The position numbers and the translations under genes were made by a program. The notes beneath the pieces were generated by a model. It was given only the letters and a program-made list of their open reading frames with translations, was not told where the DNA came from and searched no databases. Below are positions 1 through 64,000 of a DNA stretch of 64,000 bases, in pieces. This DNA is from an uncultured bacterium (GTDB lineage Bacteria > Margulisbacteria > WOR-1 > CAVSGV01), in the NCBI GenBank assembly GCA_963727815.1, contig CAVSGV010000006.1:28541-92540 (forward strand), given 5' to 3'. Position 1 is the first letter of the stretch. Each line of letters starts with the position of its first letter.

Positions 1-138
1 GCGGAAACAAAGAAATTCTTCGAATTCCTGATGGGCGAAGAGAACACCCACTACGAGCTGCTTGAAGAGACGCTGGAATATCTGAACAAGCCGGCTAACT
101 GGTACCGGGAACAGGAACGCTGGATCGTTGAAGGCTGA
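1..138 (+). CDS. 3' end of a gene cut by the window edge (ferritin-like/rubrerythrin-type C-terminus, tentative)
   Basis: Frame 1 is open from base 1 to TGA at 136-138: AETKKFFEFLMGEENTHYELLEETLEYLNKPANWYREQERWIVEG. The ExxH-containing helix resembles ferritin-like di-iron proteins. No start codon lies in the window. Confidence 0.35.
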   Translation, partial: AETKKFFEFLMGEENTHYELLEETLEYLNKPANWYREQERWIVEG

Positions 139-141
139 CAC

Positions 142-921
142 ATGACAGCGGTCATCGAAGTTAAGGACCTCACAAAAAAATTCAATGACATTACGGCCGT
201 GGATTCCATATCTTTTTCTATAGAGGGCGGCGAGGTGTTCGGGTTCCTGGGACCGAACGGGGCCGGAAAAACTACAACGATAAGCATGCTCTGCACCCTC
301 CTGAAACCCACGTCCGGCCTTGCAAAGGTGGGATGCTGTGACGTTTCAAAAGAGCCCAACAGGGTCCGGGAGGAGATCGGGATAATTTTTCAGGACCCGT
401 CCCTTGATGACAGGCTTACCGCCGATGACAACCTGAGGTTCCACGGATATCTTTATCACATGAAAAAAGAAACTATCGAGCAGAGGATCCCTGAAGTGCT
501 CGAGCTTGTGGAGCTTTCCGACAGAAGGAAGAACATTGTCAAGAAATTCTCCGGCGGCATGAAGAGAAGGCTGGAGATCGCCAGGGGGCTTATGCATCGC
601 CCGAAGATATTGTTCCTGGATGAGCCAACGATCGGGCTGGACCCGCAGACGCGCTCCGCGATCTGGGAATACATTCTCAGGATGAGGAAAGAGACCGGCC
701 TTACCATATTCATGACCACTCATTACATGCAGGAAGCGGAGGTCTGCGACCGCATCGCGATAATTGACCACGGAAAGATCATTGATATCGACTCGCCGGC
801 AAAACTTAAGGAAAAATACAACGAGAAGACGCTTGAGGACGTTTTCCTTAAACTTACCGGAAGGCAGATAAGGCCGCAGAGCGGAGAAACGACGCTTCAG
901 TCCAGGTGGAGGAGAAGATGA
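142..921 (+). CDS. ABC transporter ATP-binding protein (ABC-2/DrrA-like exporter)
   Basis: Walker A GPNGAGKTT, ABC signature FSGGMKRRL and Walker B ILFLDEPTIGLD are present. It is followed by an overlapping ABC-2 permease gene. Confidence 0.9.
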   Translation: MTAVIEVKDLTKKFNDITAVDSISFSIEGGEVFGFLGPNGAGKTTTISMLCTLLKPTSGLAKVGCCDVSKEPNRVREEIGIIFQDPSLDDRLTADDNLRFHGYLYHMKKETIEQRIPEVLELVELSDRRKNIVKKFSGGMKRRLEIARGLMHRPKILFLDEPTIGLDPQTRSAIWEYILRMRKETGLTIFMTTHYMQEAEVCDRIAIIDHGKIIDIDSPAKLKEKYNEKTLEDVFLKLTGRQIRPQSGETTLQSRWRRR

Positions 922-1673
922 TACATCAGGACCTTGGCGCCATCTTCATATTATGGCTGCGCGACCTGAAGCGGTACTGGTACGACAAACCCAGGATAGT
1001 GGCGTCGCTGGGCCAGCCGCTGCTGTTCTTGTTCGTTCTCGGTTCCGCTCTGTCCCCTTCTTTTAAGGGATCGAACGGAGTGAATTTTACCGAGTTCATT
1101 TTTCCGGGGATAATTTCGATGACGATACTTTTCACCTCGGTCTTCTCCGGCATGTCCATCGTGTGGGACAGGGAATTCGGTTTCCTCAAAGAGGTGATGG
1201 TCGCGCCGGTTTCAAGGTGGTCCATATCCATCGGAAAAGCTTTTGGCGGCGCCTCTGTAGCTCTGATACAAGGCGTGATAATGCTGACGCTTTCGATCTT
1301 CGTTGGGGTGAGGCTTTCCCCGATTATTCTGCTGGAAAGCATATTGATAATGTTCCTCATAGCTTTCGCCATGTCGTCGCTGGGAATAATGATAGCGGCG
1401 CGAATAAAAGAGATGGAAGGCTTCCAGGTGATAGTCAATTTCATAATAATGCCGATATTTTTCCTGTCAGGCGCCTTGTTCCCTCTCGACAGGTTGCCGC
1501 AGTGGCTGACTGTCCTGACGAGGCTGGACCCGCTGACATACGGCGTGGACCTTTTGAGGGGCACTATGATAAAAGTGCATGCTTTCCCTCTGACCGCGGA
1601 CCTGTTGATACTTGGATCTTTTGCGCTTGTCATGCTGGGTATCGCGGTAATAGAGTTCAACAGGATGGATTGA
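906..1673 (+). CDS. ABC-2 type transporter permease
   Basis: 255-aa polytopic membrane protein (about 6 hydrophobic helices). It overlaps the upstream ATPase gene by 16 nt, the typical ABC-2 layout. Confidence 0.8.
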   Translation: MEEKMIHQDLGAIFILWLRDLKRYWYDKPRIVASLGQPLLFLFVLGSALSPSFKGSNGVNFTEFIFPGIISMTILFTSVFSGMSIVWDREFGFLKEVMVAPVSRWSISIGKAFGGASVALIQGVIMLTLSIFVGVRLSPIILLESILIMFLIAFAMSSLGIMIAARIKEMEGFQVIVNFIIMPIFFLSGALFPLDRLPQWLTVLTRLDPLTYGVDLLRGTMIKVHAFPLTADLLILGSFALVMLGIAVIEFNRMD

Positions 1674-1677
1674 TGAA

Positions 1678-2577
1678 ATGAAAGACCTGATAATAATCGG
1701 TGCGGGGCCCGCTGGAATAACCGCCGCGATCTATGCCGCCCGCAAAAAAATGGATTTCACTATGATCTCCATCGATCTGGGAGGCCAGGCGGCGTGGTCG
1801 GGGGACGTGGAAAATTACACCGGCACGCAGCTCATAACAGGCCCCGAACTCGCTCTCAAATTCACCCAGCACATGAAGCAGTTCAAGGTGGACCTGAAAC
1901 AGGGAGATACGGTGACTTCGATCAAGAAGACCGCCGTCGGATTTGTCGTAACCACCAATTCATCAATCTATGAAGCCAAGACCCTGGTGATCGCTTCGGG
2001 CAAAAAACCCAGGATGCTGAACGTCTCCGGAGAAGCCGAGTTCAAGAACAAGGGCGTGACGTATTGCGCCACTTGCGACGGCCCGATCTTCGCGGGAAAA
2101 CCTGTCGCCATCATCGGCGGGGGGAATTCCGCTCTCGATGCGGCAATACAGATGGTGAGGATCGCTTCGAAAACGTACATTATCAATGCCGCCGGAAAAA
2201 TTACCGGAGACCCCGTCATGCTGGACAAGCTGAAAGGATCGGCGGATCTTGAGATAATGAACAGCGCGAAAGTCCTGTCGATCTCCGGAGACAAATTTGT
2301 AAACAGGATTACGGTCAACGTGAACGGAACAGATAAGGACCTGCCGGTCGAAGGGGTCTTTATCGAGATAGGCCTTCTCCCGAACGCGGATTTCATCGAT
2401 ATAGTGAACAAGAACAAGCTGGGAGAGATAATGGTGAACGGTTCGGCGGAAACTTCGCAGCCCGGCATATTCGCGGCAGGCGACGTCACAGATGTCCCCG
2501 AAAAGCAGATAATAATCGCAGCCGGCGAGGGAGCCAAAGCTGCGCTGTCCGCTTTCCGCTATTTGTCGACACACTGA
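1678..2577 (+). CDS. trxB: thioredoxin-disulfide reductase-like FAD/NAD(P) oxidoreductase
   Basis: N-terminal GAGPAG FAD motif, redox-active CATCDG motif, second GGGNSA dinucleotide motif and C-terminal GDV motif. Its 299 aa is typical of low-Mr TrxR. Confidence 0.8.
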   Translation: MKDLIIIGAGPAGITAAIYAARKKMDFTMISIDLGGQAAWSGDVENYTGTQLITGPELALKFTQHMKQFKVDLKQGDTVTSIKKTAVGFVVTTNSSIYEAKTLVIASGKKPRMLNVSGEAEFKNKGVTYCATCDGPIFAGKPVAIIGGGNSALDAAIQMVRIASKTYIINAAGKITGDPVMLDKLKGSADLEIMNSAKVLSISGDKFVNRITVNVNGTDKDLPVEGVFIEIGLLPNADFIDIVNKNKLGEIMVNGSAETSQPGIFAAGDVTDVPEKQIIIAAGEGAKAALSAFRYLSTH

Positions 2578-2600
2578 AAAGCGTATAGTATAATTCCCGC

Positions 2601-3911
2601 ATGAAGATAAAGCCGAGCACCGTCATCGCCATCAGCTTTTTTCTTGTCATACTTATAGGCGGAACGATACTTAGCCTTCCAATATCTTCGGCGAACGGGA
2701 CTTCAACGAATTTCCTCGATTCATATTTCACGGCGAATTCGGCCACCTGCGTCACCGGTCTTACAGTGCTGGATACGGGAGTTCATTTTTCGCTCTTCGG
2801 GCTCATCATTATCATGATCCTCATGCAGGCAGGCGGACTGGGATACATGACCTTTTCCGCGTTCTTCCTCCTCGTCCTGAGGAAGAAGATGTTCGTGTCC
2901 GAAAAGATGATGCTCCAGGATGCGCTGAATGCTTATTCGGGCAACGAGCTCATCAATATCTTAAAGAGCATTTTTGCCATTGTTCTTACCATAGAGGGTG
3001 TCGGGTTCCTGATATTGTTCATGAGATGGGCGCCGGGAATGGGGGTGGGCCAGGCAGTGCTCTACGCGGCTTTCCACGCCATCTCCGCTTTTAATAACGC
3101 CGGCTTCGCTCTGCCCGCCAACAACGCCAACCTTTCGCCTTTTGTGCTGGACGTGATAGTGAACCTGACGATAACGTCGCTGGTGATCATCGGAGGTCTG
3201 GGCTTTATAGTGATAAACGATCTTCTGAAAGGGAAAAAGCTGACGCTCCATTCAAAGATAGTTATCTCAACCACCGCCATCTTGCTTGCTGCGGGCACGG
3301 TAGCGATATTTGTATTTGAATACGCGAATCCACAAACTCTTGGTCCCCTGCCTTTATGGGGGAAGATAATGGCCGCCTATTTCCAGGCCGTCACTCCCAG
3401 GACGGCGGGTTTCAGCACGGTTAAAATAGGCGCGATGTTCCCGCCCACTCTCATTCTTACGATGGTCCTGATGTTCATAGGCGCCAGTCCGGGAGGCACC
3501 GGAGGCGGCGTCAAGACGACCACTTTTGCGGTGCTTTTCGCCACCATCGGCGCGACGCTGAAGGGCCTGAAGGACACGGTGATGTTCAAGCGCAGGATCC
3601 CCCATCAAACGGTAAGGCGGGCGTTCACCATAACCACGATAGCGGTGTTCGTAGTGATAAGCGCCGTCCTGCTGCTGGATTATTTCGACGGCTTCGGGCT
3701 GATGGAATCTGCGTTCGAAGTATTTTCGGCGTTCGGCAGCGTGGGGCTTTCAATGGGCATAACGCCGCACCTTTCTTCCATTGGAAAAATAATAATAATT
3801 GTAGTAATGTTCATTGGCCGCGTGGGGCCGCTTTCGCTGGCCCTGTCGCTGCTCATTCAGCAGAAGGAGCCGAGGATCGAATATCCGAAAGAGAACATTT
3901 CGATCGGCTGA
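2601..3911 (+). CDS. trkH: TrkH/KtrB-family K+ uptake membrane subunit
   Basis: 436-aa polytopic protein with repeated pore-loop-like segments (QAGGLGY, NNAGF, RTAGF, GGTGGGVKT). A TrkA-type RCK gene lies immediately downstream. Confidence 0.85.
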   Translation: MKIKPSTVIAISFFLVILIGGTILSLPISSANGTSTNFLDSYFTANSATCVTGLTVLDTGVHFSLFGLIIIMILMQAGGLGYMTFSAFFLLVLRKKMFVSEKMMLQDALNAYSGNELINILKSIFAIVLTIEGVGFLILFMRWAPGMGVGQAVLYAAFHAISAFNNAGFALPANNANLSPFVLDVIVNLTITSLVIIGGLGFIVINDLLKGKKLTLHSKIVISTTAILLAAGTVAIFVFEYANPQTLGPLPLWGKIMAAYFQAVTPRTAGFSTVKIGAMFPPTLILTMVLMFIGASPGGTGGGVKTTTFAVLFATIGATLKGLKDTVMFKRRIPHQTVRRAFTITTIAVFVVISAVLLLDYFDGFGLMESAFEVFSAFGSVGLSMGITPHLSSIGKIIIIVVMFIGRVGPLSLALSLLIQQKEPRIEYPKENISIG

Positions 3912-3936
3912 TCGGATTACAAAGGAGGACCGTCAA

Positions 3937-4602
3937 ATGAAAAAACAGTATGCCGTCCTGGGGCTTGGAAGGTTCGGGTCAAAAGTGGCGAGGGAGCTTT
4001 TCTACAGGAAGCAGGAAGTCATAGTCGTGGACCACAACGAGGAAAAGATCCAGGGAATAAAGGACGAGGTGACCAACGCGTATCTTGGCGACATAACCGA
4101 CGAGCAGACGCTCCTTGAGGCGGGGGTCGGGGAATGCGACGTTGTCGTCGTGGCGGAGAGCTCGAACATAGAGGCGAACATCATCGCGGCGCAGATATGC
4201 AAGAACCTGGGTATAAAGTCCGTCATATGCAAGGCAAAGAACACCATCCACGGGAGCATTTTGAAGAAACTTAATATCGACATGATAATCTTTCCGGAAC
4301 AGGACACTGCGATAAAGCTGGTCAACAAGCTGACGTCCGAGGGGATATTGGATTACATCGAGCTGGGCGGAGAGCTTTCGATAGTAGGGATAACGGCGCC
4401 GGAGAACATGCTGAACAAGACCATCGGCGAGCTGGAGCTGAGAAAGAGGTTCAACGTTACCATCCTCGGCATAAAGCGCGGGGATGAGATAGTGTTCAAT
4501 CTGACAGCGGACACGAAGATAACCAAGAGCGACGTCTTAATTGTTTTCGGAGAAGCCGACGCGCTGAAGAAGCTGCATCTGGATATAACTCATAAGACCT
4601 AG
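3937..4602 (+). CDS. trkA: TrkA/KtrA-type K+ uptake regulatory subunit (RCK N+C domains)
   Basis: Rossmann motif VLGLGRFG sits at the N-terminus. ATG at 3937 is preceded by RBS AAAGGAGGA (3921-3929). The track ORF from 3814 overlaps trkH and is probably an over-extension. Confidence 0.85.
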   Translation: MKKQYAVLGLGRFGSKVARELFYRKQEVIVVDHNEEKIQGIKDEVTNAYLGDITDEQTLLEAGVGECDVVVVAESSNIEANIIAAQICKNLGIKSVICKAKNTIHGSILKKLNIDMIIFPEQDTAIKLVNKLTSEGILDYIELGGELSIVGITAPENMLNKTIGELELRKRFNVTILGIKRGDEIVFNLTADTKITKSDVLIVFGEADALKKLHLDITHKT

Positions 4603-4642
4603 TAGTGAATAGAGGATAGTGTATAGCGGATAGAAAAAATAA

Positions 4643-5119
4643 TTAAGACTTGGTTCTGATCCTGTCCACGAAGTCGGATACTTTCTGAAGGTGTTTGCCG
4701 GCACCGATCTCCCAATCCTTGATCTCCAGTGTCGCAGCCGGTTCTTTACCAAGGATTGAACTCATGGTCTTGAAAGCGTTCGATGCCCCTGTGTTTCCTT
4801 CCGTGCAGAAGAAAGCCGCGTTCGATATTTTTTCCGCGTTCTCGCTCAGGAAAGTCCTTATCGCCGGGCTCAGGTTCCACGCGAATATCGGTGTCCCGAT
4901 TATCACCATGTCATAGGAATCGATGCTCTTCATTACGTCCGATATCTTCGTAAGATTTCCCATCGAGGCATCACGTCCGGAAGTAAGCCATCCCCAGATG
5001 CCGCGCCTGTCCACCTTGTCCTTAATTTCTTCGATGTCGCACTTGAGGACGAAAGATATGGCTTCCGCCACTTTTTTGGTGTGGCCGGAGCGGGAATAGC
5101 AGATAACTAGCGTTTTCAT
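4643..5119 (-). CDS. flavodoxin-like protein
   Basis: The N-terminus MKTLVICYSRSGHTKKVAEAI is the classic flavodoxin FMN phosphate-binding loop. 158 aa. Confidence 0.7.
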   Translation of the reverse strand: MKTLVICYSRSGHTKKVAEAISFVLKCDIEEIKDKVDRRGIWGWLTSGRDASMGNLTKISDVMKSIDSYDMVIIGTPIFAWNLSPAIRTFLSENAEKISNAAFFCTEGNTGASNAFKTMSSILGKEPAATLEIKDWEIGAGKHLQKVSDFVDRIRTKS

Positions 5120-5128
5120 GATGTTGAA

Positions 5129-5545
5129 TTATACTCCAGGGCCGGTGATCGAATCAATCAAACTTTTAACTTTATTCCTGATATCATCTCTGATCCTTCG
5201 AACATCTTCGATAGGTTTGCCTTTCGGATCGTCGATATGCCAATCAATGTAATGCTTTGAAGGATAGATCGGGCAAGTGTCTTCGCATCCCATCGTCACC
5301 ATGTAATCGAATTGCTTGATAGAAAGATCGTTAAAGCCTTTCGGCTTGCTTCCTGAAAGATCGATGCCCGCTTCCTTCATCGCGGAAGCAACTGTCGGAT
5401 TGATATCTTTGCCGGGTTTTGAACCGGCCGAATGCGCGTCGATCTTGTCCGATGCCAGGCTGCGCGCGAAAGCTTCGGCCATTTGCGAACGGCCCGCATT
5501 CTCCACACAAACAAATAATACTTTTAGTTTCTCCGTTATGATCAC
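5129..5545 (-). CDS. arsC: arsenate reductase, thioredoxin-coupled LMW-PTPase type
   Basis: CX5R(S) P-loop VCVENAGRSQMAEA plus downstream Cys pair GCEDTCP. 138 aa. Confidence 0.8.
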   Translation of the reverse strand: MIITEKLKVLFVCVENAGRSQMAEAFARSLASDKIDAHSAGSKPGKDINPTVASAMKEAGIDLSGSKPKGFNDLSIKQFDYMVTMGCEDTCPIYPSKHYIDWHIDDPKGKPIEDVRRIRDDIRNKVKSLIDSITGPGV

Positions 5546-5553
5546 TCCAGGAT

Positions 5554-5619
5554 GTCACTCTGAGCGAAGCGAAGAGTCTGTGTTTGATAAGGCAGATGCT
5601 TCGCGCTGCTCAGCATGAC
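5554..5619. repeat. REP-like inverted-repeat element, copy 1
   Basis: Arm gtcactctgagcgaagcgaagagtctg (5554-5580) and imperfect reverse-complement arm cagatgcttcgcgctgctcagcatgac (5593-5619). It lies between the arsC start and the phoU stop. Confidence 0.85.
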
Positions 5620-5623
5620 AAAT

Positions 5624-6337
5624 TCAAACTTTCTTTTTTTCCTTCCAGTCCTTGCCGACGAATTTTTTCAGCTCTTCAACGTTGTGTTTTATCATCTTGG
5701 CTTCCACCATGTAGACCACGTCCTCCGCGATGTTGGTGGCATGGTCGGCTATCCTTTCGAGGTGCCGCGCGATGAAGATGAGCAGGACAGATTGAGGGAT
5801 GACGTCCCTATCCTCCATCATTACAGTTATGAGCTCTTCGGTGATGAGATCGCGGTAATTATCAGCTTCATCATCGCTGTTCCACACTTCTCTCGCGATG
5901 TTCAAGTCGCGTTTAACGAAAGAATCCAGAGCGCCTTTCACCATCCTCTGAGCAACGTCTCCTAGCTTCGGGATGTCGATGAGCGGCTTAGGAAGCGGAT
6001 GCGGCATCATTTCAAGTGATCTCTCGGCTATGTCCACCGCCAGGTCCCCTATCCTTTCAAGATCGGTGGCTATCCGCATTCCCGTTGTTATGAATCGAAG
6101 ATCGATCGCCATCGGCTGGCGAAGAGCGAGAAGGCTGACGCATTTTTCGTCGATCTCGACTTCGAGCTTGTTGATCCTGTCGTCGCCGCGGATGACGTTC
6201 TTCGCCATCTCCTCGTCTTTTTTCTTGAGGGATTCAACCGAGTTCCTTATGGCGGCTTCCACCAAGGAGCCCATCTCCAGTATCATCTTGTTCAATTCTT
6301 TCAATTCATCGTCGAACGTCCTGTGTTCAGCGGGCAT
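5624..6337 (-). CDS. phoU: phosphate signalling complex protein PhoU (copy 2 of 2 in the window)
   Basis: 237-aa two-repeat PhoU architecture (DDxINxLE...DLERIGDxAxNIAE appears twice). It is highly similar to the ORF at 20182-20895. Confidence 0.9.
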   Translation of the reverse strand: MPAEHRTFDDELKELNKMILEMGSLVEAAIRNSVESLKKKDEEMAKNVIRGDDRINKLEVEIDEKCVSLLALRQPMAIDLRFITTGMRIATDLERIGDLAVDIAERSLEMMPHPLPKPLIDIPKLGDVAQRMVKGALDSFVKRDLNIAREVWNSDDEADNYRDLITEELITVMMEDRDVIPQSVLLIFIARHLERIADHATNIAEDVVYMVEAKMIKHNVEELKKFVGKDWKEKKKV

Positions 6338-6388
6338 GTGCCACCTCTTTCACGGACATTCTATCAGAGAAAAGCTTTACGGGGAATC

Positions 6389-6697
6389 TCAAGAAGCGCG
6401 GCCGCGCAGCTTCGCAAGCGCCTGCACGGAAAATTTGTGTATCTTTGTCAGGTCCTTCGGCCTTCCTTTGGAGGGCTTTATCTTCAATGCCGCTGCCTTT
6501 TTTATCACCCATTTGAACTTTACCACGTCAGATCTCTTGAGCGGTGAATGCTTATCCGAGGATTCGATCGTTTTTTCCGCGTCTGACAATCTCGCGTTGA
6601 CGACGGATGAATACTTCACCATTATGTCGTTAACGGCCGTCCGTATCTTCTGTATCTCAAGAGCCGCTTTTTTGGCAAGGCCTGAACGCGCCATCAT
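6389..6697 (-). CDS. hypothetical basic 102-aa protein, member of the Pho operon
   Basis: ATG at 6697 is preceded by GGAGGT. It lies co-directionally between the Tmk-like genes and phoU. I recognise no family. Confidence 0.5.
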   Translation of the reverse strand: MMARSGLAKKAALEIQKIRTAVNDIMVKYSSVVNARLSDAEKTIESSDKHSPLKRSDVVKFKWVIKKAAALKIKPSKGRPKDLTKIHKFSVQALAKLRGRAS

Positions 6698-6927
6698 CTT
6701 ATTACCTCCGCAAGTACTTTTTCGATCTTCGCCCTCCCCCTAGTAGACATGTTCAGGAACAGACTTATTAAGGTTGAGCTTAGCCTTCAATACATTCAAA
6801 CCGTATATTCCTGCCTTAAAATAGAGCCAGCATTTACTTAAATTGTCCCCCATTTGGACAAATATCGCAACTATCTTATATTGAATCCATTGAGGTATCA
6901 AGCATCGTTCTGTTTTCAGCAACGAAG

Positions 6928-7614
6928 TCAGGCAATGCCAGCCCTTCTATTATAGAGGATCGTCGGCATATAGACAGTAATTTTCCCTTTCCGCTCTGGA
7001 TAACCTAAGATATTCATATCTTCATATCTTAAAAAATCTGCATCATTTGAAACAAACGTGGAAATATTAAATGCATTTGCATAAGCAAGAATACAGGCGT
7101 CAGTTGATAATATTTTATATTTTGCAATTATCTTTGGAAGCGCAGTTAACACATCAATAACAACAGGACTCCCAGAAGCTCCCTTAGGAACATTAGCATT
7201 GGTTGCGTATATAGGTTGAATCCCTTCCTTTGAAAGCCAGCCAATAAACCCCGACAACCTGGGTTCAATGTAATTCTCGGGCATTTCATTTGGCTTAAAT
7301 TTATAATAATCATGCCATATTTTCTCAGCCGCCTTATATGGCAATTTTAATTTCTCATGAATGAACAAGATTAAATAGTGCTTATAAAGTAAATGGAGTG
7401 CTTCCTCAATAGAAAATATTGAAATATAAAGCTTATTTCCATTCTTTTTTAGCTCTTCATAAAATTTATCGCTTTCATCATAAATCTGATATTCTTCAGA
7501 CCTTGTATCGTGAGGTTGAACACGTATGCTATATATAAAATTAGTATCTAAGCAGATATTTTTATTTTTTGGGGAATAAATTGAATCGGAAAATGAGTAA
7601 TTATCCGCTATCAT
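6928..7614 (-). CDS. PIN-domain-like nuclease (toxin-like), with a large insert
   Basis: Four acidic positions lie in PIN-like contexts: ICLDTNFIY, SIEEALHLL, LSTDACILAYA and VSNDADFL. Its start overlaps the stop of the upstream small ORF by 4 nt. Confidence 0.5.
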   Translation of the reverse strand: MIADNYSFSDSIYSPKNKNICLDTNFIYSIRVQPHDTRSEEYQIYDESDKFYEELKKNGNKLYISIFSIEEALHLLYKHYLILFIHEKLKLPYKAAEKIWHDYYKFKPNEMPENYIEPRLSGFIGWLSKEGIQPIYATNANVPKGASGSPVVIDVLTALPKIIAKYKILSTDACILAYANAFNISTFVSNDADFLRYEDMNILGYPERKGKITVYMPTILYNRRAGIA

Positions 7615-7844
7615 TTACTTCTGTAAAAGCCTATTACCGCTGAACCTTCCTTATCAATTACCTCATTTTTCGTAGCCTTTTTTTGGATAGGGTTACTATT
7701 GAAAGGTAAATTCATAACAGCTAACATTTTAATCTCATATGGCTGCTTTTTGTCCACCATACTCTTTAATTTCGGGTCTTTATCTATCAAAGCATCAAGA
7801 TCAGCTTCGGTAGGATAGAATAATTTTGAAAAAACTGCTGACAT
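7611..7844 (-). CDS. small partner protein of the PIN-like gene (antitoxin-like by position)
   Basis: The ATG giving MSAVFSKLF is preceded by GAGGAG. The track start at 7862 is a TTG sitting on the RBS. It is translationally coupled to the PIN-like gene. Confidence 0.4.
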   Translation of the reverse strand: MSAVFSKLFYPTEADLDALIDKDPKLKSMVDKKQPYEIKMLAVMNLPFNSNPIQKKATKNEVIDKEGSAVIGFYRSK

Positions 7845-8029
7845 AACCTTTAATCTCCTCAATTATTTATCGTCACAAAGGAGAGGGAATTTCACTAATT
7901 GATAGATTATACCCATCCAGATCATAACAAGTCAACCATATTCAATTTAAGGTCGACATTAGCCATCAATGCATTAAATCCGTGTTTCTCTGCATTACAC
8001 GAGGACTAGCATTTACTTGATTGATAACA

Positions 8030-8726
8030 TTAGATTCTAAGGGTGGCTGTTCCTGAATCAGGATCTTCTGGATAAAAACGGTTTTTTTGACTTAATTGAA
8101 ATTGTTCCGCTTTTTTCTTTAACTTTTCGATTTCAGGTAAAGCCATTTCCTTGAACGATTTGTCCGAAGAAAATGAAGCAACATGTGTCGGGCCTCCAAC
8201 GCTTCTATCCTGTGAACTCGTTTCTTGTATACACAAAACACACATTTCCGCCCCAGCCTCTGTTTTTATATCTGACTTATAAAGACGATTGAGAAGGTAA
8301 TCTGCAATATATGGAACTCGAATAAAATGAAAGCCTGTGACGCCTTTTCTTGGAGACAAAATTATCCTCGCTTCGAAGAATATACATTTCTGGAGTACAA
8401 TCCAAAGTATACCCAATCAACAGCAATGAAAGGTTTGGCCTTTGACTTGGTTGCAAATGTTCATAAAAATCATTAAATTTAGCTTTCCCTTTAACCCTGA
8501 TTTGTTCTGCCAAATTTGAAATTCCTGTCAAATGATCTAAATCAGCTTTAATTTGATCGAGAAAATACATAGCAAGGCCTCCGTCTCCCGCAATGCCTAT
8601 CGCACTATGTTCACCAAGCTTGAAAACCTTTTGAATAGTATCATTGCTTGTTATAACAGAGCTTGCTCTACTATCGGAAGCGATTACAACTCCATCTTTA
8701 GCTTTCAGGCCAATAACTAGTGTCAT
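8030..8726 (-). CDS. proteasome beta-subunit/HslV-like Ntn hydrolase (frame break near 8350-8360 in this assembly)
   Basis: The N-terminus MTLVIGLKAKDGVVIASDSRAS places the Thr nucleophile right after Met, followed by GIAGDGG. The fold continues in the track ORF at 8030-8416 (GVTGFHFIRVPYIADYLLNRLYK...GGPTHVA) after a 1-nt shift. Confidence 0.65.
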
Positions 8727-8727
8727 T

Positions 8728-9084
8728 TTAGTTGAGGTTTACCTTTATATCCAGAGAGCTTTGTGGCTCAGTTTGATTGAATCGAGGGGCATATTGTTTA
8801 TACATCTGTTTTTCTATGGCTTTCCTCTTTTCTTCTCCTTTAATGCTGGCATATCGAAATGCAAAATTCCCATCTTGTTTAATAAAAATGCTCTCTGAGA
8901 GTTTTTTAGATAACTCATCCCCCAAGTCAGGACTGCTTCCAATAAAAACAACATAAAATTTGTCATCAGGTTCTTTCCTAGAAATACGATAAACCCCCTC
9001 GATCCCATTGAGTAAGGGTTTTATTGCATCATTTGTAAACGGGATAAGCTTAGACCATTGCAAAGTTAGATCGAGGTTTTCCAT
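8728..9084 (-). CDS. small GIY-YIG-like protein (divergent)
   Basis: GVYRIS...FYVVFIGSSPDLGDEL...EEKRKAIEKQMYKQYAPRFN follows the GIY...YIG...E...N spacing of GIY-YIG nucleases. Its stop lies 1 nt before the ATG of the proteasome-like gene. Confidence 0.4.
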   Translation of the reverse strand: MENLDLTLQWSKLIPFTNDAIKPLLNGIEGVYRISRKEPDDKFYVVFIGSSPDLGDELSKKLSESIFIKQDGNFAFRYASIKGEEKRKAIEKQMYKQYAPRFNQTEPQSSLDIKVNLN

Positions 9085-9138
9085 ACAGTTTATTTTTTAT
9101 CCTTTCCTATCATCGTTTTTCTTGGGATTTTAAGTACT

Positions 9139-9526
<388 letters not shown>

Positions 9527-9675
9527 CATGGGAAAAATACAGCGAGGAATATAAAGAATATGAGGAATTCAAGAAAAAACATAACGTGGGGCTCAATGAA
9601 TTATTCCCAAAGGGCCATATGCCCCCCGTTCAACCTAAAAAATACGGCTAGGCGTAGAAGCGGGCTCTTGAAGAG

Positions 9676-10677
9676 ATGAAAAATAAGCCACAAACTGAGA
9701 CAGGGAAATTGCTTTCAAGAATGTTTGATAACAAGTTTGATATAACAGACCTCAAAGAAGCACTCAAAATCAGCGATTGGATACTTCTCATGGATGAGGA
9801 CGAATATTCAGAGAGTTTCTTAGCAAAGAAAATCTTTAATTCAATCATTGATTACACATCATTTGAGGTTATGCCAGACAAGAAAACGGCAAAGACACTA
9901 CGCAATGATCTGGATGATTACTTGGAAAGCTTTATCAAAAATACGCTCAAAACGAGTTCCCGTGAAAGAAGAGTCAGCGAGATAATCGTCCTACAAAACC
10001 CCAATATCTACACATTTAATAAACACAAAGAAATGATCCTCGCACTGTTTCAAGATATGCGGGAAAATTATGGAGACACTTTTGTGTTTGAAAATCCTTT
10101 TGAGGGAATACCATTTGAAGCAGACAATAAAGAGAGTATACAGCAACGTTACGCCGCCAGACAGTTTCTTTTTATACATGCTATCCTTGCTTTTGAAAAA
10201 CTCGGATATATCAAAATTCTTGCACTCGGAAATAATTGGCATTGGGCAAACGCCAATGATGATAATCTTAAATATTATGCAAAAATTCAATTGCTCCCAT
10301 CTCTCTACCAAGGACAGAAGCATGAAATAGATGGCACAAATAAAACCGACAAGACAATCTGGTCATATAATCCATCGACAGGGATACTTTCGATTAACGG
10401 CAAAAACATCCAATTTAAGAAAAATAATTTTAGGGCTAAGGTTTTAGAGCTATTAACCAAAAACAGTAGAAACATGAATAAAAAATGGTCGTGGGATGAG
10501 ATTTACGAGGCAATCGAAAGGAAAAGAAGCGAAGAAAAGTTAGGGAAAGAAGAACAAGATAAAGTTTATTACGCTTGTGAAGGCATTACTGAATATATAG
10601 CAAATAAAAGTGGTGTAACCGGATTTATTATATTTGATAAGCAAACCGCACGAATAAACCCCGTATTACTGCCTTGA
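9676..10677 (+). CDS. hypothetical 333-aa island protein (possible C-terminal winged-helix)
   Basis: Long ORF with AT-rich codon usage matching the island. The C-terminal segment KKWSWDEIYEAIERK...VYYACEGITEYIANKSGVTGFIIFDKQTARINP looks like a DNA-binding wHTH. I recognise no family. Confidence 0.5.
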   Translation: MKNKPQTETGKLLSRMFDNKFDITDLKEALKISDWILLMDEDEYSESFLAKKIFNSIIDYTSFEVMPDKKTAKTLRNDLDDYLESFIKNTLKTSSRERRVSEIIVLQNPNIYTFNKHKEMILALFQDMRENYGDTFVFENPFEGIPFEADNKESIQQRYAARQFLFIHAILAFEKLGYIKILALGNNWHWANANDDNLKYYAKIQLLPSLYQGQKHEIDGTNKTDKTIWSYNPSTGILSINGKNIQFKKNNFRAKVLELLTKNSRNMNKKWSWDEIYEAIERKRSEEKLGKEEQDKVYYACEGITEYIANKSGVTGFIIFDKQTARINPVLLP

Positions 10678-10681
10678 TTTT

Positions 10682-10714
10682 GTAGGTCTACCGTAGGTCT
10701 ACTTAGGCCTACAC
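10682..10714. repeat. three tandem 11-bp units (iteron-like)
   Basis: GTAGGTCTACC / GTAGGTCTACT / TAGGCCTACAC, directly downstream of the 333-aa gene and about 420 bp upstream of the Rep remnant. Confidence 0.5.
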
Positions 10715-10871
10715 CTCATTTAGTAAGCTTAGCTTAATGTTAAACAGCGAAGCCGAACAATCATTTGAATACGATAAGGACATCAGCAATTTATCTCTTA
10801 CTGATGAAGAGATTAAAAGAGTTGCTGACCTCTTCGCTATTCTTGATCAAAGTTGATCAGAGAATAAAAAA

Positions 10872-11168
10872 ATGAAAACAAAGATAAGTGAAATACAAAT
10901 AACGCCGATTAAAGCTAAAGACGGATTGGTAGCTATAGCTAGTTTTGTCTATAACGGGGATTTTTATATGGGGTCAATCGGGATATACACAAGGCCACAA
11001 GCCGGATACCGATTGACCTACCCCACCCGTAAGACTGCTAACAATAGTTTTAACATTTTCCATCCGATCAACAAAACCATTGCGGAGGAAATTGAGAAAG
11101 CAGTAATCAGTAAATTTGAAGAGGTAATGAATCTGTATGATAGACACAATAGTATTAACACTGAGTAA
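10872..11168 (+). CDS. SpoVG-like DNA/RNA-binding protein
   Basis: Aligns by eye to SpoVG: KISEIQITPIKAKDGLVAIASFVYNGDF...YPTRKTANNSFNIFHPINKTIAEEIEKAV. Compare B. subtilis ...RAIASITLD...PSKRTPDGEFRDIAHPIN. Confidence 0.7.
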   Translation: MKTKISEIQITPIKAKDGLVAIASFVYNGDFYMGSIGIYTRPQAGYRLTYPTRKTANNSFNIFHPINKTIAEEIEKAVISKFEEVMNLYDRHNSINTE

Positions 11169-12306
11169 AGATATGTATCATATAACCGAACCGGATAAAT
11201 TTAAACCATCGGCACGCTGGATCAATACTGATACAGGCCGAATAGGGAAGCCGTGCCTATATAACATCTAAGCAAAACCCGACAAAAACTGAATTGCATA
11301 ACGGTATTTATAAGCCACGCCTTACTTTGACCAACCGTTTTAACCATACTGGAAGATATGAAGCATCATTGAAGATCGAGCTTTCTTTACCAAAACTTCT
11401 ATATGGAAATAACTTTGATGAATTAAAAGATTCTGATTTTGAAACGGTCTCAAACAAATTGCAAGAACGGCTAAAAGAAATGGGCGTTCATGTTTTCTAA
11501 GCAACTGCTTATCAAAGCTCCTGTTTCGGCGGTGCATTACTCAAAAAACATACCGCTTACAGACGGCTCGACCCCTTATCATTACATAAAGAAAATCAAA
11601 GAAGCTAATATCACTCAAGCTCTCGATACAAATCAAACAGATTTTCGCAATGATGGCCATAGCTTTAAGTGGCACTGCAATTCTTACGAAGTGGCATTCT
11701 ATGACAAGATCAAAGACCTTGAAGTATCAAAGAAAAGCGAAAAGCGGGCGATAGAAAAAGACAATGTTATGCAATTAGGGCTTTTTGATAAACTGAAAAA
11801 AAGAAGGCTATTTGAAGTTTTGAGGATGGAGGTTAGACTAAATAAACGGCAAAAAATAAGTCAGATATTCAAAAAGCTTGAGATAGGCAGTGAGATAACA
11901 TTTCAAAGTGTTTTTGACGCAAAAAAATCCCAAATAGTTTTATGCATTATCTTGTCGAGGTAGAAAAGCAAAGGCCAGCCCTATTAGACCGGACATATAA
12001 CGATCCCCAAGCATTTTGGCTGATATTGTTATAAGCAATCCAAATCTGAGAGCAAGACAAGCATTACAGGCTTTTGGATTAAAGCAGGCGTTTGATAAAA
12101 TTGGGATGCGGGAGCTAAGAAAGATACTTAACAGATTAAGTGATCGGTCTTGGTATCGTTTAGTTAAAACTATCAAGCAAGTAAAACTTGCGAAAAAGAA
12201 TGACACGTTCGGGGTTATCCGCAAACATCTATTATCTTTTGAATCCCTGAAGTTAGTTAATTTTCAAAATGTCATCGATAATAAAAGAAGCTTGAACAGC
12301 GTATGA
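11137..12306 (+). pseudogene. rolling-circle replication initiator remnant (phage/plasmid gene II/X-like), four frame breaks
   Basis: Pieces read MIDTIVLTLSKDMYHITEPDKF... (11137-11271), ...SKQNPTKTELHNGIYKPRLTLTNR...SLPKLLYGNNF (to 11500), ...EVLRMEVRLNKRQK (11490-11963), MHYLVEVEKQRPALLDR (third frame) and ADIVISNPNLRARQALQAFGL (12016-12306). The family assignment is from memory. Confidence 0.5.
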
Positions 12307-12517
12307 TTAGCAAGAAAAGGCATAATGCCACAGAACGCAGGGCAAACGAGGCTCATAGGGGCTATTATCAGGCATTACAGGTGTTTTTACGGGCTTTTGG
12401 GGATAAGGGACGCTAAGGATCGGAGAGCTTGCACAGCAAACGGGGTAAGATAGGAATGGAATTTTCAGATAAAAAGGGCTTGATAATGTCTGTAAACCAT
12501 TGTAAAGTATATAGCAT

Positions 12518-12694
12518 ATGAAAACACAAGAATATTATTTAGCACAAGAGCTGGCCGACAAACTAAGAGTAAACATTATGACGATTTACCGCTACATCAA
12601 AGCTGGGAAGCTTGTTGCACATAAAATTGGCAAAGAATTTCGTATAAGCAATAAAGAGTTTCAGTCATTTTTAACTAAGGCGAAAACAAAATAA
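12518..12694 (+). CDS. excisionase-family helix-turn-helix protein (58 aa)
   Basis: MKTQEYYLAQELADKLRVNIMTIYRYIKAGKLVAHKIGKEFRISNKEFQSFL matches the Xis/MerR-type HTH pattern (...TvYrwikeGklpa.kiGr.wRi). It is below the ORF-track size cut-off and ends 4 nt before the RM gene. Confidence 0.6.
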   Translation: MKTQEYYLAQELADKLRVNIMTIYRYIKAGKLVAHKIGKEFRISNKEFQSFLTKAKTK

Positions 12695-12698
12695 ATAT

Positions 12699-15600
12699 AT
12701 GGACATAAAAGAATTACAAACTAAATGGAACAAAGAAAAGGGATACTACAAAACAAAAGAAGTCGGAGATGGACTACAACACTTTATTCGTCAATTATTT
12801 GAATGCCCCGCCCTATTTAACTTAAAACAAGGAAGCGGAGTAACAAAACATACTAAAAGAAAAAACGAGTTCACCATTGAAACCCGCAAAAGAGATAAAG
12901 CTGGTCAAGCTGATTACATCATTTTTATTGATGGAATAAACATTGTAATTCCTGTTGAAGTTGAAAAATACGAAAACATTAAAGCTGGCGAAAAACAGTT
13001 ACTAAAATATCAATTAGCATGGGATAGAAAATATGGCATTTTGACCGATGGCTTTACTTGGCGTTTCTATAATAACACCTCTTATATAACATTCAATATT
13101 GATGATTTATTTTCAAACACTAAAATATTTCTTACTTTCTGGAAAGAATATATAAAGCCTGAAAATTATTACCTCTCCTTCTTTGAAGAACAAGGTCAAC
13201 TATCATTATTTCAGAAAAATAGCGTTAAAGTTGAACGAGATCGAGAGTTATTCTTTGAAGACATAACGAGGTTAATTGATAACTTTAAGAATAAACTGAA
13301 TTTAGCTGGGTATTTTAACAGTAAAGATAAAAAGGAAAATGATAAAAAAGCAACGGAAATTACTTATGCTTACTTCATTCAATTTATTTTATATAAAAAT
13401 CTTGTTGATAATTGCTACCATAGTTTTGAAGATGAATTCAAGCAAAGGATAGAAGCTATACATAGAAGCTTAAAAGCAGAGGTTTATGATGCTGTCCTTA
13501 CGAACATAAAGAGTATTTCTAAGTTTATTTCTGAGAAGCTTTACAAGCCTTTTAATAAGGAACAAGAGTTCATAAATATTCATCTTGAGGAAATATTAAA
13601 TAAACCGAAAACCGAATTGTCAGATATATCCTTATGGTTAGATATTATTGTTTTCATAAATAGATATGACTTCTCAAATATAAGCAAAGACATCTTTGGT
13701 TATATTTACGAAAACTACTTAAAAGACCTCTATGACGAAACGAATAAAGGACAATACTTTACTGACCCAGCCATAGTTGAATTTATGTTAGATGAAATTG
13801 GTTATACTGAAAGAACAATCCAAAACAAATATCAGCAAGGAAAACTAAAAGAACTCTCATTGATTGATCCGAGCTGTGGGAGTGGCACTTTCCTTTATTG
13901 TGCCACCAATAGACTTATAAATGCTTTGTGGGATGATAATACTGAAAAAAAATCAAAACTCGTTGAAGATGCAATAAATAATAATATATTTGGATTAGAT
14001 ATTGCTGAATTTCCTCTTTATCTGGCTGAAATGAATATTCTAATGCGAATGTTGCCTTTAATTGTTAACGAAAAATACAACAACCCCATAGATAAGAAAA
14101 TCAAAGTTTTTAAGACAAATGATAGTGTTTCAGAATTTTTAGACATTAGAGGACAAAATCTTCAAGGTGATTTGTTTAATCAAAAGCTTTTAGCCCTAGG
14201 GTATGCGAGTTACATTCGGAATGAAGACGATTTGAAAGATATGAAGACAAGCTTGATCCCGCCCAAAAAACGTTTTGATTATGTTATTGGTAATCCACCT
14301 TATATTGGCTATAACGAATGTTGTAAACAGAAAATCTTAATTTTTGAACTGATAAAACAAAGAAAAAGTATTATTAAATGATATTTATGGTGTTAATTTG
14401 CATAGTATTCCAAACAATCCCAAACGATATAGGCCAAATCCGAATCTTTATGCCTTTTTTGTAGCGTTAGGCTTAGAATTATTAAAAGATAATGCGGTTA
14501 TATGTTACATTATTCCTCAAACAATATTAACGTCTGGGGATTTTGATGTTTTACGTTATCATTTATCAAAAAAAACTACAATTAAAAAGATTATTACCTT
14601 TGAAGGTAAAATGTTTATTGGGAGAGGATTAAAACAAAAAAACCCTGTTGCAACATCGAGCTTGATCTTTGTTGTTAAAAAGTCTTCCGCAAATGAAAGC
14701 CATAAAGTTACTATCGTAAACTACAAAGACTATAATGAGCCGGAATTTGAAAAATATTTGAGGGGACGCAACAAAGAAACCAAAACTATATTGCAGGCTG
14801 AACTACTAAAGAATATTAAAAATTGGAACTTCATAAAACAAAATGATACCTTTATAAGAATGTATGACAGCTATCTTGAAACAACACAAGATATGTCAAA
14901 TTATTATGAACATGATAGTGCGAGGAAAACATACAATAGCACCTTCTATTTTGATGGCGGCTATAGCATTGATGAGAAGCAACTCTTAAATGCCCCAGAT
15001 TTTTATATCTATCCTAAAATAAATAACAACTATTATACGATAAGAGACGCAAGAGGGTTTTGGCCAAATATTAGGCAGGGAAATTCTAAGCATAGGATAG
15101 ATTTAAGACAAGGTAATCAAGAATATCATTTATTGGATAGTGAATATAAAATTATCTGGTCATACGCAAATATGCAAAGATTCTTTTTTACAGACAAACC
15201 TGTCATATGGGCGAGAAATCAATTTAATGCTATTGGCTCAAATAACAAGAGCGAACTTTTATATTTATTTTCTTTACTTAATTCGAGCTTAAACTTTTGC
15301 ATATTAAAAAGCATGTTAAAAAGTGAGAACGAGAAGGATTTTTTGATCGCAACTAATTCCGTGAAGCAATTCATTCGAGCCCCAATTATAAACCAAAACA
15401 ATCAAATAATTAAAGATGAGATTATAAAACAAACGGAGATTATGCTTAATTTGGAAACCTCTTCTATGTCAAATTATGTTGATTTTGGAAACATACAAAT
15501 GCAAAAGTTTGACAGGGTTGAATTCGACAACAAGAATCTTATCTTATATAAAGAAAATAATAGAATCTTAGCTAAAATTAAAAGCAATCCTGAGTTAATT

Positions 15601-15855
15601 AAGCAAATTATTGCCGATAAATATAGCGAAAAGAATTTGGCTGGCAATCCAATTATTTCATTAACAGAACTTAAATCAACCCCAGTTATTGATTGTAATG
15701 AACAGGAAAGTGTTAAAGATTATATTGATACACTTGTATTTGCTCTGTATTTCAATATTAAGCTTAGTAAAGTAGGATTTGAATATGCTAAACGAATCAA
15801 AACGAAATGTAAGGGAAACAAGTTTTATACTTATATTGAATCTGGAGAACAATGA
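12699..15855 (+). CDS. type IIG restriction-modification enzyme (nuclease + N6-adenine methyltransferase + specificity domain), frame break at 14356-14370
   Basis: N-terminal PD-(D/E)xK-like motif ADYIIF...IPVEVEK followed by GILTDGFTWRFY. Methyltransferase motif I is IDPSCGSGTFL and motif IV is GNPPYIG. The second ORF frame is open from 14356 (NKEKVLLNDIYGVNLHSIP), so removing one A from the AGAAAAAG run fuses both ORFs. Confidence 0.8.
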
Positions 15856-17360
15856 AAGCAATAATTGTCGCACGAGTATCCACTGAAGAGCAAAAGGAAG
15901 CTGGCAATTCCCTCCCCGCTCAAATTGCACGACTTAAAAAGCATTGTCAAGGCAAGGGGTTTGAGGTCGCAAAAGAATTCAGCTTCGACGAAAGTGCATA
16001 TAAAGAGCATCGAGATGACTTCGATAACATCCTTGATTATGTTATCAGCCAAAAGGAAAAAATAGTTGTTTGTTTTGACAAGGTAGATCGGCTGTCCCGA
16101 AACATCTTTGATAAACGAGTATCCCTGCTCTACGAAAAAGCGTTAAAAGACGAGATTGAACTTCACTTTGTATCAGATGGACAGGTTATCAATAGCCAGC
16201 TTTCCGCAGTGGAAAAGTTCAATTTCAGCATGAGTCTTGGGCTTGCTAAATATTATTCGGATGCCATAAGCGACAACGTTAAAAGGGCACAGGAACAAAT
16301 CCTAAGAAGCGGTAGATACCCCCACTCGCTCCCTTATGGATATAAAAAAATCATACGAGATGATGGTAAAAGTAATTATGTAATTGATGAATATGCCTCC
16401 CGAATAGTCCAGAAAGTTTTTGAATGGTATGCAACCGGAGCATTTTCAATGAATTTGATCCTTGATAAGCTGATAAAAGAATATGGGATCAAATGGTCAA
16501 AGAGCTTTTTGGATAAAGTCCTTAAAAATACTTTCTATTATGGGCTTATGGTATGGAAGGGTAAGACATGTAAACATGGGTATCCGACCATCATTACCTA
16601 TGCCCTGTTTGAACAAGCACAACAAGTAAAAGCTGGCCATAATAAAAAGAAATTCAAATATGCTGGGCTTCCGTATATTTATCGAGGCCTTATTCGATGC
16701 AACCATTGCGGGCTTGCTATTACTCCTGAAAAACACAAAGGGCATGTTTATTACCATTGCACAGAATATAACGGCAAACACGATGCCAAGTGGCTTAAAG
16801 AAGAAGCTATAACCGAACAACTTAGCCAAGTATTCAAAAAACTACGCTTACCGGATCATGTCATGGATAAAGTTATTAACACACTCAAAAATGTCCATGA
16901 GGATAAAAATCAATTTAGGGATAAGCAATATGAGGAATTATCAAAAGAACATCAACTCTATACAGCCAGAAGCGACAAATTGTATGTCGACAAACTCGAT
17001 GGGCGTATTACTGACGTTGCCTATGACAGATATTATCAATCCTTCAGGGATAAGATAGCCGAAATGGATGCAAGATTAGCCTTACTTCAAGATGCCGAAG
17101 ATAATTACTATATCACTGTGAAATACTTGCTAGACATAGCTAAAAGAGCTAATGATCTATTTGTCTGTTCGGAAGTTGAAGAAAAAAGGCAAATTATCAA
17201 GTTAATACTTCCGAACCTTAGGATGGATGGCAATACTTTGCGATATGAAGCACAAAAACCGTTTGATTCTCTACTCGCTTATGCGGATAGTAAAGGAAAG
17301 CTCAGCTCAAGGTTCACGTCCTGGATCGTCCTGTTCGCGTTCACGACGTCAAAATTATAA
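15852..17360 (+). CDS. large serine recombinase (integrase)
   Basis: The resolvase-type N-terminus AIIVARVSTEEQ carries the catalytic Ser. A recombinase domain, a zinc ribbon CNHCGLAITPEKHKGHVYYHC and a C-terminal coiled-coil region follow. Its last 20 codons run across the right junction into host DNA. Confidence 0.9.
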   Translation: MKAIIVARVSTEEQKEAGNSLPAQIARLKKHCQGKGFEVAKEFSFDESAYKEHRDDFDNILDYVISQKEKIVVCFDKVDRLSRNIFDKRVSLLYEKALKDEIELHFVSDGQVINSQLSAVEKFNFSMSLGLAKYYSDAISDNVKRAQEQILRSGRYPHSLPYGYKKIIRDDGKSNYVIDEYASRIVQKVFEWYATGAFSMNLILDKLIKEYGIKWSKSFLDKVLKNTFYYGLMVWKGKTCKHGYPTIITYALFEQAQQVKAGHNKKKFKYAGLPYIYRGLIRCNHCGLAITPEKHKGHVYYHCTEYNGKHDAKWLKEEAITEQLSQVFKKLRLPDHVMDKVINTLKNVHEDKNQFRDKQYEELSKEHQLYTARSDKLYVDKLDGRITDVAYDRYYQSFRDKIAEMDARLALLQDAEDNYYITVKYLLDIAKRANDLFVCSEVEEKRQIIKLILPNLRMDGNTLRYEAQKPFDSLLAYADSKGKLSSRFTSWIVLFAFTTSKL

Positions 17361-17956
17361 TCCCTGCAAATGTTGACGAACTCTTTTTTGACCTTGTTCT
17401 GGTATTTGATCATGCTGTCGAACCAGTCCCTTGAAAATCCCATGTCCATTCCAGACTCCCAATAGTCAAGCGCGGGGTGGGAACTCAGCGTGCGGTCTAC
17501 GAGCGTTTTCATCGAAAGATCCAGGAAGAACACCGCATCGGGAACGAGTGCCATTTGATACAGCGACTTTACCCATTCGCCTTCCGCTCCCCTGACGATG
17601 TCGCGTATCATCAGAGTGAAAATATATCGATCGGCCAGGACGACGCACCCGGCGTTCAAAGCAGGCATGATGTTGTTTTCAAGCTGGTCGTAAAAATCGG
17701 TCGCGTAGAACAGCGACATGGTCCGAGGACTCAGCACGTTGCCATTCTTCGCCGTCTCAAGCTCCTCGCTGACCAGGAGGGACCTTTTTAATCCCGCGCT
17801 TACCACGGCATAGCCTTTCTGTTCCAGCCAGGGGATGAGGTTCGCGATGTGCGTGGACCTTCCGGAAGAATCCATGCCCTCGATGACTATAAGCGCTCCC
17901 TGCAGCTTTTTCGGCTCAACTCCCGCCGGCGGCTTGCCGAAGAATTTGTTGCTCAT
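17279..17956 (-). CDS. thymidylate-kinase-like P-loop protein 2 (Walker A Lys replaced by Arg); 3' end replaced by island DNA
   Basis: VIEGMDSSGRST P-loop and a LADRYIFT DRY-type motif. The tail ...LELSFPLLSA is encoded by island sequence from 17300 downward. ATGA overlap with the upstream paralog. Confidence 0.7.
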   Translation of the reverse strand: MSNKFFGKPPAGVEPKKLQGALIVIEGMDSSGRSTHIANLIPWLEQKGYAVVSAGLKRSLLVSEELETAKNGNVLSPRTMSLFYATDFYDQLENNIMPALNAGCVVLADRYIFTLMIRDIVRGAEGEWVKSLYQMALVPDAVFFLDLSMKTLVDRTLSSHPALDYWESGMDMGFSRDWFDSMIKYQNKVKKEFVNICRDYNFDVVNANRTIQDVNLELSFPLLSA

Positions 17957-18630
17957 ATCTCTCTCCTCTTGTGATGCTCGGCAAGGTCGATCTTTTTCGA
18001 TATCAGCTCCCTTACCTGCATCTGCATAACATTGATCTTTTGCGTCGCGTCTATCTCGCTGAACCCGAATTCCTTGGACATGGCGTTATATTGTTCATGT
18101 ATCCGACCCTGGAAGAGCTTAAAGCTTTCTTTTATGTCCGGTGAAAGGTTAAGGTCCTGACCGGCCTCAAAATACTTCAACTCCGGCCGGCCTTCAAGGA
18201 TTCTGGAAAGCGCGACATCAAGAGGGACCTTGAAATAGAGGATGATGTCCGGCTCCTGAACGAACCCGTAAAGCTTCCTTAACCAGGCGGGATCGCATCC
18301 TCTTACGGTATCCCTCGCGTAAGAAGTGTATATGTACCTGTCGCAAAGCACGATGTACCCGCCTTTCAGCATGGGGAGTATCTGCCGCTCATACCGGTCG
18401 GCGAAATCCGTCGCGTGTATGAGGCTGAAGGTGGTGGGCGTAAGGAGCCTGCGTTTTTTGGCTTTCTTTGTCGCTTCCTTCACGAGTTCGCTTGAATTCC
18501 ATTCGGTGAAGAACACCTTGTAGCCGAGCCCTAAAAGCCATTTATACACAAGATAAATCTGAGTGGATTTACCAGACCCATCGAGTCCTTCCACTGCTAT
18601 TAATTTCCCCGCCAGCCCCATGTCCTTCAT
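17953..18630 (-). CDS. thymidylate-kinase-like P-loop protein 1
   Basis: AVEGLDGSGKSTQ P-loop and a CDRYIYTSYA motif. ATG at 18630 forms an ATGA overlap with the ppx stop. The track start at 18711 is probably an over-extension. Confidence 0.75.
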   Translation of the reverse strand: MKDMGLAGKLIAVEGLDGSGKSTQIYLVYKWLLGLGYKVFFTEWNSSELVKEATKKAKKRRLLTPTTFSLIHATDFADRYERQILPMLKGGYIVLCDRYIYTSYARDTVRGCDPAWLRKLYGFVQEPDIILYFKVPLDVALSRILEGRPELKYFEAGQDLNLSPDIKESFKLFQGRIHEQYNAMSKEFGFSEIDATQKINVMQMQVRELISKKIDLAEHHKRREI

Positions 18631-20216
18631 TTTATGTTCCTTTGAGATATCAATCTCGGCTTGACCCTGAATAACCTGACGAACAGCTTCGCTTTTCTTT
18701 CGAATGCCCACGTATCAAGCGATATCATCCTTCTCGCGTGATAATAGATCTTTACTTTCCTTTTGTTCATGACGACCTTTATCTTCCGTATCCTCTGCAG
18801 ATGGTCCCTGTCAAGCGCGTCGGCGATCCTTAAGATGGACGCTAGCCTCGCGACTATCTTCCGGTTCTCGCTGCTCAACTTCATGAACTGGTCGTGTCTT
18901 ACCGTAGGCTCGCTTTTTCTGTGATATCTCGCTATGTTAGCGGCCATCACCATGTCGAGCGGCGAAAAGCTGGGAAGCTCGAACTGCGAGATCATGTACA
19001 TGGAATGTTTATGGTGGTTCTTGTAGCTGATGCACGTCCCGATATCGTGGAGCAGCGACGCGGCAAGGAGGAGCTTCCTTTCGTACGGGCCGAGCTTATG
19101 CAGGCTTCGTAATTGATCGAAAAGCGAGAGCGACAGCTTGGACACATGAGATCCGTGTTTCTCCTCAAAATTGAACTTTCTTCCAAGGTTAAGGGCGGAT
19201 TCACAGATCATTTTCTCGTGTTCTTTTATCCATTCTCCTCTTTTGGATATCTCCCGCATGAGGTCGATTATGACGCCTTCCTTCACGCCGACGAAAGGAA
19301 CGGTTATCGATTTCGCTTTGACCTGGTTCGCCACGTGGGAATAGACCATGGCGGCCGGAAGTATCACGTCGGCCTTATCGCTGCTCAATGAAAATCTCTT
19401 CATCCTTTCTTTTTCGGAATACTTTGACAGCTGTTCGGCGAAGTTCTTCAGTTTCTTGACGTTTATTATCCGAACGCCCTGATTATCGGGGGTCGAGCCG
19501 ATGAGATGGCTTATCCTTTCGATATTGCCTCCTGTCGCTATGATTCTGCGGCAGCGGAAAGCTTTTTTTATCTTGAAGATGGATATGAATTCCTTAAGCA
19601 GCTTATAGAACCTTTTTGGGTCGTTCCTCGCGATATCGAATTCCTCAAGAAGCCTTACCGCGCCGATGCCCCTTGATTCCGTCTGTTTTATGCCTTTTCC
19701 GTCGACCAGCGATATCTCAACGCTGCCGCCGCCAAGGTCCATCAGAAGTGATCGGCCAGATTGAAGGTTAATCTTTTCCCGGACCGACAGATATGCCAAT
19801 CTGGCTTCTTCTATGCTTGATATTATTTCTATCCTGATGCCGATCTTTTTTCTTGCATTATCAATGAGCTCTTTTCCGTTCTTCGCTTCTCTTAAAGCGC
19901 TGGTGGCCACAGCCCTGTAGTAAGAAACGTTGAATGACATCATTTTCGCGTTTATTACGCTAAGCACGGAGAGGGCATCGCCGATCGTCTTCTTGTCGAG
20001 ATACCCGCCGAGAAAAACGCTTTTCCCCAGCCTTAACGGGAATCTCTCGGAATATATCGGCGAGTATTGTTCCGGTCCGTAGAATTCGGATATTTGCAGA
20101 CGAACGGCGTTCGACCCGATGCCAACTGCAGCCACCATGACGGGAAAAGGTTTCAGCGGCGCGGTTTTTTGCGGATCCTTGCTATATAGACGGTTTTTCC
20201 ACCCAATCCTTGCCAA
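18627..20216 (-). CDS. ppx: exopolyphosphatase / guanosine pentaphosphate phosphohydrolase family protein with HD domain
   Basis: Ppx/GppA ASKHA-fold N-terminus (VGIGSNAVRLQI...DLGGGSVE) and C-terminal HD region (LLHDIG). The alternative start at 20138 (MVAAVGIGSN) would remove the 35-nt overlap with phoU. Confidence 0.85.
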   Translation of the reverse strand: MARIGWKNRLYSKDPQKTAPLKPFPVMVAAVGIGSNAVRLQISEFYGPEQYSPIYSERFPLRLGKSVFLGGYLDKKTIGDALSVLSVINAKMMSFNVSYYRAVATSALREAKNGKELIDNARKKIGIRIEIISSIEEARLAYLSVREKINLQSGRSLLMDLGGGSVEISLVDGKGIKQTESRGIGAVRLLEEFDIARNDPKRFYKLLKEFISIFKIKKAFRCRRIIATGGNIERISHLIGSTPDNQGVRIINVKKLKNFAEQLSKYSEKERMKRFSLSSDKADVILPAAMVYSHVANQVKAKSITVPFVGVKEGVIIDLMREISKRGEWIKEHEKMICESALNLGRKFNFEEKHGSHVSKLSLSLFDQLRSLHKLGPYERKLLLAASLLHDIGTCISYKNHHKHSMYMISQFELPSFSPLDMVMAANIARYHRKSEPTVRHDQFMKLSSENRKIVARLASILRIADALDRDHLQRIRKIKVVMNKRKVKIYYHARRMISLDTWAFERKAKLFVRLFRVKPRLISQRNIK

Positions 20217-20895
20217 TGAATTTCCTCAATTCTTCTATGTTGTGTTTGATCATTTTCGCTTCGACCATGTATACCACGTCCTCGGCTATGTTCGTCGCGT
20301 GGTCGCATATCCTTTCGAGGTACCTGGCTATGAATATCAATATTACCGATTGCGGAATGACCTTTGGGTTCTTCTGCATAAGAGAGATGAGCTCTTCCTG
20401 GATAAGGTCCCTGTAATGGTCCGCTTCATCGTCCGCTTTCCACACTTCCCTCGCCAGATTTATGTCCCTCTTGATGAACGCGTCTATCGCCCCGCTTACC
20501 ATCCTCTTTGTGACTTCGGCGAATTTCGGAATGTCGACGAGCGGTTTCGGGAACGGATATGCCAGCATCTCAAGCGATCTCTCCGCGATGTCCACCGAAA
20601 GATCGCCGATCCTTTCCAGGTCGGTTATAAGCTTCATTACGCTCGCTATCATCCTCAGGTCGACCGCCATAGGCTGGAACAGAGCGAGCAGGTCCACGCA
20701 TTTCTCGTCGATATCGACCTCAAGCTTGTTTATCCTGTCGTCGCCTCTTATCACGTTCTTCGCCATCTCTTCATCCTTGGTCTTGAGCGATTGGATGGAG
20801 TTGTTTATGGATTCCTCCACGTACATTCCCATCTCGGCTATCATTTTTTTCAGTTGCTGCAGTTCGTCGTCAAAATGCCTATGTTCAGCGAACAT
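20182..20895 (-). CDS. phoU: phosphate signalling complex protein PhoU (copy 1)
   Basis: 237 aa, directly downstream of pstB, with the PhoU repeat motifs DDRINKLEV and DLERIGDLSVDIAE. Confidence 0.9.
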   Translation of the reverse strand: MFAEHRHFDDELQQLKKMIAEMGMYVEESINNSIQSLKTKDEEMAKNVIRGDDRINKLEVDIDEKCVDLLALFQPMAVDLRMIASVMKLITDLERIGDLSVDIAERSLEMLAYPFPKPLVDIPKFAEVTKRMVSGAIDAFIKRDINLAREVWKADDEADHYRDLIQEELISLMQKNPKVIPQSVILIFIARYLERICDHATNIAEDVVYMVEAKMIKHNIEELRKFIGKDWVEKPSI

Positions 20896-20933
20896 GTGTT
20901 CCTCCTTTATTTTACCCTGAGCTTGTCGAAGGG

Positions 20934-21698
20934 TTATCCGAATCTTCCGGTGACATAATCTTCGGTTCTCTTGTTCTTCGGAGCCGTAAAAATATTATTG
21001 GTGATGTCAAATTCGATCAACTCGCCCATCAAAAAGAAACCAGTGACGTCCGATACTCTCGCCGCCTGCTGCATGTTGTGGGTAACGATGACGATGGTAT
21101 ATTTATTTTTCAGCTCGTGTATCAGTTCCTCGATCTTTCCCGTGGAGATAGGATCGAGAGCGGATGCGGGCTCGTCCATCAAGAGAATGTCCGGCTTTAT
21201 CGCCAGCGCCCTCGCGATGCACAGCCTCTGCTGCTGGCCGCCGGAAAGGTCCAGCGCGTTCTTGTCCAGGCTGTCCTTCACCTCGTCCCATATCGCCGCC
21301 GCCTTAAGGCTTTCCATCACCATGCGGTCGAGTTCGTCCTTTGACGTTGTGATCTTGTTGATCTTAAGGCCGTACGCAACGTTCTCGTATATCGATTTGG
21401 GGAACGGGTTGGATTTCTGGAAGACCATTCCCACTTTCCTTCTTATCGCGGTAACGTCGATCTCCGGAGCGTAAATATCCTGGCCTTCGATCTCGATCTT
21501 TCCTTCTATCCTCGTGTTCTTTATTATGTCGTTCATGCGGTTGAGCGATCTTAAGAACGTTGATTTGCCGCAGCCGGAAGGGCCGATGAGCGCGCTTACC
21601 TTGTTCTTATGCAGAGAAAGGTTGATGTTCTTCAGCGCCTTTTCGCCGCCGTAATAAAAATTGAAATCGGTCACCTTTACAGCAATATCATTGTCCAT
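20934..21698 (-). CDS. pstB: phosphate ABC transporter ATP-binding protein
   Basis: Walker [10 protein letters not shown], signature LSGGQQQRL, Walker [12 protein letters not shown] and the PstB-typical C-terminus [10 protein letters not shown]. Confidence 0.95.
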
Positions 21699-22562
21699 TT
21701 ATATTCTCCTTATCTGCCTGAATTTATATCGAATGTAGATCGCTATCGAATTGAACAGAAGGACGAAGAACACGAGCACCGCGGCGGTCCCGTAAGCCAG
21801 CGGACGCACCTTGATGATGTCGACGTGCTGGGTGGACATGACGAAAAGATGGTAAGGCAGCGCCATGTACTGGTCGAATATCGATGACGGAAGATGCGGG
21901 ATATAGAACGCGACCCCGGTGAAAAGCAGCGGCGCCGTTTCTCCCGTGGCTCTTGATAATCCCAGTATCGCGCCGGTCAGGATGCCGGGGATCGAATACG
22001 GCAGGACCGATGTCCTTATCATCTGCCATTTTGTCGCCCCAAGCGCAAGAGCTCCGGCCCTGTAAGCGTCCGGGACGGCTTTCAGCGCTTCTTCGCTGGC
22101 GGTTATCGTCCACGGAAGCGTAAGCAGGCCCATCGTAAGGCCGGATGCGATGACCGACGTGCCCATGCGCATCGAATTGACGAAAAGGGCGACCCCGAAA
22201 AGGCCGTAAACGATGGACGGAACGCCGGAGAGATTCCTGATGGAAAGTCTTATCACGCGGTTGATGGTCGTGTCTTTCGCGTATTCGTTCAGATATATTG
22301 CCGCGAAAACGCCGACCGGAATTGCGAAGAGAGCGGTAATGAAGGTCACGTAGAAAGTTCCCACGATGCACGGGAATATTCCGCCCTTCGTCATGCCCTC
22401 GCGCGGCGCGGTGAAAATGAACTGCGGGGTGATGACGCCTGCTCCTTTTATGAGTATGTCGATGACGATCCATGCGATGATGGCGATGACAAGAAAGACC
22501 GGTATCATTATCAGCCAGTTGATCAAGCCTTCGTATTTTTTCAGTTTGGATACGTTCGCCAT
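21699..22562 (-). CDS. pstA: phosphate ABC transporter permease PstA
   Basis: Polytopic permease with an EAA-like loop (EEALKAVPDAYRAGALALGATKWQ), positioned between pstC and pstB. Confidence 0.9.
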   Translation of the reverse strand: MANVSKLKKYEGLINWLIMIPVFLVIAIIAWIVIDILIKGAGVITPQFIFTAPREGMTKGGIFPCIVGTFYVTFITALFAIPVGVFAAIYLNEYAKDTTINRVIRLSIRNLSGVPSIVYGLFGVALFVNSMRMGTSVIASGLTMGLLTLPWTITASEEALKAVPDAYRAGALALGATKWQMIRTSVLPYSIPGILTGAILGLSRATGETAPLLFTGVAFYIPHLPSSIFDQYMALPYHLFVMSTQHVDIIKVRPLAYGTAAVLVFFVLLFNSIAIYIRYKFRQIRRI

Positions 22563-22563
22563 G

Positions 22564-23445
22564 TCAGTATTTTTTAACCCTGTGAGTAAAGTAATCAGCC
22601 GCCAGGTTCACGATGAAAGTTATTATGAAAACGTACAATCCCAGAGCGAACAGCGCGTAATAATGGGTGGTATCATAGGGCACTTCGCCGAGTTCCGTCG
22701 CGATGTTGGCGGTCAGCGTCCTCACCGAATCGAAGAAAGACATCGGCATGGCGGCAGCGTTCCCGGTAGCCATTAGGACGGTCATGGTCTCCCCTATTGC
22801 GCGCCCCATTCCCAGCATTATCGACGCCAGTATCCCCGATGATGCCGCCGGAAGAGTGACGAAGAATAGCGTCTGCCACTTGTTGGCGCCAAGAGCGTAG
22901 GAGCCTTCCTTGTAGAAATTCGGGACCATTAATATGGCGTCTTCGGAAATGCTGATGATCGTTGGAAGCGCCATTATCCCCAGAAGGAAAGAACCGTTGA
23001 GCGCGTTGAGTCCGTTGGAGAGATGGAATATCCTGGCGATTATCGGTGAAACCACCACGATGCCGAGGAAGCCGAGGACGACCGACGGTATCCCGGAGAG
23101 TATCTCGATGACGGGCTTGATTATCTCCCGCTCTCTGGGACCGGCTATTTCCGCCATGTATGCGGCCGTAAAGATGCCGATGGGAACCGCAAATATCAGC
23201 GCACCTATAGTAACCATGAACGTTCCCACCAGCATTGCGAGTATCCCGTAAGTTGATTCACTGTAGCCGTCGGGATTCCAGATGGGTTTAAGGAAATCCA
23301 GGATCGGTATCGCCTTGAACGCGGGAATGGAATTGACGATGAGGAGCACGAATATCCCAGCGAGGACGATTATCGACAGGAAAGCGCTGAAAAGGAACAA
23401 TCCCTCGAGCGCTTTCTCATAATAATTCTTTTTTAATTTTTTCAA
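22564..23445 (-). CDS. pstC: phosphate ABC transporter permease PstC
   Basis: Polytopic permease (SEDAILMVPNFYKEGSYALGANKWQT), positioned between pstS and pstA. Confidence 0.9.
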   Translation of the reverse strand: MKKLKKNYYEKALEGLFLFSAFLSIIVLAGIFVLLIVNSIPAFKAIPILDFLKPIWNPDGYSESTYGILAMLVGTFMVTIGALIFAVPIGIFTAAYMAEIAGPREREIIKPVIEILSGIPSVVLGFLGIVVVSPIIARIFHLSNGLNALNGSFLLGIMALPTIISISEDAILMVPNFYKEGSYALGANKWQTLFFVTLPAASSGILASIMLGMGRAIGETMTVLMATGNAAAMPMSFFDSVRTLTANIATELGEVPYDTTHYYALFALGLYVFIITFIVNLAADYFTHRVKKY

Positions 23446-23542
23446 TATGCACCTTTATCTTGGAGCCTATAAAGCCGAGAGCCGCCCCGATGGGTCGGGG
23501 CAGCTCAAGGCTATGAAGAAACCATTTAGCTAATCCTGAGGA

Positions 23543-24433
23543 CTATTTCAGGTTAGCCTCATTCACCTGTACATAATTAGGCGTGATCGCGTAAAAGCCC
23601 TGCGATTTCAATATCGCCTGGCCCGCGGCTGAAAGCTCGAAATCTATGAACGCTCTCAGATCGCCCGACGGCTTGCCGTTGAAATAATGGTACAGCGGCC
23701 TTGCTATCGGATATTTTCCGCTCAACACATCAGCCTCGACCAGCGGTGAGACCGCGTCGCTTCCTGCCTGTGCAGCTATGCTCAACACGGAGATACCGTC
23801 AATGGTCTTGTTGGTAGTGGTATCCTGCGTGTATCCAACACCCACATATCCTATTCCCGCCCTGTCCGCTTTGACCGCATCCACTATCTGCGAGTTTCCG
23901 CTCATCCTGTTCATTTTCATGGAATACTCGCCCTTCATGACGTTCTGGCGGAAATAAACGAAAGTGCCGGAGCTGGCCTGCCTGCCGTAAAGTGAAATGG
24001 CCATATCCGCACCGCCCACGTCTTTCCAATTCGTTATTTCGCCTTTATATATCTTCGCTACCTGGTCCACGGTAAGCGAACTTACCTTATTGGCCTTGTT
24101 CACTACTATCGAGAGGCCGTCTATTCCGAACACTATGTAATTGACGTCTATTCCTCTCGCGCGGCACTGGACCACCTCACTGGGTAATATCGCCCTTGAG
24201 GCTATTGCCATGTCCGCTTTGCTGTTTATCAGCGCCGCGAATCCCGTTCCGGAACCCCCGCCAGTGACGGCTATGGACGTTCCCTCGTTCTGGTTCATGA
24301 ACGCTTCCGCGATCGCCTGCACCGCGTTAAGCTCCGTATCGGATCCTTTTATCTGGAGCGTGTTCGCGAACGCAGCTGAACAGAACATTATCGCTACGAT
24401 CGCAATGAGCGATCCTGTTATCAACTTTTTCAT
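23543..24433 (-). CDS. pstS: phosphate ABC transporter substrate-binding protein
   Basis: Signal peptide followed by IKGSDTELNAVQAIAEAF...TGGGSGTG, a PstS/PBP-like pattern. It is the first transporter gene of the pst cluster. Confidence 0.9.
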   Translation of the reverse strand: MKKLITGSLIAIVAIMFCSAAFANTLQIKGSDTELNAVQAIAEAFMNQNEGTSIAVTGGGSGTGFAALINSKADMAIASRAILPSEVVQCRARGIDVNYIVFGIDGLSIVVNKANKVSSLTVDQVAKIYKGEITNWKDVGGADMAISLYGRQASSGTFVYFRQNVMKGEYSMKMNRMSGNSQIVDAVKADRAGIGYVGVGYTQDTTTNKTIDGISVLSIAAQAGSDAVSPLVEADVLSGKYPIARPLYHYFNGKPSGDLRAFIDFELSAAGQAILKSQGFYAITPNYVQVNEANLK

Positions 24434-24488
24434 TTTAATTCCCTCCTTGTCATTAAGTCATTAACACATTATATTATCGGCCAATTCC

Positions 24489-24527
24489 GTTACAGTAATG
24501 TTAAATCCCTGTAACATTCCCGTTAAT
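24489..24527. promoter_or_regulatory. candidate Pho-box array upstream of pstS
   Basis: Four hexamers at exactly 11-bp spacing: GTTACA 24489, GTTAAA 24500, GTAACA 24511 and GTTAAT 24522. A minus-strand TATAAT lies at 24473-24468, 15 bp from the nearest hexamer, with no obvious -35. Confidence 0.5.
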
Positions 24528-25636
24528 TAGTACGACCACTTCACCTGGAACACTGTCTGATACTGCGTATAGGCTGCATTGGTACTGGCGTTGTAGGGGG
24601 TCGCTCCTCCACCAAGCTGATTGCCGCAAGCATACGTCAGTTTGGACGAGTTCAACTGGAAGAGCAGGTCGGTCGTCCAGTGGTAATTCACAGCGTATAT
24701 CATCAGGTCCTGTGAATTTGTCCTTATATCGCCGTTGCCCGTTAACGCAAGGTCGGAATAAAGCTGATTGTCGACGTCTGGATTGTAAACGTCTTCTCTC
24801 ACACCGATATCCCACTTGTCGTTGATCGTCCACATAACTAACTTTGAGTTGCCCTGAACATGGTAGCTTTGAGTATCCGCTGCATTGGGTTTCATGCCGT
24901 CGACGCCTTCCCACATGAACCAGAGAGGACCGGCATAGTAGTTCACCGCTAGGCCGTTATACCATTTTCCGGTGACCGTATTCTGGTAAGTGGTAGCGTC
25001 GCTGCTCCCTACCAACGAGTTGTACAATGATCCTCTGATCGAAAGACCCGGTAACGGATACAGGCCTAAACTGATGTCTGTCGCTGTGTTATTGTCCGTC
25101 TCAGTCGGTTTTGCGTAACCGTTGCCGCCGTATGCCGCGACCTGGTAATCGGCCCAACCTCCCGGAAAATATCCCTGCAATGACATTCCTAGGTCGGCGC
25201 TGGAGATCAATCCGAGATTGTCCTCAAGGTTCTTGTATATCATCGGATACTGCCATTTATCGATCATGGCGAAATATACCGGCTGTTGTCCAAACCTGGC
25301 AAATCCGCCTTCCGGAAGAAGGTTAAGGATGTCAACATAAGCGGATTTCACGAACGCGGTCCAGTCATCGTTGGTCGTATTGCCCGACTTCATCGGAATG
25401 TCCAATGTTAAATTGCCAGCGAGGTTATCCTCGTAGCTCATTTTCCAGGTCATGTAGGCCCTTTCAATGGACATTTTTGAAGTGTTCGTCTGTTCATCCG
25501 AGTATATCTGGTTGTTCCCGGTATCCCTGAACCATGTGTAGCCGGAGAACTGAATGTCGCTCGCCGCGGCGAAAACGCCCGGCACAAATATCGACATTAT
25601 CAGCATTGACAGACACAGTAACTTTAACGTTTTCAT
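24527..25636 (-). CDS. putative outer-membrane beta-barrel porin, first gene of the pst operon
   Basis: Signal peptide (FVPGVFAAAS), alternating Tyr/Gly/Asn-rich pattern throughout and an aromatic C-terminal residue (...FQVKWSY). The position suggests a phosphate-regulated porin. No specific family was verified. Confidence 0.55.
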   Translation of the reverse strand: MKTLKLLCLSMLIMSIFVPGVFAAASDIQFSGYTWFRDTGNNQIYSDEQTNTSKMSIERAYMTWKMSYEDNLAGNLTLDIPMKSGNTTNDDWTAFVKSAYVDILNLLPEGGFARFGQQPVYFAMIDKWQYPMIYKNLEDNLGLISSADLGMSLQGYFPGGWADYQVAAYGGNGYAKPTETDNNTATDISLGLYPLPGLSIRGSLYNSLVGSSDATTYQNTVTGKWYNGLAVNYYAGPLWFMWEGVDGMKPNAADTQSYHVQGNSKLVMWTINDKWDIGVREDVYNPDVDNQLYSDLALTGNGDIRTNSQDLMIYAVNYHWTTDLLFQLNSSKLTYACGNQLGGGATPYNASTNAAYTQYQTVFQVKWSY

Positions 25637-25756
25637 TTATCGTTCACTCTCCTTGTTCGTTTCGTTGACCCGGACATAATGGTTCCTTCCGTATTATCAC
25701 CTCCCGCTTTTTTCGCTTTTACGATCTTCATCGCGGGTAATAATAAAGCAGGCGCG

Positions 25757-25795
25757 TTACAGGAATATGTAGCGATTGTTACAAGAAGGTAAATT
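25757..25795. promoter_or_regulatory. candidate Pho-box array upstream of the porin gene
   Basis: GTTACA at 25757 and GTTACA at 25779 (22 bp apart), with weaker units ATGTAG at 25768 and GTAAAT at 25790. A minus-strand TATTAT lies at 25746-25741. Confidence 0.4.
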
Positions 25796-25802
25796 AAACT
25801 AT

Positions 25803-25891
25803 GTCACCCTGAACGAAGTGAAGGGTCTGAATTTAAAATGCAGATTCTTCGCTTCGCTCAGAATGACAAGAGCCGAAGGGCTCAGGATGAC
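25803..25891. repeat. REP-like inverted-repeat element, copy 2 (three arms)
   Basis: Arms gtcaccctgaacgaagtgaagggtctg (25803-25829), cagattcttcgcttcgctcagaatgac (25841-25867) and agccgaagggctcaggatgac (25871-25891). It lies directly after the phoR stop. Confidence 0.85.
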
Positions 25892-25892
25892 G

Positions 25893-27224
25893 TTAGGGGG
25901 CTTTTTTCAGAGTGAAAGTGAACGTGGAGCCTTCATTGATGCGGCTCGAAACGGAGACCTTCCCGCCGTAAAGCTCGATGATGTGCTTCACTATGGAAAG
26001 TCCCAGACCCGTGCCGCCCAATTCCCTCGATCTGGCTTTATCCGTTGTGTAGAACCTTTCGAAGATCCTGGGAAGATGTTCTTCTTCTATGCCGATGCCG
26101 GTGTCGGCGACGGAGAACCTGGAATATCCGTTCTCGCTCTTTCCGCTGATAGTTATCGAACCGCTCGTTTTGTTGTATTTCACCGCGTTGTCCAGCAGGT
26201 TAAGGAATACGCGGAAGAGATGGTCCTCCGAACAGAACACGCTCATGGCATCGCTCTCGAGATCTATCTTGACGTTTATCTTCTTATCATTGATCTTGGA
26301 TGAAACCGTGTCGATGGCGCGCTCGATCACATCTTTGACCTTTATGGACCTTACTTCTTTCGGCCTGCCGCTTTCTTCAAGGCTTGAAAGCTCAAGGATG
26401 TCGTCAATAAGGGCGGAAAGCCTTTCGGAATTCTTCACGATCTTTTTAAGGAAATCGATATTGTGCTCCTTGTCGTTGACGGCGCCGTCAAGCAGCGTCT
26501 CCGCGGACGACTTGATCGATGTGAGCGGCGTCTTCAGTTCGTGCGATACGTTCGACGTGAATTCGCTCCTGATGTTCTCAAGCTCCTTGATCCTCGTTAT
26601 GTCGTTCAGGACCGCCATCGCTCCTCCCCCGCCTATCGGAACGGTATGGACCAGAAGATGTTTTTCTTCCGGCTGGGTCACGGATATCTGTATCTCGTTC
26701 GCGCTTTTGCCGGACATGACAGACCTTATCGAAGCCGTAAGCTCCGGCTGTCTTATTCTCTCTATGAAGTCGCGGCCGAGCACCTCGCTCTCATTCAAGC
26801 TGAGCAGTTTTTCCGCGGCGCTGTTAATAAGTATGACGTTCTCGTTCCCGTCAATGGCTATGACGCCTTCGGCCATGGATGACAGTATCGCTTTCATCCT
26901 GTCCTTTGATGAAGAAAGTTCATCTATGGTCCTGGAAAGCCTTTCCTGAAGCTCGTTGATGGAATCCTCTATTCTCCTGAATTCTGAGCGGGTATTGGAC
27001 CTTATATGCTTGAATTTGCCGACTGAAATGTCGAATATCTCATCGGAGATCCTGTCGATGTTCGATATGAAGAATGATGAGAGCCATGTGGAGTAAACTG
27101 TAATGATCACAAGGATCAACGTGATACTTAAGAGAGAAACTTGCGCGAAGACGACTATCACTATGCTCAGTACGAGGACCGCCGCGTATGACAGGAATAT
27201 TTTCCAGTAGATATTTTCTTCCAT
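25893..27224 (-). CDS. phoR: phosphate regulon sensor histidine kinase
   Basis: N-terminal TM region, PAS-like segment, H-box FTSNVSHELKTPLTSI, and N/G boxes LLDNAVKY and DTGIGI...GGTGLGLSIV. It is adjacent to the phoB-like regulator and the pst operon. Confidence 0.85.
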   Translation of the reverse strand: MEENIYWKIFLSYAAVLVLSIVIVVFAQVSLLSITLILVIITVYSTWLSSFFISNIDRISDEIFDISVGKFKHIRSNTRSEFRRIEDSINELQERLSRTIDELSSSKDRMKAILSSMAEGVIAIDGNENVILINSAAEKLLSLNESEVLGRDFIERIRQPELTASIRSVMSGKSANEIQISVTQPEEKHLLVHTVPIGGGGAMAVLNDITRIKELENIRSEFTSNVSHELKTPLTSIKSSAETLLDGAVNDKEHNIDFLKKIVKNSERLSALIDDILELSSLEESGRPKEVRSIKVKDVIERAIDTVSSKINDKKINVKIDLESDAMSVFCSEDHLFRVFLNLLDNAVKYNKTSGSITISGKSENGYSRFSVADTGIGIEEEHLPRIFERFYTTDKARSRELGGTGLGLSIVKHIIELYGGKVSVSSRINEGSTFTFTLKKAP

Positions 27225-27911
27225 TCAGTCCTTCAGCTTGTAGCCAAAGCCTCTTATGGTCTGGATGTGGTCACCCGCTTTGCCGAGCTTTTCCCGGAGC
27301 CTCTTAACGTGGACGTCCACCGTTCGCGTTTCTACCGCGGCCTGAATGCCCCACACGTCGTCGAGCAGCCTCTCCCGCGAGAACACCTTGTTCCTGTTCG
27401 AGGCAAAGAATTCCAGGAGCTTGAACTCTTTTGCCGAGAGCTCGATGGGTTTTCCCTTTACCGTCACCTCATGCCGGTCCATGTCCATCTTCACGTCGGC
27501 GAAAGAGATCATCGATTTCGCTTTCTCGCCTTTCGGCACGGCTGAATATCTTCTCAGTATCGCCTTTATCCTCGCTACAAGCTCTTTCATGCTGAACGGT
27601 TTTACGATGTAATCGTCGGCGCCCACTTCAAGTCCCACCACCTTGTCCACTTCCTGCTTTTTCGCGGTGAGCATTATTACGGGGATCTTGGCGGTCTTCG
27701 GGTCCTTTTTCAGCGCCTTGCACAGCTCGATGCCGCTGAGTCCCGGCAGCATGAGGTCCAGAAGAACTAGGTCCGGGATTATCTCTTTGGCGAGCTTCAA
27801 TCCGTTGATGCCGTCGAAGCTTTTATGAGTAGCGAAGCCTTCCTTCTTCAGGTTGTATTCGATGGTCTCAACTATGTCTTTTTCGTCGTCTATTATAAGG
27901 ATGTCTAACAT
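27225..27911 (-). CDS. phoB: OmpR/PhoB-family response regulator
   Basis: Receiver domain (ILIIDDE...DLVLLDLMLPG...MLTAK) plus a winged-helix output domain (LSAKEFKLLEFF...VDVHVKRLREKL...TIRGFGYKL). Confidence 0.9.
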   Translation of the reverse strand: MLDILIIDDEKDIVETIEYNLKKEGFATHKSFDGINGLKLAKEIIPDLVLLDLMLPGLSGIELCKALKKDPKTAKIPVIMLTAKKQEVDKVVGLEVGADDYIVKPFSMKELVARIKAILRRYSAVPKGEKAKSMISFADVKMDMDRHEVTVKGKPIELSAKEFKLLEFFASNRNKVFSRERLLDDVWGIQAAVETRTVDVHVKRLREKLGKAGDHIQTIRGFGYKLKD

Positions 27912-27974
27912 ATATATACTTTACAACATGGCAGCGGCATTATCAAATATGAAGAGAAGCTTTGCCCGCTCGGC

Positions 27975-28532
27975 TCAAAAATTAACGCACGATCCGCCCG
28001 CCCTATCGTCATCCCTCCTTTCTATGTCTTTGATCAAGGGGAATATTATACCACCGTCGACTATCCCTCTGGCCCAGCCCCTTGCAGTGTGGGCATTCCT
28101 GGTTTTTTCGAAAGTCAGAGGTTTATAGAAGCTTTTTTCTCCCACCACGTCGCTGCCGGCAAGGCGTTCTTTCATATCATAAAGCATCCGGCCCGCTCGC
28201 CCGCTGTGGCAGCAAAATACCGCCACCTTCTTGTCTTTCAGGACGATCTTCTTGAAAAAAGAACGTATCGCCGGCGAATAGGTGCCGACCCAGACAGGCG
28301 AGCCGATAAATATTATTTCGTATGAATTCGGGTTCCTATCAAAGAACCGCAGCCTCGGAGCCGAACGCATGAAGACCTGAATGAACGCTTTAATGTTCAT
28401 GGAACGCGAACCGGGCCTGTACGGAACCATCGTCCTAATTTCAAGTATGTCCGCGCCGGTCTCCGCCGCGATGTTCTCCGCGATGAACTTCGTGTTCCCG
28501 CTCAACGAAAAATAAACGACCAGGGGTTTCAT
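27975..28532 (-). CDS. flavodoxin-family protein
   Basis: The N-terminus MKPLVVYFSLSGNTKFIAENIA is a flavodoxin FMN-binding loop. 185 aa. Confidence 0.7.
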   Translation of the reverse strand: MKPLVVYFSLSGNTKFIAENIAAETGADILEIRTMVPYRPGSRSMNIKAFIQVFMRSAPRLRFFDRNPNSYEIIFIGSPVWVGTYSPAIRSFFKKIVLKDKKVAVFCCHSGRAGRMLYDMKERLAGSDVVGEKSFYKPLTFEKTRNAHTARGWARGIVDGGIIFPLIKDIERRDDDRAGGSCVNF

Positions 28533-28882
28533 GCAACTGCCTGCAAGTCCGATGACATCTCAAGCATGTTCACCCTGATGTAATTCCTGTCGCCGATAAG
28601 CTCGGACCTGTCTATCAGCTTGTACCCGACCGACAATCCGCATCTGCGGCAGAACAGTTCCATGATGTCCGAAGAAAACTTATCATCCTCTCCTCTGACG
28701 TTCGTAACTTTCTTCGGGGAAAAGAATGACGGGCTTTCTATGAGATCAAGATCGTCGTCTGCTGCCGAAAAGATCTCGTTGCCGCAGTAAATGCACTTGA
28801 ATATCCTGCCGCTAACTTTTTGTTCTCCATTTATCAGCATAGAGCAACCTCCTTTCATGCTTACTATTGTTTTCGCGCTCAT
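28529..28882 (-). CDS. small zinc-ribbon protein (two CxxC pairs)
   Basis: CIYCGNEIF ... CRRCGLSVGYKL. The spacing is reminiscent of MsrB/yippee-type beta-tent zinc sites. 4-nt overlap with the flavodoxin gene. Confidence 0.35.
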   Translation of the reverse strand: MSAKTIVSMKGGCSMLINGEQKVSGRIFKCIYCGNEIFSAADDDLDLIESPSFFSPKKVTNVRGEDDKFSSDIMELFCRRCGLSVGYKLIDRSELIGDRNYIRVNMLEMSSDLQAVA

Positions 28883-28951
28883 TCTCGGCCATCCGTGTTA
28901 CATTTTGATTAAATCAGGGTTTATACGATGTAAAAATTTTCCGCAGGTGGA

Positions 28952-29812
28952 ATGAAATTTCGATACCGATCAGGCGATAATCAATTGGCCATGATCGAAG
29001 ATTATAAGATAAATATAGGCACGCAGGTGCCAAGCCAGATGCTGGATATGCACATGATCGGAGAGGCATTGTGTAGAGTGCAGACCGATATCGCGGCACC
29101 GGACTCACTCATCAATAATAAATTGAATGTGCTCAATCAAAACGAAGCTCTGTCCTGCTTCGTGCGCTCGGTTTTTCCGCCCACTGCGCCGTCATTGGGA
29201 AAACCACGCGAAACTGAAGGCGTAAAACGAGCCCTTACTGATGAAGAGCGAGAATATATCGCGCGCGCCTATAAATACGTTGCTTCTCTTCTTGAAAAAC
29301 CTGTCTTCGACATGGAATACATAGCCGAGATCAATAACATCTGCCGGTGGGGCGCAGCCCGGTCCGACATGACTTCATCCAGTGAAACGGAGTATTATAA
29401 GATCGCCAAAGAAAACTTCAGAGAGATGAACGCCAATCGGGATTCATTTTGCACCTACAAAATCGGTCCAACATGGAGATGGTTCAAAGCCAACAGGGAC
29501 AGATCACCCTATGAATTGGCTGCGGGTCTTTTCGCAAGGATGGTCGTCGAGCCTCAAATGTTCTGGATGCGGAACGAAGAGACAGGATCCGTCATGGCAG
29601 CGTACATTTTTGCAAGAGCGGGGATCAAGCCTTTCTATCTTGATATAGATACTGCCCCAGAGTTCTTTTATTTATCGGACAAAATACGTCTTTGCAGTAA
29701 ATTTGGGCCGGTAAGATGGATGCAATCCCATTATTACACCGGACGGTTCGCTAAATTTCTTCAGAAGAACTTCAAGGCTGTCAATGCTCAGCATAACGGA
29801 GAAACTATTTGA
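28952..29812 (+). CDS. hypothetical protein, possible degenerate Fic-fold
   Basis: The segment MFWMRNEETGSVMAAYIFARAGIKPFYLD aligns positionally with the Fic core HPFxxGNGRxxRxxxxxxLxxxGxP but lacks the His and the GNGR. Confidence 0.3.
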   Translation: MKFRYRSGDNQLAMIEDYKINIGTQVPSQMLDMHMIGEALCRVQTDIAAPDSLINNKLNVLNQNEALSCFVRSVFPPTAPSLGKPRETEGVKRALTDEEREYIARAYKYVASLLEKPVFDMEYIAEINNICRWGAARSDMTSSSETEYYKIAKENFREMNANRDSFCTYKIGPTWRWFKANRDRSPYELAAGLFARMVVEPQMFWMRNEETGSVMAAYIFARAGIKPFYLDIDTAPEFFYLSDKIRLCSKFGPVRWMQSHYYTGRFAKFLQKNFKAVNAQHNGETI

Positions 29813-29971
29813 TCTGTCTTTTATAAGCCGCTTCAGGTTTCCCCAGGTAAGACTGTCACAATAAACTAACAAAATAGTAACAATACCTTCACTTGCACTT
29901 AACATGCAGATCATACAATACATTCAAATTCGTATTATTAATTACAGATCGATTCGGAAGGCGGTGATCAT

Positions 29972-31516
29972 ATGGAAGGCGCAATGGCTTTAAGAATGGA
30001 AATGCAAGAAGAAAAACGGCACTTTGTTGGCCCTTTCGGAGATTTTTCATTATTGATCGACGGATTGGATATAGACACAGGGATAAGGCACAATTACATT
30101 TCGGTGGAGAACAGGCTGCTGAACATCGACGAGTCCGTTGCCACGTATTGTTTATCTGACAAAACAGAGATCGTTCTTGCGGTCAATTCCGCGAAAAAAG
30201 CTTTCGAAATATTCCGCAAAGCAACGATCGATGACAGATTGAACGTGATAAGAACATTAAAGAACAAGATTTCCCGCAATATGGACCTGCTGATCGATAT
30301 CTGCATCGCCGAAGGATTGTCGGTCAAATCGGCGTTGTGGCAGCTGGACACCATATTGAACGTCATCGTTTCGGAAGATAACTTCGAGCTTTACAGATAT
30401 CTGGCAAGGCCGTATGACAACCTCAGAAAAGAAGGGGCATATATGTACAGGCAGCCCCTCGGCGTGCTTGGGATAGTGACGCCTTTTAACGGAGCGATTC
30501 TTTTGGCGGGTCTCGGCATAGTAAGCCAGATAATATCCGGGAATACATCGGTGATAAAAGCCCCCAGCACGAACCCTGTATCGACCTTGATATTCGGGAA
30601 GCTGGTATGCGAATCATTGCAGGAAAATAAAATGCCAGCTGGCGTCATCAATGTTATCGTCGGCAAAGGCGAAGATGTCGTTGACCAATGGCTGGATAAA
30701 AGGCTTATTGAAGGCCTTGTATTCTATGGAGGCAGCGGGACAGGCTTAAAGATAGGTTCAAAGGCGATCAGGCAGGGGATAAAACCGATACTTGAACTTG
30801 CCGGATCCGACGCATGCGTCGTGCATGAAGATGCCGACCTCGATGAAGCCGCCGTGAATATCGTAAAAGGAAGATTCCTTGCCTCCGGCCAGGTCTGCAT
30901 TTCGATAAAGCGTTTGATAGCCCATGAATCGATACATGATCAATTGATCGAGCGGATATTGTTCCACGTGAGAGACCTTAAGGTAGGCCTGCCTTCCGAC
31001 CCGGCGACCGACATAATTCCCCTGGGGCACCAAAAAACATTATCATTGATCGGGAGTGCCATCGAAGATGCGGTATCGAAAGGCGGGACGGTACAGTGCG
31101 GAGGATACAGGATGAACTACCTTGGTGAAAAAGATATTAACGGCCTGTATTTTGCGCCAACCGTTGTCACGAACGTCAGTTATAACGATGATATCATGCA
31201 GAATGAGATATTAGGGCCTGTCATCCCGGTGACGAAATATAGATCCATCCATGAAGCGATCAAGATAACGAACAGCTCAAAATACGGGCTGAGAGCTTCC
31301 ATCTGGACCAAGAACAGAGGCATTGCGGACAGGTTCATTGATGAAGTGGATGTTGGAAGCGTCCTTGTCAATAAATTCCATTTGTGGTTCGGCGATGATG
31401 TAGCCCATTTGGGGGGGATGAAAGCGTCATCCGGGACCAATAACGGCGCAAAATACTTCATAGAAGAAATGCTGAAGAAGAAATACGTCAATAAAGAAAA
31501 CTTGATTCATTTTTAA
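29972..31516 (+). CDS. aldehyde dehydrogenase family protein (divergent)
   Basis: ELAGSDACVVHEDADLDEA (compare ELGGKSP) carries the catalytic Glu, and SGQVCISIKRL carries the catalytic Cys. The length and the N-terminal NAD-binding region are consistent with the ALDH fold. Confidence 0.75.
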   Translation: MEGAMALRMEMQEEKRHFVGPFGDFSLLIDGLDIDTGIRHNYISVENRLLNIDESVATYCLSDKTEIVLAVNSAKKAFEIFRKATIDDRLNVIRTLKNKISRNMDLLIDICIAEGLSVKSALWQLDTILNVIVSEDNFELYRYLARPYDNLRKEGAYMYRQPLGVLGIVTPFNGAILLAGLGIVSQIISGNTSVIKAPSTNPVSTLIFGKLVCESLQENKMPAGVINVIVGKGEDVVDQWLDKRLIEGLVFYGGSGTGLKIGSKAIRQGIKPILELAGSDACVVHEDADLDEAAVNIVKGRFLASGQVCISIKRLIAHESIHDQLIERILFHVRDLKVGLPSDPATDIIPLGHQKTLSLIGSAIEDAVSKGGTVQCGGYRMNYLGEKDINGLYFAPTVVTNVSYNDDIMQNEILGPVIPVTKYRSIHEAIKITNSSKYGLRASIWTKNRGIADRFIDEVDVGSVLVNKFHLWFGDDVAHLGGMKASSGTNNGAKYFIEEMLKKKYVNKENLIHF

Positions 31517-31526
31517 TAAGCTCCGA

Positions 31527-34184
31527 TCATCCTTTATTGAATTCAGTCGGCTTTCCTGCAATATAAAGCAATGCGTCATAGGAATCCCCCGTTTTCTCCC
31601 GTTCTCTTCTTATCATAATATCCATTGTTATCGCGCCAAGCACCAATCCGCTGCCTATAAATATGGATGGAATTAAGCCGAATCTGAGCGAGAAATTCGC
31701 ACCATATAACATGATGCCAATGCCCGGGCCGATGACAAGGAATTTGAGCATTTCATTTCTCAGCCATACAATGGTAGTTTCTCTATCCCTTCTCATCCTA
31801 TGTGCCAACTCTATATAAGATGATTCTAAAGGAGAGAGCCCCTTCTTATCCTGGTATGCATATATTTTTTCCAATACAGCTTGCAAATTATGGTATTTCC
31901 CCGAAAGACCCAGGGCTCGTTTTGCTCTAAAGGAAAGCTGCGTCTCGTATTGCGAAAATCTGCTCCATCCTGCCATTTTAGGGTGATAAAAATTATGTAC
32001 CGGTATTGAAGTGATATCTCTCTTTGATATCATGAGAGGGATGGTCTTATCGCCAATAGTCACCGAGTTATTAATGACAAGCTTTCCCATATCGTTAGAA
32101 AGCGTGTTATTAACGAAACCTATTAGTTGTTTATAATCCATCCCTTCAGTATGTTCGAACACTGTAGCTTCTTTCCCGTGCATAATGATGGATGGGTTCA
32201 CAAGCAGCCTTTTTAACTCGACCGAACCTATTTTCGCTCCTTCAACGTAGGTCAATTTTTGGGTCATTCCCCGGAGGAGCAATCTTCCGGCAAACGTATC
32301 TTCAACGGGTATGCCAAAATATGCGTTAAGCATTCTTACGCCTTCAAGATAATTATCCGATAAATAAAATCCATTCAATCCGAGATCGACCCTTGAGAGG
32401 CCAAGAGAAGTTCTTTCGTCGTATAACCATCTCCTTAAAGTATGCGGGGGCGCGGTCACTGGATTTGTGCTGCCTACAAGGCGTTCCTTCATCTTATTGA
32501 GGGGCATAGCATTTTCTCCCTCTTTAATTATCTGTATAACAACGACCTTGCCGCCTCTTTTTGTCAGGTATTCGAACAGTTCAGGCGCGAAACCATCAAG
32601 TATGTACAGATCTCTGCCTTTATAACGGACTTTTTTAACATAGATCTCCCTTGCGAGTTCAACGATTTCACCTTCACCCGAATACCAGTATATATTCAGG
32701 TCCTGGTATGGAATATCTTCTTTTTCCATGAACTGGAAACCTCCGAGAATATTATCTTTAACCCTGTCGACAGACACGCCATAGTGGTTCTTGAACCTCT
32801 CTTTCGCCTGAGCTGAAAGCGCCGCGACTCCTCTTTTTGCCACATCTTTAATGACGCCATATTGATTTTCCGTTATTTGATTTGAAGAAATATACGGTCC
32901 GGAAAGAACCGATATTGCCGCGGCATTCCAGCCATTAGCTCTTAATAAAAACAGAGTTTTCCTTATTATTTCACCCTTCTTTGACTCCTTTTCAAAAAGT
33001 TCGGGTTTTAAGATAATTACAGCTTCATGGTCGTTCATTGTCACTGTTCTGATGTAATATGTCTCATCCAATTCGAGTACATCGCTCCTATCGCCATCCG
33101 TGATATCGTTAACTTCATAAGTTATTCTGTCGGATAATATATTGATATCATTTAGATCGTTCGTTCTGCGGAATATCGTTGAGAAGACCCTTGAATTTTC
33201 CTCTCCCCATTCAATGTCCATGGGTTGCGTCATCATGCTTGCGGGATCCAGGGTCTCCCTTCCTTGTGATATCCTTATGAGCTTGTTCGTCCCGGCCATG
33301 GCATTGATTCCGAGACAAGCTTCCATTACTTTAAAAAATTCATTAATATTTGATGTTGTGTCCTGGATCTCTTTATCCTTCTTAGCCGTCGAACTAGATC
33401 TCTTGCTCATCTCCATATTTACGATCTTGCTCTTGATCTCTTCAATAAGGGTTTTGTTGGGCTTGACCACCAATGCGACAGCCGTAAGGCAATTGGGGTC
33501 TTCCATCATCAAAAGAGGATAACAATCCTTGATAGCATGGATGTTCTGCGCAATAAAGAACAGCGACTGGAGATTCTTATAAAGATCCTGGGATTTTAAT
33601 TGTTTGATCACATCTACGCCGAGCACGGACGGATTTCCAAGAGCCTTACCCGTTTTGATTATTGCATTCAATCCATCTTCAAGCCCCAGTTTTCTTATTA
33701 TCGCAAAATAAAAAATAAGCTCGAGTTCGGACGGGTAGAAACCTTTTTTTTCATAATCACACAGATCATCAAATTGTGCGGTGGTTATGCCGATATCGTA
33801 GAGGACCGTCGCCAGGATTTCTCTAGTAAGGACGGCTTTGATCGCCCTGAAAACCGCGGGAGAAGTTCCGGCTTTGTTCGTAGTGTACTCATCTATCAAT
33901 CTCATTGGCCGAATGGTATCCGTCAGATCCCCCCAGAATTTATCATCGACCAATTGGCGCAGTTTGTTTTGGTCAAAATTATTGAGGATATGTCCGGCAT
34001 CCACATCTGTAAAGCTATGCATAGCTGCGACGGGCTTTGTTTTTTCCTCTTTAAGATATGTTTGAACGGCAACGCGCATTTTTTGAATGACATCATCTAT
34101 CGCTGCTCTATCGAACCTGCCAAAAGAAGTGACTTTTATGCCGCCTCTGATATTGAAAGTGTTTATTTCGAAAGGTCCCGCCAT
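31527..34184 (-). CDS. 885-aa membrane-anchored protein with a nucleoside-diphosphate-kinase-like domain (catalytic His replaced by Tyr)
   Basis: EAVIILKPELF...VVVIQIIKEGENAMPLNKMKERLVGSTNPVTAPPHTLRRWLY...LNGFYLSDNYLEGVRMLNAYFG aligns by eye with NDK ...IVVSVLEGENAV...[20 protein letters not shown]...[21 protein letters not shown]. C-terminal hydrophobic helices are present. It is a paralog of the ORF at 40799-42001. Confidence 0.6.
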   Translation of the reverse strand: MAGPFEINTFNIRGGIKVTSFGRFDRAAIDDVIQKMRVAVQTYLKEEKTKPVAAMHSFTDVDAGHILNNFDQNKLRQLVDDKFWGDLTDTIRPMRLIDEYTTNKAGTSPAVFRAIKAVLTREILATVLYDIGITTAQFDDLCDYEKKGFYPSELELIFYFAIIRKLGLEDGLNAIIKTGKALGNPSVLGVDVIKQLKSQDLYKNLQSLFFIAQNIHAIKDCYPLLMMEDPNCLTAVALVVKPNKTLIEEIKSKIVNMEMSKRSSSTAKKDKEIQDTTSNINEFFKVMEACLGINAMAGTNKLIRISQGRETLDPASMMTQPMDIEWGEENSRVFSTIFRRTNDLNDINILSDRITYEVNDITDGDRSDVLELDETYYIRTVTMNDHEAVIILKPELFEKESKKGEIIRKTLFLLRANGWNAAAISVLSGPYISSNQITENQYGVIKDVAKRGVAALSAQAKERFKNHYGVSVDRVKDNILGGFQFMEKEDIPYQDLNIYWYSGEGEIVELAREIYVKKVRYKGRDLYILDGFAPELFEYLTKRGGKVVVIQIIKEGENAMPLNKMKERLVGSTNPVTAPPHTLRRWLYDERTSLGLSRVDLGLNGFYLSDNYLEGVRMLNAYFGIPVEDTFAGRLLLRGMTQKLTYVEGAKIGSVELKRLLVNPSIIMHGKEATVFEHTEGMDYKQLIGFVNNTLSNDMGKLVINNSVTIGDKTIPLMISKRDITSIPVHNFYHPKMAGWSRFSQYETQLSFRAKRALGLSGKYHNLQAVLEKIYAYQDKKGLSPLESSYIELAHRMRRDRETTIVWLRNEMLKFLVIGPGIGIMLYGANFSLRFGLIPSIFIGSGLVLGAITMDIMIRREREKTGDSYDALLYIAGKPTEFNKG

Positions 34185-34476
34185 ATCAACGCTCTCCTGT
34201 CTGATCGTTTTTCAGTAACACAGGTATATCGCCCACACGGATAAAAAAAATTAGTTTTCCCTTGTAAATTTCTTGTTAATTCCAGGTGAACGACTTTTGG
34301 CGGATATTGTTCATGGAAGCTTTCAGAGCGGAAATCACTATAAAATGGCCCGGAGAACAAGTATAAGATTGAAGAAGATAATAACGCACGGACTCTTAGA
34401 AAATGAAATCTTACCGCGATTATGCAGATATTATCATGTGACATTATTTAATTTGGGCCCGATAAACCTGACTTAA

Positions 34477-36201
34477 ATGAAACCAATAGACGACTTCCAG
34501 AGGCCGGCCGCTGGCGATGCCGCCATGCCGAAACCAATCCTTAATCTTGATCCTGAAAAGACGCAATTCCATTTTATGGACTTCTCATCCAAGAATGAGG
34601 CATCCTTAAGACGGATGACAAGCAATGAGCCGCAGGTGTCCGCTTTCCTTGACAAAGCTCTGACCAGCGGGAAAGCCAGCTATTTCATGCTTTATCATAA
34701 TGTTGATAATGCAGGGAAGCTCGGACAGGTTGCCGATGCCATGGGGTGTGTTTTCCAGCATGAGAAGACCACATACGTGCTGCCATATCTTTTTCCGGGT
34801 TCTTCGATAAAGGAATTCTATCTGGAATCTTTGTTCCAAGATAAGTATCCGCAGAAGATAGTGACGTGGCGTAAAATAGTCAACCTTGATACGGGGGTAC
34901 ACAACCAAGTCTTCGAAGACACGCCGCTTGAATCTCTGTCCATCCCAGAGGGCGAATTGAAAGAAGTTTGGCCTTTTCCTCTGCCTTCGCAGGACAAGCC
35001 ATATATTTTAATGGATAAATCCTTTACCTGGGATGAGAGCAATAAATTATTCAAAGAAGCGAAAAAGAGCGACGACTCGTTCCGTCTTAAAGCGAACACC
35101 ATGTTCCTTCACACTCTCGGTGATAGTATAATGATGGGTTCATTTTTCTATTATGTGCTTGATAAAATGCAATCGATGGGGATCCTTGCAACATTGATCT
35201 TCGTTGAAAGGATCATTCCGCTTGTAATTGGAACGTATGTGAACAGCCGGTATTCCGACAAACTGAGCAAAGTCGAGGATCAGAAAAAGCTGATAAGGGT
35301 AATGGACAGCAAAGTGCCTTTCCTGGACTTGTGGTGGAAATACCATACCATGGACAGCCTTATTGAGCAGAATAAGAGGACGATCCTTATCAAGAATTTA
35401 AATTCAACCTTGTTCTTCGGCATATATTTAACTCTTTTACTGGGCATTCCGGAGATAGGGCCATTCTGGAAAAATGCCGCGTTAGGCGCATATGCGGTAA
35501 GTCTCGCAATGGAATGCGGCGCGCAGATCGGCGAAGACAAGAATTCTTTTGCAATGACAAAGGATATCTTTGATGAAACCAAATATGAAAGCAGATGGTG
35601 GAAGATCTATTCCGCATACCAGAACCGGATAACTTTGCTGGAGATCATCCCTTTTCTTTTAAGTGCCGGGATATGCAAATTAGCCGATCAGGACGCCGCC
35701 GCGCTGTTCCTGACAGCGGGGGGATTCCTTCTTTCGTTATCCAATCGCATATTCTCGAAATATGCGCAGGAAAGGTCCGGCGTTTTCCTGCGCGGAGGAT
35801 ATAACATAATATCGGATGACCAGATGGTCTTGAATAATAAAGATAATGAATTCAGGGCCCGAATGGTCGATCCTAAACATAAACTGAAGCTTATAAAAAA
35901 AGATAAGAGGATTTTCCTTCCCGAAATTGATCCATCAAAGGTCCGCATTGGCGTAAAAGAAGAGCCGAAACTTGTCTCGGTCAGGAACCATTGGCTGTCA
36001 TGGCTTTTATCTTTCGGCATGATAAAAAAACGCACTCTTGCAGTGAAGTCGGGGAATGAACAGATCGAATTCACTTTGATAGGCGACAAAAAACAGAACC
36101 TTGCGGCGCTCTTTGAGCTGATCTCTCCTCCTTCTGACACGCCTGCCGGGATCCCGCCAAAAGAAAATATCCCCGATCCTGCAGGACTTTCGAATAAATA
36201 A
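34477..36201 (+). CDS. hypothetical 574-aa polytopic membrane protein
   Basis: Long ORF divergent from the 885-aa gene, with several hydrophobic helices in the central 250 aa. I recognise no family. Confidence 0.5.
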   Translation: MKPIDDFQRPAAGDAAMPKPILNLDPEKTQFHFMDFSSKNEASLRRMTSNEPQVSAFLDKALTSGKASYFMLYHNVDNAGKLGQVADAMGCVFQHEKTTYVLPYLFPGSSIKEFYLESLFQDKYPQKIVTWRKIVNLDTGVHNQVFEDTPLESLSIPEGELKEVWPFPLPSQDKPYILMDKSFTWDESNKLFKEAKKSDDSFRLKANTMFLHTLGDSIMMGSFFYYVLDKMQSMGILATLIFVERIIPLVIGTYVNSRYSDKLSKVEDQKKLIRVMDSKVPFLDLWWKYHTMDSLIEQNKRTILIKNLNSTLFFGIYLTLLLGIPEIGPFWKNAALGAYAVSLAMECGAQIGEDKNSFAMTKDIFDETKYESRWWKIYSAYQNRITLLEIIPFLLSAGICKLADQDAAALFLTAGGFLLSLSNRIFSKYAQERSGVFLRGGYNIISDDQMVLNNKDNEFRARMVDPKHKLKLIKKDKRIFLPEIDPSKVRIGVKEEPKLVSVRNHWLSWLLSFGMIKKRTLAVKSGNEQIEFTLIGDKKQNLAALFELISPPSDTPAGIPPKENIPDPAGLSNK

Positions 36202-36223
36202 TATTAACCTCAGCTCGGCTTTC

Positions 36224-36529
36224 TTAATTTATCCTTAACAACGAATTTTCCGTTCCAAGCGGGCTCATTACATGTTCGGTAAGCGGGTCCGTGAACCATT
36301 TTCCGTCCAGTAGATACCTGTACTGATGGTACTGATGGTCTCCAGATGTTACGCTGACGGAAGCCAGCCATTCTCCCCTCTTTCCCGACTTGGACATGAC
36401 TATCGCGCCCTTCTCCCAATTCGTGAAATCTCCGGCCACCTTGACTTCCCTGACATCTTGTAAGGTCACGGGCGGCGTGAACTTGATCGCGACCATCTTC
36501 TTCCTGCTGCTTATTGCCATATAAGTCAC
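36224..36529 (-). CDS. stand-alone CBM48/AMPK-beta-type glycogen-binding-like domain protein
   Basis: VKFTPP...VKVAGDFTNWEKGAIVMSKS..GEWLASVSVTSGDHQYHQYRYLLDGKWFTDP matches the V.v.G.FnnW....m.....G.w...l.l.pG.y.YkF.vDG.W..Dp pattern. Confidence 0.6.
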   Translation of the reverse strand: MTYMAISSRKKMVAIKFTPPVTLQDVREVKVAGDFTNWEKGAIVMSKSGKRGEWLASVSVTSGDHQYHQYRYLLDGKWFTDPLTEHVMSPLGTENSLLRIN

Positions 36530-36670
36530 CTCCTCTATTGTTCATTGGACGTTATGCTAATCGGCATTGGTTAAAATAATGTGAAGAATAAGTTACATTT
36601 CAATAATATTTACATGAACGTCATATGTGGGTCGATTTTTTCTGTTATAATATTTCTCGAGGTGGCAAAC

Positions 36671-37300
36671 ATGACAGAAAGCGCTTCAAAGGCCCTCTCC
36701 ATCCTCCGAGATGCTTCCCGTTTCCAGTGGTACGTCGTGACGCTTCTTTTGATAGTCCTCTACATTTATTCCGTCGAAGTTGAGAGGAAGAACTGGAACA
36801 TTTTCTTCGGGGGCCTCGCTCTGTGGGGAATGGACTGGTTCAACGAGATATGGAACGCGCTGCTTTTTCATTTCAATCAATATGCTCCCGCATGGGCAAC
36901 TCCCGGAGCGACAGCTTATAATATCCTGATCGGGCTCAACATTGAGATCACGCTGATGTTCGCAGTGATGGGAATTTACGCATGCAAGATGCTGCCGGCG
37001 AACAAGAAAATGAAGATCTTCGGCATCAACAACAGGATATTCTTCGCTGTCCTCAATGCCTTTCTTGCCGTCTTCATCGAGATAATACTTAATCACATCG
37101 GGGCGCTGTCTTGGGACCTGCCGTGGTGGAACCTGAAAGCGCCGTATCTGATATTCCTGATAGGATATCTTCCCTTTTTCCTTGTCGCATTCTGGGTGCA
37201 TGACATGAAAAAAGTGGCCGACAAGGCGAAGACGGTCGGTGCAATATTGGGATTTGACCTGTTGTGCCTGATACTGTTCATCGCTCTGGGGTGGATATAG
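36671..37300 (+). CDS. hypothetical polytopic membrane protein
   Basis: ATG at 36671 (MTESASKAL) follows GAGGTGG. About 6 hydrophobic helices. The track start at 36581 lacks an RBS. Confidence 0.5.
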   Translation: MTESASKALSILRDASRFQWYVVTLLLIVLYIYSVEVERKNWNIFFGGLALWGMDWFNEIWNALLFHFNQYAPAWATPGATAYNILIGLNIEITLMFAVMGIYACKMLPANKKMKIFGINNRIFFAVLNAFLAVFIEIILNHIGALSWDLPWWNLKAPYLIFLIGYLPFFLVAFWVHDMKKVADKAKTVGAILGFDLLCLILFIALGWI

Positions 37301-37347
37301 ATCAGATCATCGGGATATCAGGGGATCAGAATATCAGAGGGATATGC

Positions 37348-37353
37348 TATAAT
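37348..37353 (+). promoter_or_regulatory. perfect TATAAT 7 nt upstream of the VIT-like ATG (possible leaderless transcript)
   Basis: gatatgcTATAATctgtacATG, with no Shine-Dalgarno between the box and the ATG at 37360. Confidence 0.3.
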
Positions 37354-37359
37354 CTGTAC

Positions 37360-37858
37360 ATGTTAAGAAAGATCCTTCAACACGCACATAATTGGCAGAG
37401 GAGGTTCAGTTTCGGGTCCACCTCCGCGATAATAACCAATCTCGCGCTTATGGCCGGCCTTCATTCGGGACCCAACGCAAAGGTAAGCATAATGGGCGGC
37501 ATCCTCGTAATAGCGCTTGCCGACAACATATCTGATTCTTTCGGCATACATATATTTCAGGAGTGCGAGAGGATAGACAGGTTCGAGGTCTGGATCTCTA
37601 CGGCCTTTAACTTCATGTCCAGGGTCATAGTCTCTCTTACTTTTATAGCATTGATGCTGATACTGCCGCTCAACGCCGCCATACTCTCTTCCATAGTCTG
37701 GGGGCTTCTGCTTTTGGCCGTCTTGAGCTATCTGATCGCAAAGAACGAGTTCGAGCGATCCGTACGCGTCGATATTCACGCACATCTCCATCGCGGTCAT
37801 CGTGATATTATTGAGCAATCTTGTGGGAGATTTTCTGATAAGCCGCTTCGGCAGATAA
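37360..37858 (+). CDS. VIT1/CCC1-family (iron/manganese transporter-like) small membrane protein, frame break near 37750-37757
   Basis: FSFGSTSAIITNLALMAGL...GGILVIALADNISDSFG is VIT-like. After ...KNEFE the hydrophobic C-terminus DPYASIFTHISIAVIVILLSNLVGDFLISRFGR continues in the next frame to TAA at 37856-37858, while the track frame turns hydrophilic. Confidence 0.55.
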
Positions 37859-37889
37859 GATACGATCCAGCCTGATATTATTCCGCGAT

Positions 37890-38666
37890 CTATTCGTCCC
37901 TTCCGGTGGCGCTCTTAAGATTGTCTATGAGGTCCTGGTAAACCGTTTTCCCCAAACTCTGAGCCTTGTGTACATCAGCCCATGCGTTGTCATATTGCTG
38001 GAGCTGATAGTAAGCCTGCGCCCGCGCCACGTACGCCCAACCGGCTGATGAGTTCAGCCCGATGGCGGTCGTCTCGTCCGCGACCTCCTGTTCGTAGTTC
38101 CCCTGCCTGCCGTAAGCGTAACCCCTGTATTGATACGGCAGGTAATATTTCGTGTCGATCTCTATCGATTTGTTGCAGTCCGAAATGGCCTGGTCGTAAT
38201 TGCCCTGGTTGTAATAAGAGTATCCGCGCTCCGCATAAGCATCGGAATAATCCGGCTTCAGGTCTATGGCGCTTGAATAGTCGGCTATCGCCTGGCTGTA
38301 GTTCGTTTGATCGTTGTACGCAAGTCCCCGCGCGTAATACGCGAAGGAATCTTTCGGGTTCAGCTCCAGCGCTTTTGTCTGGTCGGCAATGTCCTGGTCG
38401 TAATTTTGCTGCTGGCCGTAGCAGTACCCGCGCTCCGAGTAGGCCGCCGAGTAATTCGGGTCCATATTGATCGCTGTGGTGAAGTCGGTTATCGCGGCGC
38501 TGTAATTGGAATCCCACTCATCAAGCGTCCCGTCATCATAATGATCCACGGCCGTTTTGGGTTTCGGCGCGGTCGCGGAAAAAGCCCCGATGGATACAAC
38601 GGATATAAGGAACAATAAAAAGATTAGGACCGAGGTTGTCTTGATATTGAGCGTGCTTGTTTTCAT
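37890..38666 (-). CDS. secreted tetratricopeptide-repeat protein
   Basis: Signal peptide followed by about six 34-aa TPR units (AxxDYxxAIxLxPxYxxAYxxRGxxY repeated). Confidence 0.85.
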   Translation of the reverse strand: MKTSTLNIKTTSVLIFLLFLISVVSIGAFSATAPKPKTAVDHYDDGTLDEWDSNYSAAITDFTTAINMDPNYSAAYSERGYCYGQQQNYDQDIADQTKALELNPKDSFAYYARGLAYNDQTNYSQAIADYSSAIDLKPDYSDAYAERGYSYYNQGNYDQAISDCNKSIEIDTKYYLPYQYRGYAYGRQGNYEQEVADETTAIGLNSSAGWAYVARAQAYYQLQQYDNAWADVHKAQSLGKTVYQDLIDNLKSATGRDE

Positions 38667-38688
38667 ATTTGTCCCTCCAAGCCCGATA

Positions 38689-40332
38689 TTATATACCTTT
38701 GGTTAATGGAAGAGTAACCAGGAAAGTGGCGCCCTTTCCCGGGGTCGATCCCACGCTGATCGTCCCGCCGTGCGCCTCGACCATCCTTTTCACGACCGAC
38801 AACCCGACGCCTATTCCCTCCACGCGGCCCGTGAACGTTTTTTCTATCTGATAGAACCCGTCGAAAATTTTCGCTGTTTCCTCCGGCGGAATGCCAGGGC
38901 CGTTGTCGGCAAAAGATATCTTGACGGAGCCGGCGGACTTTTCCACCGAGCAAGATATCTGGCAAATTCCCTTATCATTGAACTTCACGGCGTTCTCGAT
39001 GATGTTGTAGGCGATAAGCTCGAAATACGGCCTGTTCATTTTCATGCGGATATTCGGGTCCGCCGCCTGGACCGAAAAGATCACCTTTTTATCCCTGTTC
39101 TGGCTTATGACCTCATCCGCCGCTTTTTTGAGCTCTTCTTCAAGCACAAGATCTTCCGTCATAAGGTTAGGATCGTTCACGTTTATCTTCGCCAGCGTCA
39201 GAAGTTTTTCTATCATGGATTGCATCTTCAGCGCGTTCTCGCGGATGCTCTCTACCGCTTTTTTCATCTTGTCGTCCAGTTTTCCGTAAGCGCCCGAATC
39301 CTCCAGATCCGCTAAGCCTATGATGACGGACAACGGGGTGAAAAGTTTATGGGAAACATAAGAGACCAGGTCCTGTTTCGCGCTCATCCTCCGCTGCGAA
39401 GCCTCCATTAAATGGAAAAGGCGGGCGATCGCGAAGATAAGCGCAGCTGCTATCGCGATGCTGGTAGTTGAGGTGAGCGCGAGCCTGAACTGTGTGCCGT
39501 AAAATCCCGCCTCCTGCCCAGCGAGCACGACAATGCCGTATAAAAGGAAGAACACAATGGACGCTGGAATGACCAAGCGCGCCAGAAGCCCGTCATATGA
39601 ATCGCTTATGAAGGTCGTCATAAGACCGCTCGCAGGGCGGGAGAAAAGGATGCCCGTTCCTACCAGGAGGAATTCAATGGAAGAATGGAACGCCATTTTT
39701 GTCTGCGCCGCGATCCCGAACATCTCCTGTTCGCCGTAAATATATGTTACGAAACCCAGCAGTCCGATCAATAATTCCACGATGATGAACGCCTGGGCTG
39801 GCCGGAATCCCTTTTTTGTTTCAAAGTCCAGGGTCAACAGCGCCATGCTTATAAGAACAAAATTGAACGCGACATTTGCAGGCATGCTGTGAGAATACGA
39901 TCCTGCTGATATGGCATTGAGAATGACGTCGTCTATCGTGATATTAACTGAGAATATGTATTCACACATAGGAATAATGGCAAATATAGCAATGACCGCC
40001 AGCAGACAATATCCGATATTCCGGCGCGCTTTCGCCGGCATCTCGCCAATTTCATTTTCCTGAAGCAGGAACATTGCCGCTCCGGTCAGGATGAAGCAAA
40101 ACGCTGCATTGACCCTCATGGTCATCGACCCGGGAAGAAAGCTTTTAAGGAGAGTGATGTTGAATATATAGCCGAAAAGCACAAATATGCCTATGCCGGT
40201 AACGAGAACGCTGAATATGAGAGAGGTCCGTTTGAACAGGGAAATATAATCCAGAGTGGCTTTAGCCCCCTCCATGCCGGCTATCTTTTCAGCTTTAAAG
40301 CTCATATATGCCTCTGCGTCGAAGTTTATCAC
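38689..40332 (-). CDS. sensor histidine kinase with large polytopic N-terminal domain
   Basis: About 8 TM helices, then H-box VSHKLFTPLSVIIG, N box NIIENAVKF and G boxes DNGPGI and EGIGVGLSVV. Confidence 0.85.
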   Translation of the reverse strand: MINFDAEAYMSFKAEKIAGMEGAKATLDYISLFKRTSLIFSVLVTGIGIFVLFGYIFNITLLKSFLPGSMTMRVNAAFCFILTGAAMFLLQENEIGEMPAKARRNIGYCLLAVIAIFAIIPMCEYIFSVNITIDDVILNAISAGSYSHSMPANVAFNFVLISMALLTLDFETKKGFRPAQAFIIVELLIGLLGFVTYIYGEQEMFGIAAQTKMAFHSSIEFLLVGTGILFSRPASGLMTTFISDSYDGLLARLVIPASIVFFLLYGIVVLAGQEAGFYGTQFRLALTSTTSIAIAAALIFAIARLFHLMEASQRRMSAKQDLVSYVSHKLFTPLSVIIGLADLEDSGAYGKLDDKMKKAVESIRENALKMQSMIEKLLTLAKINVNDPNLMTEDLVLEEELKKAADEVISQNRDKKVIFSVQAADPNIRMKMNRPYFELIAYNIIENAVKFNDKGICQISCSVEKSAGSVKISFADNGPGIPPEETAKIFDGFYQIEKTFTGRVEGIGVGLSVVKRMVEAHGGTISVGSTPGKGATFLVTLPLTKGI

Positions 40333-40477
40333 TCTTCGAATGTTTTACAATGCGATAATGGCCCTCGCCTCTGAGCGTTCGAACGTCAAAAAAAGTCCTT
40401 TTATCAATTTTCAATCGACATTTTATTCTTTAAATGCTATCATTTCTTGACACAAAATAAAAAAAGGGGTGCTGAAA

Positions 40478-40789
40478 ATGAGAAAACTTATTTCAATTTT
40501 CTTCCTTCCGTTGTTGCTTTCGTTAAGCCTGTCGATCCCTGCCGCTTTTGCGCAAAACAAGGACATCATGAACGATCCCATCATAAAACAGGACAAAATG
40601 CAGACTCAGATCGACAAGGCCCTGTTTCAAAAAGACATGCGTATGGTGTGGAAGGATCTGCTAAAGGTGCAAAAAGACACGGATAAATTAAGGCTGGACA
40701 TGCTAAAAGCCAGAAAAGCGATGATCCTGTCCCAAAAAAAGAAAGCCGCGGAAAAAACAAAACAGCAGAAAGCCGTTCCGGCCACATAG
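40478..40789 (+). CDS. small secreted Lys/Gln-rich coiled-coil protein
   Basis: MRKLISIFFLPLLLSLSLSIPAAFA is a signal peptide. ATG at 40478 lies after an AAAAAGGGGTG RBS-like stretch. Confidence 0.45.
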   Translation: MRKLISIFFLPLLLSLSLSIPAAFAQNKDIMNDPIIKQDKMQTQIDKALFQKDMRMVWKDLLKVQKDTDKLRLDMLKARKAMILSQKKKAAEKTKQQKAVPAT

Positions 40790-40798
40790 CCGATCAAT

Positions 40799-42001
40799 TC
40801 AGTTCAGCTGGCTTTTGATCGCTTTGGCGAAAATAATGATGACTTCTTCGGCAGACATCTCTTCCGTGTGATCAAAGACCGACTTGATATTGCCGTTCCA
40901 TTTCACCAGCGGGTTTGCCATGAGCTTCCGTATCTCCGCCGGCGAATACTGGGCGCGCTGCATCAGGAGCCTCCCGATAGAGGTCTCTTCCGGCTTTGTC
41001 CCGAAAAAGTTCTCGCACTCATATAAGAATTCGATCGGGCCGGCCGAAAAATGATATCCGTTCTGGTTCTTGTCCACTTCCAGAACGCCGTACTGCTCCA
41101 TGTTCTTGAACAGGTCGTTCCTTATGCCGCTCCCATCCCTGGGATTGGTCGGTCCGATGACCACACCCCTCATCTTTTTAAGGGACGCGGCCTGCCCGCT
41201 TCCTCTTCTCACCCGCAATACTACGACCCTGTCCTGGGGCCTGGTATAGCTGATCATCTGGGCCGGGGTGAACCCGTTCAAAATGAACACTGTACGCTCA
41301 TCCACATCGCAAGCCCTCACGGGAACAAATCCGCCGTCCTCATATTTTACCGGCGCGACATAAGTGCCTGGAGCTAGTTTTATGTTATATTTCTTCCTGT
41401 CGTTTTTTTCCTTGCTGAGATCATCAAGCTCAAGCGACCGCTTCCACAGAGCGTCAAGCTGTTCAACGCTCAAACCCGCCTGTTCCATGAACTGGAAGCC
41501 GCCAAAAGCAATGGGACCTTCCGGCGACTTAGAATCCATTTCCCGCCCCATCAATTCGCGGAAATACTTTTTTGCGTCCTGGGACACAACAGACACGTCG
41601 TTCTTTGCAATGTTCGCGGTAACGCCGTAGTGTTTTAGCATGGTCTCATTTTCTCTTAGATGGTCGCCGGACATGACCGACGCGTTAAGTATTTCCCAGC
41701 CATTGCTGACGACCGCCATGAGCCCGAGCGCGATCGTATCTTTTATCCTTGCACCTTTCGCCAGCGCGGCGGACTTAACGAACAAGATCGCCTCATCATG
41801 GAACAACTTTGGGTTCACATTCGCGATGGCGGTCGAGGGCGTAAGGATCTCCATATTCAGCACAGGTTTGCATACCCAGCTTGCCGCCGTATTGATCAAT
41901 TTCAAATAACTGACGGATGAGGGATCTGACGCCTCAAGTAATTTCACGCCCATCACCTTAACATTCGTTAAGAACGCTGACACATTTTCAAATCTGATCA
42001 T
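40799..42001 (-). CDS. 400-aa nucleoside-diphosphate-kinase-like protein (catalytic His retained)
   Basis: DRVVVLRVRRGSGQAASLKKMRGVVIGPTNPRDGSGIRNDLF...NGYHFSAGPIEFLYECENFFG aligns with NDK LEGENAV...GATNP...GTLRADYA...[21 protein letters not shown]. It shares the insert GGFQFME with the 885-aa protein. Confidence 0.6.
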   Translation of the reverse strand: MIRFENVSAFLTNVKVMGVKLLEASDPSSVSYLKLINTAASWVCKPVLNMEILTPSTAIANVNPKLFHDEAILFVKSAALAKGARIKDTIALGLMAVVSNGWEILNASVMSGDHLRENETMLKHYGVTANIAKNDVSVVSQDAKKYFRELMGREMDSKSPEGPIAFGGFQFMEQAGLSVEQLDALWKRSLELDDLSKEKNDRKKYNIKLAPGTYVAPVKYEDGGFVPVRACDVDERTVFILNGFTPAQMISYTRPQDRVVVLRVRRGSGQAASLKKMRGVVIGPTNPRDGSGIRNDLFKNMEQYGVLEVDKNQNGYHFSAGPIEFLYECENFFGTKPEETSIGRLLMQRAQYSPAEIRKLMANPLVKWNGNIKSVFDHTEEMSAEEVIIIFAKAIKSQLN

Positions 42002-42027
42002 TTAAATTCTCCTTATCTTTTAATGGG

Positions 42028-43074
42028 TCAGATGACAGGCGCGCCCTGCTTAAAAAGAAGCGCCGGCACCGTCCTGAGCAGTATTCCCAACTCCATTCCC
42101 CAGCTCCAATTCTCTATGTAATGGCGCTCCAGTTTGAATTTGGTTATCCTGTTCTCAACTACATCCGGATCGTCGCGGCCGTTTATCATCCTTAATCCGG
42201 TCAGGCCTGGTTTCGCCGTATAAACCCTCATGAACTCATCCACCGGCATGCTCTTATCTTGAACGATCATATCCGGAAGAATATTCTCGGCCCTCGGACC
42301 GATAAGCGACCACTCGCCTGTCATGACATTCAATAACTGCGGCAGTTCGTCAATGCCGTATTCTCTTATGAACTTGCCCACCGGACGGATTATCCTTGGA
42401 TCTTTCACGTTCGCCGGAATATAAGTATCGGGCCCCTTCAGAAAATACATGGACCTTATCTTGTGATATGTGACCACTTTCCCGTTCTGGCCGGGTCTTT
42501 TGCCCGAGAAGAAAGGCGATCCCGGGGAATAACACATTACAGCAAGCCCTTCCAGGAACATTACCGCCAGCGACGGAACGGCCATTACTAATGAAAGCCC
42601 GATGTCTTCAGTTCTCTTCAGAAAGACGTTCTTCGAAGTGAACAAGCGCGAATTTTCGGGAACGAACTTTTCTCTCGGAGAATAGACCAGTTTTACGGGT
42701 TTAGAGCGGTAAACGACTTTTTCTGGTCTGTTCTCGTTTAAGATGATCTGTAGTTCAGAAAGTGTGTTCGATACGGGCAGGCCGACTTTGATATTAATTT
42801 CACCGTTCTTATCCGCGGTTGCCCAAGCTATGATAGTATCTCGAGTTCCTTTAACTTCGATGCGGTAGAAAATGCGAGGCTTTAAATTGTTCATCTTCAA
42901 GTTCATTTGGAGCGTTTTAACATCATTGAACACATTGATCACGTTGACCCCGGCGCTGCGGATGTCTTCGTGATTTGAAATGAACATCCTTGCCTGAGGA
43001 GCACATGAGGCAAAAAGCCCCATTCCCTTCAGGAAGCCGGCATCCTTAAGTATATAAACAAAATTCGCGCTCAT
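42028..43074 (-). CDS. polyprenyl-phosphate sugar-phosphate transferase (bacterial sugar transferase family) with extra N-terminal domain
   Basis: The C-terminal half SPFFSGKRPGQNGKVVTYHKIRSM...DPRIIRPVGKFIREYGIDELPQLLNVMTGEWSLIGPRA is the WbaP/EpsL-type catalytic core. Confidence 0.8.
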   Translation of the reverse strand: MSANFVYILKDAGFLKGMGLFASCAPQARMFISNHEDIRSAGVNVINVFNDVKTLQMNLKMNNLKPRIFYRIEVKGTRDTIIAWATADKNGEINIKVGLPVSNTLSELQIILNENRPEKVVYRSKPVKLVYSPREKFVPENSRLFTSKNVFLKRTEDIGLSLVMAVPSLAVMFLEGLAVMCYSPGSPFFSGKRPGQNGKVVTYHKIRSMYFLKGPDTYIPANVKDPRIIRPVGKFIREYGIDELPQLLNVMTGEWSLIGPRAENILPDMIVQDKSMPVDEFMRVYTAKPGLTGLRMINGRDDPDVVENRITKFKLERHYIENWSWGMELGILLRTVPALLFKQGAPVI

Positions 43075-43149
43075 ATATTTATTTATCGAAGAAATTAGGC
43101 GGTAATTTCAAATATTAAAGACATATAAAATGATGTAAAATACGCCTGA

Positions 43150-43662
43150 ATGGAAACCAATAAAACCTTTGAAGATTTTCCTCTCTGGATGATCGCCGCG
43201 TACGATGCCGTGGCGTACGGGATATATTTGATCGGCTTTTATATCATGTTCAAGTCCGGGGCGATACTGGGATGGCTGTACCTCATTTTTTGTCTGGCCT
43301 TGGAGGTCCGGATAATGAGGATGTCGTGCGTCAATTGTTTCTATTACGGGAAATTGTGCGGCGCGGGAAGAGGCAAGCTCGCCTCCCTCCTTTTTAAAAG
43401 GGGCGACCCCAGGAAATTCATTGAAAGAGATATCTCCTGGAGGAATCTTATTCCGGACATGCTGGTTTCCCTGATACCTTTCCTGATGGGTATTTATCTT
43501 CTGATCACCGGTTTCAATTGGCCGCTCTTGCTGGCGATCGTTGTTCTTTTTCTTCTAACTACAGTTGGCAACTCTTTCACGCACGGCAGCATCGTCTGTA
43601 AGTACTGCAAACAGAGAGAACTGGGCTGTCCGGCGGAAAAACTGTTCGCGAAAGCCAGGTAA
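43150..43662 (+). CDS. hypothetical membrane protein with Cys clusters
   Basis: Four hydrophobic helices plus CVNCFYYGKLC and CKYCKQRELGC motifs. Confidence 0.45.
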   Translation: METNKTFEDFPLWMIAAYDAVAYGIYLIGFYIMFKSGAILGWLYLIFCLALEVRIMRMSCVNCFYYGKLCGAGRGKLASLLFKRGDPRKFIERDISWRNLIPDMLVSLIPFLMGIYLLITGFNWPLLLAIVVLFLLTTVGNSFTHGSIVCKYCKQRELGCPAEKLFAKAR

Positions 43663-43690
43663 GTTGTATAATGCGGAATAAGGAGCATCT

Positions 43691-44725
43691 ATGAAGAAAG
43701 CATTGATTATTTTTATCTTGGCGGCACTTAGCATCATGCCGCGAACGACCTTCGCTTGCAGCGACTTCCAGCTTAAAGCAAAGGACGGAAGCATAGTCAT
43801 TGGCCGCTCAATGGAATTCCCTGTCGACCTCAAGTCGGAGATATGCGTCGTTCCCCGCGGGCATATGAAATACGGTTTTCTGGCGATCAACGCTTTTAAT
43901 ATCAAGAATGCTTATGTTGATGGGTTCAATGAAAAAGGGCTCTCACTCGACGGATTAATGTTCACCGGAGCGCAATATCAGCCCGAGGCCGCCGGCAAGT
44001 CCCTGCCGATAGATGGTCTGGGCGCCTGGGCGCTCGGGAATTTCGCCACCGTGGATGAAATAAAAAAAGCGCTCCCCAAGATCAACATTACCAAAGCAAA
44101 AAACAAAAAACTGAAAGATCTGGGAATGCACATCGCGTTCCATGACGCGTCGGGGAAAAATCTCGTCGTTGAATTCATCGACGGTAAAGTTAATGTCTAT
44201 GACAATCCGCTGGGGGTCATGACCAATCGGCCGGAGTTCCCCTGGCAAATGAACAATCTCCGCAATTATATAAACCTGGATGCGCGCGATAAAAATCCGA
44301 AAAAGATCAATGGCGTCGTTATCGAACCGGCGGGCGTCGGCAGCGGAATGCTGGGTCTGCCCGGCGACTGGACGCCGCCTTCACGTTTCGTGAGGCTGGC
44401 TTATTGCGTCGATTCAGCGCTAAAGCCCGATAATGCCGCCGAAGCTGTGAATCTGGCGGAGCATATATTGAATACCGTCGATATCCCGAAGGGAGCGATC
44501 AAGGAGCCTCAGGCGATACCTTTTGTCACGCTTTACGGCAATGCTCAATGGGTATTGATCAAGGACCTGACGAATAAGGTCCTCTACTATAAGACATATG
44601 AAAATACCGCATGGAGATCCGTGGATATGAAGAAGTTCAACCTCGCATCCAACGGTCCGGGAAAATACCTGAAAATGGCGGGGGACAAGCTTCCTGTCAT
44701 AGACGTCAGCGGTGACCTTAAATAA
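43691..44725 (+). CDS. choloylglycine hydrolase / linear amide C-N hydrolase family (Ntn hydrolase)
   Basis: The signal peptide ends ...TTFA|CSDFQLKAKDGS, exposing the Cys nucleophile. GRSMEF and MTNRPEFPWQ are typical of the family. Confidence 0.8.
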   Translation: MKKALIIFILAALSIMPRTTFACSDFQLKAKDGSIVIGRSMEFPVDLKSEICVVPRGHMKYGFLAINAFNIKNAYVDGFNEKGLSLDGLMFTGAQYQPEAAGKSLPIDGLGAWALGNFATVDEIKKALPKINITKAKNKKLKDLGMHIAFHDASGKNLVVEFIDGKVNVYDNPLGVMTNRPEFPWQMNNLRNYINLDARDKNPKKINGVVIEPAGVGSGMLGLPGDWTPPSRFVRLAYCVDSALKPDNAAEAVNLAEHILNTVDIPKGAIKEPQAIPFVTLYGNAQWVLIKDLTNKVLYYKTYENTAWRSVDMKKFNLASNGPGKYLKMAGDKLPVIDVSGDLK

Positions 44726-44761
44726 TTAATTATCCTTGCCGATTATGATGGAATTTAAATT

Positions 44762-45790
44762 ATGAAAATTCTTGCCATCGAAACATCCTGCGATGAAACA
44801 AGCGCTGCCGTAGTTGAGAACGGCCGGAAGATACTTTCGAACGTTGTGGCTTCTCAAATTGAGTTCCACCAGAAATACGGCGGCATCGTTCCTGAGGTGG
44901 CATCACGCAAACACATCGAAGTGATAGCTGCCGTTGTGAAACAGGCGATCGACGATTCGAAGGTACCCCTCAAAAAGATCGACGCCGTTGCCGCCACGTA
45001 CGGACCCGGTCTTGTCGGCTCGCTGATAGTCGGGCTTAATTACGCCAAAGCATTGGCTTTTGCCTTGAAGAAACCTTTTATTCCGGTGAATCATATAGAA
45101 GGACACATATACGCCAACTTCGTTGGCGCAATTACCAAATCCCAATCTCCAAATCCCAAACTTACGTCCGGTCCTCACCTCCAATTCCCATTCATATGCC
45201 TTGTGGTAAGCGGCGGCCATACCAATCTCTACTACATCAAATCTCACGGCAAATATCAGCTGCTAGGCCGAACCCGCGATGACGCCGCCGGCGAAGCATT
45301 CGACAAAGTAGCGAGGTTCCTGGGCATCGGCTATCCGGGCGGGCCCATCATCGACAAGATGGCAAAGAAAGGTGATCCTGAAGCGATCGATTTTCCCCGG
45401 GCAATGCTCAAGGAGGGATTTGATTTCAGTTTCAGCGGATTGAAGACTGCAGTTGTCAATCACGTGCGTAAGAACGGAAGCAGGAACATCGATGATATCG
45501 TCGCCTCATTCCAGGAAGCCGTTGTGGATGTACTGGTGGAAAAGACCATCAGGGCTGCCAAAGCAAAAAAGACCAAATGGATCGCTCTGGCGGGAGGTGT
45601 TTCGGCTAATTCAAGGCTGAGGCAGAGACTTACGCAGAGGGCAGAAGAAGAAGGGCTGAAGGTGTCGATACCACCGATGAACCTCTGCACCGACAACGCA
45701 GCCATGATAGGAAGCGCCGCGTACGACTTGAAAAAAAATAACAAAAAGAGTAGTCTGGATGTTGAAGCGGTTTCCACATTGAGGATGTAA
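44762..45790 (+). CDS. tsaD: tRNA N6-adenosine threonylcarbamoyltransferase
   Basis: [27 protein letters not shown] and GYPGGPIID motifs. It contains an unusual 16-codon insert at 45131-45178. Confidence 0.95.
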
Positions 45791-46242
45791 TGGACAACAA
45801 AAAATATATCTTCCTGATTTTTTCAATTTTCATTTTAACTTTTGCATTTGTGTCGGGATGCGGCAGATATGTGGTCCAGTACACCGCTCCGGTCATCCTT
45901 TCAAGCTCCCCCGCTTCAGGCGCGACAAATGTGCCGTCCGATGAAACTCTCTCGATTCAGTTCAGCAAGTCCATGGACAGCGCCAACACGGACATCAACG
46001 GCCTCATGACGAAGATCAAGGTCGCCTCGGACATGACCGCAACGGTGACATTCGATGCCTCCACTACTCCGGAAGCAGTCTGGAACGGCGATTTCACCGT
46101 CCTTACCATAATGAACATTCGTTTTGTGTCGGCAGAAGCCGCGGCAAGGGTCCACATTGTCGCATCGTGGGAGGCTTTCATTGATAGGAACGGTCTGTAC
46201 TTGCCCGAGAATACGGAACTCTGGAATTACACCCTGCAGTAG
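45790..46242 (+). CDS. lipoprotein with SbsA-type Ig-like domain
   Basis: Lipobox FVSGC, then SSSPASGATNVPSDETLSIQFSKSMD, typical of bacterial Ig-like (SbsA) domains. Confidence 0.55.
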   Translation: MDNKKYIFLIFSIFILTFAFVSGCGRYVVQYTAPVILSSSPASGATNVPSDETLSIQFSKSMDSANTDINGLMTKIKVASDMTATVTFDASTTPEAVWNGDFTVLTIMNIRFVSAEAAARVHIVASWEAFIDRNGLYLPENTELWNYTLQ

Positions 46243-46248
46243 CACCCC

Positions 46249-46307
46249 GTCATTCTGAGCGAAGCGAAGAATCTGAATTTGAGACCCTTCACTTCGTTCA
46301 GGGTGAC
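46249..46307. repeat. REP-like inverted-repeat element, copy 3
   Basis: gtcattctgagcgaagcgaagaatctg (46249-46275) and agacccttcacttcgttcagggtgac (46282-46307), between convergent gene ends. Confidence 0.85.
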
Positions 46308-46316
46308 CATTAAAGG

Positions 46317-46787
46317 TTATTTCATCTGGTCAAGAAGAACTGCCATGGCGGCAATGACGTCTTTGGTCTCAGGCTTCATGAATTCCTCGTACGTGAATAT
46401 CTTGCGCCCCGCGGTAAGCGCGCTCTGGATATCCGTGGAATAGTATTTGTCCAGAGTGTTCTTCGCGCTTATCGAAAGCTGTTTCCTGACGATGGTCCGG
46501 ACCGAATCCATCTTGTATGTATTGAAGCAAAGCGCGTAAGTAACGTACGCGCCGGAATCGGACGTCATCTTGGAAAGGAACTGGTCGGCCTTGTTCTCTA
46601 TGGCTCCCCTGTCCCCGCCGATGACCGAATAATCCGCATCAAAAGCTTTCAGCGCCGTCCCCAGGTCCGCCATGCTCTTGTCCACCATCGCAACGGTATC
46701 CGCCGGGGTATATATCATGTATCTTTTCCACGCGCTTCCGTTAAGAAGGGCGTACGCCCAGCCGAGCCTGTTGTAAGCCTTGCGCAT
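46317..46787 (-). CDS. hypothetical protein (possibly the C-terminal part of one gene with 46741-47313)
   Basis: ORF of 156 aa. Its first residues MRKAYNRLGWAYALLNG read on naturally from ...PAQYYPLYY of the upstream ORF, which overlaps it by 47 nt in another frame. Confidence 0.45.
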   Translation of the reverse strand: MRKAYNRLGWAYALLNGSAWKRYMIYTPADTVAMVDKSMADLGTALKAFDADYSVIGGDRGAIENKADQFLSKMTSDSGAYVTYALCFNTYKMDSVRTIVRKQLSISAKNTLDKYYSTDIQSALTAGRKIFTYEEFMKPETKDVIAAMAVLLDQMK

Positions 46788-47313
46788 AATATAGCGGATA
46801 GTACTGCGCCGGCGGTATGTTCATTCCTTTTTCGGTGGTAAGGTTCGATATTGAGGTTAGCACTTCGTCTATCCAGGAATCCGCGTTCTGGTACAGCTCC
46901 AGCTGCTGATAAAGTTTCATGACGGAGCCTTCGATGGACCTGTGTGTAAGTATTCCTTTCCTGAAAGCGGACGCTATGGCGTAAGGAAGGACCTCGGATG
47001 CCTGGGACGCGGTGGTATCTTTCGCTTCAAGGATCCCCACAGCCATTGAGCCGACGGCATCCAGCGCGGAGAGCGAATTATCGTACGCGCCGAGCCTCTC
47101 ACGGACCAGCGCTCTCTTGTACTGCTCCGCCAGGTACTTGACCGGATTGCTGGATTCGCTGGAGACCACATAATCCGTCACGTTCATGCCGAGAGACTTT
47201 GAATCGGACTGCGGAAGGTCCTCGAACGTGGCGGCCAAGTCCTGGCCGAAGCACGGAGTTGATATCAGCAAAAATATGGCGATGAATGTCTTTAGCATAA
47301 AAAACCTTGTCAT
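46741..47313 (-). CDS. hypothetical secreted protein
   Basis: Signal peptide MTRFFMLKTFIAIFLLISTPCFGQ. I recognise no family. Confidence 0.45.
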   Translation of the reverse strand: MTRFFMLKTFIAIFLLISTPCFGQDLAATFEDLPQSDSKSLGMNVTDYVVSSESSNPVKYLAEQYKRALVRERLGAYDNSLSALDAVGSMAVGILEAKDTTASQASEVLPYAIASAFRKGILTHRSIEGSVMKLYQQLELYQNADSWIDEVLTSISNLTTEKGMNIPPAQYYPLYYAQGLQQARLGVRPS

Positions 47314-47345
47314 CTTACCATATAATTATAGTATAATCAAAACCT

Positions 47346-47635
47346 ATGGCCGTCACCAGAAAAAGACGTCGAGCACGTCGCAAAATTGGCGCGCCTCGGG
47401 CTCACCGAAGAGGGACAAGGGACGCTTCACGGAGCAGCTCTCCGCCATCCTGGGATACGCCGAGATGATGAACAGGATAGACACGAAGAACGTCCAGCCC
47501 ACTTCCCACGCCATTCCCATGAAGAACGTTTTTAGGGATGACAAGGTCGTCCCGTGCGATGATGTAAAGGCGATACTGGCCAACGCGCCGTCAGAGCGCG
47601 AGAACATGTTCGCCGTTCCGAAGATAATGGAGTAA
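47346..47635 (+). CDS. gatC: Asp/Glu-tRNA amidotransferase subunit C, two single-base frame breaks in this assembly
   Basis: ATG at 47346 (MAVT), then frame +1 ([17 protein letters not shown]), then frame +2 ([24 protein letters not shown]...VPKIME). The breaks coincide with the A5 run at 47360-47364 and GGG at 47412-47414. Removing one base from each restores a canonical GatC. Confidence 0.8.
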
Positions 47636-47637
47636 TA

Positions 47638-49095
47638 ATGGAACTCTTCGAGCTTACCGCGCATGAACTTCACGCAAAACTATCCAAGAGGGAGACATCC
47701 GTTGAAGAGATACTTAAGTCCGTCATCGGCAGGATAACCGCGACTGAAGACAGGATATCCGCCTTCATGACCATCAACCTTGAGGACGCTCTTAACCGCG
47801 CGATAGAGATAGACGAGCAGATAGCAGCCGGAAAAGAGATTACTCCGCTTACCGGGATACCGGTCGCCGTAAAGGACAACATGTGCACGAAAGGGCTTCT
47901 CACCACCTGTTCCTCGAAGATACTCAGGAATTATATCCCGCCTTACAACGCCACGGTGGTTGATAAGATCATTCAGGCGGGAGCGATACCCATCGGAAAA
48001 ACGAACCTGGATGAATTCGCGATGGGCTCATCCACCGAAAATTCGGCTTACAAGGTGACGAAGAATCCTTGGGACCTTAAGAGAGTGCCCGGCGGTTCCT
48101 CAGGCGGTTCGGCCGCTTCAGTTGCCGCCGATGAAACCGTGATGGCGTTCGGCTCCGACACGGGCGGATCGATAAGACAGCCTGCTTCGCTTTGCGGCGT
48201 CGTCGGGCTTAAGCCGACATACGGAAGGGTTTCAAGATATGGGCTGATAGCGTTCGCTTCATCGCTGGACCAGATAGGCCCGCTTACGAAGGACGTGACG
48301 GATGCCGCGATATTCATGAACTGCATAGCCGGACACGACAAGAAAGATTCCACGTCTGTTGATGTCCCCGTTCCAGATCACCGCAAGTCTTTAGTCGATG
48401 ACGTCAAAGGTTTGAAGGTAGGTTTGATAAAGGATCTGCTTGGCGAAGGGATAGACGCCGGAGTGAAAAAAGCTGTGCTCGACGCAGCCGACAAGTTGAG
48501 AGAGCTTGGCGCGAAAGTGGAGGAAGTATCGATGCCCGCGCTGGAGTACGGCATCTCTACATATTATATACTCGCGACGGCGGAGGCTTCATCTAACCTG
48601 GAGCGTTATGACGGCGTGAAGTACGGCCACCGCTCTGAAGAGGCGGACGATCTTTTGTCGATGTATTACAACACGAGGCGCGAAGGGTTTGGGCCGGAAG
48701 TTAAGCGCAGGATAATGCTGGGGACGTACGCGCTCTCCGCTGGCTACTATGACGCGTATTATTTAAAGGCCCAGAAGGTCAGGACGCTGATAAAGAACGA
48801 CTTTGACAAAGCCTTTTCAAAGTTCGACATACTGATCTCCCCCACTTCGCCCAGCGTCGCGTTCAAGATCGGCGAAAAGATGAACGATCCGCTTTCGATG
48901 TATCTGTCCGACATTGCGACGATACCGGTCAACCTGGCGGGCATTCCGGCGATATCGATCCCATGCGGCTTCGTCAACGGCCTGCCCGTCGGACTGCAGA
49001 TAATGGGCAAGGCTTTCAGCGAGGAAACTCTTTTCAGGGCGGCGTTCACCTATGAGCAGAACACGGCGTGGCACAAGTCGAGGCCGAAGTTATAG
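47638..49095 (+). CDS. gatA: Asp/Glu-tRNA amidotransferase subunit A
   Basis: Amidase signature [13 protein letters not shown], with the catalytic Ser/Lys context conserved. 485 aa. Confidence 0.95.
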
Positions 49096-49153
49096 TCACC
49101 CTGAACGAAGTGAAGGGTCTGAATTTCAGATTCTTCGCTTCGCTCAGAATGAC
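49095..49153. repeat. REP-like inverted-repeat element, copy 4
   Basis: gtcaccctgaacgaagtgaagggtctg (49095-49121) and cagattcttcgcttcgctcagaatgac (49127-49153), filling the gatA-gatB spacer. Confidence 0.85.
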
Positions 49154-49164
49154 GAAAGGATCAT

Positions 49165-50623
49165 ATGAACTATGAAGTCGTAATAGGATTGGAAGTCCAC
49201 GCACAGCTCCTTACGGAGTCGAAAATATTCTGCGGGTGTTCGACCAAGTTCGGCGCGCCGCCGAATACCAACATCTGCCCCGTATGCACCGGCCAGCCAG
49301 GCGTGCTTCCCGTCCTTAACAAGAAGGTCGTGGATTTCGCCATCAAGACCGGACTCGCGCTGAAGGCGAAGATATCGCAGCACTCGATATTCGCAAGGAA
49401 GAATTATTTCTATCCGGACATTCCGAAGGGTTACCAGGTTTCGCAGTATGAGCTGCCGGTAGCCCTTGCGGGTCATATTGATATTACCGTCGACGGAAAG
49501 ACAAGGCAGATAGGCATTACCAGGGTCCATCTCGAGGAAGACGCCGGAAAACTTGTCCACCAGGGAGCGGCCGGATTAAAAGGTTCCACTTCAGAGTCTG
49601 GTCGATTTCAACAGGACGGGAGTCCCGCTGATGGAAATAGTGAGCGAGCCGGACATCCGCTCTCCCGAAGAAGCGAAGGCATACATGGAAGAGCTGAGAA
49701 AACTTCTTGTGGCTCTCGGCGTTTGCGACGGGAACATGGAAGAAGGAAGCCTGAGGTGCGACGCCAATATCTCTCTGAGACCCGCAGGAAAGAAGGAGCT
49801 TGGAGTCAAGACCGAAGTAAAGAACATGAACTCTTTCAAGGCGGTGCAGAAAGCTCTCTCCGCTGAGATCGTAAGGCAGACCAAGGTCCTCGATGAAGGC
49901 GGCAAGCTGACCCAGGAAAGCAGATTGTATGACAACTCAACCGATTCAACGATGTCTATGAGAAGCAAAGAAGAAGCGCACGATTACAGATATTTCCCGG
50001 AGCCCGATCTCGTCCCGATGGAAATAGACAACAAATGGATCGATGCGATAAGGAAGACCATCAGCGAGCTGCCGCAGGCAAAAAAAGCGCGCTATATCTC
50101 GGAGTTCAAGCTTCCGGACATGGATGCCACAGTGCTGTCGTCGGATTCTCCCATGGCGAAGTTCTTTGAGGAAAGCGTTTTGCTTCTCAATGAACCAAAG
50201 GAGATAAGCAACTGGCTCATCGGCGACATATCCGCCTACATGAACGAGAAGAAAAAAGGGATAAATGATCTTGATTTCACTCCAGCAAAACTTATCGAGG
50301 TCATAAAGCTGGTGAGCAAAGGCACCATCAGCAGGAAAACGGCGAAGGAAGTTCTCATCAAGGCGCTGGATTCGGGAAAGAGCGTGAACGACATCGTCGC
50401 AGAATCCGGGTCGACGCAGATATCCGACGAGGGCGAGTTGCTAAAGATAGTGCAAGATGCTATAAATAACAATCCTAAATCTGCCGCAGATTACAAGGCA
50501 GGCGAAGAGCCGGCGCTGTTCCACCTGATGGGACAGATCATGAAGGCGACAAAAGGAAGAGCCAATCCGGAAACAGCGAAAAAGTTGCTTATGGAGGTGC
50601 TGAAAAATGAAGAACATAAATAA
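49165..50623 (+). CDS. gatB: Asp/Glu-tRNA amidotransferase subunit B, one frame break near 49578-49581
   Basis: [15 protein letters not shown]...[11 protein letters not shown] lies in one frame and ...[27 protein letters not shown]... in the next. Removing one A from TTAAAAGG joins them. Confidence 0.9.
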
Positions 50624-51061
50624 AATGCTTAAAGCCCTGTCGCCTCTTATCCTGGCGGTTTTCGTTTGTACTTTCGTCGTTCCGGCGTTCGGGCAGGATA
50701 AGTCAAATTACATTATCATCTTGCCGTCTTCCGTTAACAGGGGGACTTTTTCGATCTGACCATAACTCCCGTCAATACGTCGCTCAGCCTGAATGACATT
50801 TCCGTGTCACTTCCTCCGGGACTTTCTGCCTCCAGGTATCCCGTGAGCGTGCTGGGAAATCACAGTTTTAGTTACAGGATACTCACCGGGCCGTACACCG
50901 GCGCATTCAATATCGGCATCACCATTTCGACGCAGACCGGGCCGGTGACAATGACACGGACCATAGCGGTCCAGCCGACTTTCTTTGACATGTACGGACA
51001 GTACATATTTTTAGCGGGGGTCATTTTGATAGTTGCGATAACGTCAGGCAACGGCCGGTAG
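50607..51061 (+). CDS. hypothetical exported protein with C-terminal TM helix, frame break at the G5 run 50740-50744
   Basis: Signal peptide [29 protein letters not shown]. After ...SSVNRG the sequence continues in another frame as [26 protein letters not shown]... to 51061. Confidence 0.45.
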
Positions 51062-51158
51062 GTAAGAGGAGTTTACGTAGTGGGTGGTTTCCCCCGTTCA
51101 AAACCTGGATTTAACTTGGTCCCCTCTTCTAACTTTCCTCGCTCCTCTAGCTCCTCTT

Positions 51159-51167
51159 TGTTATAAT
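51159..51167 (+). promoter_or_regulatory. extended -10 (TGtTATAAT) immediately upstream of the radical-SAM gene
   Basis: ctctTTGTTATAATgtatctcATGagc. The ATG at 51175 lies 7 nt after the box with no SD, suggesting a possibly leaderless transcript. Confidence 0.35.
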
Positions 51168-51174
51168 GTATCTC

Positions 51175-51780
51175 ATGAGCGCCATTACATATACTATCGG
51201 CAATTCGCTGTACTTGAACATAACCAACAGATGCACGAACAAGTGCGACTTCTGCATACGCGACAAGACCCGGCTTTTCAACAACCAGCACGAGCTCTGG
51301 CTGAAAAAAGAGCCGACAGCGAAAGAAGTGATTGACGCCATCGGCGACCCGAAAAAATATGACGAGGTGGTATTCTGCGGTTACGGCGAACCGCTGATAC
51401 GCCTGGACGCCGTCAAGGAAATATCGAAATGGATCAAAGAGAACGGCGGGAAGGTACGCATCAATACCAACGGCCACGGCAACCTTATCCACAAAAAGAA
51501 CATACTTCCCGAGCTGAAAGGCCTGGTGGATGAGATATCCATAAGCCTGGACGCGGAGAACAAGGGAACATACGAGAGGATCTGCCATCCGGATTTCGGC
51601 GAGGCCTCATTCGATGCTATAATTGATTTTGCAAGGGAAGCGAAGAGGAACGTTCAGGATGTGGAGCTCACGGTCGTTGATATTCCGGAGATAGACAAGA
51701 AAGCGGCCAAAAAGATAGCCGATGAGCTGGGTGTTTCCTTCAGGGTGCGGACCTATTACGAGCAGGATTATAAAAAGTGA
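51175..51780 (+). CDS. small radical SAM protein
   Basis: CxxxCxxC cluster NITNRCTNKCDFCIR near the N-terminus, about 200 aa. The track start at 51166 overlaps the -10 box. Confidence 0.8.
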   Translation: MSAITYTIGNSLYLNITNRCTNKCDFCIRDKTRLFNNQHELWLKKEPTAKEVIDAIGDPKKYDEVVFCGYGEPLIRLDAVKEISKWIKENGGKVRINTNGHGNLIHKKNILPELKGLVDEISISLDAENKGTYERICHPDFGEASFDAIIDFAREAKRNVQDVELTVVDIPEIDKKAAKKIADELGVSFRVRTYYEQDYKK

Positions 51781-51795
51781 GGCGGGTAACGAGTA

Positions 51796-53130
51796 ATGAG
51801 TATTGAGAAAAAATGTGATATTGCGGTCATCGGCGCGGGGCCGGGCGGGTACACGGCAGCCATAAGGGCGGCTCAGCTCGGCAAAAAGGTGATCCTCATT
51901 GAACTGCATGAGGTGGGCGGAACGTGCCTTAACCACGGCTGCATCCCCACAAAGACCCTTCACGCCAGCACGAAATTATTCACGCGGATAAAGAACGCCG
52001 ACCAGTTCGGCATTTCCGTCAGCGGCGCATCGATCGATCTTTCGAAGGTGATCGACAGGAAGAATCGGATAGTCAATCAGCTCCAAAAAGGCCTCGAGTT
52101 CCTTTTCAAGGAAAATGGGATCGAACTGATAAAAGGTGAAGGCAAGCTGGTGGACAGGAACACCATACAGGTGATCAACGGAGAGAAGATCATAGCGGAA
52201 AGCATCATACTCGCGACCGGCTCCACCGTAGCTTCCCTGCCCGGATTCACCATCGACGAGAAAAAAGTCATGTCCAGCAATGGGATACTAGAGCTGAGGA
52301 CGGCGCCGAAAACGATGGGGATCGTCGGCGCGGGTCCAATGGGAATAGAGCTGGGCGGCGTGTTCAACGACCTCGGGACCAAAGTCACGATATTCGAGGT
52401 AATGCCGCGGATACTCCCCGCCGAAGATCCAGAGGTCTCAAAAACGCTGGAGCAGGCGCTCACAAAAAAAGGAATAACGATCAAGACCGGCGAAAGCCTG
52501 AAAGACATAAATGAATTCGAAATTATTCTCATATCGGTCGGAAGGAAACTAAACACTTACGGGTTCGAGCTGGCCGGGATCAAGCTTGATGGGAACAAAG
52601 TGCCGGTCAATGAGAAGATGCAGACGAACATATCCAACGTTTACGCCATCGGCGACATAACCGGAAAATACATGTTCGCTCATACGGCGGCAATGGAAGG
52701 CATCGTGGCCGTCGAGAACATCTGCGGGAAAAAAGCGAAGATGGATTATTCCGCCGTCCCCAGGTGCATTTATTCCGATCCCGGTGTTGCGAGCGTGGGC
52801 ATGACGGAAGAAGAAGCGGTATCGAAATTCGGCGCGGCGAATATCAGGACCGGCAAATATCCTTTCAGGGCTTCGTCCAAGTCGCTGATAGAGGACGAAA
52901 GGGACGGCTTCATAAAGATCATCGCTCACAAGGACGGAAAAGTTCTGGGTTCGCACATAGTGGGCAGCCTGGCGACGGAGATCCTCGGCGAGATCGCTCT
53001 TGCCGTAAGCAGAGGGTTGAAAGTGGCGGACATCATAGCAACGATACACGCGCATCCCACGGTCTACGAATCCATGGCCGAAGCCGCCGAGAACGTCCTT
53101 AAACAGGCGATCTCGATTATAAATAAATGA
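51796..53130 (+). CDS. lpdA: dihydrolipoyl dehydrogenase
   Basis: GAGPGGY FAD motif, redox-active GGTCLNHGCIPTK and C-terminal HAHPT interface motif. Confidence 0.9.
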   Translation: MSIEKKCDIAVIGAGPGGYTAAIRAAQLGKKVILIELHEVGGTCLNHGCIPTKTLHASTKLFTRIKNADQFGISVSGASIDLSKVIDRKNRIVNQLQKGLEFLFKENGIELIKGEGKLVDRNTIQVINGEKIIAESIILATGSTVASLPGFTIDEKKVMSSNGILELRTAPKTMGIVGAGPMGIELGGVFNDLGTKVTIFEVMPRILPAEDPEVSKTLEQALTKKGITIKTGESLKDINEFEIILISVGRKLNTYGFELAGIKLDGNKVPVNEKMQTNISNVYAIGDITGKYMFAHTAAMEGIVAVENICGKKAKMDYSAVPRCIYSDPGVASVGMTEEEAVSKFGAANIRTGKYPFRASSKSLIEDERDGFIKIIAHKDGKVLGSHIVGSLATEILGEIALAVSRGLKVADIIATIHAHPTVYESMAEAAENVLKQAISIINK

Positions 53131-53168
53131 CATATTTGCGTAACTTACCTCACCCCGGCCTTCGGCCA

Positions 53169-53244
53169 CCCCTCTCCACTTTGTGGAGAGGGGCAGTGCT
53201 ATATTCTAATAACATGCTTCCCTTCTCCATTTCATGGAGAAGGG
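53169..53244. repeat. two GC-rich hairpins of a second repeat type
   Basis: cccctctccac-tttg-tggagagggg (53169-53193) and cccttctccat-ttc-atggagaaggg (53220-53244), between the lpdA stop and the lipA start. Confidence 0.7.
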
Positions 53245-53269
53245 TGCCCCGAGAGGGGCGGGATGAGGA

Positions 53270-54106
53270 ATGAGAAACCTTCCGCAATGGCTCATCAAGC
53301 GCACGCCAAAATATCAGAACATTAAGGCCATACGGTCTCTCATCGGCGATAAGGTGAACACTGTGTGCAAGTCCGCCAAATGTCCCAACATAGGCGAGTG
53401 CTACGGCTGCGGAACGGTCACTTTCATGATACTTGGCGACAAGTGCACCAGGGGATGCAAATTCTGCGCGGTCGATGCGTCGGCCCCCGCCCACCCCGAC
53501 CCTATGGAGCCTAAATACGTTGCCGAAGCCGCAAAGAAATTGAACTTGAAATATGTTGTCGTGACTTCCGTGACAAGGGACGATCTTCCCGACGGCGGCG
53601 CGAGCTTTTTCGCAAAGACGATAATCGAGTTGAAGAAGTTGATCCCGGATATCAAGGTAGAGGTGCTGATACCGGACCTGTTGGGCAAGGAAGAACATCT
53701 GAAAAAAGTGATCGATGCCAGGCCGGACGTACTTAACCACAACATTGAGATGGTGGCAAGGCTTTACCCTGAAGTTCGGCCGAATTCCAATTATTACACT
53801 TCGATCAACGTCCTTAAGACCGCAAAAAAGATCGAGGCAGGGACCGTGACAAAATCAGGATTCATGCTCGGTCTCGGCGAAAAGGACGGCGAGGTAATGG
53901 ACCTGATGTGCGAATTGAACGCGGCCCGGTGCGATATTGTGACCATCGGCCAGTACATCGCCCCTACACAACGCCACGCAAAAGTGATAGAATACGTTCG
54001 ACCGGAAAAATTCGATGAATACCGGAACTTCGGCCTGTCCATCGGGATAAAAAAGGTGATCTCCGGGCCTTTGGTGAGAAGTTCCTACATCGCAGGCTCA
54101 TATTAG
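53270..54106 (+). CDS. lipA: lipoyl synthase
   Basis: Auxiliary cluster CKSAKCPNIGEC and radical-SAM cluster CTRGCKFCAV. C-terminal RSSY. Confidence 0.95.
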   Translation: MRNLPQWLIKRTPKYQNIKAIRSLIGDKVNTVCKSAKCPNIGECYGCGTVTFMILGDKCTRGCKFCAVDASAPAHPDPMEPKYVAEAAKKLNLKYVVVTSVTRDDLPDGGASFFAKTIIELKKLIPDIKVEVLIPDLLGKEEHLKKVIDARPDVLNHNIEMVARLYPEVRPNSNYYTSINVLKTAKKIEAGTVTKSGFMLGLGEKDGEVMDLMCELNAARCDIVTIGQYIAPTQRHAKVIEYVRPEKFDEYRNFGLSIGIKKVISGPLVRSSYIAGSY

Positions 54107-54113
54107 ATTAAGT

Positions 54114-54242
54114 GTCACCCTGAGCCCTTCGCATTGTGTCATTCTGAGCGAAGCGAAGAATCTGTATTTTGCTCAGGGTAAACTCCGTGAAGGGTCTGTG
54201 TTCTAAAAATGCAGATTCTTCGGCCTTTGGCCTCAGAATGAC
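54114..54242. repeat. REP-like element cluster, copy 5 (four arms)
   Basis: gtcaccctgagcccttcgc..., gtcattctgagcgaagcgaagaatctg, ...ctccgtgaagggtctg and cagattcttcggcctttggcctcagaatgac. Confidence 0.85.
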
Positions 54243-54251
54243 AATAGGAAG

Positions 54252-55431
54252 TTGTTATTGATGGAAGAAGCAGAACGGTTACAAAAATTACCGACTTACA
54301 TTTTCGCCAAGCAGGATAAGATCAAACTTGAGCTGCGCAAAAAAGGCGCCGACCTCATAGATCTGGGCCTGGGCAGTCCCGACCACACGCCTCCGCAGGA
54401 AGTCATCGATGAAATGATATCCGCGCTCAAGGACCCCAACATCAACAGATATCCGGCGTTCGACGGCTCGGAAGAGTTCAGGCAAGCCGTTGTTACGTGG
54501 ATAAGCCAGGCAATATGGAGTGGATGTTTCCGCCGATGACGTCGTTCCTCTCATCGGCTCCAAGGAAGGCATCGTGCATCTTCAATTCGCGTATCTTAAT
54601 CCGGGTGATACCACTCTTGTCCCAATGCCGGCGTATCCAGCGCACTTCCGCGGAGCGATACTTGCGGGAGCCGAAGCGATCGTGTTGCCAACGACCGAGA
54701 GGACCGGTTTCCTTCCGAACCTGAGAATAGTCGACGAAACAATAGCCAAAAGGGCGAAGATGCTCTTCCTGTCTTATCCGACAAATCCCACCGGAGCCAC
54801 GGTCCCGAAAGAATTCTTCGAGGAAGCTATACAGTTCTGCAAAAAATATGACATCATCCTTATACACGACTTTGCGTACGCGGAGCTTTACTTTGACAAC
54901 CAGAAACCAATCAGCATTCTGTCGCTGCGCGGAGCAAAGGACGTAGCGATAGAATTCCACACTTTTTCCAAGACGTTCGGGATGGCCGGCTGGAGATGCG
55001 GTTTCGCCACCGGGAACAGCCAGCTTGTGGAATCCCTCAGGAAAATAAAGACCAACCTGGATTACGGCCTTTTCAACGCCATTCAGCGGGCCGCGGTAAA
55101 AGCGCTTAACATACACAGCGGCTACATAGACGGCGTGCGCCAGCGCTACCAGAGAAGGCGCGACCTCATTCTCGACGGGCTTAAAGACCTGGGCTGCACC
55201 AACATCATAAAGCCGAAAGGCGCAATGTACGTGTGGTTCCCCATACCGAAAGGATTTAATTCGTACGATTGGATGATATTCCTGATGGAAAAAGCGGGAG
55301 TTGTGGTGACCCCGGGCATCGCTTTCGGCGAGCTGGGCGAAGGTTACGCAAGGATATCGCTGATAGATACCGAAGATAAACTGAAAGAAGCGCTGGCAAG
55401 GATGAAGAAGGCGGGGGTAAAGTATGGATAG
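54252..55431 (+). CDS. class I/II pyridoxal-phosphate aminotransferase (LL-DAP/aspartate aminotransferase-like), frame break near 54503
   Basis: ...FRQAVVTWI lies in one frame and ARQYGVDVSADDVVPLIGSKEGIVHL...SKTFGMAGWRCGF (PLP Lys) in the next. A single extra base restores the continuous fold. Confidence 0.85.
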
Positions 55432-56424
55432 GCCTATCGTCGCGATAACGATGGGAGATGCTTCCGGCATCGGCCCCGAAGTGATAGTGAAAGCTCTCCA
55501 GAACAACGAGGTGCTGAACGTAGCGCGGCCGATAGTTATCGGCGACGCAAGGATAATGCGCAGCGCGCTCAAGTTCGCCAAAGGCGAGCGCATGGAAGTG
55601 AACGCGGTGACCGGAGTGGCCGACGCGAAATTCACCAGAGGAATTATTGATGTCTACGATCTTGAGAACCTGGACCCCTCGAAGGTGAAGGTGGGCCAGA
55701 TATGCGCTCCATGCGGCAAAGCGGCATTCGAATATCTGGACAAGGCGATAAAGCTCGCTCTTAACAACGAGGTAGGCGCCATCGCCACCGGCCCATAAAC
55801 AAGGAAGCCATGCACAAGGCCGGCTATAACTTCGACGGCCACACGGAGATCCTAGCCAAAAAAACGAAGACAAAACATTGCGCGATGATGTTCGTCTCAA
55901 ATCCTTTCTGGGTGATGCTCGTCACGACGCACCTTCCGCTCAGCAAGGTCAGCAAGAAAATAACGAAGAAGAGCGTTCTGCAGACCATAAAGCTGGCCAA
56001 TGAATTCCTTTACAACATCAGGGGAAAGAAGCCGAAGATCGGCGTCGCGGGCCTGAACCCTCACGCAGGCGAAGGCGGCATTTTCGGCAGCGAAGAGAAA
56101 AAAGCGATAAAGCCCGCAGTGGATGAAGCCATAAAGCTTGGCATCAATGTGAAAGGTCCGATATCTCCCGACGGGATATTTTATCTGGCGAACGTCGGCA
56201 TGTTCGATATAGTGATAGCCATGTACCACGACCAGGGGTTGATCCCGCTCAAACTCCTGTCATTCAACAGGTCCGTCAACGTGACCGTTGGGCTTCCGAT
56301 AATCAGGACCTCGGTCGACCACGGCACCGGATTCGATATAGCCGGCAAGGGCTGGGCGAACCCCACAAGCCTCATCGAGGCCATAAAAGTAGCTGCCCAC
56401 TTCTCAAAAGCCAAGAAAAAATAA
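55424..56424 (+). CDS. pdxA: 4-hydroxythreonine-4-phosphate dehydrogenase, frame break at the CCC run 55792-55794
   Basis: IAITMGDASGIGPEV...AIATGP then, in another frame, (I)NKEAMHKAGYNFDGHTEILA...HAGEGG...TSVDHGT. Adding one C gives GPINKEA. Confidence 0.85.
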
Positions 56425-56429
56425 CTGCG

Positions 56430-57236
56430 ATGAAACACAAAAAGTCCCTGGGACAGCATTTCCTGTCAGATGATAACCTCCTGAAAAAGATCGCCGACTC
56501 CGCAGATCTCACAAAGGAAGATCTCGTTCTCGAAGTAGGCACCGGGCTTGGGACGCTCACAAAACACATCGCGCGGTCGGCCGGATTCGTCGTTTCGGTG
56601 GAACTGGATAAGAACATAATTGCCCGCGCTCAGGAGAACCTGAAGGGGTTCAACAACATCGAATTCATCAACGAGAATATAATGAAACTGAACATCCCGG
56701 ATATCATGGACGCGCATCCGTCGTTCAAGCGCAGGAAAGTCGTGGCTAACATCCCCTACTATATTACAACTCCATTGATCTCAATGCTTATCGAGTCCAA
56801 GGCGGATATCAATACCATCGTCCTGCTCATCCAGAAGGAAGTAGCCGACAGGATAGTCGCGGCGCCGGGCGGAAAAAAATACGGCTCGCTGACGATATAC
56901 GTCAATTATTACTGCGAACCGAAGATAGAGTTCCGCATTCCCCGGACCGCTTTCGTTCCTCCGCCCGAAGTGGATTCAGCCGTTCTCAAACTGGTGAGAC
57001 GCGGCAAACCGCCGGTGGATGTGAAAGACGAAAAACTGTTTTTCAGGATCGTCCGCGGTGCCTTCGTCCAGAGAAGAAAGATGCTGAGGAACGCGATAAT
57101 GAACGCGAACATCGAGGGCGTTGATAAGGAAAAGCTGGATAAAGCCTTCGCCGATCTGGGGATCGACGGAAAAAGAAGGGGCGAAACACTGTCGATAAAA
57201 GAATTCGCGGAACTGGCGGACAGGCTTACTTCTTAA
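56430..57236 (+). CDS. rsmA: 16S rRNA (adenine1518/1519-N6)-dimethyltransferase
   Basis: KKSLGQHFL N-terminus, SAM motif VLEVGTGLGTLT and NIPYYITTP. Confidence 0.95.
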   Translation: MKHKKSLGQHFLSDDNLLKKIADSADLTKEDLVLEVGTGLGTLTKHIARSAGFVVSVELDKNIIARAQENLKGFNNIEFINENIMKLNIPDIMDAHPSFKRRKVVANIPYYITTPLISMLIESKADINTIVLLIQKEVADRIVAAPGGKKYGSLTIYVNYYCEPKIEFRIPRTAFVPPPEVDSAVLKLVRRGKPPVDVKDEKLFFRIVRGAFVQRRKMLRNAIMNANIEGVDKEKLDKAFADLGIDGKRRGETLSIKEFAELADRLTS

Positions 57237-59028
57237 GGAAAAGCAATTTAAGCCACAATTTGTCCAGTATCAAACACGTCCATAATATCGCTGCCCGGAC
57301 CACGTTCAACTGCTTTACAGACAGGTCCCACAGCCATTTTGTCATAGGTTGGGGCTGCTTTTTAGGAACAACCCTGACCCCGCCATTATCATTATCCAGT
57401 GCTTGCTGCACCTCCGGTGAATCAAGCGGCTTTTCGTGTAAAGGGTTCTTCGCCTCAAAATACCTTACTTTGCCGGGATGATCGGGTGTTTTATCGGTAT
57501 ACTTCGCGAAATATCCTATCGAACTTAATTCTTCAGCTGTGTATGGACCGAACAACTTTTTAAGGAATTTCTGGCGGAGCTCTTCCTTGTCCTCTTCGGG
57601 TATCCACTTTTTCTTTTTAAGCTCGGCCATGGAGAAAAAGGATCCTCCCAACAGCGCCCGCATGTAATCATGAAGGAATTTTTGAGCGCTCACTCCATTC
57701 AGCTGCCCATTTGGAAGACCTTGGGTGGTCCCCTCCTTAAATAGGTCCGGGTTCCAATATATTTCATCGACACCACACCTGTCGTTCATGGCGCCAAACT
57801 GGCTTCTCGATTGAAAATCTATCGTATACATCAGATAATCAACAGCATTATTAAGCCCTTCCGGATTTTCTCCGGAGTAACCGAGGTCTATCCCCACCGC
57901 GTATCCCACGTTCGGATTCCTTCTCATGGCCATATAAGGCAGGTTCTCGAATATGCCGCCGTCGATGTGGTTCTCGTCCGGCAGGGCTACAGAAGGAATG
58001 ATCATTCCCCAATCATCCTTTACATCCTCGGCACCAATATTGATCGGCTTGAAGATCACCGGAATGCTCATGCTCGCTCTCACTGCCACAGATACCCTTC
58101 TGTCATATTCATCCACGTCTTCCGGACCGGGTTTCATCATTTTCCACCATTTCGGATCGCAGAAGATGACCGCTTTCGCTTTCTTTCCTACCGGGGTAGT
58201 ATGTCCAGCCTGCGTCGTGCTTCCAGCCGGGGTACGCACGGAAACAGTGAAAAGCGGGATCTTAAGGTCGGAGAAATAAACATCTTTCATGCCGAAAAGA
58301 GCATTATAAATGGCCATTATCCTGTCGCCTTTGATGGGACCTTTGTAGTGCCCAATGTCGGTCAAGGCGCCTTTAATGTCAGGATCGGCAAATTGATGCC
58401 AATCCATTTTCTCTATGATCATTTTCACATTGTTCTTCAGGTTGTCGATCGAGCCCTCCTTGCAGAACGGGCTGGCGAAAAGCGCTCCCGCGGACACGGC
58501 ATAAACAAAATCGGGGAATAAACCCATATCCAGCCATTTTTCGAATACCCACGGATAAATGAATCCCTTTAAAGAACCGCCGCTCGGTAGCCAGGCAAGG
58601 CCGTCGCCCCTTAGATATTTGGCCTTCAGGAACGAAATGAAGATCACCTTTTTTTCCAGATTCATCGACACCCGTTCTTTTCCCTTGTCGTAAGCGATCT
58701 TTATCTCCCTGATATTATTGATGGTCTCCGCGTTTATGTTGTTATCTTTCTGGAAACGCCTCTGTACGCTTTCATAACTCAATGTGTCGAACACGTCCAT
58801 CACAGCCAAATAATCTTTCTTGTTCGCTTTAATGGTCACCAGCAAAGGCTCTGCCCTGTTCACGAAAGGTATGCTTACATGATAGTTGTAGATCCCGGAG
58901 TTCTTTTTGGTTTCTTCGCTGCCAAAACCCGTGAATTCATATTTATTAAAGGTCAAGCCGGTGCTGATGTCCATTTGGAATTCCTTTCCATGCTTACATT
59001 TATCGCCAAAAACGGCCGAATATTTCAC
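57226..59028 (-). CDS. patatin-like phospholipase with long N- and C-terminal extensions
   Basis: Oxyanion-type SGGSLKG, nucleophile elbow AVSAG (GxSxG variant) and catalytic Asp in HIDGGIFENLP. Confidence 0.7.
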   Translation of the reverse strand: MKYSAVFGDKCKHGKEFQMDISTGLTFNKYEFTGFGSEETKKNSGIYNYHVSIPFVNRAEPLLVTIKANKKDYLAVMDVFDTLSYESVQRRFQKDNNINAETINNIREIKIAYDKGKERVSMNLEKKVIFISFLKAKYLRGDGLAWLPSGGSLKGFIYPWVFEKWLDMGLFPDFVYAVSAGALFASPFCKEGSIDNLKNNVKMIIEKMDWHQFADPDIKGALTDIGHYKGPIKGDRIMAIYNALFGMKDVYFSDLKIPLFTVSVRTPAGSTTQAGHTTPVGKKAKAVIFCDPKWWKMMKPGPEDVDEYDRRVSVAVRASMSIPVIFKPINIGAEDVKDDWGMIIPSVALPDENHIDGGIFENLPYMAMRRNPNVGYAVGIDLGYSGENPEGLNNAVDYLMYTIDFQSRSQFGAMNDRCGVDEIYWNPDLFKEGTTQGLPNGQLNGVSAQKFLHDYMRALLGGSFFSMAELKKKKWIPEEDKEELRQKFLKKLFGPYTAEELSSIGYFAKYTDKTPDHPGKVRYFEAKNPLHEKPLDSPEVQQALDNDNGGVRVVPKKQPQPMTKWLWDLSVKQLNVVRAAILWTCLILDKLWLKLLFLKK

Positions 59029-59079
59029 TAAACATAAAATTGACCGTCATTCCGCAAAAAGATATAATGAGCGCTCGAG

Positions 59080-60021
59080 GTGGCTGAATTGGCAAAAAAG
59101 GTTTCAGTTTTCGGCGCGGGCAACGTCGGCGCCGAGGTCGCAAGAAGGATCATCGAAAAGAAGCTCGCTGATGTCGTGCTTGTCGATATTGTCGAGGGGA
59201 TCCCTCAGGGAAAAGCGCTCGACATGCTGCAGTCCGGCCCCGTGGAAGGTTTTGATAATTCGATCATCGGCACGAACGATCCGTCATTGATAAAAGGTTC
59301 TGACGTCGTCGTCGTCACCGCCGGCCTTGCCAGAAAACCCGGAATGAGCAGGGACGATCTTCAGGCGATGAACGCGAAGATAATCAAGGGCATAACCGAG
59401 AACATTAGGGATTTTTCTCCGGATTCGATGATCATCATGGTCACAAATCCTCTTGATGTCATGACGTATCTGGCCTGGAAAGTCAGCGGATTTGACAGGA
59501 AAAAAGTTTTCGGGATGGCCGGGGAGCTGGATACCGCAAGGATGATAGCTTTTATCTCGATGGAGCTGAAGGTCCCCGCATCAAAGATAAAAGCCATGGT
59601 CCTTGGAGGACATGGTGATCTGATGGTCCCTCTCGCCAGCCAGACTAGCGTGAACGGGAAACCTCTCTCTCAATTAATGACAAAAGAAAAGATACAGGAA
59701 TTGATAACTAGGACCGCCAACGGCGGCGCCGAGATAGTAAATCTTCTCAAGACCGGCAGCGCCTATTACGCGCCTTCGGCTTCGGCGGTGAAAATGGTGG
59801 AAGCTGTTATCAGGAACACCGGCATGATCATTCCAAGCGCAGTGATACTCGATGGCGAATACGGATTGAAAGATGTCTGCATCGGAGTGCCGGCCAGGAT
59901 AGGAAAGAACGGCGTTGAAAAAGTCATCGAGCTGAAACTCCCCGACGAAGACAGGCTGATGCTTGAAAGGTCCGCGAACTCGGTAAAAGAGAATATCGCG
60001 AAGCTAATGGTGTCACCCTGA
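59080..60021 (+). CDS. mdh: malate dehydrogenase (LDH-like MDH)
   Basis: VFGAGNVGA Rossmann motif, MVTNPLDVMTY and GGHGDLMVPL. A TTG at 59089 behind GAGGTGG is an alternative start. The last codons and the stop lie inside REP copy 6. Confidence 0.9.
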   Translation: MAELAKKVSVFGAGNVGAEVARRIIEKKLADVVLVDIVEGIPQGKALDMLQSGPVEGFDNSIIGTNDPSLIKGSDVVVVTAGLARKPGMSRDDLQAMNAKIIKGITENIRDFSPDSMIIMVTNPLDVMTYLAWKVSGFDRKKVFGMAGELDTARMIAFISMELKVPASKIKAMVLGGHGDLMVPLASQTSVNGKPLSQLMTKEKIQELITRTANGGAEIVNLLKTGSAYYAPSASAVKMVEAVIRNTGMIIPSAVILDGEYGLKDVCIGVPARIGKNGVEKVIELKLPDEDRLMLERSANSVKENIAKLMVSP

Positions 60022-60078
60022 GCGTAGCGAAGGGTCTGTATTTTAAAAATGCAGATTCTTCACTTCGTTCAGAATGAC
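60012..60078. repeat. REP-like inverted-repeat element, copy 6
   Basis: gtcaccctgagcgtagcgaagggtctg (60012-60038) and cagattcttcacttcgttcagaatgac (60052-60078). Confidence 0.85.
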
Positions 60079-60089
60079 AAAAGGAAACT

Positions 60090-60932
60090 ATGAGAGATAT
60101 CGAAGCAAAGAAAATATCCGACACGGTCCGCGACCTTGCGATACAGGCCAACTACGAGCTGTCCGATGACTTGGTTTACGCTCTCAACGAAGCCCTCAAA
60201 AAAGAAAAGTCTCCGAACGGAAGAGAGGTCCTCCGCCAGCTGATAAAGAACGCTGACATTGCCAGGAAAGAAAGATATCCCATCTGCCAGGACACCGGCC
60301 TTGCGCTCGTGTTCCTCGAGATAGGCCAGGATGCGAGGATAACGGGCGGGAACATCACTGAGGCCGTCAATGAGGGCGTAAGCAGGGGCTACAAGGAAGG
60401 CTATCTCAGGAAGTCCGTGGTCAACGATCCGTTCATCAGAAAAAACACAAGCGATAACACTCCGGCTATAATTCATACTGATATTGTTGCCGGCGATAAG
60501 ATCAAGATAACTTTCATGGCGAAAGGCGGCGGCTGCGAGAACGTGGGAGCCTACAGAATGTTCAAGCCGGGCGCGTCGCGTGATGAGATCGAACAGTTCG
60601 TCATTGATACGATCAAGTCGGCTGGAGCGAACCCCTGCCCTCCCGTGATAGTGGGCATCGGCATAGGCGGCAATCAGGAGAGATCGGCTTATCTCGCCAA
60701 GAAAGCTCTATTAAGGGCAGTGGGCAAGTTCAGCAGCGGCAAGGATACGTCGGCAATGGAGAAAGAGATACTTTCAAAGATCAACGCGCTGGGGATCGGG
60801 CCCGAGGGTCTCGGAGGCGTCATCACCGCAATGGCCGTCCACATAGAGACCGCGCCGTCCCACATCGCAAGCCTTCCCGTGACGGTGTCCGTTGACTGCC
60901 ACGCTCACAGGGTGAAGGAGGCCGTCATCTGA
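60090..60932 (+). CDS. class I Fe-S fumarate hydratase / hydro-lyase, alpha subunit
   Basis: PICQDTG, GGGCEN and the overall TtdA/FumA N-terminal domain pattern. A beta subunit follows with an ATGA-type overlap. Confidence 0.9.
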   Translation: MRDIEAKKISDTVRDLAIQANYELSDDLVYALNEALKKEKSPNGREVLRQLIKNADIARKERYPICQDTGLALVFLEIGQDARITGGNITEAVNEGVSRGYKEGYLRKSVVNDPFIRKNTSDNTPAIIHTDIVAGDKIKITFMAKGGGCENVGAYRMFKPGASRDEIEQFVIDTIKSAGANPCPPVIVGIGIGGNQERSAYLAKKALLRAVGKFSSGKDTSAMEKEILSKINALGIGPEGLGGVITAMAVHIETAPSHIASLPVTVSVDCHAHRVKEAVI

Positions 60933-61480
60933 TGGAAGAAAAAAAGATAACACTGCCGATAACCGACAAGGATATCAAGTCATTAAAGACAGGTGATCGA
61001 GTGCTCCTGACCGGAACTCTTTACACCGCAAGGGATGCAGCGCACAAGAGACTGTTGATGGACATGAAGAAGCCTCCGCTTAAGCTGAAAGACCAGATCA
61101 TATATTACAGCGGGCCAACTCCCGCCATGCCCGGAAGGCCCATCGGTTCGGCTGGTCCAACCACTGCCGGCAGAATGGACGGGTTCACTCCGGCAATGCT
61201 GAAAGCCGGTATAAAGGGAATGATAGGCAAAGGTTCCAGGTCAAAAGAAGTCCGTGATCTGTTAAAGAAATACAAGGCAGTTTATTTCGTGGCGACAGGC
61301 GGCGCGGGTGCTCTTCTCGCGAAGCACATAAAGTCCGCAAGCGTGGTCGCTTACCCCGACCTCGGCCCCGAAGCGATATACGAGCTGAAGGTGGTGGATT
61401 TTCCCGTGATCGTCGCGGACGACATCAAGGGGAACGACATTTTTGAACAGGGAGTCAAGAAATACAGGAGGAAGGTGTAA
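60932..61480 (+). CDS. class I Fe-S fumarate hydratase / hydro-lyase, beta subunit
   Basis: LTGTLYTARDAAHKRL...GPTTAGRMD...IGKG is typical of the TtdB/FumA C-terminal domain. Confidence 0.9.
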   Translation: MEEKKITLPITDKDIKSLKTGDRVLLTGTLYTARDAAHKRLLMDMKKPPLKLKDQIIYYSGPTPAMPGRPIGSAGPTTAGRMDGFTPAMLKAGIKGMIGKGSRSKEVRDLLKKYKAVYFVATGGAGALLAKHIKSASVVAYPDLGPEAIYELKVVDFPVIVADDIKGNDIFEQGVKKYRRKV

Positions 61481-61481
61481 A

Positions 61482-62456
61482 ATGTCAAAACCCAAAATCC
61501 AAAATCCAAATAAATCAAAGCAAATATCCAAATATTTTATTATTTTGATTTTGACATTAATTTGTCATTTGTCATTTGTAATTTGGAATTACTCTTTTGC
61601 TTCAGCAAAAGAGTACGACGGTGCCTGGTTCCTCGGCTTCAATGAGAAAACGCAGTTGTTCGGCGATGAGAACAGCAAGGTAGTCCGTCAGGCCGTCACA
61701 ATTGCCATCGACAGGGACAAAATTGCGAAAAAAATAGTGGGCGATGATACCGTCCCGGCCGGGATCATTCCTCCCGGCATGGAGGGTTATGATCCTTCGC
61801 TTTCCGCGTATCCACACGATATCGGGCTGGCAAAAAAAATGATGAGATCGTCCGGCTATTCCCTGAGCGATAAAAGGCTGAAACATATTTCGTTGCTCAT
61901 GACGGATGGCGTAAAGACAAAACTGATAGTCGATGAGATAAAAATGGACCTCATCAATCTGGGATTCGACATCACGACCACTACCGTGAAATATTCGAAT
62001 ACCACCGCCTGGCAGAAGGCGCTGACATCGGGCAGGTATGACATGTTCGTCATGGGATACAAGGCCGGGGACGTGGGAGAAATATTCATAGCCGACAAGT
62101 CCACCGGGCTGTTCCACACTTTCAACTGCTTCAAGAACTCCACGAACGAAGCCGATCAGGCGTTCTTTGACAGGTATGAAGACGCGGTAAAAGCGGGTTT
62201 TTCGCCCGATCCCGTCTGCAACCCGCAGCCTGAAAAAGAGCCGAAGACCCTGGACCTGCTGAGGCCGCTTTTCTATACAAAAGAAGACGCGAACGTATCT
62301 AATTTCAGCGAAAAGAGAGTGGACATCCTCCTTGAGGAGCTCTCCACCACCGATGAAAAGCTAATCGCCACAAGGAAAGACAAGTTCGAAGAGATAGGAA
62401 GGATAATTCTTGAGGAATGCCCCGTGGTTCCTCTTTTTTACATCACCAGGCTATGA
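61482..62456 (+). CDS. family-5 ABC substrate-binding-protein-like protein lacking the usual N-terminal lobe
   Basis: VRQAVTIAIDRDKIAKKIVGD.TVPAGIIPPGMEGYDP...AKKMMRSSGY resembles the middle and C-terminal parts of peptide/nickel SBPs. ATG at 61482 follows AGGAGGAAGG. The N-terminal 40 codons are low-complexity repeat DNA. Confidence 0.5.
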   Translation: MSKPKIQNPNKSKQISKYFIILILTLICHLSFVIWNYSFASAKEYDGAWFLGFNEKTQLFGDENSKVVRQAVTIAIDRDKIAKKIVGDDTVPAGIIPPGMEGYDPSLSAYPHDIGLAKKMMRSSGYSLSDKRLKHISLLMTDGVKTKLIVDEIKMDLINLGFDITTTTVKYSNTTAWQKALTSGRYDMFVMGYKAGDVGEIFIADKSTGLFHTFNCFKNSTNEADQAFFDRYEDAVKAGFSPDPVCNPQPEKEPKTLDLLRPLFYTKEDANVSNFSEKRVDILLEELSTTDEKLIATRKDKFEEIGRIILEECPVVPLFYITRL

Positions 62457-62677
62457 ACCAGATCGACCAATATTTTAAAGTAAAAAAAACGGAAGTTTCC
62501 TTCATCTGCACATACATGGAAGCTTTCGAAGGTATGGCGGCCGTACGGACCCCGGACCCGAAATACGGCGACGATGCCGTGCTTCACTTCATGGTATCGC
62601 CCGATTTTATCGGACAGTTCGATGAACTTATCGGCGTGCTTCAGAAAGACATCCCGATGGAAAAGGTCGAGCCTTGA
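62453..62677 (+). CDS. small conserved-looking hypothetical protein (74 aa)
   Basis: MNQIDQYFKVKKTEVSFICTYMEAFEGMAAVRT.... ATGA overlap with the upstream stop and a 4-nt overlap with the HAD gene. Confidence 0.4.
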   Translation: MNQIDQYFKVKKTEVSFICTYMEAFEGMAAVRTPDPKYGDDAVLHFMVSPDFIGQFDELIGVLQKDIPMEKVEP

Positions 62678-63174
62678 ACATATTCTATCCCAATGAACAC
62701 AAGAGGACCGTTCAGGACATCGACCTCGTGAAACTCAAGTCGATGGGGATCATCAACCTTATCGTGGACCTGGATGAGACCCTAAGAAAAAGGAACGCGG
62801 ACTTCATTCCGGAATCATCGGTGAACTGGCTTCACAGCGTCCGGAACAGCGGTTTCAAAGTATGCATCACATCCAATAATCCGTTCAGCTGGAAGCTTAA
62901 GGAGATCGAAAAGCGGCTCGGCGTTCCGGTAAGTCTTCTCGCATTGAAACCCTTGCCTCTCGCCTTCCATCACGCGATGAAACTATTGGGGTCAAATAAG
63001 TCGAATACCGCTTTCATCGGCGACCAGCTCTTTACCGATATCATGGGAGCGAATATTGTCGGGCTGTATTCGATACTCGTCGACCCGATAACTGGAGCGG
63101 AAAAAGGGATCTTCAGGCGGATGATGCGCTGGCTGGAAGAGAGGATATTCCCGAGGGTCAACCTCGATCTTTAG
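62674..63174 (+). CDS. YqeG-type HAD-IIIA phosphatase
   Basis: HAD motif I VDLDETL, motif II ITSNN and motif III/IV GDQLFTDIMGAN. 166 aa. Confidence 0.75.
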   Translation: MNIFYPNEHKRTVQDIDLVKLKSMGIINLIVDLDETLRKRNADFIPESSVNWLHSVRNSGFKVCITSNNPFSWKLKEIEKRLGVPVSLLALKPLPLAFHHAMKLLGSNKSNTAFIGDQLFTDIMGANIVGLYSILVDPITGAEKGIFRRMMRWLEERIFPRVNLDL

Positions 63175-63176
63175 TT

Positions 63177-63272
63177 GTCATTCTGAGAGAGCAAAGCGAA
63201 CGAAGAATCTGACTTTGCAAAACGATGCACCAAAGTTGTCATTCTGAGGGAGTAAAACGACCGAAGAATCTG
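63177..63272. repeat. REP-like arms, copies 7a and 7b (direct orientation)
   Basis: gtcattctgagagagcaaagcgaacgaagaatctg (63177-63211) and gtcattctgagggagtaaaacgaccgaagaatctg (63238-63272). Confidence 0.8.
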
Positions 63273-63284
63273 CCTTCTATATCG

Positions 63285-63563
63285 TCACAATTGATCGCTT
63301 AAGTCGTTCCATTCAGGATTTGATAATTCAATAAGAGCTATTTTCTTTTGCCTGGTCCAGCCTTTTATTTGCTTCTCCCTGACAATTGCATCTCTTGGCA
63401 AATTAAATTCCTCAAGATAGACAAACGTTTTAATATGATACCTGGATGTAAATCCGATATCCCCTGATTTATGTTGTTGGAGTCTTCTGATAATATTGCT
63501 GGTAATACCCGTATACAATGTTCTTGATCTATTCGACATAATATATACATGATATTTTTTCAT
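63285..63563 (-). CDS. GIY-YIG nuclease family protein (92 aa)
   Basis: YHVYIMSNRSRTLYTGITSNIIRRLQQHK...REKQIKGWTRQKK is the canonical small GIY-YIG (UPF0213-like) pattern. Confidence 0.85.
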   Translation of the reverse strand: MKKYHVYIMSNRSRTLYTGITSNIIRRLQQHKSGDIGFTSRYHIKTFVYLEEFNLPRDAIVREKQIKGWTRQKKIALIELSNPEWNDLSDQL

Positions 63564-63568
63564 AAAGG

Positions 63569-63596
63569 CAGACCCTTCGCCTCGGCTCAGGGTGAC
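63569..63596. repeat. REP-like arm, copy 8 (inverted relative to 7a/7b)
   Basis: cagacccttcgcctcggctcagggtgac, on the other side of the GIY-YIG gene. Confidence 0.8.
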
Positions 63597-63605
63597 AACT
63601 GCACG

Positions 63606-64000
63606 TCAGCTCAAACCTTTAAGCGACTGCTTTATTATGTCCTCCGTGCCTTTCACCTTCGTGAAATCTATTCCGGACCTCATTATGGCTTCTCTTGCTT
63701 CTTTGGGAGTGTAGCCGAGCGTCATGAGCGCCTCTATCGCGTCTGAAATTATCGGCTCCTCGGTAGGCAGCCCCTTCTTGCTTTCTCCGGTGGATATCGC
63801 GTAAGCCTTGCCCACTTTTTCCTTGAGCTCGATGACAAGCTTCTGCGCGGTCTTGAGGCCGATGCCGGGAACCGTGGTGATGAGGTCGATGCTCCCTTTT
63901 GCTATGGCGATGACAAGGTCCTCCATTTTTATGCCGGAGAGAAGTCCGATGGCGCTCTTGGGGCCGATGCCGGAAACGGAAAGGAGCATCGAGAACAATC
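63606..64000 (-). CDS. ruvA: Holliday junction DNA helicase RuvA, C-terminal two-thirds (5' end beyond the window)
   Basis: HhH motifs SVSGIGPKSAIGLLS and VPGIGLKTAQKLVIELK, plus C-terminal domain III ALMTLGYTPKEAREAI. Confidence 0.9.
   Translation of the reverse strand, partial: LFSMLLSVSGIGPKSAIGLLSGIKMEDLVIAIAKGSIDLITTVPGIGLKTAQKLVIELKEKVGKAYAISTGESKKGLPTEEPIISDAIEALMTLGYTPKEAREAIMRSGIDFTKVKGTEDIIKQSLKGLS

Follow-up and report, generated by a model that had tools for sequence, protein, structure and literature searches.

Classical REPs are mobilised by RAYT (Y1/HUH) transposases that are encoded between REP arms. GIY-YIG nucleases are hydrolytic enzymes and cannot rejoin DNA by themselves. 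The Ssn family consists of site-specific ssDNA endonucleases with NTS/SRM repeats (cd10448) and includes SsnA (NMV_0044) of Neisseria meningitidis (Chenal et al. 2025, Nat Commun 16:2388, PMC11893778). Four Ssn enzymes have been characterised biochemically, and ssDNA cleavage adjoining the repeats has been demonstrated (PMC11893778). Mutation of Y6, Y17 or E64 abolishes cleavage by SsnA, and GTC directly 5' of the palindrome together with C directly 3' of it are critical for both cleavage and binding (PMC11893778). A flanking repeat accompanies 71% of the SsnA homologs and repeats lie on both sides in 42%; the comparison with RAYT, REP, BIME and IS elements was already drawn by the same authors (PMC11893778).

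The locus and its nuclease

Within the window, that is, the whole 64,000-nt stretch of DNA analysed here, a gap of 431 nt between a HAD phosphatase gene and ruvA is occupied by two forward arms, a 92-aa GIY-YIG gene, and one reverse arm. The initial annotation had placed REP-like arms at 63177–63211 and 63238–63272 (forward) and at 63569–63596 (reverse) around a gene at 63285–63563, with 12 and 5 nt between arms and gene. We confirmed all of these features in the sequence, with the spacers at 63273–63284 (12 nt) and 63564–63568 (5 nt). The parts of the locus, named according to the assignment that is argued below, are as follows.

63173–63215 (core 63177–63211), plus strand: putative distal downstream SRM unit, T-type, a tandem copy of the proximal unit
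63234–63276 (core 63238–63272), plus strand: putative proximal downstream SRM unit, T-type stem ATTCT/AGAAT
63285–63563, minus strand: ssn gene, probable single-domain GIY-YIG nuclease of the Ssn family, 92 aa (PF01541, homology to SsnA)
63565–63600 (core 63569–63596), minus strand: putative upstream SRM unit, C-type stem ACCCT/AGGGT, AGTTGTCACCCTGAGCCGAGGCGAAGGGTCTGCC

Read on the ssn strand, the layout is C-type unit >, ssn >, < T-type unit, < T-type unit. The C-type unit is forward on this strand, ends 5 nt before the ATG, and is predicted to fold into 5 bp, followed by GA/GA and an inner GC stem; the same stem is found in 19 other units of the genome. Both T-type units are reversed relative to ssn and are 88% identical over 43 nt, with the conserved AGTT lead included in the extended coordinates. 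The proximal unit, located 12 nt past the stop codon, has an inner loop that exceeds the consensus length. The distal unit lies 73 nt past the ssn stop and contributes AG to the TAG with which the HAD gene ends. The ssn gene is situated directly 3' of ruvA on the same strand. No sigma-70-like promoter was found within the cassette, and read-through from ruvA probably accounts for ssn expression.

Comparison of the 92-aa protein with Pfam returned the GIY-YIG domain (PF01541, E = 3.8e-14, residues 3–74) and no second domain, and no NCBIfam model matched the protein. Its sole sequence relative in the PDB was the distant UPF0213 protein 1ZG2 (E = 7.9e-5). The reference for the Ssn comparison was the SsnA ortholog of N. 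gonorrhoeae (94 codons) rather than the N. meningitidis protein itself, and the gene of this ortholog is surrounded by perfect NTS copies. The two proteins share 47% identity (pairwise E = 5e-23), and a tblastn search against a 7.3-Gb collection gave E = 8e-14, below the E < 1e-10 that Chenal et al. used for homology. Residues Y7, Y17, and E63 align with Y6, Y17, and E64 of SsnA and are invariant or nearly so in an alignment of 31 homologs, and the single-domain size of 92 aa fits the Ssn range of about 90–100 aa. The locus is very probably an Ssn/SRM system, in which the 92-aa protein would be a member of the Ssn family and the three arms its cognate SRM.

The genome contains a single ssn copy of this subfamily. 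The closest ssn gene (72% identity) belongs to genome G006, where it lies at a different locus. The best homologs belong to other phyla (62–70% identity), and those in the same class reach 52% or less, a patchy, HGT-like distribution across phyla.

By homology with the characterised Ssn enzymes, the 92-aa protein is predicted to cleave ssDNA specifically. It would bind an arm only as single-stranded DNA folded into a hairpin, recognise the GTC that precedes the palindrome and the C that follows it, and then cleave the bound strand a few nucleotides to the 5' side of the unit; duplex DNA, RNA, and the complementary strand would not be substrates. As the units are inverted, each strand is predicted to be cut once, at an outer edge of the cassette.

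The repeat family and its association with ssn genes

In the 1.68-Mb genome, the pattern GTCAYYCYGAN{5,25}GARRRRTC has 46 matches, compared with 0 for a reversed-pattern control. The sequence GTC-A-stem...stem-T-C is shared by the three arms and the 46 genomic units, so the GTC-palindrome-C signature is kept. Of the anchored units, 48 have stem 4-mers that are fully complementary, and these comprise only five stem variants; shuffling of the stem partners would be expected to leave 8.6 complementary pairs rather than the 48 seen, and only about two hybrid-stem units occur. The predicted folding of single units was no better than that of shuffled sequences in a nearest-neighbour DNA model (z = +0.2 to +0.8), so the hairpin claim rests on covariation and not on energy.

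The published SRM string, HGTCWYN(0-2)YYVSBRHN(0-5)WNVSBRGN(0-2)RNCYNB, has no match in the window and none in the 74 homolog loci, and its four matches genome-wide compare with 7.6 in shuffled sequences. The same code recovers 7 of 10 NTS copies at the Neisseria locus. Each local unit fails the string at two positions, which correspond to the tandem G.A. Since the string fails on GA-interrupted units, cognate recognition is extrapolated here from the fully paired, NTS-type hairpins. The GA-interrupted class may be covered by the de novo analysis of Chenal et al. In a permissive Rfam scan of 62000–64000, no family was found for the units, and a sub-threshold match to a magnesium riboswitch was taken as chance.

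Among 74 homolog loci drawn from more than 12 phyla, a relaxed detector found a unit within 150 nt of the gene in 70 and on both flanks in 45. The corresponding density was 7.07 units/kb near the gene against 0.91 units/kb in the other non-coding DNA of the same loci, a 7.8-fold difference. A strict detector applied to 80 homologous genes gave 6.07 units/kb at up to 150 nt from the gene and 0.15 units/kb in the remainder of the loci (40-fold). The units around the homologs are mostly oriented as > gene < (39 and 44 versus 18 and 24), and some metagenomic homolog proteins bear tails that are translated units. The ssn genes of the relatives each have their own stem variant. Along the nuclease tree the variants require 31 changes, compared with 45.4 and 36.8 in shuffles, and hence follow the phylogeny. 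A chance juxtaposition is rejected by the enrichment near homologs with both detectors: the GIY-YIG gene and the arms are not side by side by coincidence. Thus, the cross-genome flanking and the agreement between arm variants and GIY-YIG phylogeny, both raised as checks in the initial annotation, came out in favour of a true association.

Across 41 genomes, the two with the closest ssn genes contain 46 and 15 units, whereas the 39 other relatives contain 0–6. G002, G003, and G004 have a few units of the GTCA type without a cognate ssn, and G006 retains its 15 units with a disrupted ssn.

The arms could in principle be ordinary REPs moved by a RAYT/IS200-type transposase of the genome, with the GIY-YIG gene present by chance, and the genome does contain two Y1_Tnp genes (C6:201686-203714, with PF01797 matches at C6:201758-203651). 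However, these genes are flanked by CCGATA/TATCGG-type hairpins, GGAAACCGCGAC...GTCGCAGGTTTCC hairpins, and an 18-mer array, and GTCA units are not present beside them. Such ownership of the arms is also at odds with the association of GIY-YIG gene and units in 70 of the 74 loci across phyla. As the Y1 genes carry a different hairpin family and the enclosed gene encodes a GIY-YIG rather than an HUH/Y1 enzyme, we rejected this explanation, which is scarcely credible. The Ssn system is separate from the RAYT-type system of the same genome. The earlier proposal that a GIY-YIG nuclease, instead of a RAYT, is tied to this REP-like family therefore holds: orthologs in many phyla bear arms, and the Y1 genes bear other hairpins.

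Insertion of the cassette and of gene-less doublets

The cassette occupies a junction that is empty in related genomes, and it is bordered by two copies of a short target.

63157–63173, plus strand: left copy of the duplicated target, GTCAACCTCGATCTTTA, encoding the C-terminus of the HAD phosphatase
63174–63604, unstranded: whole insert (unit, unit, ssn, unit), ~430 nt
63605–63621, plus strand: right copy of the duplicated target, GTCAGCTCAAACCTTTA, encoding the C-terminus and stop of RuvA on the minus strand

The insert is absent at the HAD/ruvA junction in all eight relatives, in which the ends of the two genes overlap or abut (gap of 0–80 nt) and the adjacency of ruvA and ssn is not conserved. 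Both target copies align to a single ancestral segment, GTCAACYTAGAGCTTTA, at the HAD/ruvA overlap of the relatives, so that the duplication around the cassette amounts to ~17 nt. The cassette entered the lineage by insertion into the overlapping 3' ends of the HAD phosphatase gene and ruvA, with duplication of about 17 nt. In G002, an unrelated hairpin element sits at the same HAD/ruvA site and also has a 17-nt duplication. Because of this element, the duplication may reflect selection that keeps both genes intact and not the chemistry of the cassette.

In addition to the cassette, the genome contains 23 gene-less convergent SRM doublets, with about 49 units in all. The doublets of the window are listed below; their coordinates are the genome coordinates on contig C6 minus 28540.

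5555–5618, unstranded: SRM doublet
25804–25866: SRM doublet
46250–46306: SRM doublet
49096–49152, unstranded: heterotypic SRM doublet CCCT> <TTCT at the gatA–gatB junction
54139–54241: SRM doublet
60013–60077, unstranded: heterotypic SRM doublet at the mdh/fumarase junction

Two different stem types are combined in 22 of the 23 doublets, as in the cassette (P = 2.9e-6). Furthermore, the cassette edge after the upstream unit, TCTGCCTTTAT, equals the start of a doublet spacer. The doublets match the cassette in composition but lack its gene, much as REPINs relate to the RAYT gene. A doublet is predicted to fold into a single long hairpin in which the GTCA would be buried, with −17.7 kcal/mol (z = −5.9) for the one at 49096–49152. 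A strand-asymmetric folding of the heterotypic doublets (C.A versus G.T) was also considered and was dropped because the long hairpin is as stable on one strand as on the other.

At gatA–gatB, the four same-family relatives have an empty site in which stop and start overlap as ATGA, and the same-order relative has a short spacer without a doublet. At the mdh/fumarase junction, a unit of the doublet provides the final mdh codons and stop, and the next ATG follows an AAAGGA stretch. This doublet is missing in all six relatives, four of which have an ATGA overlap and one a short spacer, while G002 has a different hairpin insert. The cassette and these two doublets are insertions. The target duplication at the two doublets is at most 2–3 nt, and inspection by eye of the flanks of the 23 doublets revealed no conspicuous direct repeats. 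A 17-nt duplication as a general signature of the family was therefore rejected, given the two doublets and the unrelated element of G002.

One form of the Ssn/SRM explanation, and the strong reading of the initial annotation, is that the unit-ssn-unit cassette is a transposable, autonomous IS-like element, with Ssn as its mobilising enzyme and the doublets as miniature non-autonomous derivatives. The terminal inverted units, the empty site in eight relatives together with the flanking 17-nt duplication, and the different locus of the closest homolog in G006 are consistent with such an element, as are the match of the doublets to the cassette in heterotypic composition and edge sequence, the lineage-specific insertion of two doublets, and the HGT-like distribution of the gene across phyla. 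The IS-like architecture was pointed out in the published work as well (PMC11893778). However, each genome has one full gene copy, no strand-transfer or ligation step is known for the hydrolytic nuclease, and the duplication length is inconsistent between the cassette (17 nt) and the doublets (2–3 nt or less). The unrelated G002 element at the same site with the same long duplication also speaks against it, and units without a cognate ssn (G002, G003, and G004) or with a disrupted one (G006) fit decay as well as activity. On balance, we hold the autonomous element to be a tenable but minority reading.

The evidence bears differently on a domesticated host function without current mobility, in which Ssn would cut SRM-bearing ssDNA and modulate recombination as in Neisseria. 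The substrates would be incoming transforming DNA, or intermediates of repair or of the lagging strand that are exposed, and the arms next to ssn would simply belong to the target set or be autoregulatory. An effect on transformation in vivo was demonstrated in N. meningitidis (PMC11893778), the genome encodes ComEC and DprA, and ssn is a single-copy gene co-oriented with the recombination gene ruvA. Yet ComEC and DprA are common in bacteria not known to be competent, as seen in the controls, and the adjacency to ruvA is not kept in the relatives. Moreover, comparison with the same-family genomes shows the cassette and the doublets to be recent insertions, which implies that something is spreading them. 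Such domestication is conceivable without being favoured.

Alternatively, the units could spread by another route, with ssn as a selfish, homing passenger that landed in the spacer of a doublet. The gene sits exactly where a heterotypic doublet has its spacer, and a doublet spacer also matches the sequence past the upstream unit (TCTGCCTTTAT). However, cutting was published to occur 5' of the unit (PMC11893778), which places it beyond the doublet instead of within the spacer, and the relatives lack a doublet as well as the gene at HAD/ruvA. No second mobilising enzyme for the units was found, and the Y1 genes go with other hairpins. We regard homing as improbable.

Returning to the Ssn/SRM explanation, mobilising enzyme is a candidate role of the nuclease. 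Ssn nicking may disseminate the units through host replication or repair, although we put this at somewhat less than an even chance, and a host-level role, for example the trimming of incoming or exposed ssDNA as in Neisseria, is suggested only tentatively. That the cassette is an active mobile element, with its spread and that of the doublets driven by a hydrolytic GIY-YIG ssDNA nickase via host replication or repair, appears rather unlikely to us. If true, bacteria would have a third kind of enzymology, next to HUH/Y1 and DDE, that disseminates hairpin repeats, and the GA-interrupted class would represent a large branch of it, so far unrecognised, in Chloroflexota, Acidobacteriota, and further environmental phyla.

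Comparison with known systems

The idea of a GIY-YIG nuclease tied to hairpin repeats was already published in 2025 (PMC11893778), and the locus is a further Ssn/SRM example. New here are the insertion of a cassette with empty sites and a ~17-nt duplication, the 23 doublets, the GA-interrupted class, and the RAYT genes with other hairpins. The precise junctions of the SRM-ssn-SRM cassette and of the doublet insertions bear on how these repeats spread. As the published string misses a widespread GA-interrupted subclass, surveys that use it undercount Ssn-repeat pairs, each of which is a candidate sequence-specific ssDNA cutting reagent. The coexistence of Ssn and RAYT-type systems, each with its own hairpins, in one small genome offers a natural comparison of both.

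The locus resembles Ssn/SsnA in its single-domain GIY-YIG protein of about 92–94 aa, with nearly half of the residues identical and the same three catalytic residues, and in a gene bracketed by directional hairpin repeats with GTC before and C after the palindrome. In both cases, the repeats are dispersed, mostly intergenic, and often in convergent pairs, and each homolog has its own variant. In contrast, the stem here consists of 5 bp, a tandem G.A, and 2–4 bp with a GNA-type loop, whereas NTS has a continuous 8-bp stem. The copy number is low, with about 49 units compared with hundreds. The host is a member of an uncultivated, free-living lineage and not a symbiont or pathogen. Empty-site evidence for cassette insertion is given here and is not reported by Chenal et al. 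(PMC11893778).

In the case of the RAYT/REP/REPIN system (REPtron) of Escherichia coli and Pseudomonas, a single-copy nuclease gene likewise lies between inverted hairpin repeats. As in REPINs and BIMEs, the repeats are dispersed as inverted doublets of two non-identical unit types, a resemblance in logic only. RAYT is an HUH/Y1 transposase with a covalent intermediate, unlike the hydrolytic GIY-YIG enzyme. IS200/IS605 elements also have ends recognised as ssDNA hairpins, and the IS-like layout was noted in the published work (PMC11893778). However, their ends lie on one strand and they make no target duplication, whereas the units here are inverted and a 17-nt duplication is present; the inverted units lead to predicted cuts on opposite strands, unlike those of IS200/IS605. 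The GIY-YIG homing endonucleases, such as I-TevI and the Seg proteins, share the GIY-YIG catalytic fold and a patchy distribution like that of selfish genes. They differ from the present protein, which has no separate DNA-binding domain and no intron, intein, or phage context and which occupies a chromosomal intergenic site between the HAD gene and ruvA, and its predicted targets are ssDNA hairpins instead of a duplex homing site.

The ssn cassette between the HAD phosphatase gene and ruvA

The 92-aa GIY-YIG gene of the window (ssn) lies with three GTCA hairpin units in a 431-nt gap between a HAD-type phosphatase gene and ruvA, within the window's last 900 bases. The coordinates in the initial annotation, and its gaps of 12 nt and 5 nt, were correct on re-reading the window sequence.

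Features of the ssn cassette (window positions)
62674-63174, plus strand: HAD-type phosphatase gene
63157-63173: left copy of a 17-nt segment, end of the HAD gene
63173-63215 and 63234-63276, plus strand: two tandem forward units, 88% identical
63285-63563, minus strand: 92-aa ORF (ssn), Pfam GIY-YIG E=3.8e-14
63565-63600, minus strand: one reverse unit
63605-63621: right copy of the 17-nt segment, end of ruvA
63606 onward, minus strand: 3' part of ruvA

Read on the ssn strand, the cassette consists of a forward C-type unit (stem ACCCT/AGGGT), ssn itself, and two reversed T-type units (stem ATTCT/AGAAT). No promoter-like site was found within the cassette, and ssn lies downstream of ruvA in the same orientation; hence, ssn is likely expressed by read-through from ruvA.

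Previous work indicates that SsnA of N. meningitidis, a 94-aa single-domain GIY-YIG protein (cd10448), binds the hairpin repeat NTS (CGTCATTCCCGCGMAVGCGGGAATCYRG) solely as ssDNA and cuts a few nt upstream (Chenal et al. 2025, PMC11893778). Cleavage is governed by the three bases preceding the palindrome and binding by the C following it, the mutations Y6A, Y17A, and E64A abolish cutting, and three more Ssn homologs cut their own repeat variants (PMC11893778). The window protein matched once in each of two N. gonorrhoeae chromosomes that the searched collection lists as plasmids (PLSDB NZ_CP119142.1 and NZ_CP119140.1; at 2.17 Mb, evidently chromosomes). The N. gonorrhoeae ssnA frame has 94 codons from an ATT, with no in-frame ATG near the start; it contains Tyr6, Tyr17, and Glu64, with ten NTS copies around it. 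The two proteins share 47% identity over residues 6-88 (E=5e-23), and Y7, Y17, and E63 of the window protein, conserved in 31 homologs, align with the three Neisseria residues. The window arms also retain GTC ahead of the palindrome and C behind it. The identity, the aligned residues, and this signature identify the locus, by homology, as a member of the Ssn/SRM (Ssn-related motif) system.

By homology to SsnA, Ssn would bind the folded unit on ssDNA and nick a few nt 5' of GTCA, on the unit-bearing strand only. Because the units are inverted, cuts on opposite strands are predicted, at both outer edges of the cassette. To our knowledge, GIY-YIG enzymes are unable to rejoin DNA, and mobility of any kind would thus depend on the host's own functions. 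It is possible, though tentative, that nicking spreads the units by way of host replication or repair. A somewhat doubtful reading is a role for the host itself, acting on incoming or exposed ssDNA; ComEC and DprA, both encoded in the source genome, lend it weak support.

Structure and insertion of the hairpin units

The units share the consensus (AGT)TGTCA-yyCT-GA-[short GC stem and loop]-GA-AGrr-TCTG. Searching with the 5' core gave ~55 copies in the 1.68-Mb source genome, and a two-sided pattern gave 46 matches versus 0 for the reversed control. Requiring both conserved flanks, with complementarity not demanded, yielded 102 candidates, chance matches included. Fully complementary stem 4-mers occurred in 48 of them, in just five variants (TTCT/AGAA 20, CCCT/AGGG 19, TGCT/AGCA 5, CTCT/AGAG 3, and TCCT/AGGA 1), against 8.6 expected with shuffled partners, which argues that the unit is a hairpin maintained by compensatory change. 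Single units folded no better than shuffles in a nearest-neighbour DNA model, since the model gives no credit for tandem G.A pairs or GNA loops.

The source genome contains 23 convergent doublets with AT-rich spacers of 8-15 nt, 22 of which pair a stem starting with C with a stem starting with T (P=2.9e-6 if units paired at random). Folding of a doublet as ssDNA predicts a single long hairpin, of -16 to -18 kcal/mol, for either strand. In the cassette, C-type and T-type units are likewise combined, and the cassette edge TCTGCCTTTAT exactly matches the start of the doublet spacer at C6:98646 on the window's contig. Clusters of 3-4 units lie at window 54114-54241 and at C1:155912-156010, C3:10915-11034, and C6:637778-637904; an extra conserved module between their units, GCTCAGGACAGGCTCCGCGAAG or GCTCAGGGTAAACTCCGTGAAGG, looks like a degenerate third unit.

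The ends of the HAD gene and ruvA overlap or abut (gap 0-80 nt) in eight relatives of the same family, order, and class, and the two edges of the 430-nt insert can both be aligned to a single ancestral 17-nt segment, GTCAACYTAGAGCTTTA. None of the relatives examined has the doublets at gatA/gatB (window 49093-49164) and mdh/fumarase (60012-60089). An ATGA stop/start overlap is present at these junctions in most of them and a short spacer in a few, and at the mdh junction relative G002 has another kind of hairpin element. Together, the empty cassette site and the two empty doublet sites argue for repeated insertion of the unit family in this lineage. Both doublets occupy the ATGA overlap, with a new stop supplied by the unit and AAAGGA just past the doublet, 7-8 nt before the downstream ATG, so that the surviving insertions rebuilt the termination and ribosome-binding signals. 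Their duplications are at most 2-3 nt, and a 17-nt duplication was rejected as a general trait of the family. The HAD/ruvA junction of G002 carries an unrelated ~85-nt two-hairpin element (TTGGAACC...GGTTCCAA and GAGCCGCGACGTTTAGTCGCAGGCTC) with its own 17-nt direct duplication, GGGTCAACTTAAAGCT. With a second, different element duplicating 17 nt at the same overlap, either the site is an insertion hot spot or duplicating insertions alone survive there; the duplication may reflect selection for keeping both overlapping genes intact.

The nearest ssn, 72% identical, belongs to same-order genome G006 (C30:11007-11275), whose HAD/ruvA pair is on another contig. The same unit types flank this gene, and near codon 35 it is interrupted by a stop and a change of frame. 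G006 keeps 15 units; either the system is decaying or the assembly is in error. Identity is at most 52% in the remaining same-class relatives and 62-70% in other phyla. Units of the window type number 46 in the source genome, 15 in G006, 2-6 in three other relatives, and 0-1 in the rest. The other relatives' ssn genes each have their own stem variants, and the layout > gene < < is repeated in G035.

Association of ssn homologs with units

Hundreds of homologs of the window protein were found at 45-70% identity, many of them on very short contigs. In several, the protein ends are extended by simple translations of units, read forward at the N-terminus and in reverse at the C-terminus. Scanning one genome per species gave >590 places, from which 80 loci in >12 phyla were fetched. 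With a strict structure-based detector, unit density was 6.07/kb up to 150 nt from the gene versus 0.15/kb elsewhere in the loci; with a relaxed detector, it was 7.07 versus 0.91/kb, the background being non-coding DNA only. Among the 74 loci with full flanks, the relaxed detector placed a unit on at least one side in 70 and on both sides in 45. Unit > gene < unit was the prevailing orientation across the loci. For SsnA homologs, a flanking repeat was reported in 71%, on both sides in 42%, and the NTS-ssnA-NTS layout was likened to an IS and to the RAYT/REP/BIME relationship (PMC11893778). The association proposed in the initial annotation, a GIY-YIG nuclease tied to REP-like repeats, is borne out and was already published there; our literature search found no other paper linking the two. 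In at least 13 of the 80 loci, the ssn frame reads on into the reversed unit downstream and terminates at the TGA in that unit's ...AATGAC end (offset -24); thus, the final codons of the gene and its stop codon often come from the repeat.

Stem variants track the nuclease tree. On a quick tree of ~90 residues, in which shared descent contributes to the signal, variants changed 31 times versus 45.4±2.2 with labels shuffled (0/1000 as low) and 36.8±2.0 with shuffling within host phylum only (4/1000 as low), which is consistent with co-evolution.

Other hairpin systems and the published motif

Two Y1-transposase matches occur in the source genome at C6:201758-203651 (within C6:201560-203760, two adjacent IS200/RAYT-type genes, one inside a 484-aa frame). 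Their flanks contain CCGATA/TATCGG-type hairpins, a GGAAACCGCGAC...GTCGCAGGTTTCC hairpin, and a tandem array of five copies of the 18-mer CGTACCCGACGCTGGCTC, and no GTCA units were found there; the Ssn repeats and the Y1/RAYT-type repeats are therefore two independent hairpin systems. Four more small GIY-YIG genes lie outside the window (C3:255521-255769, C3:349792-350100, C3:350158-350418, and C6:630103-630348). They encode 81-112 aa of a different subfamily (35-45% identity), adjoin tRNA-Leu, tRNA-Asn, and tRNA-Gln genes, and are bracketed by partial tRNA copies broken by GC-rich hairpins; no GTCA arms were found beside them.

New here are the empty-site evidence, the heterotypic doublets, a subclass of repeats so far unrecognised, and the presence of a RAYT system in the same genome. 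The de novo repeat logo of PMC11893778 may already include this subclass. The published degenerate SRM string (PMC11893778) matched none of the local units and none of the 74 homolog loci. As implemented, it recovers seven of the ten NTS copies at the Neisseria locus, as well as the repeat variant next to ssn in relative G018. The local units miss it by exactly two positions, the tandem G.A interrupting the stem, which places them, by sequence, in a subclass outside the published search string.
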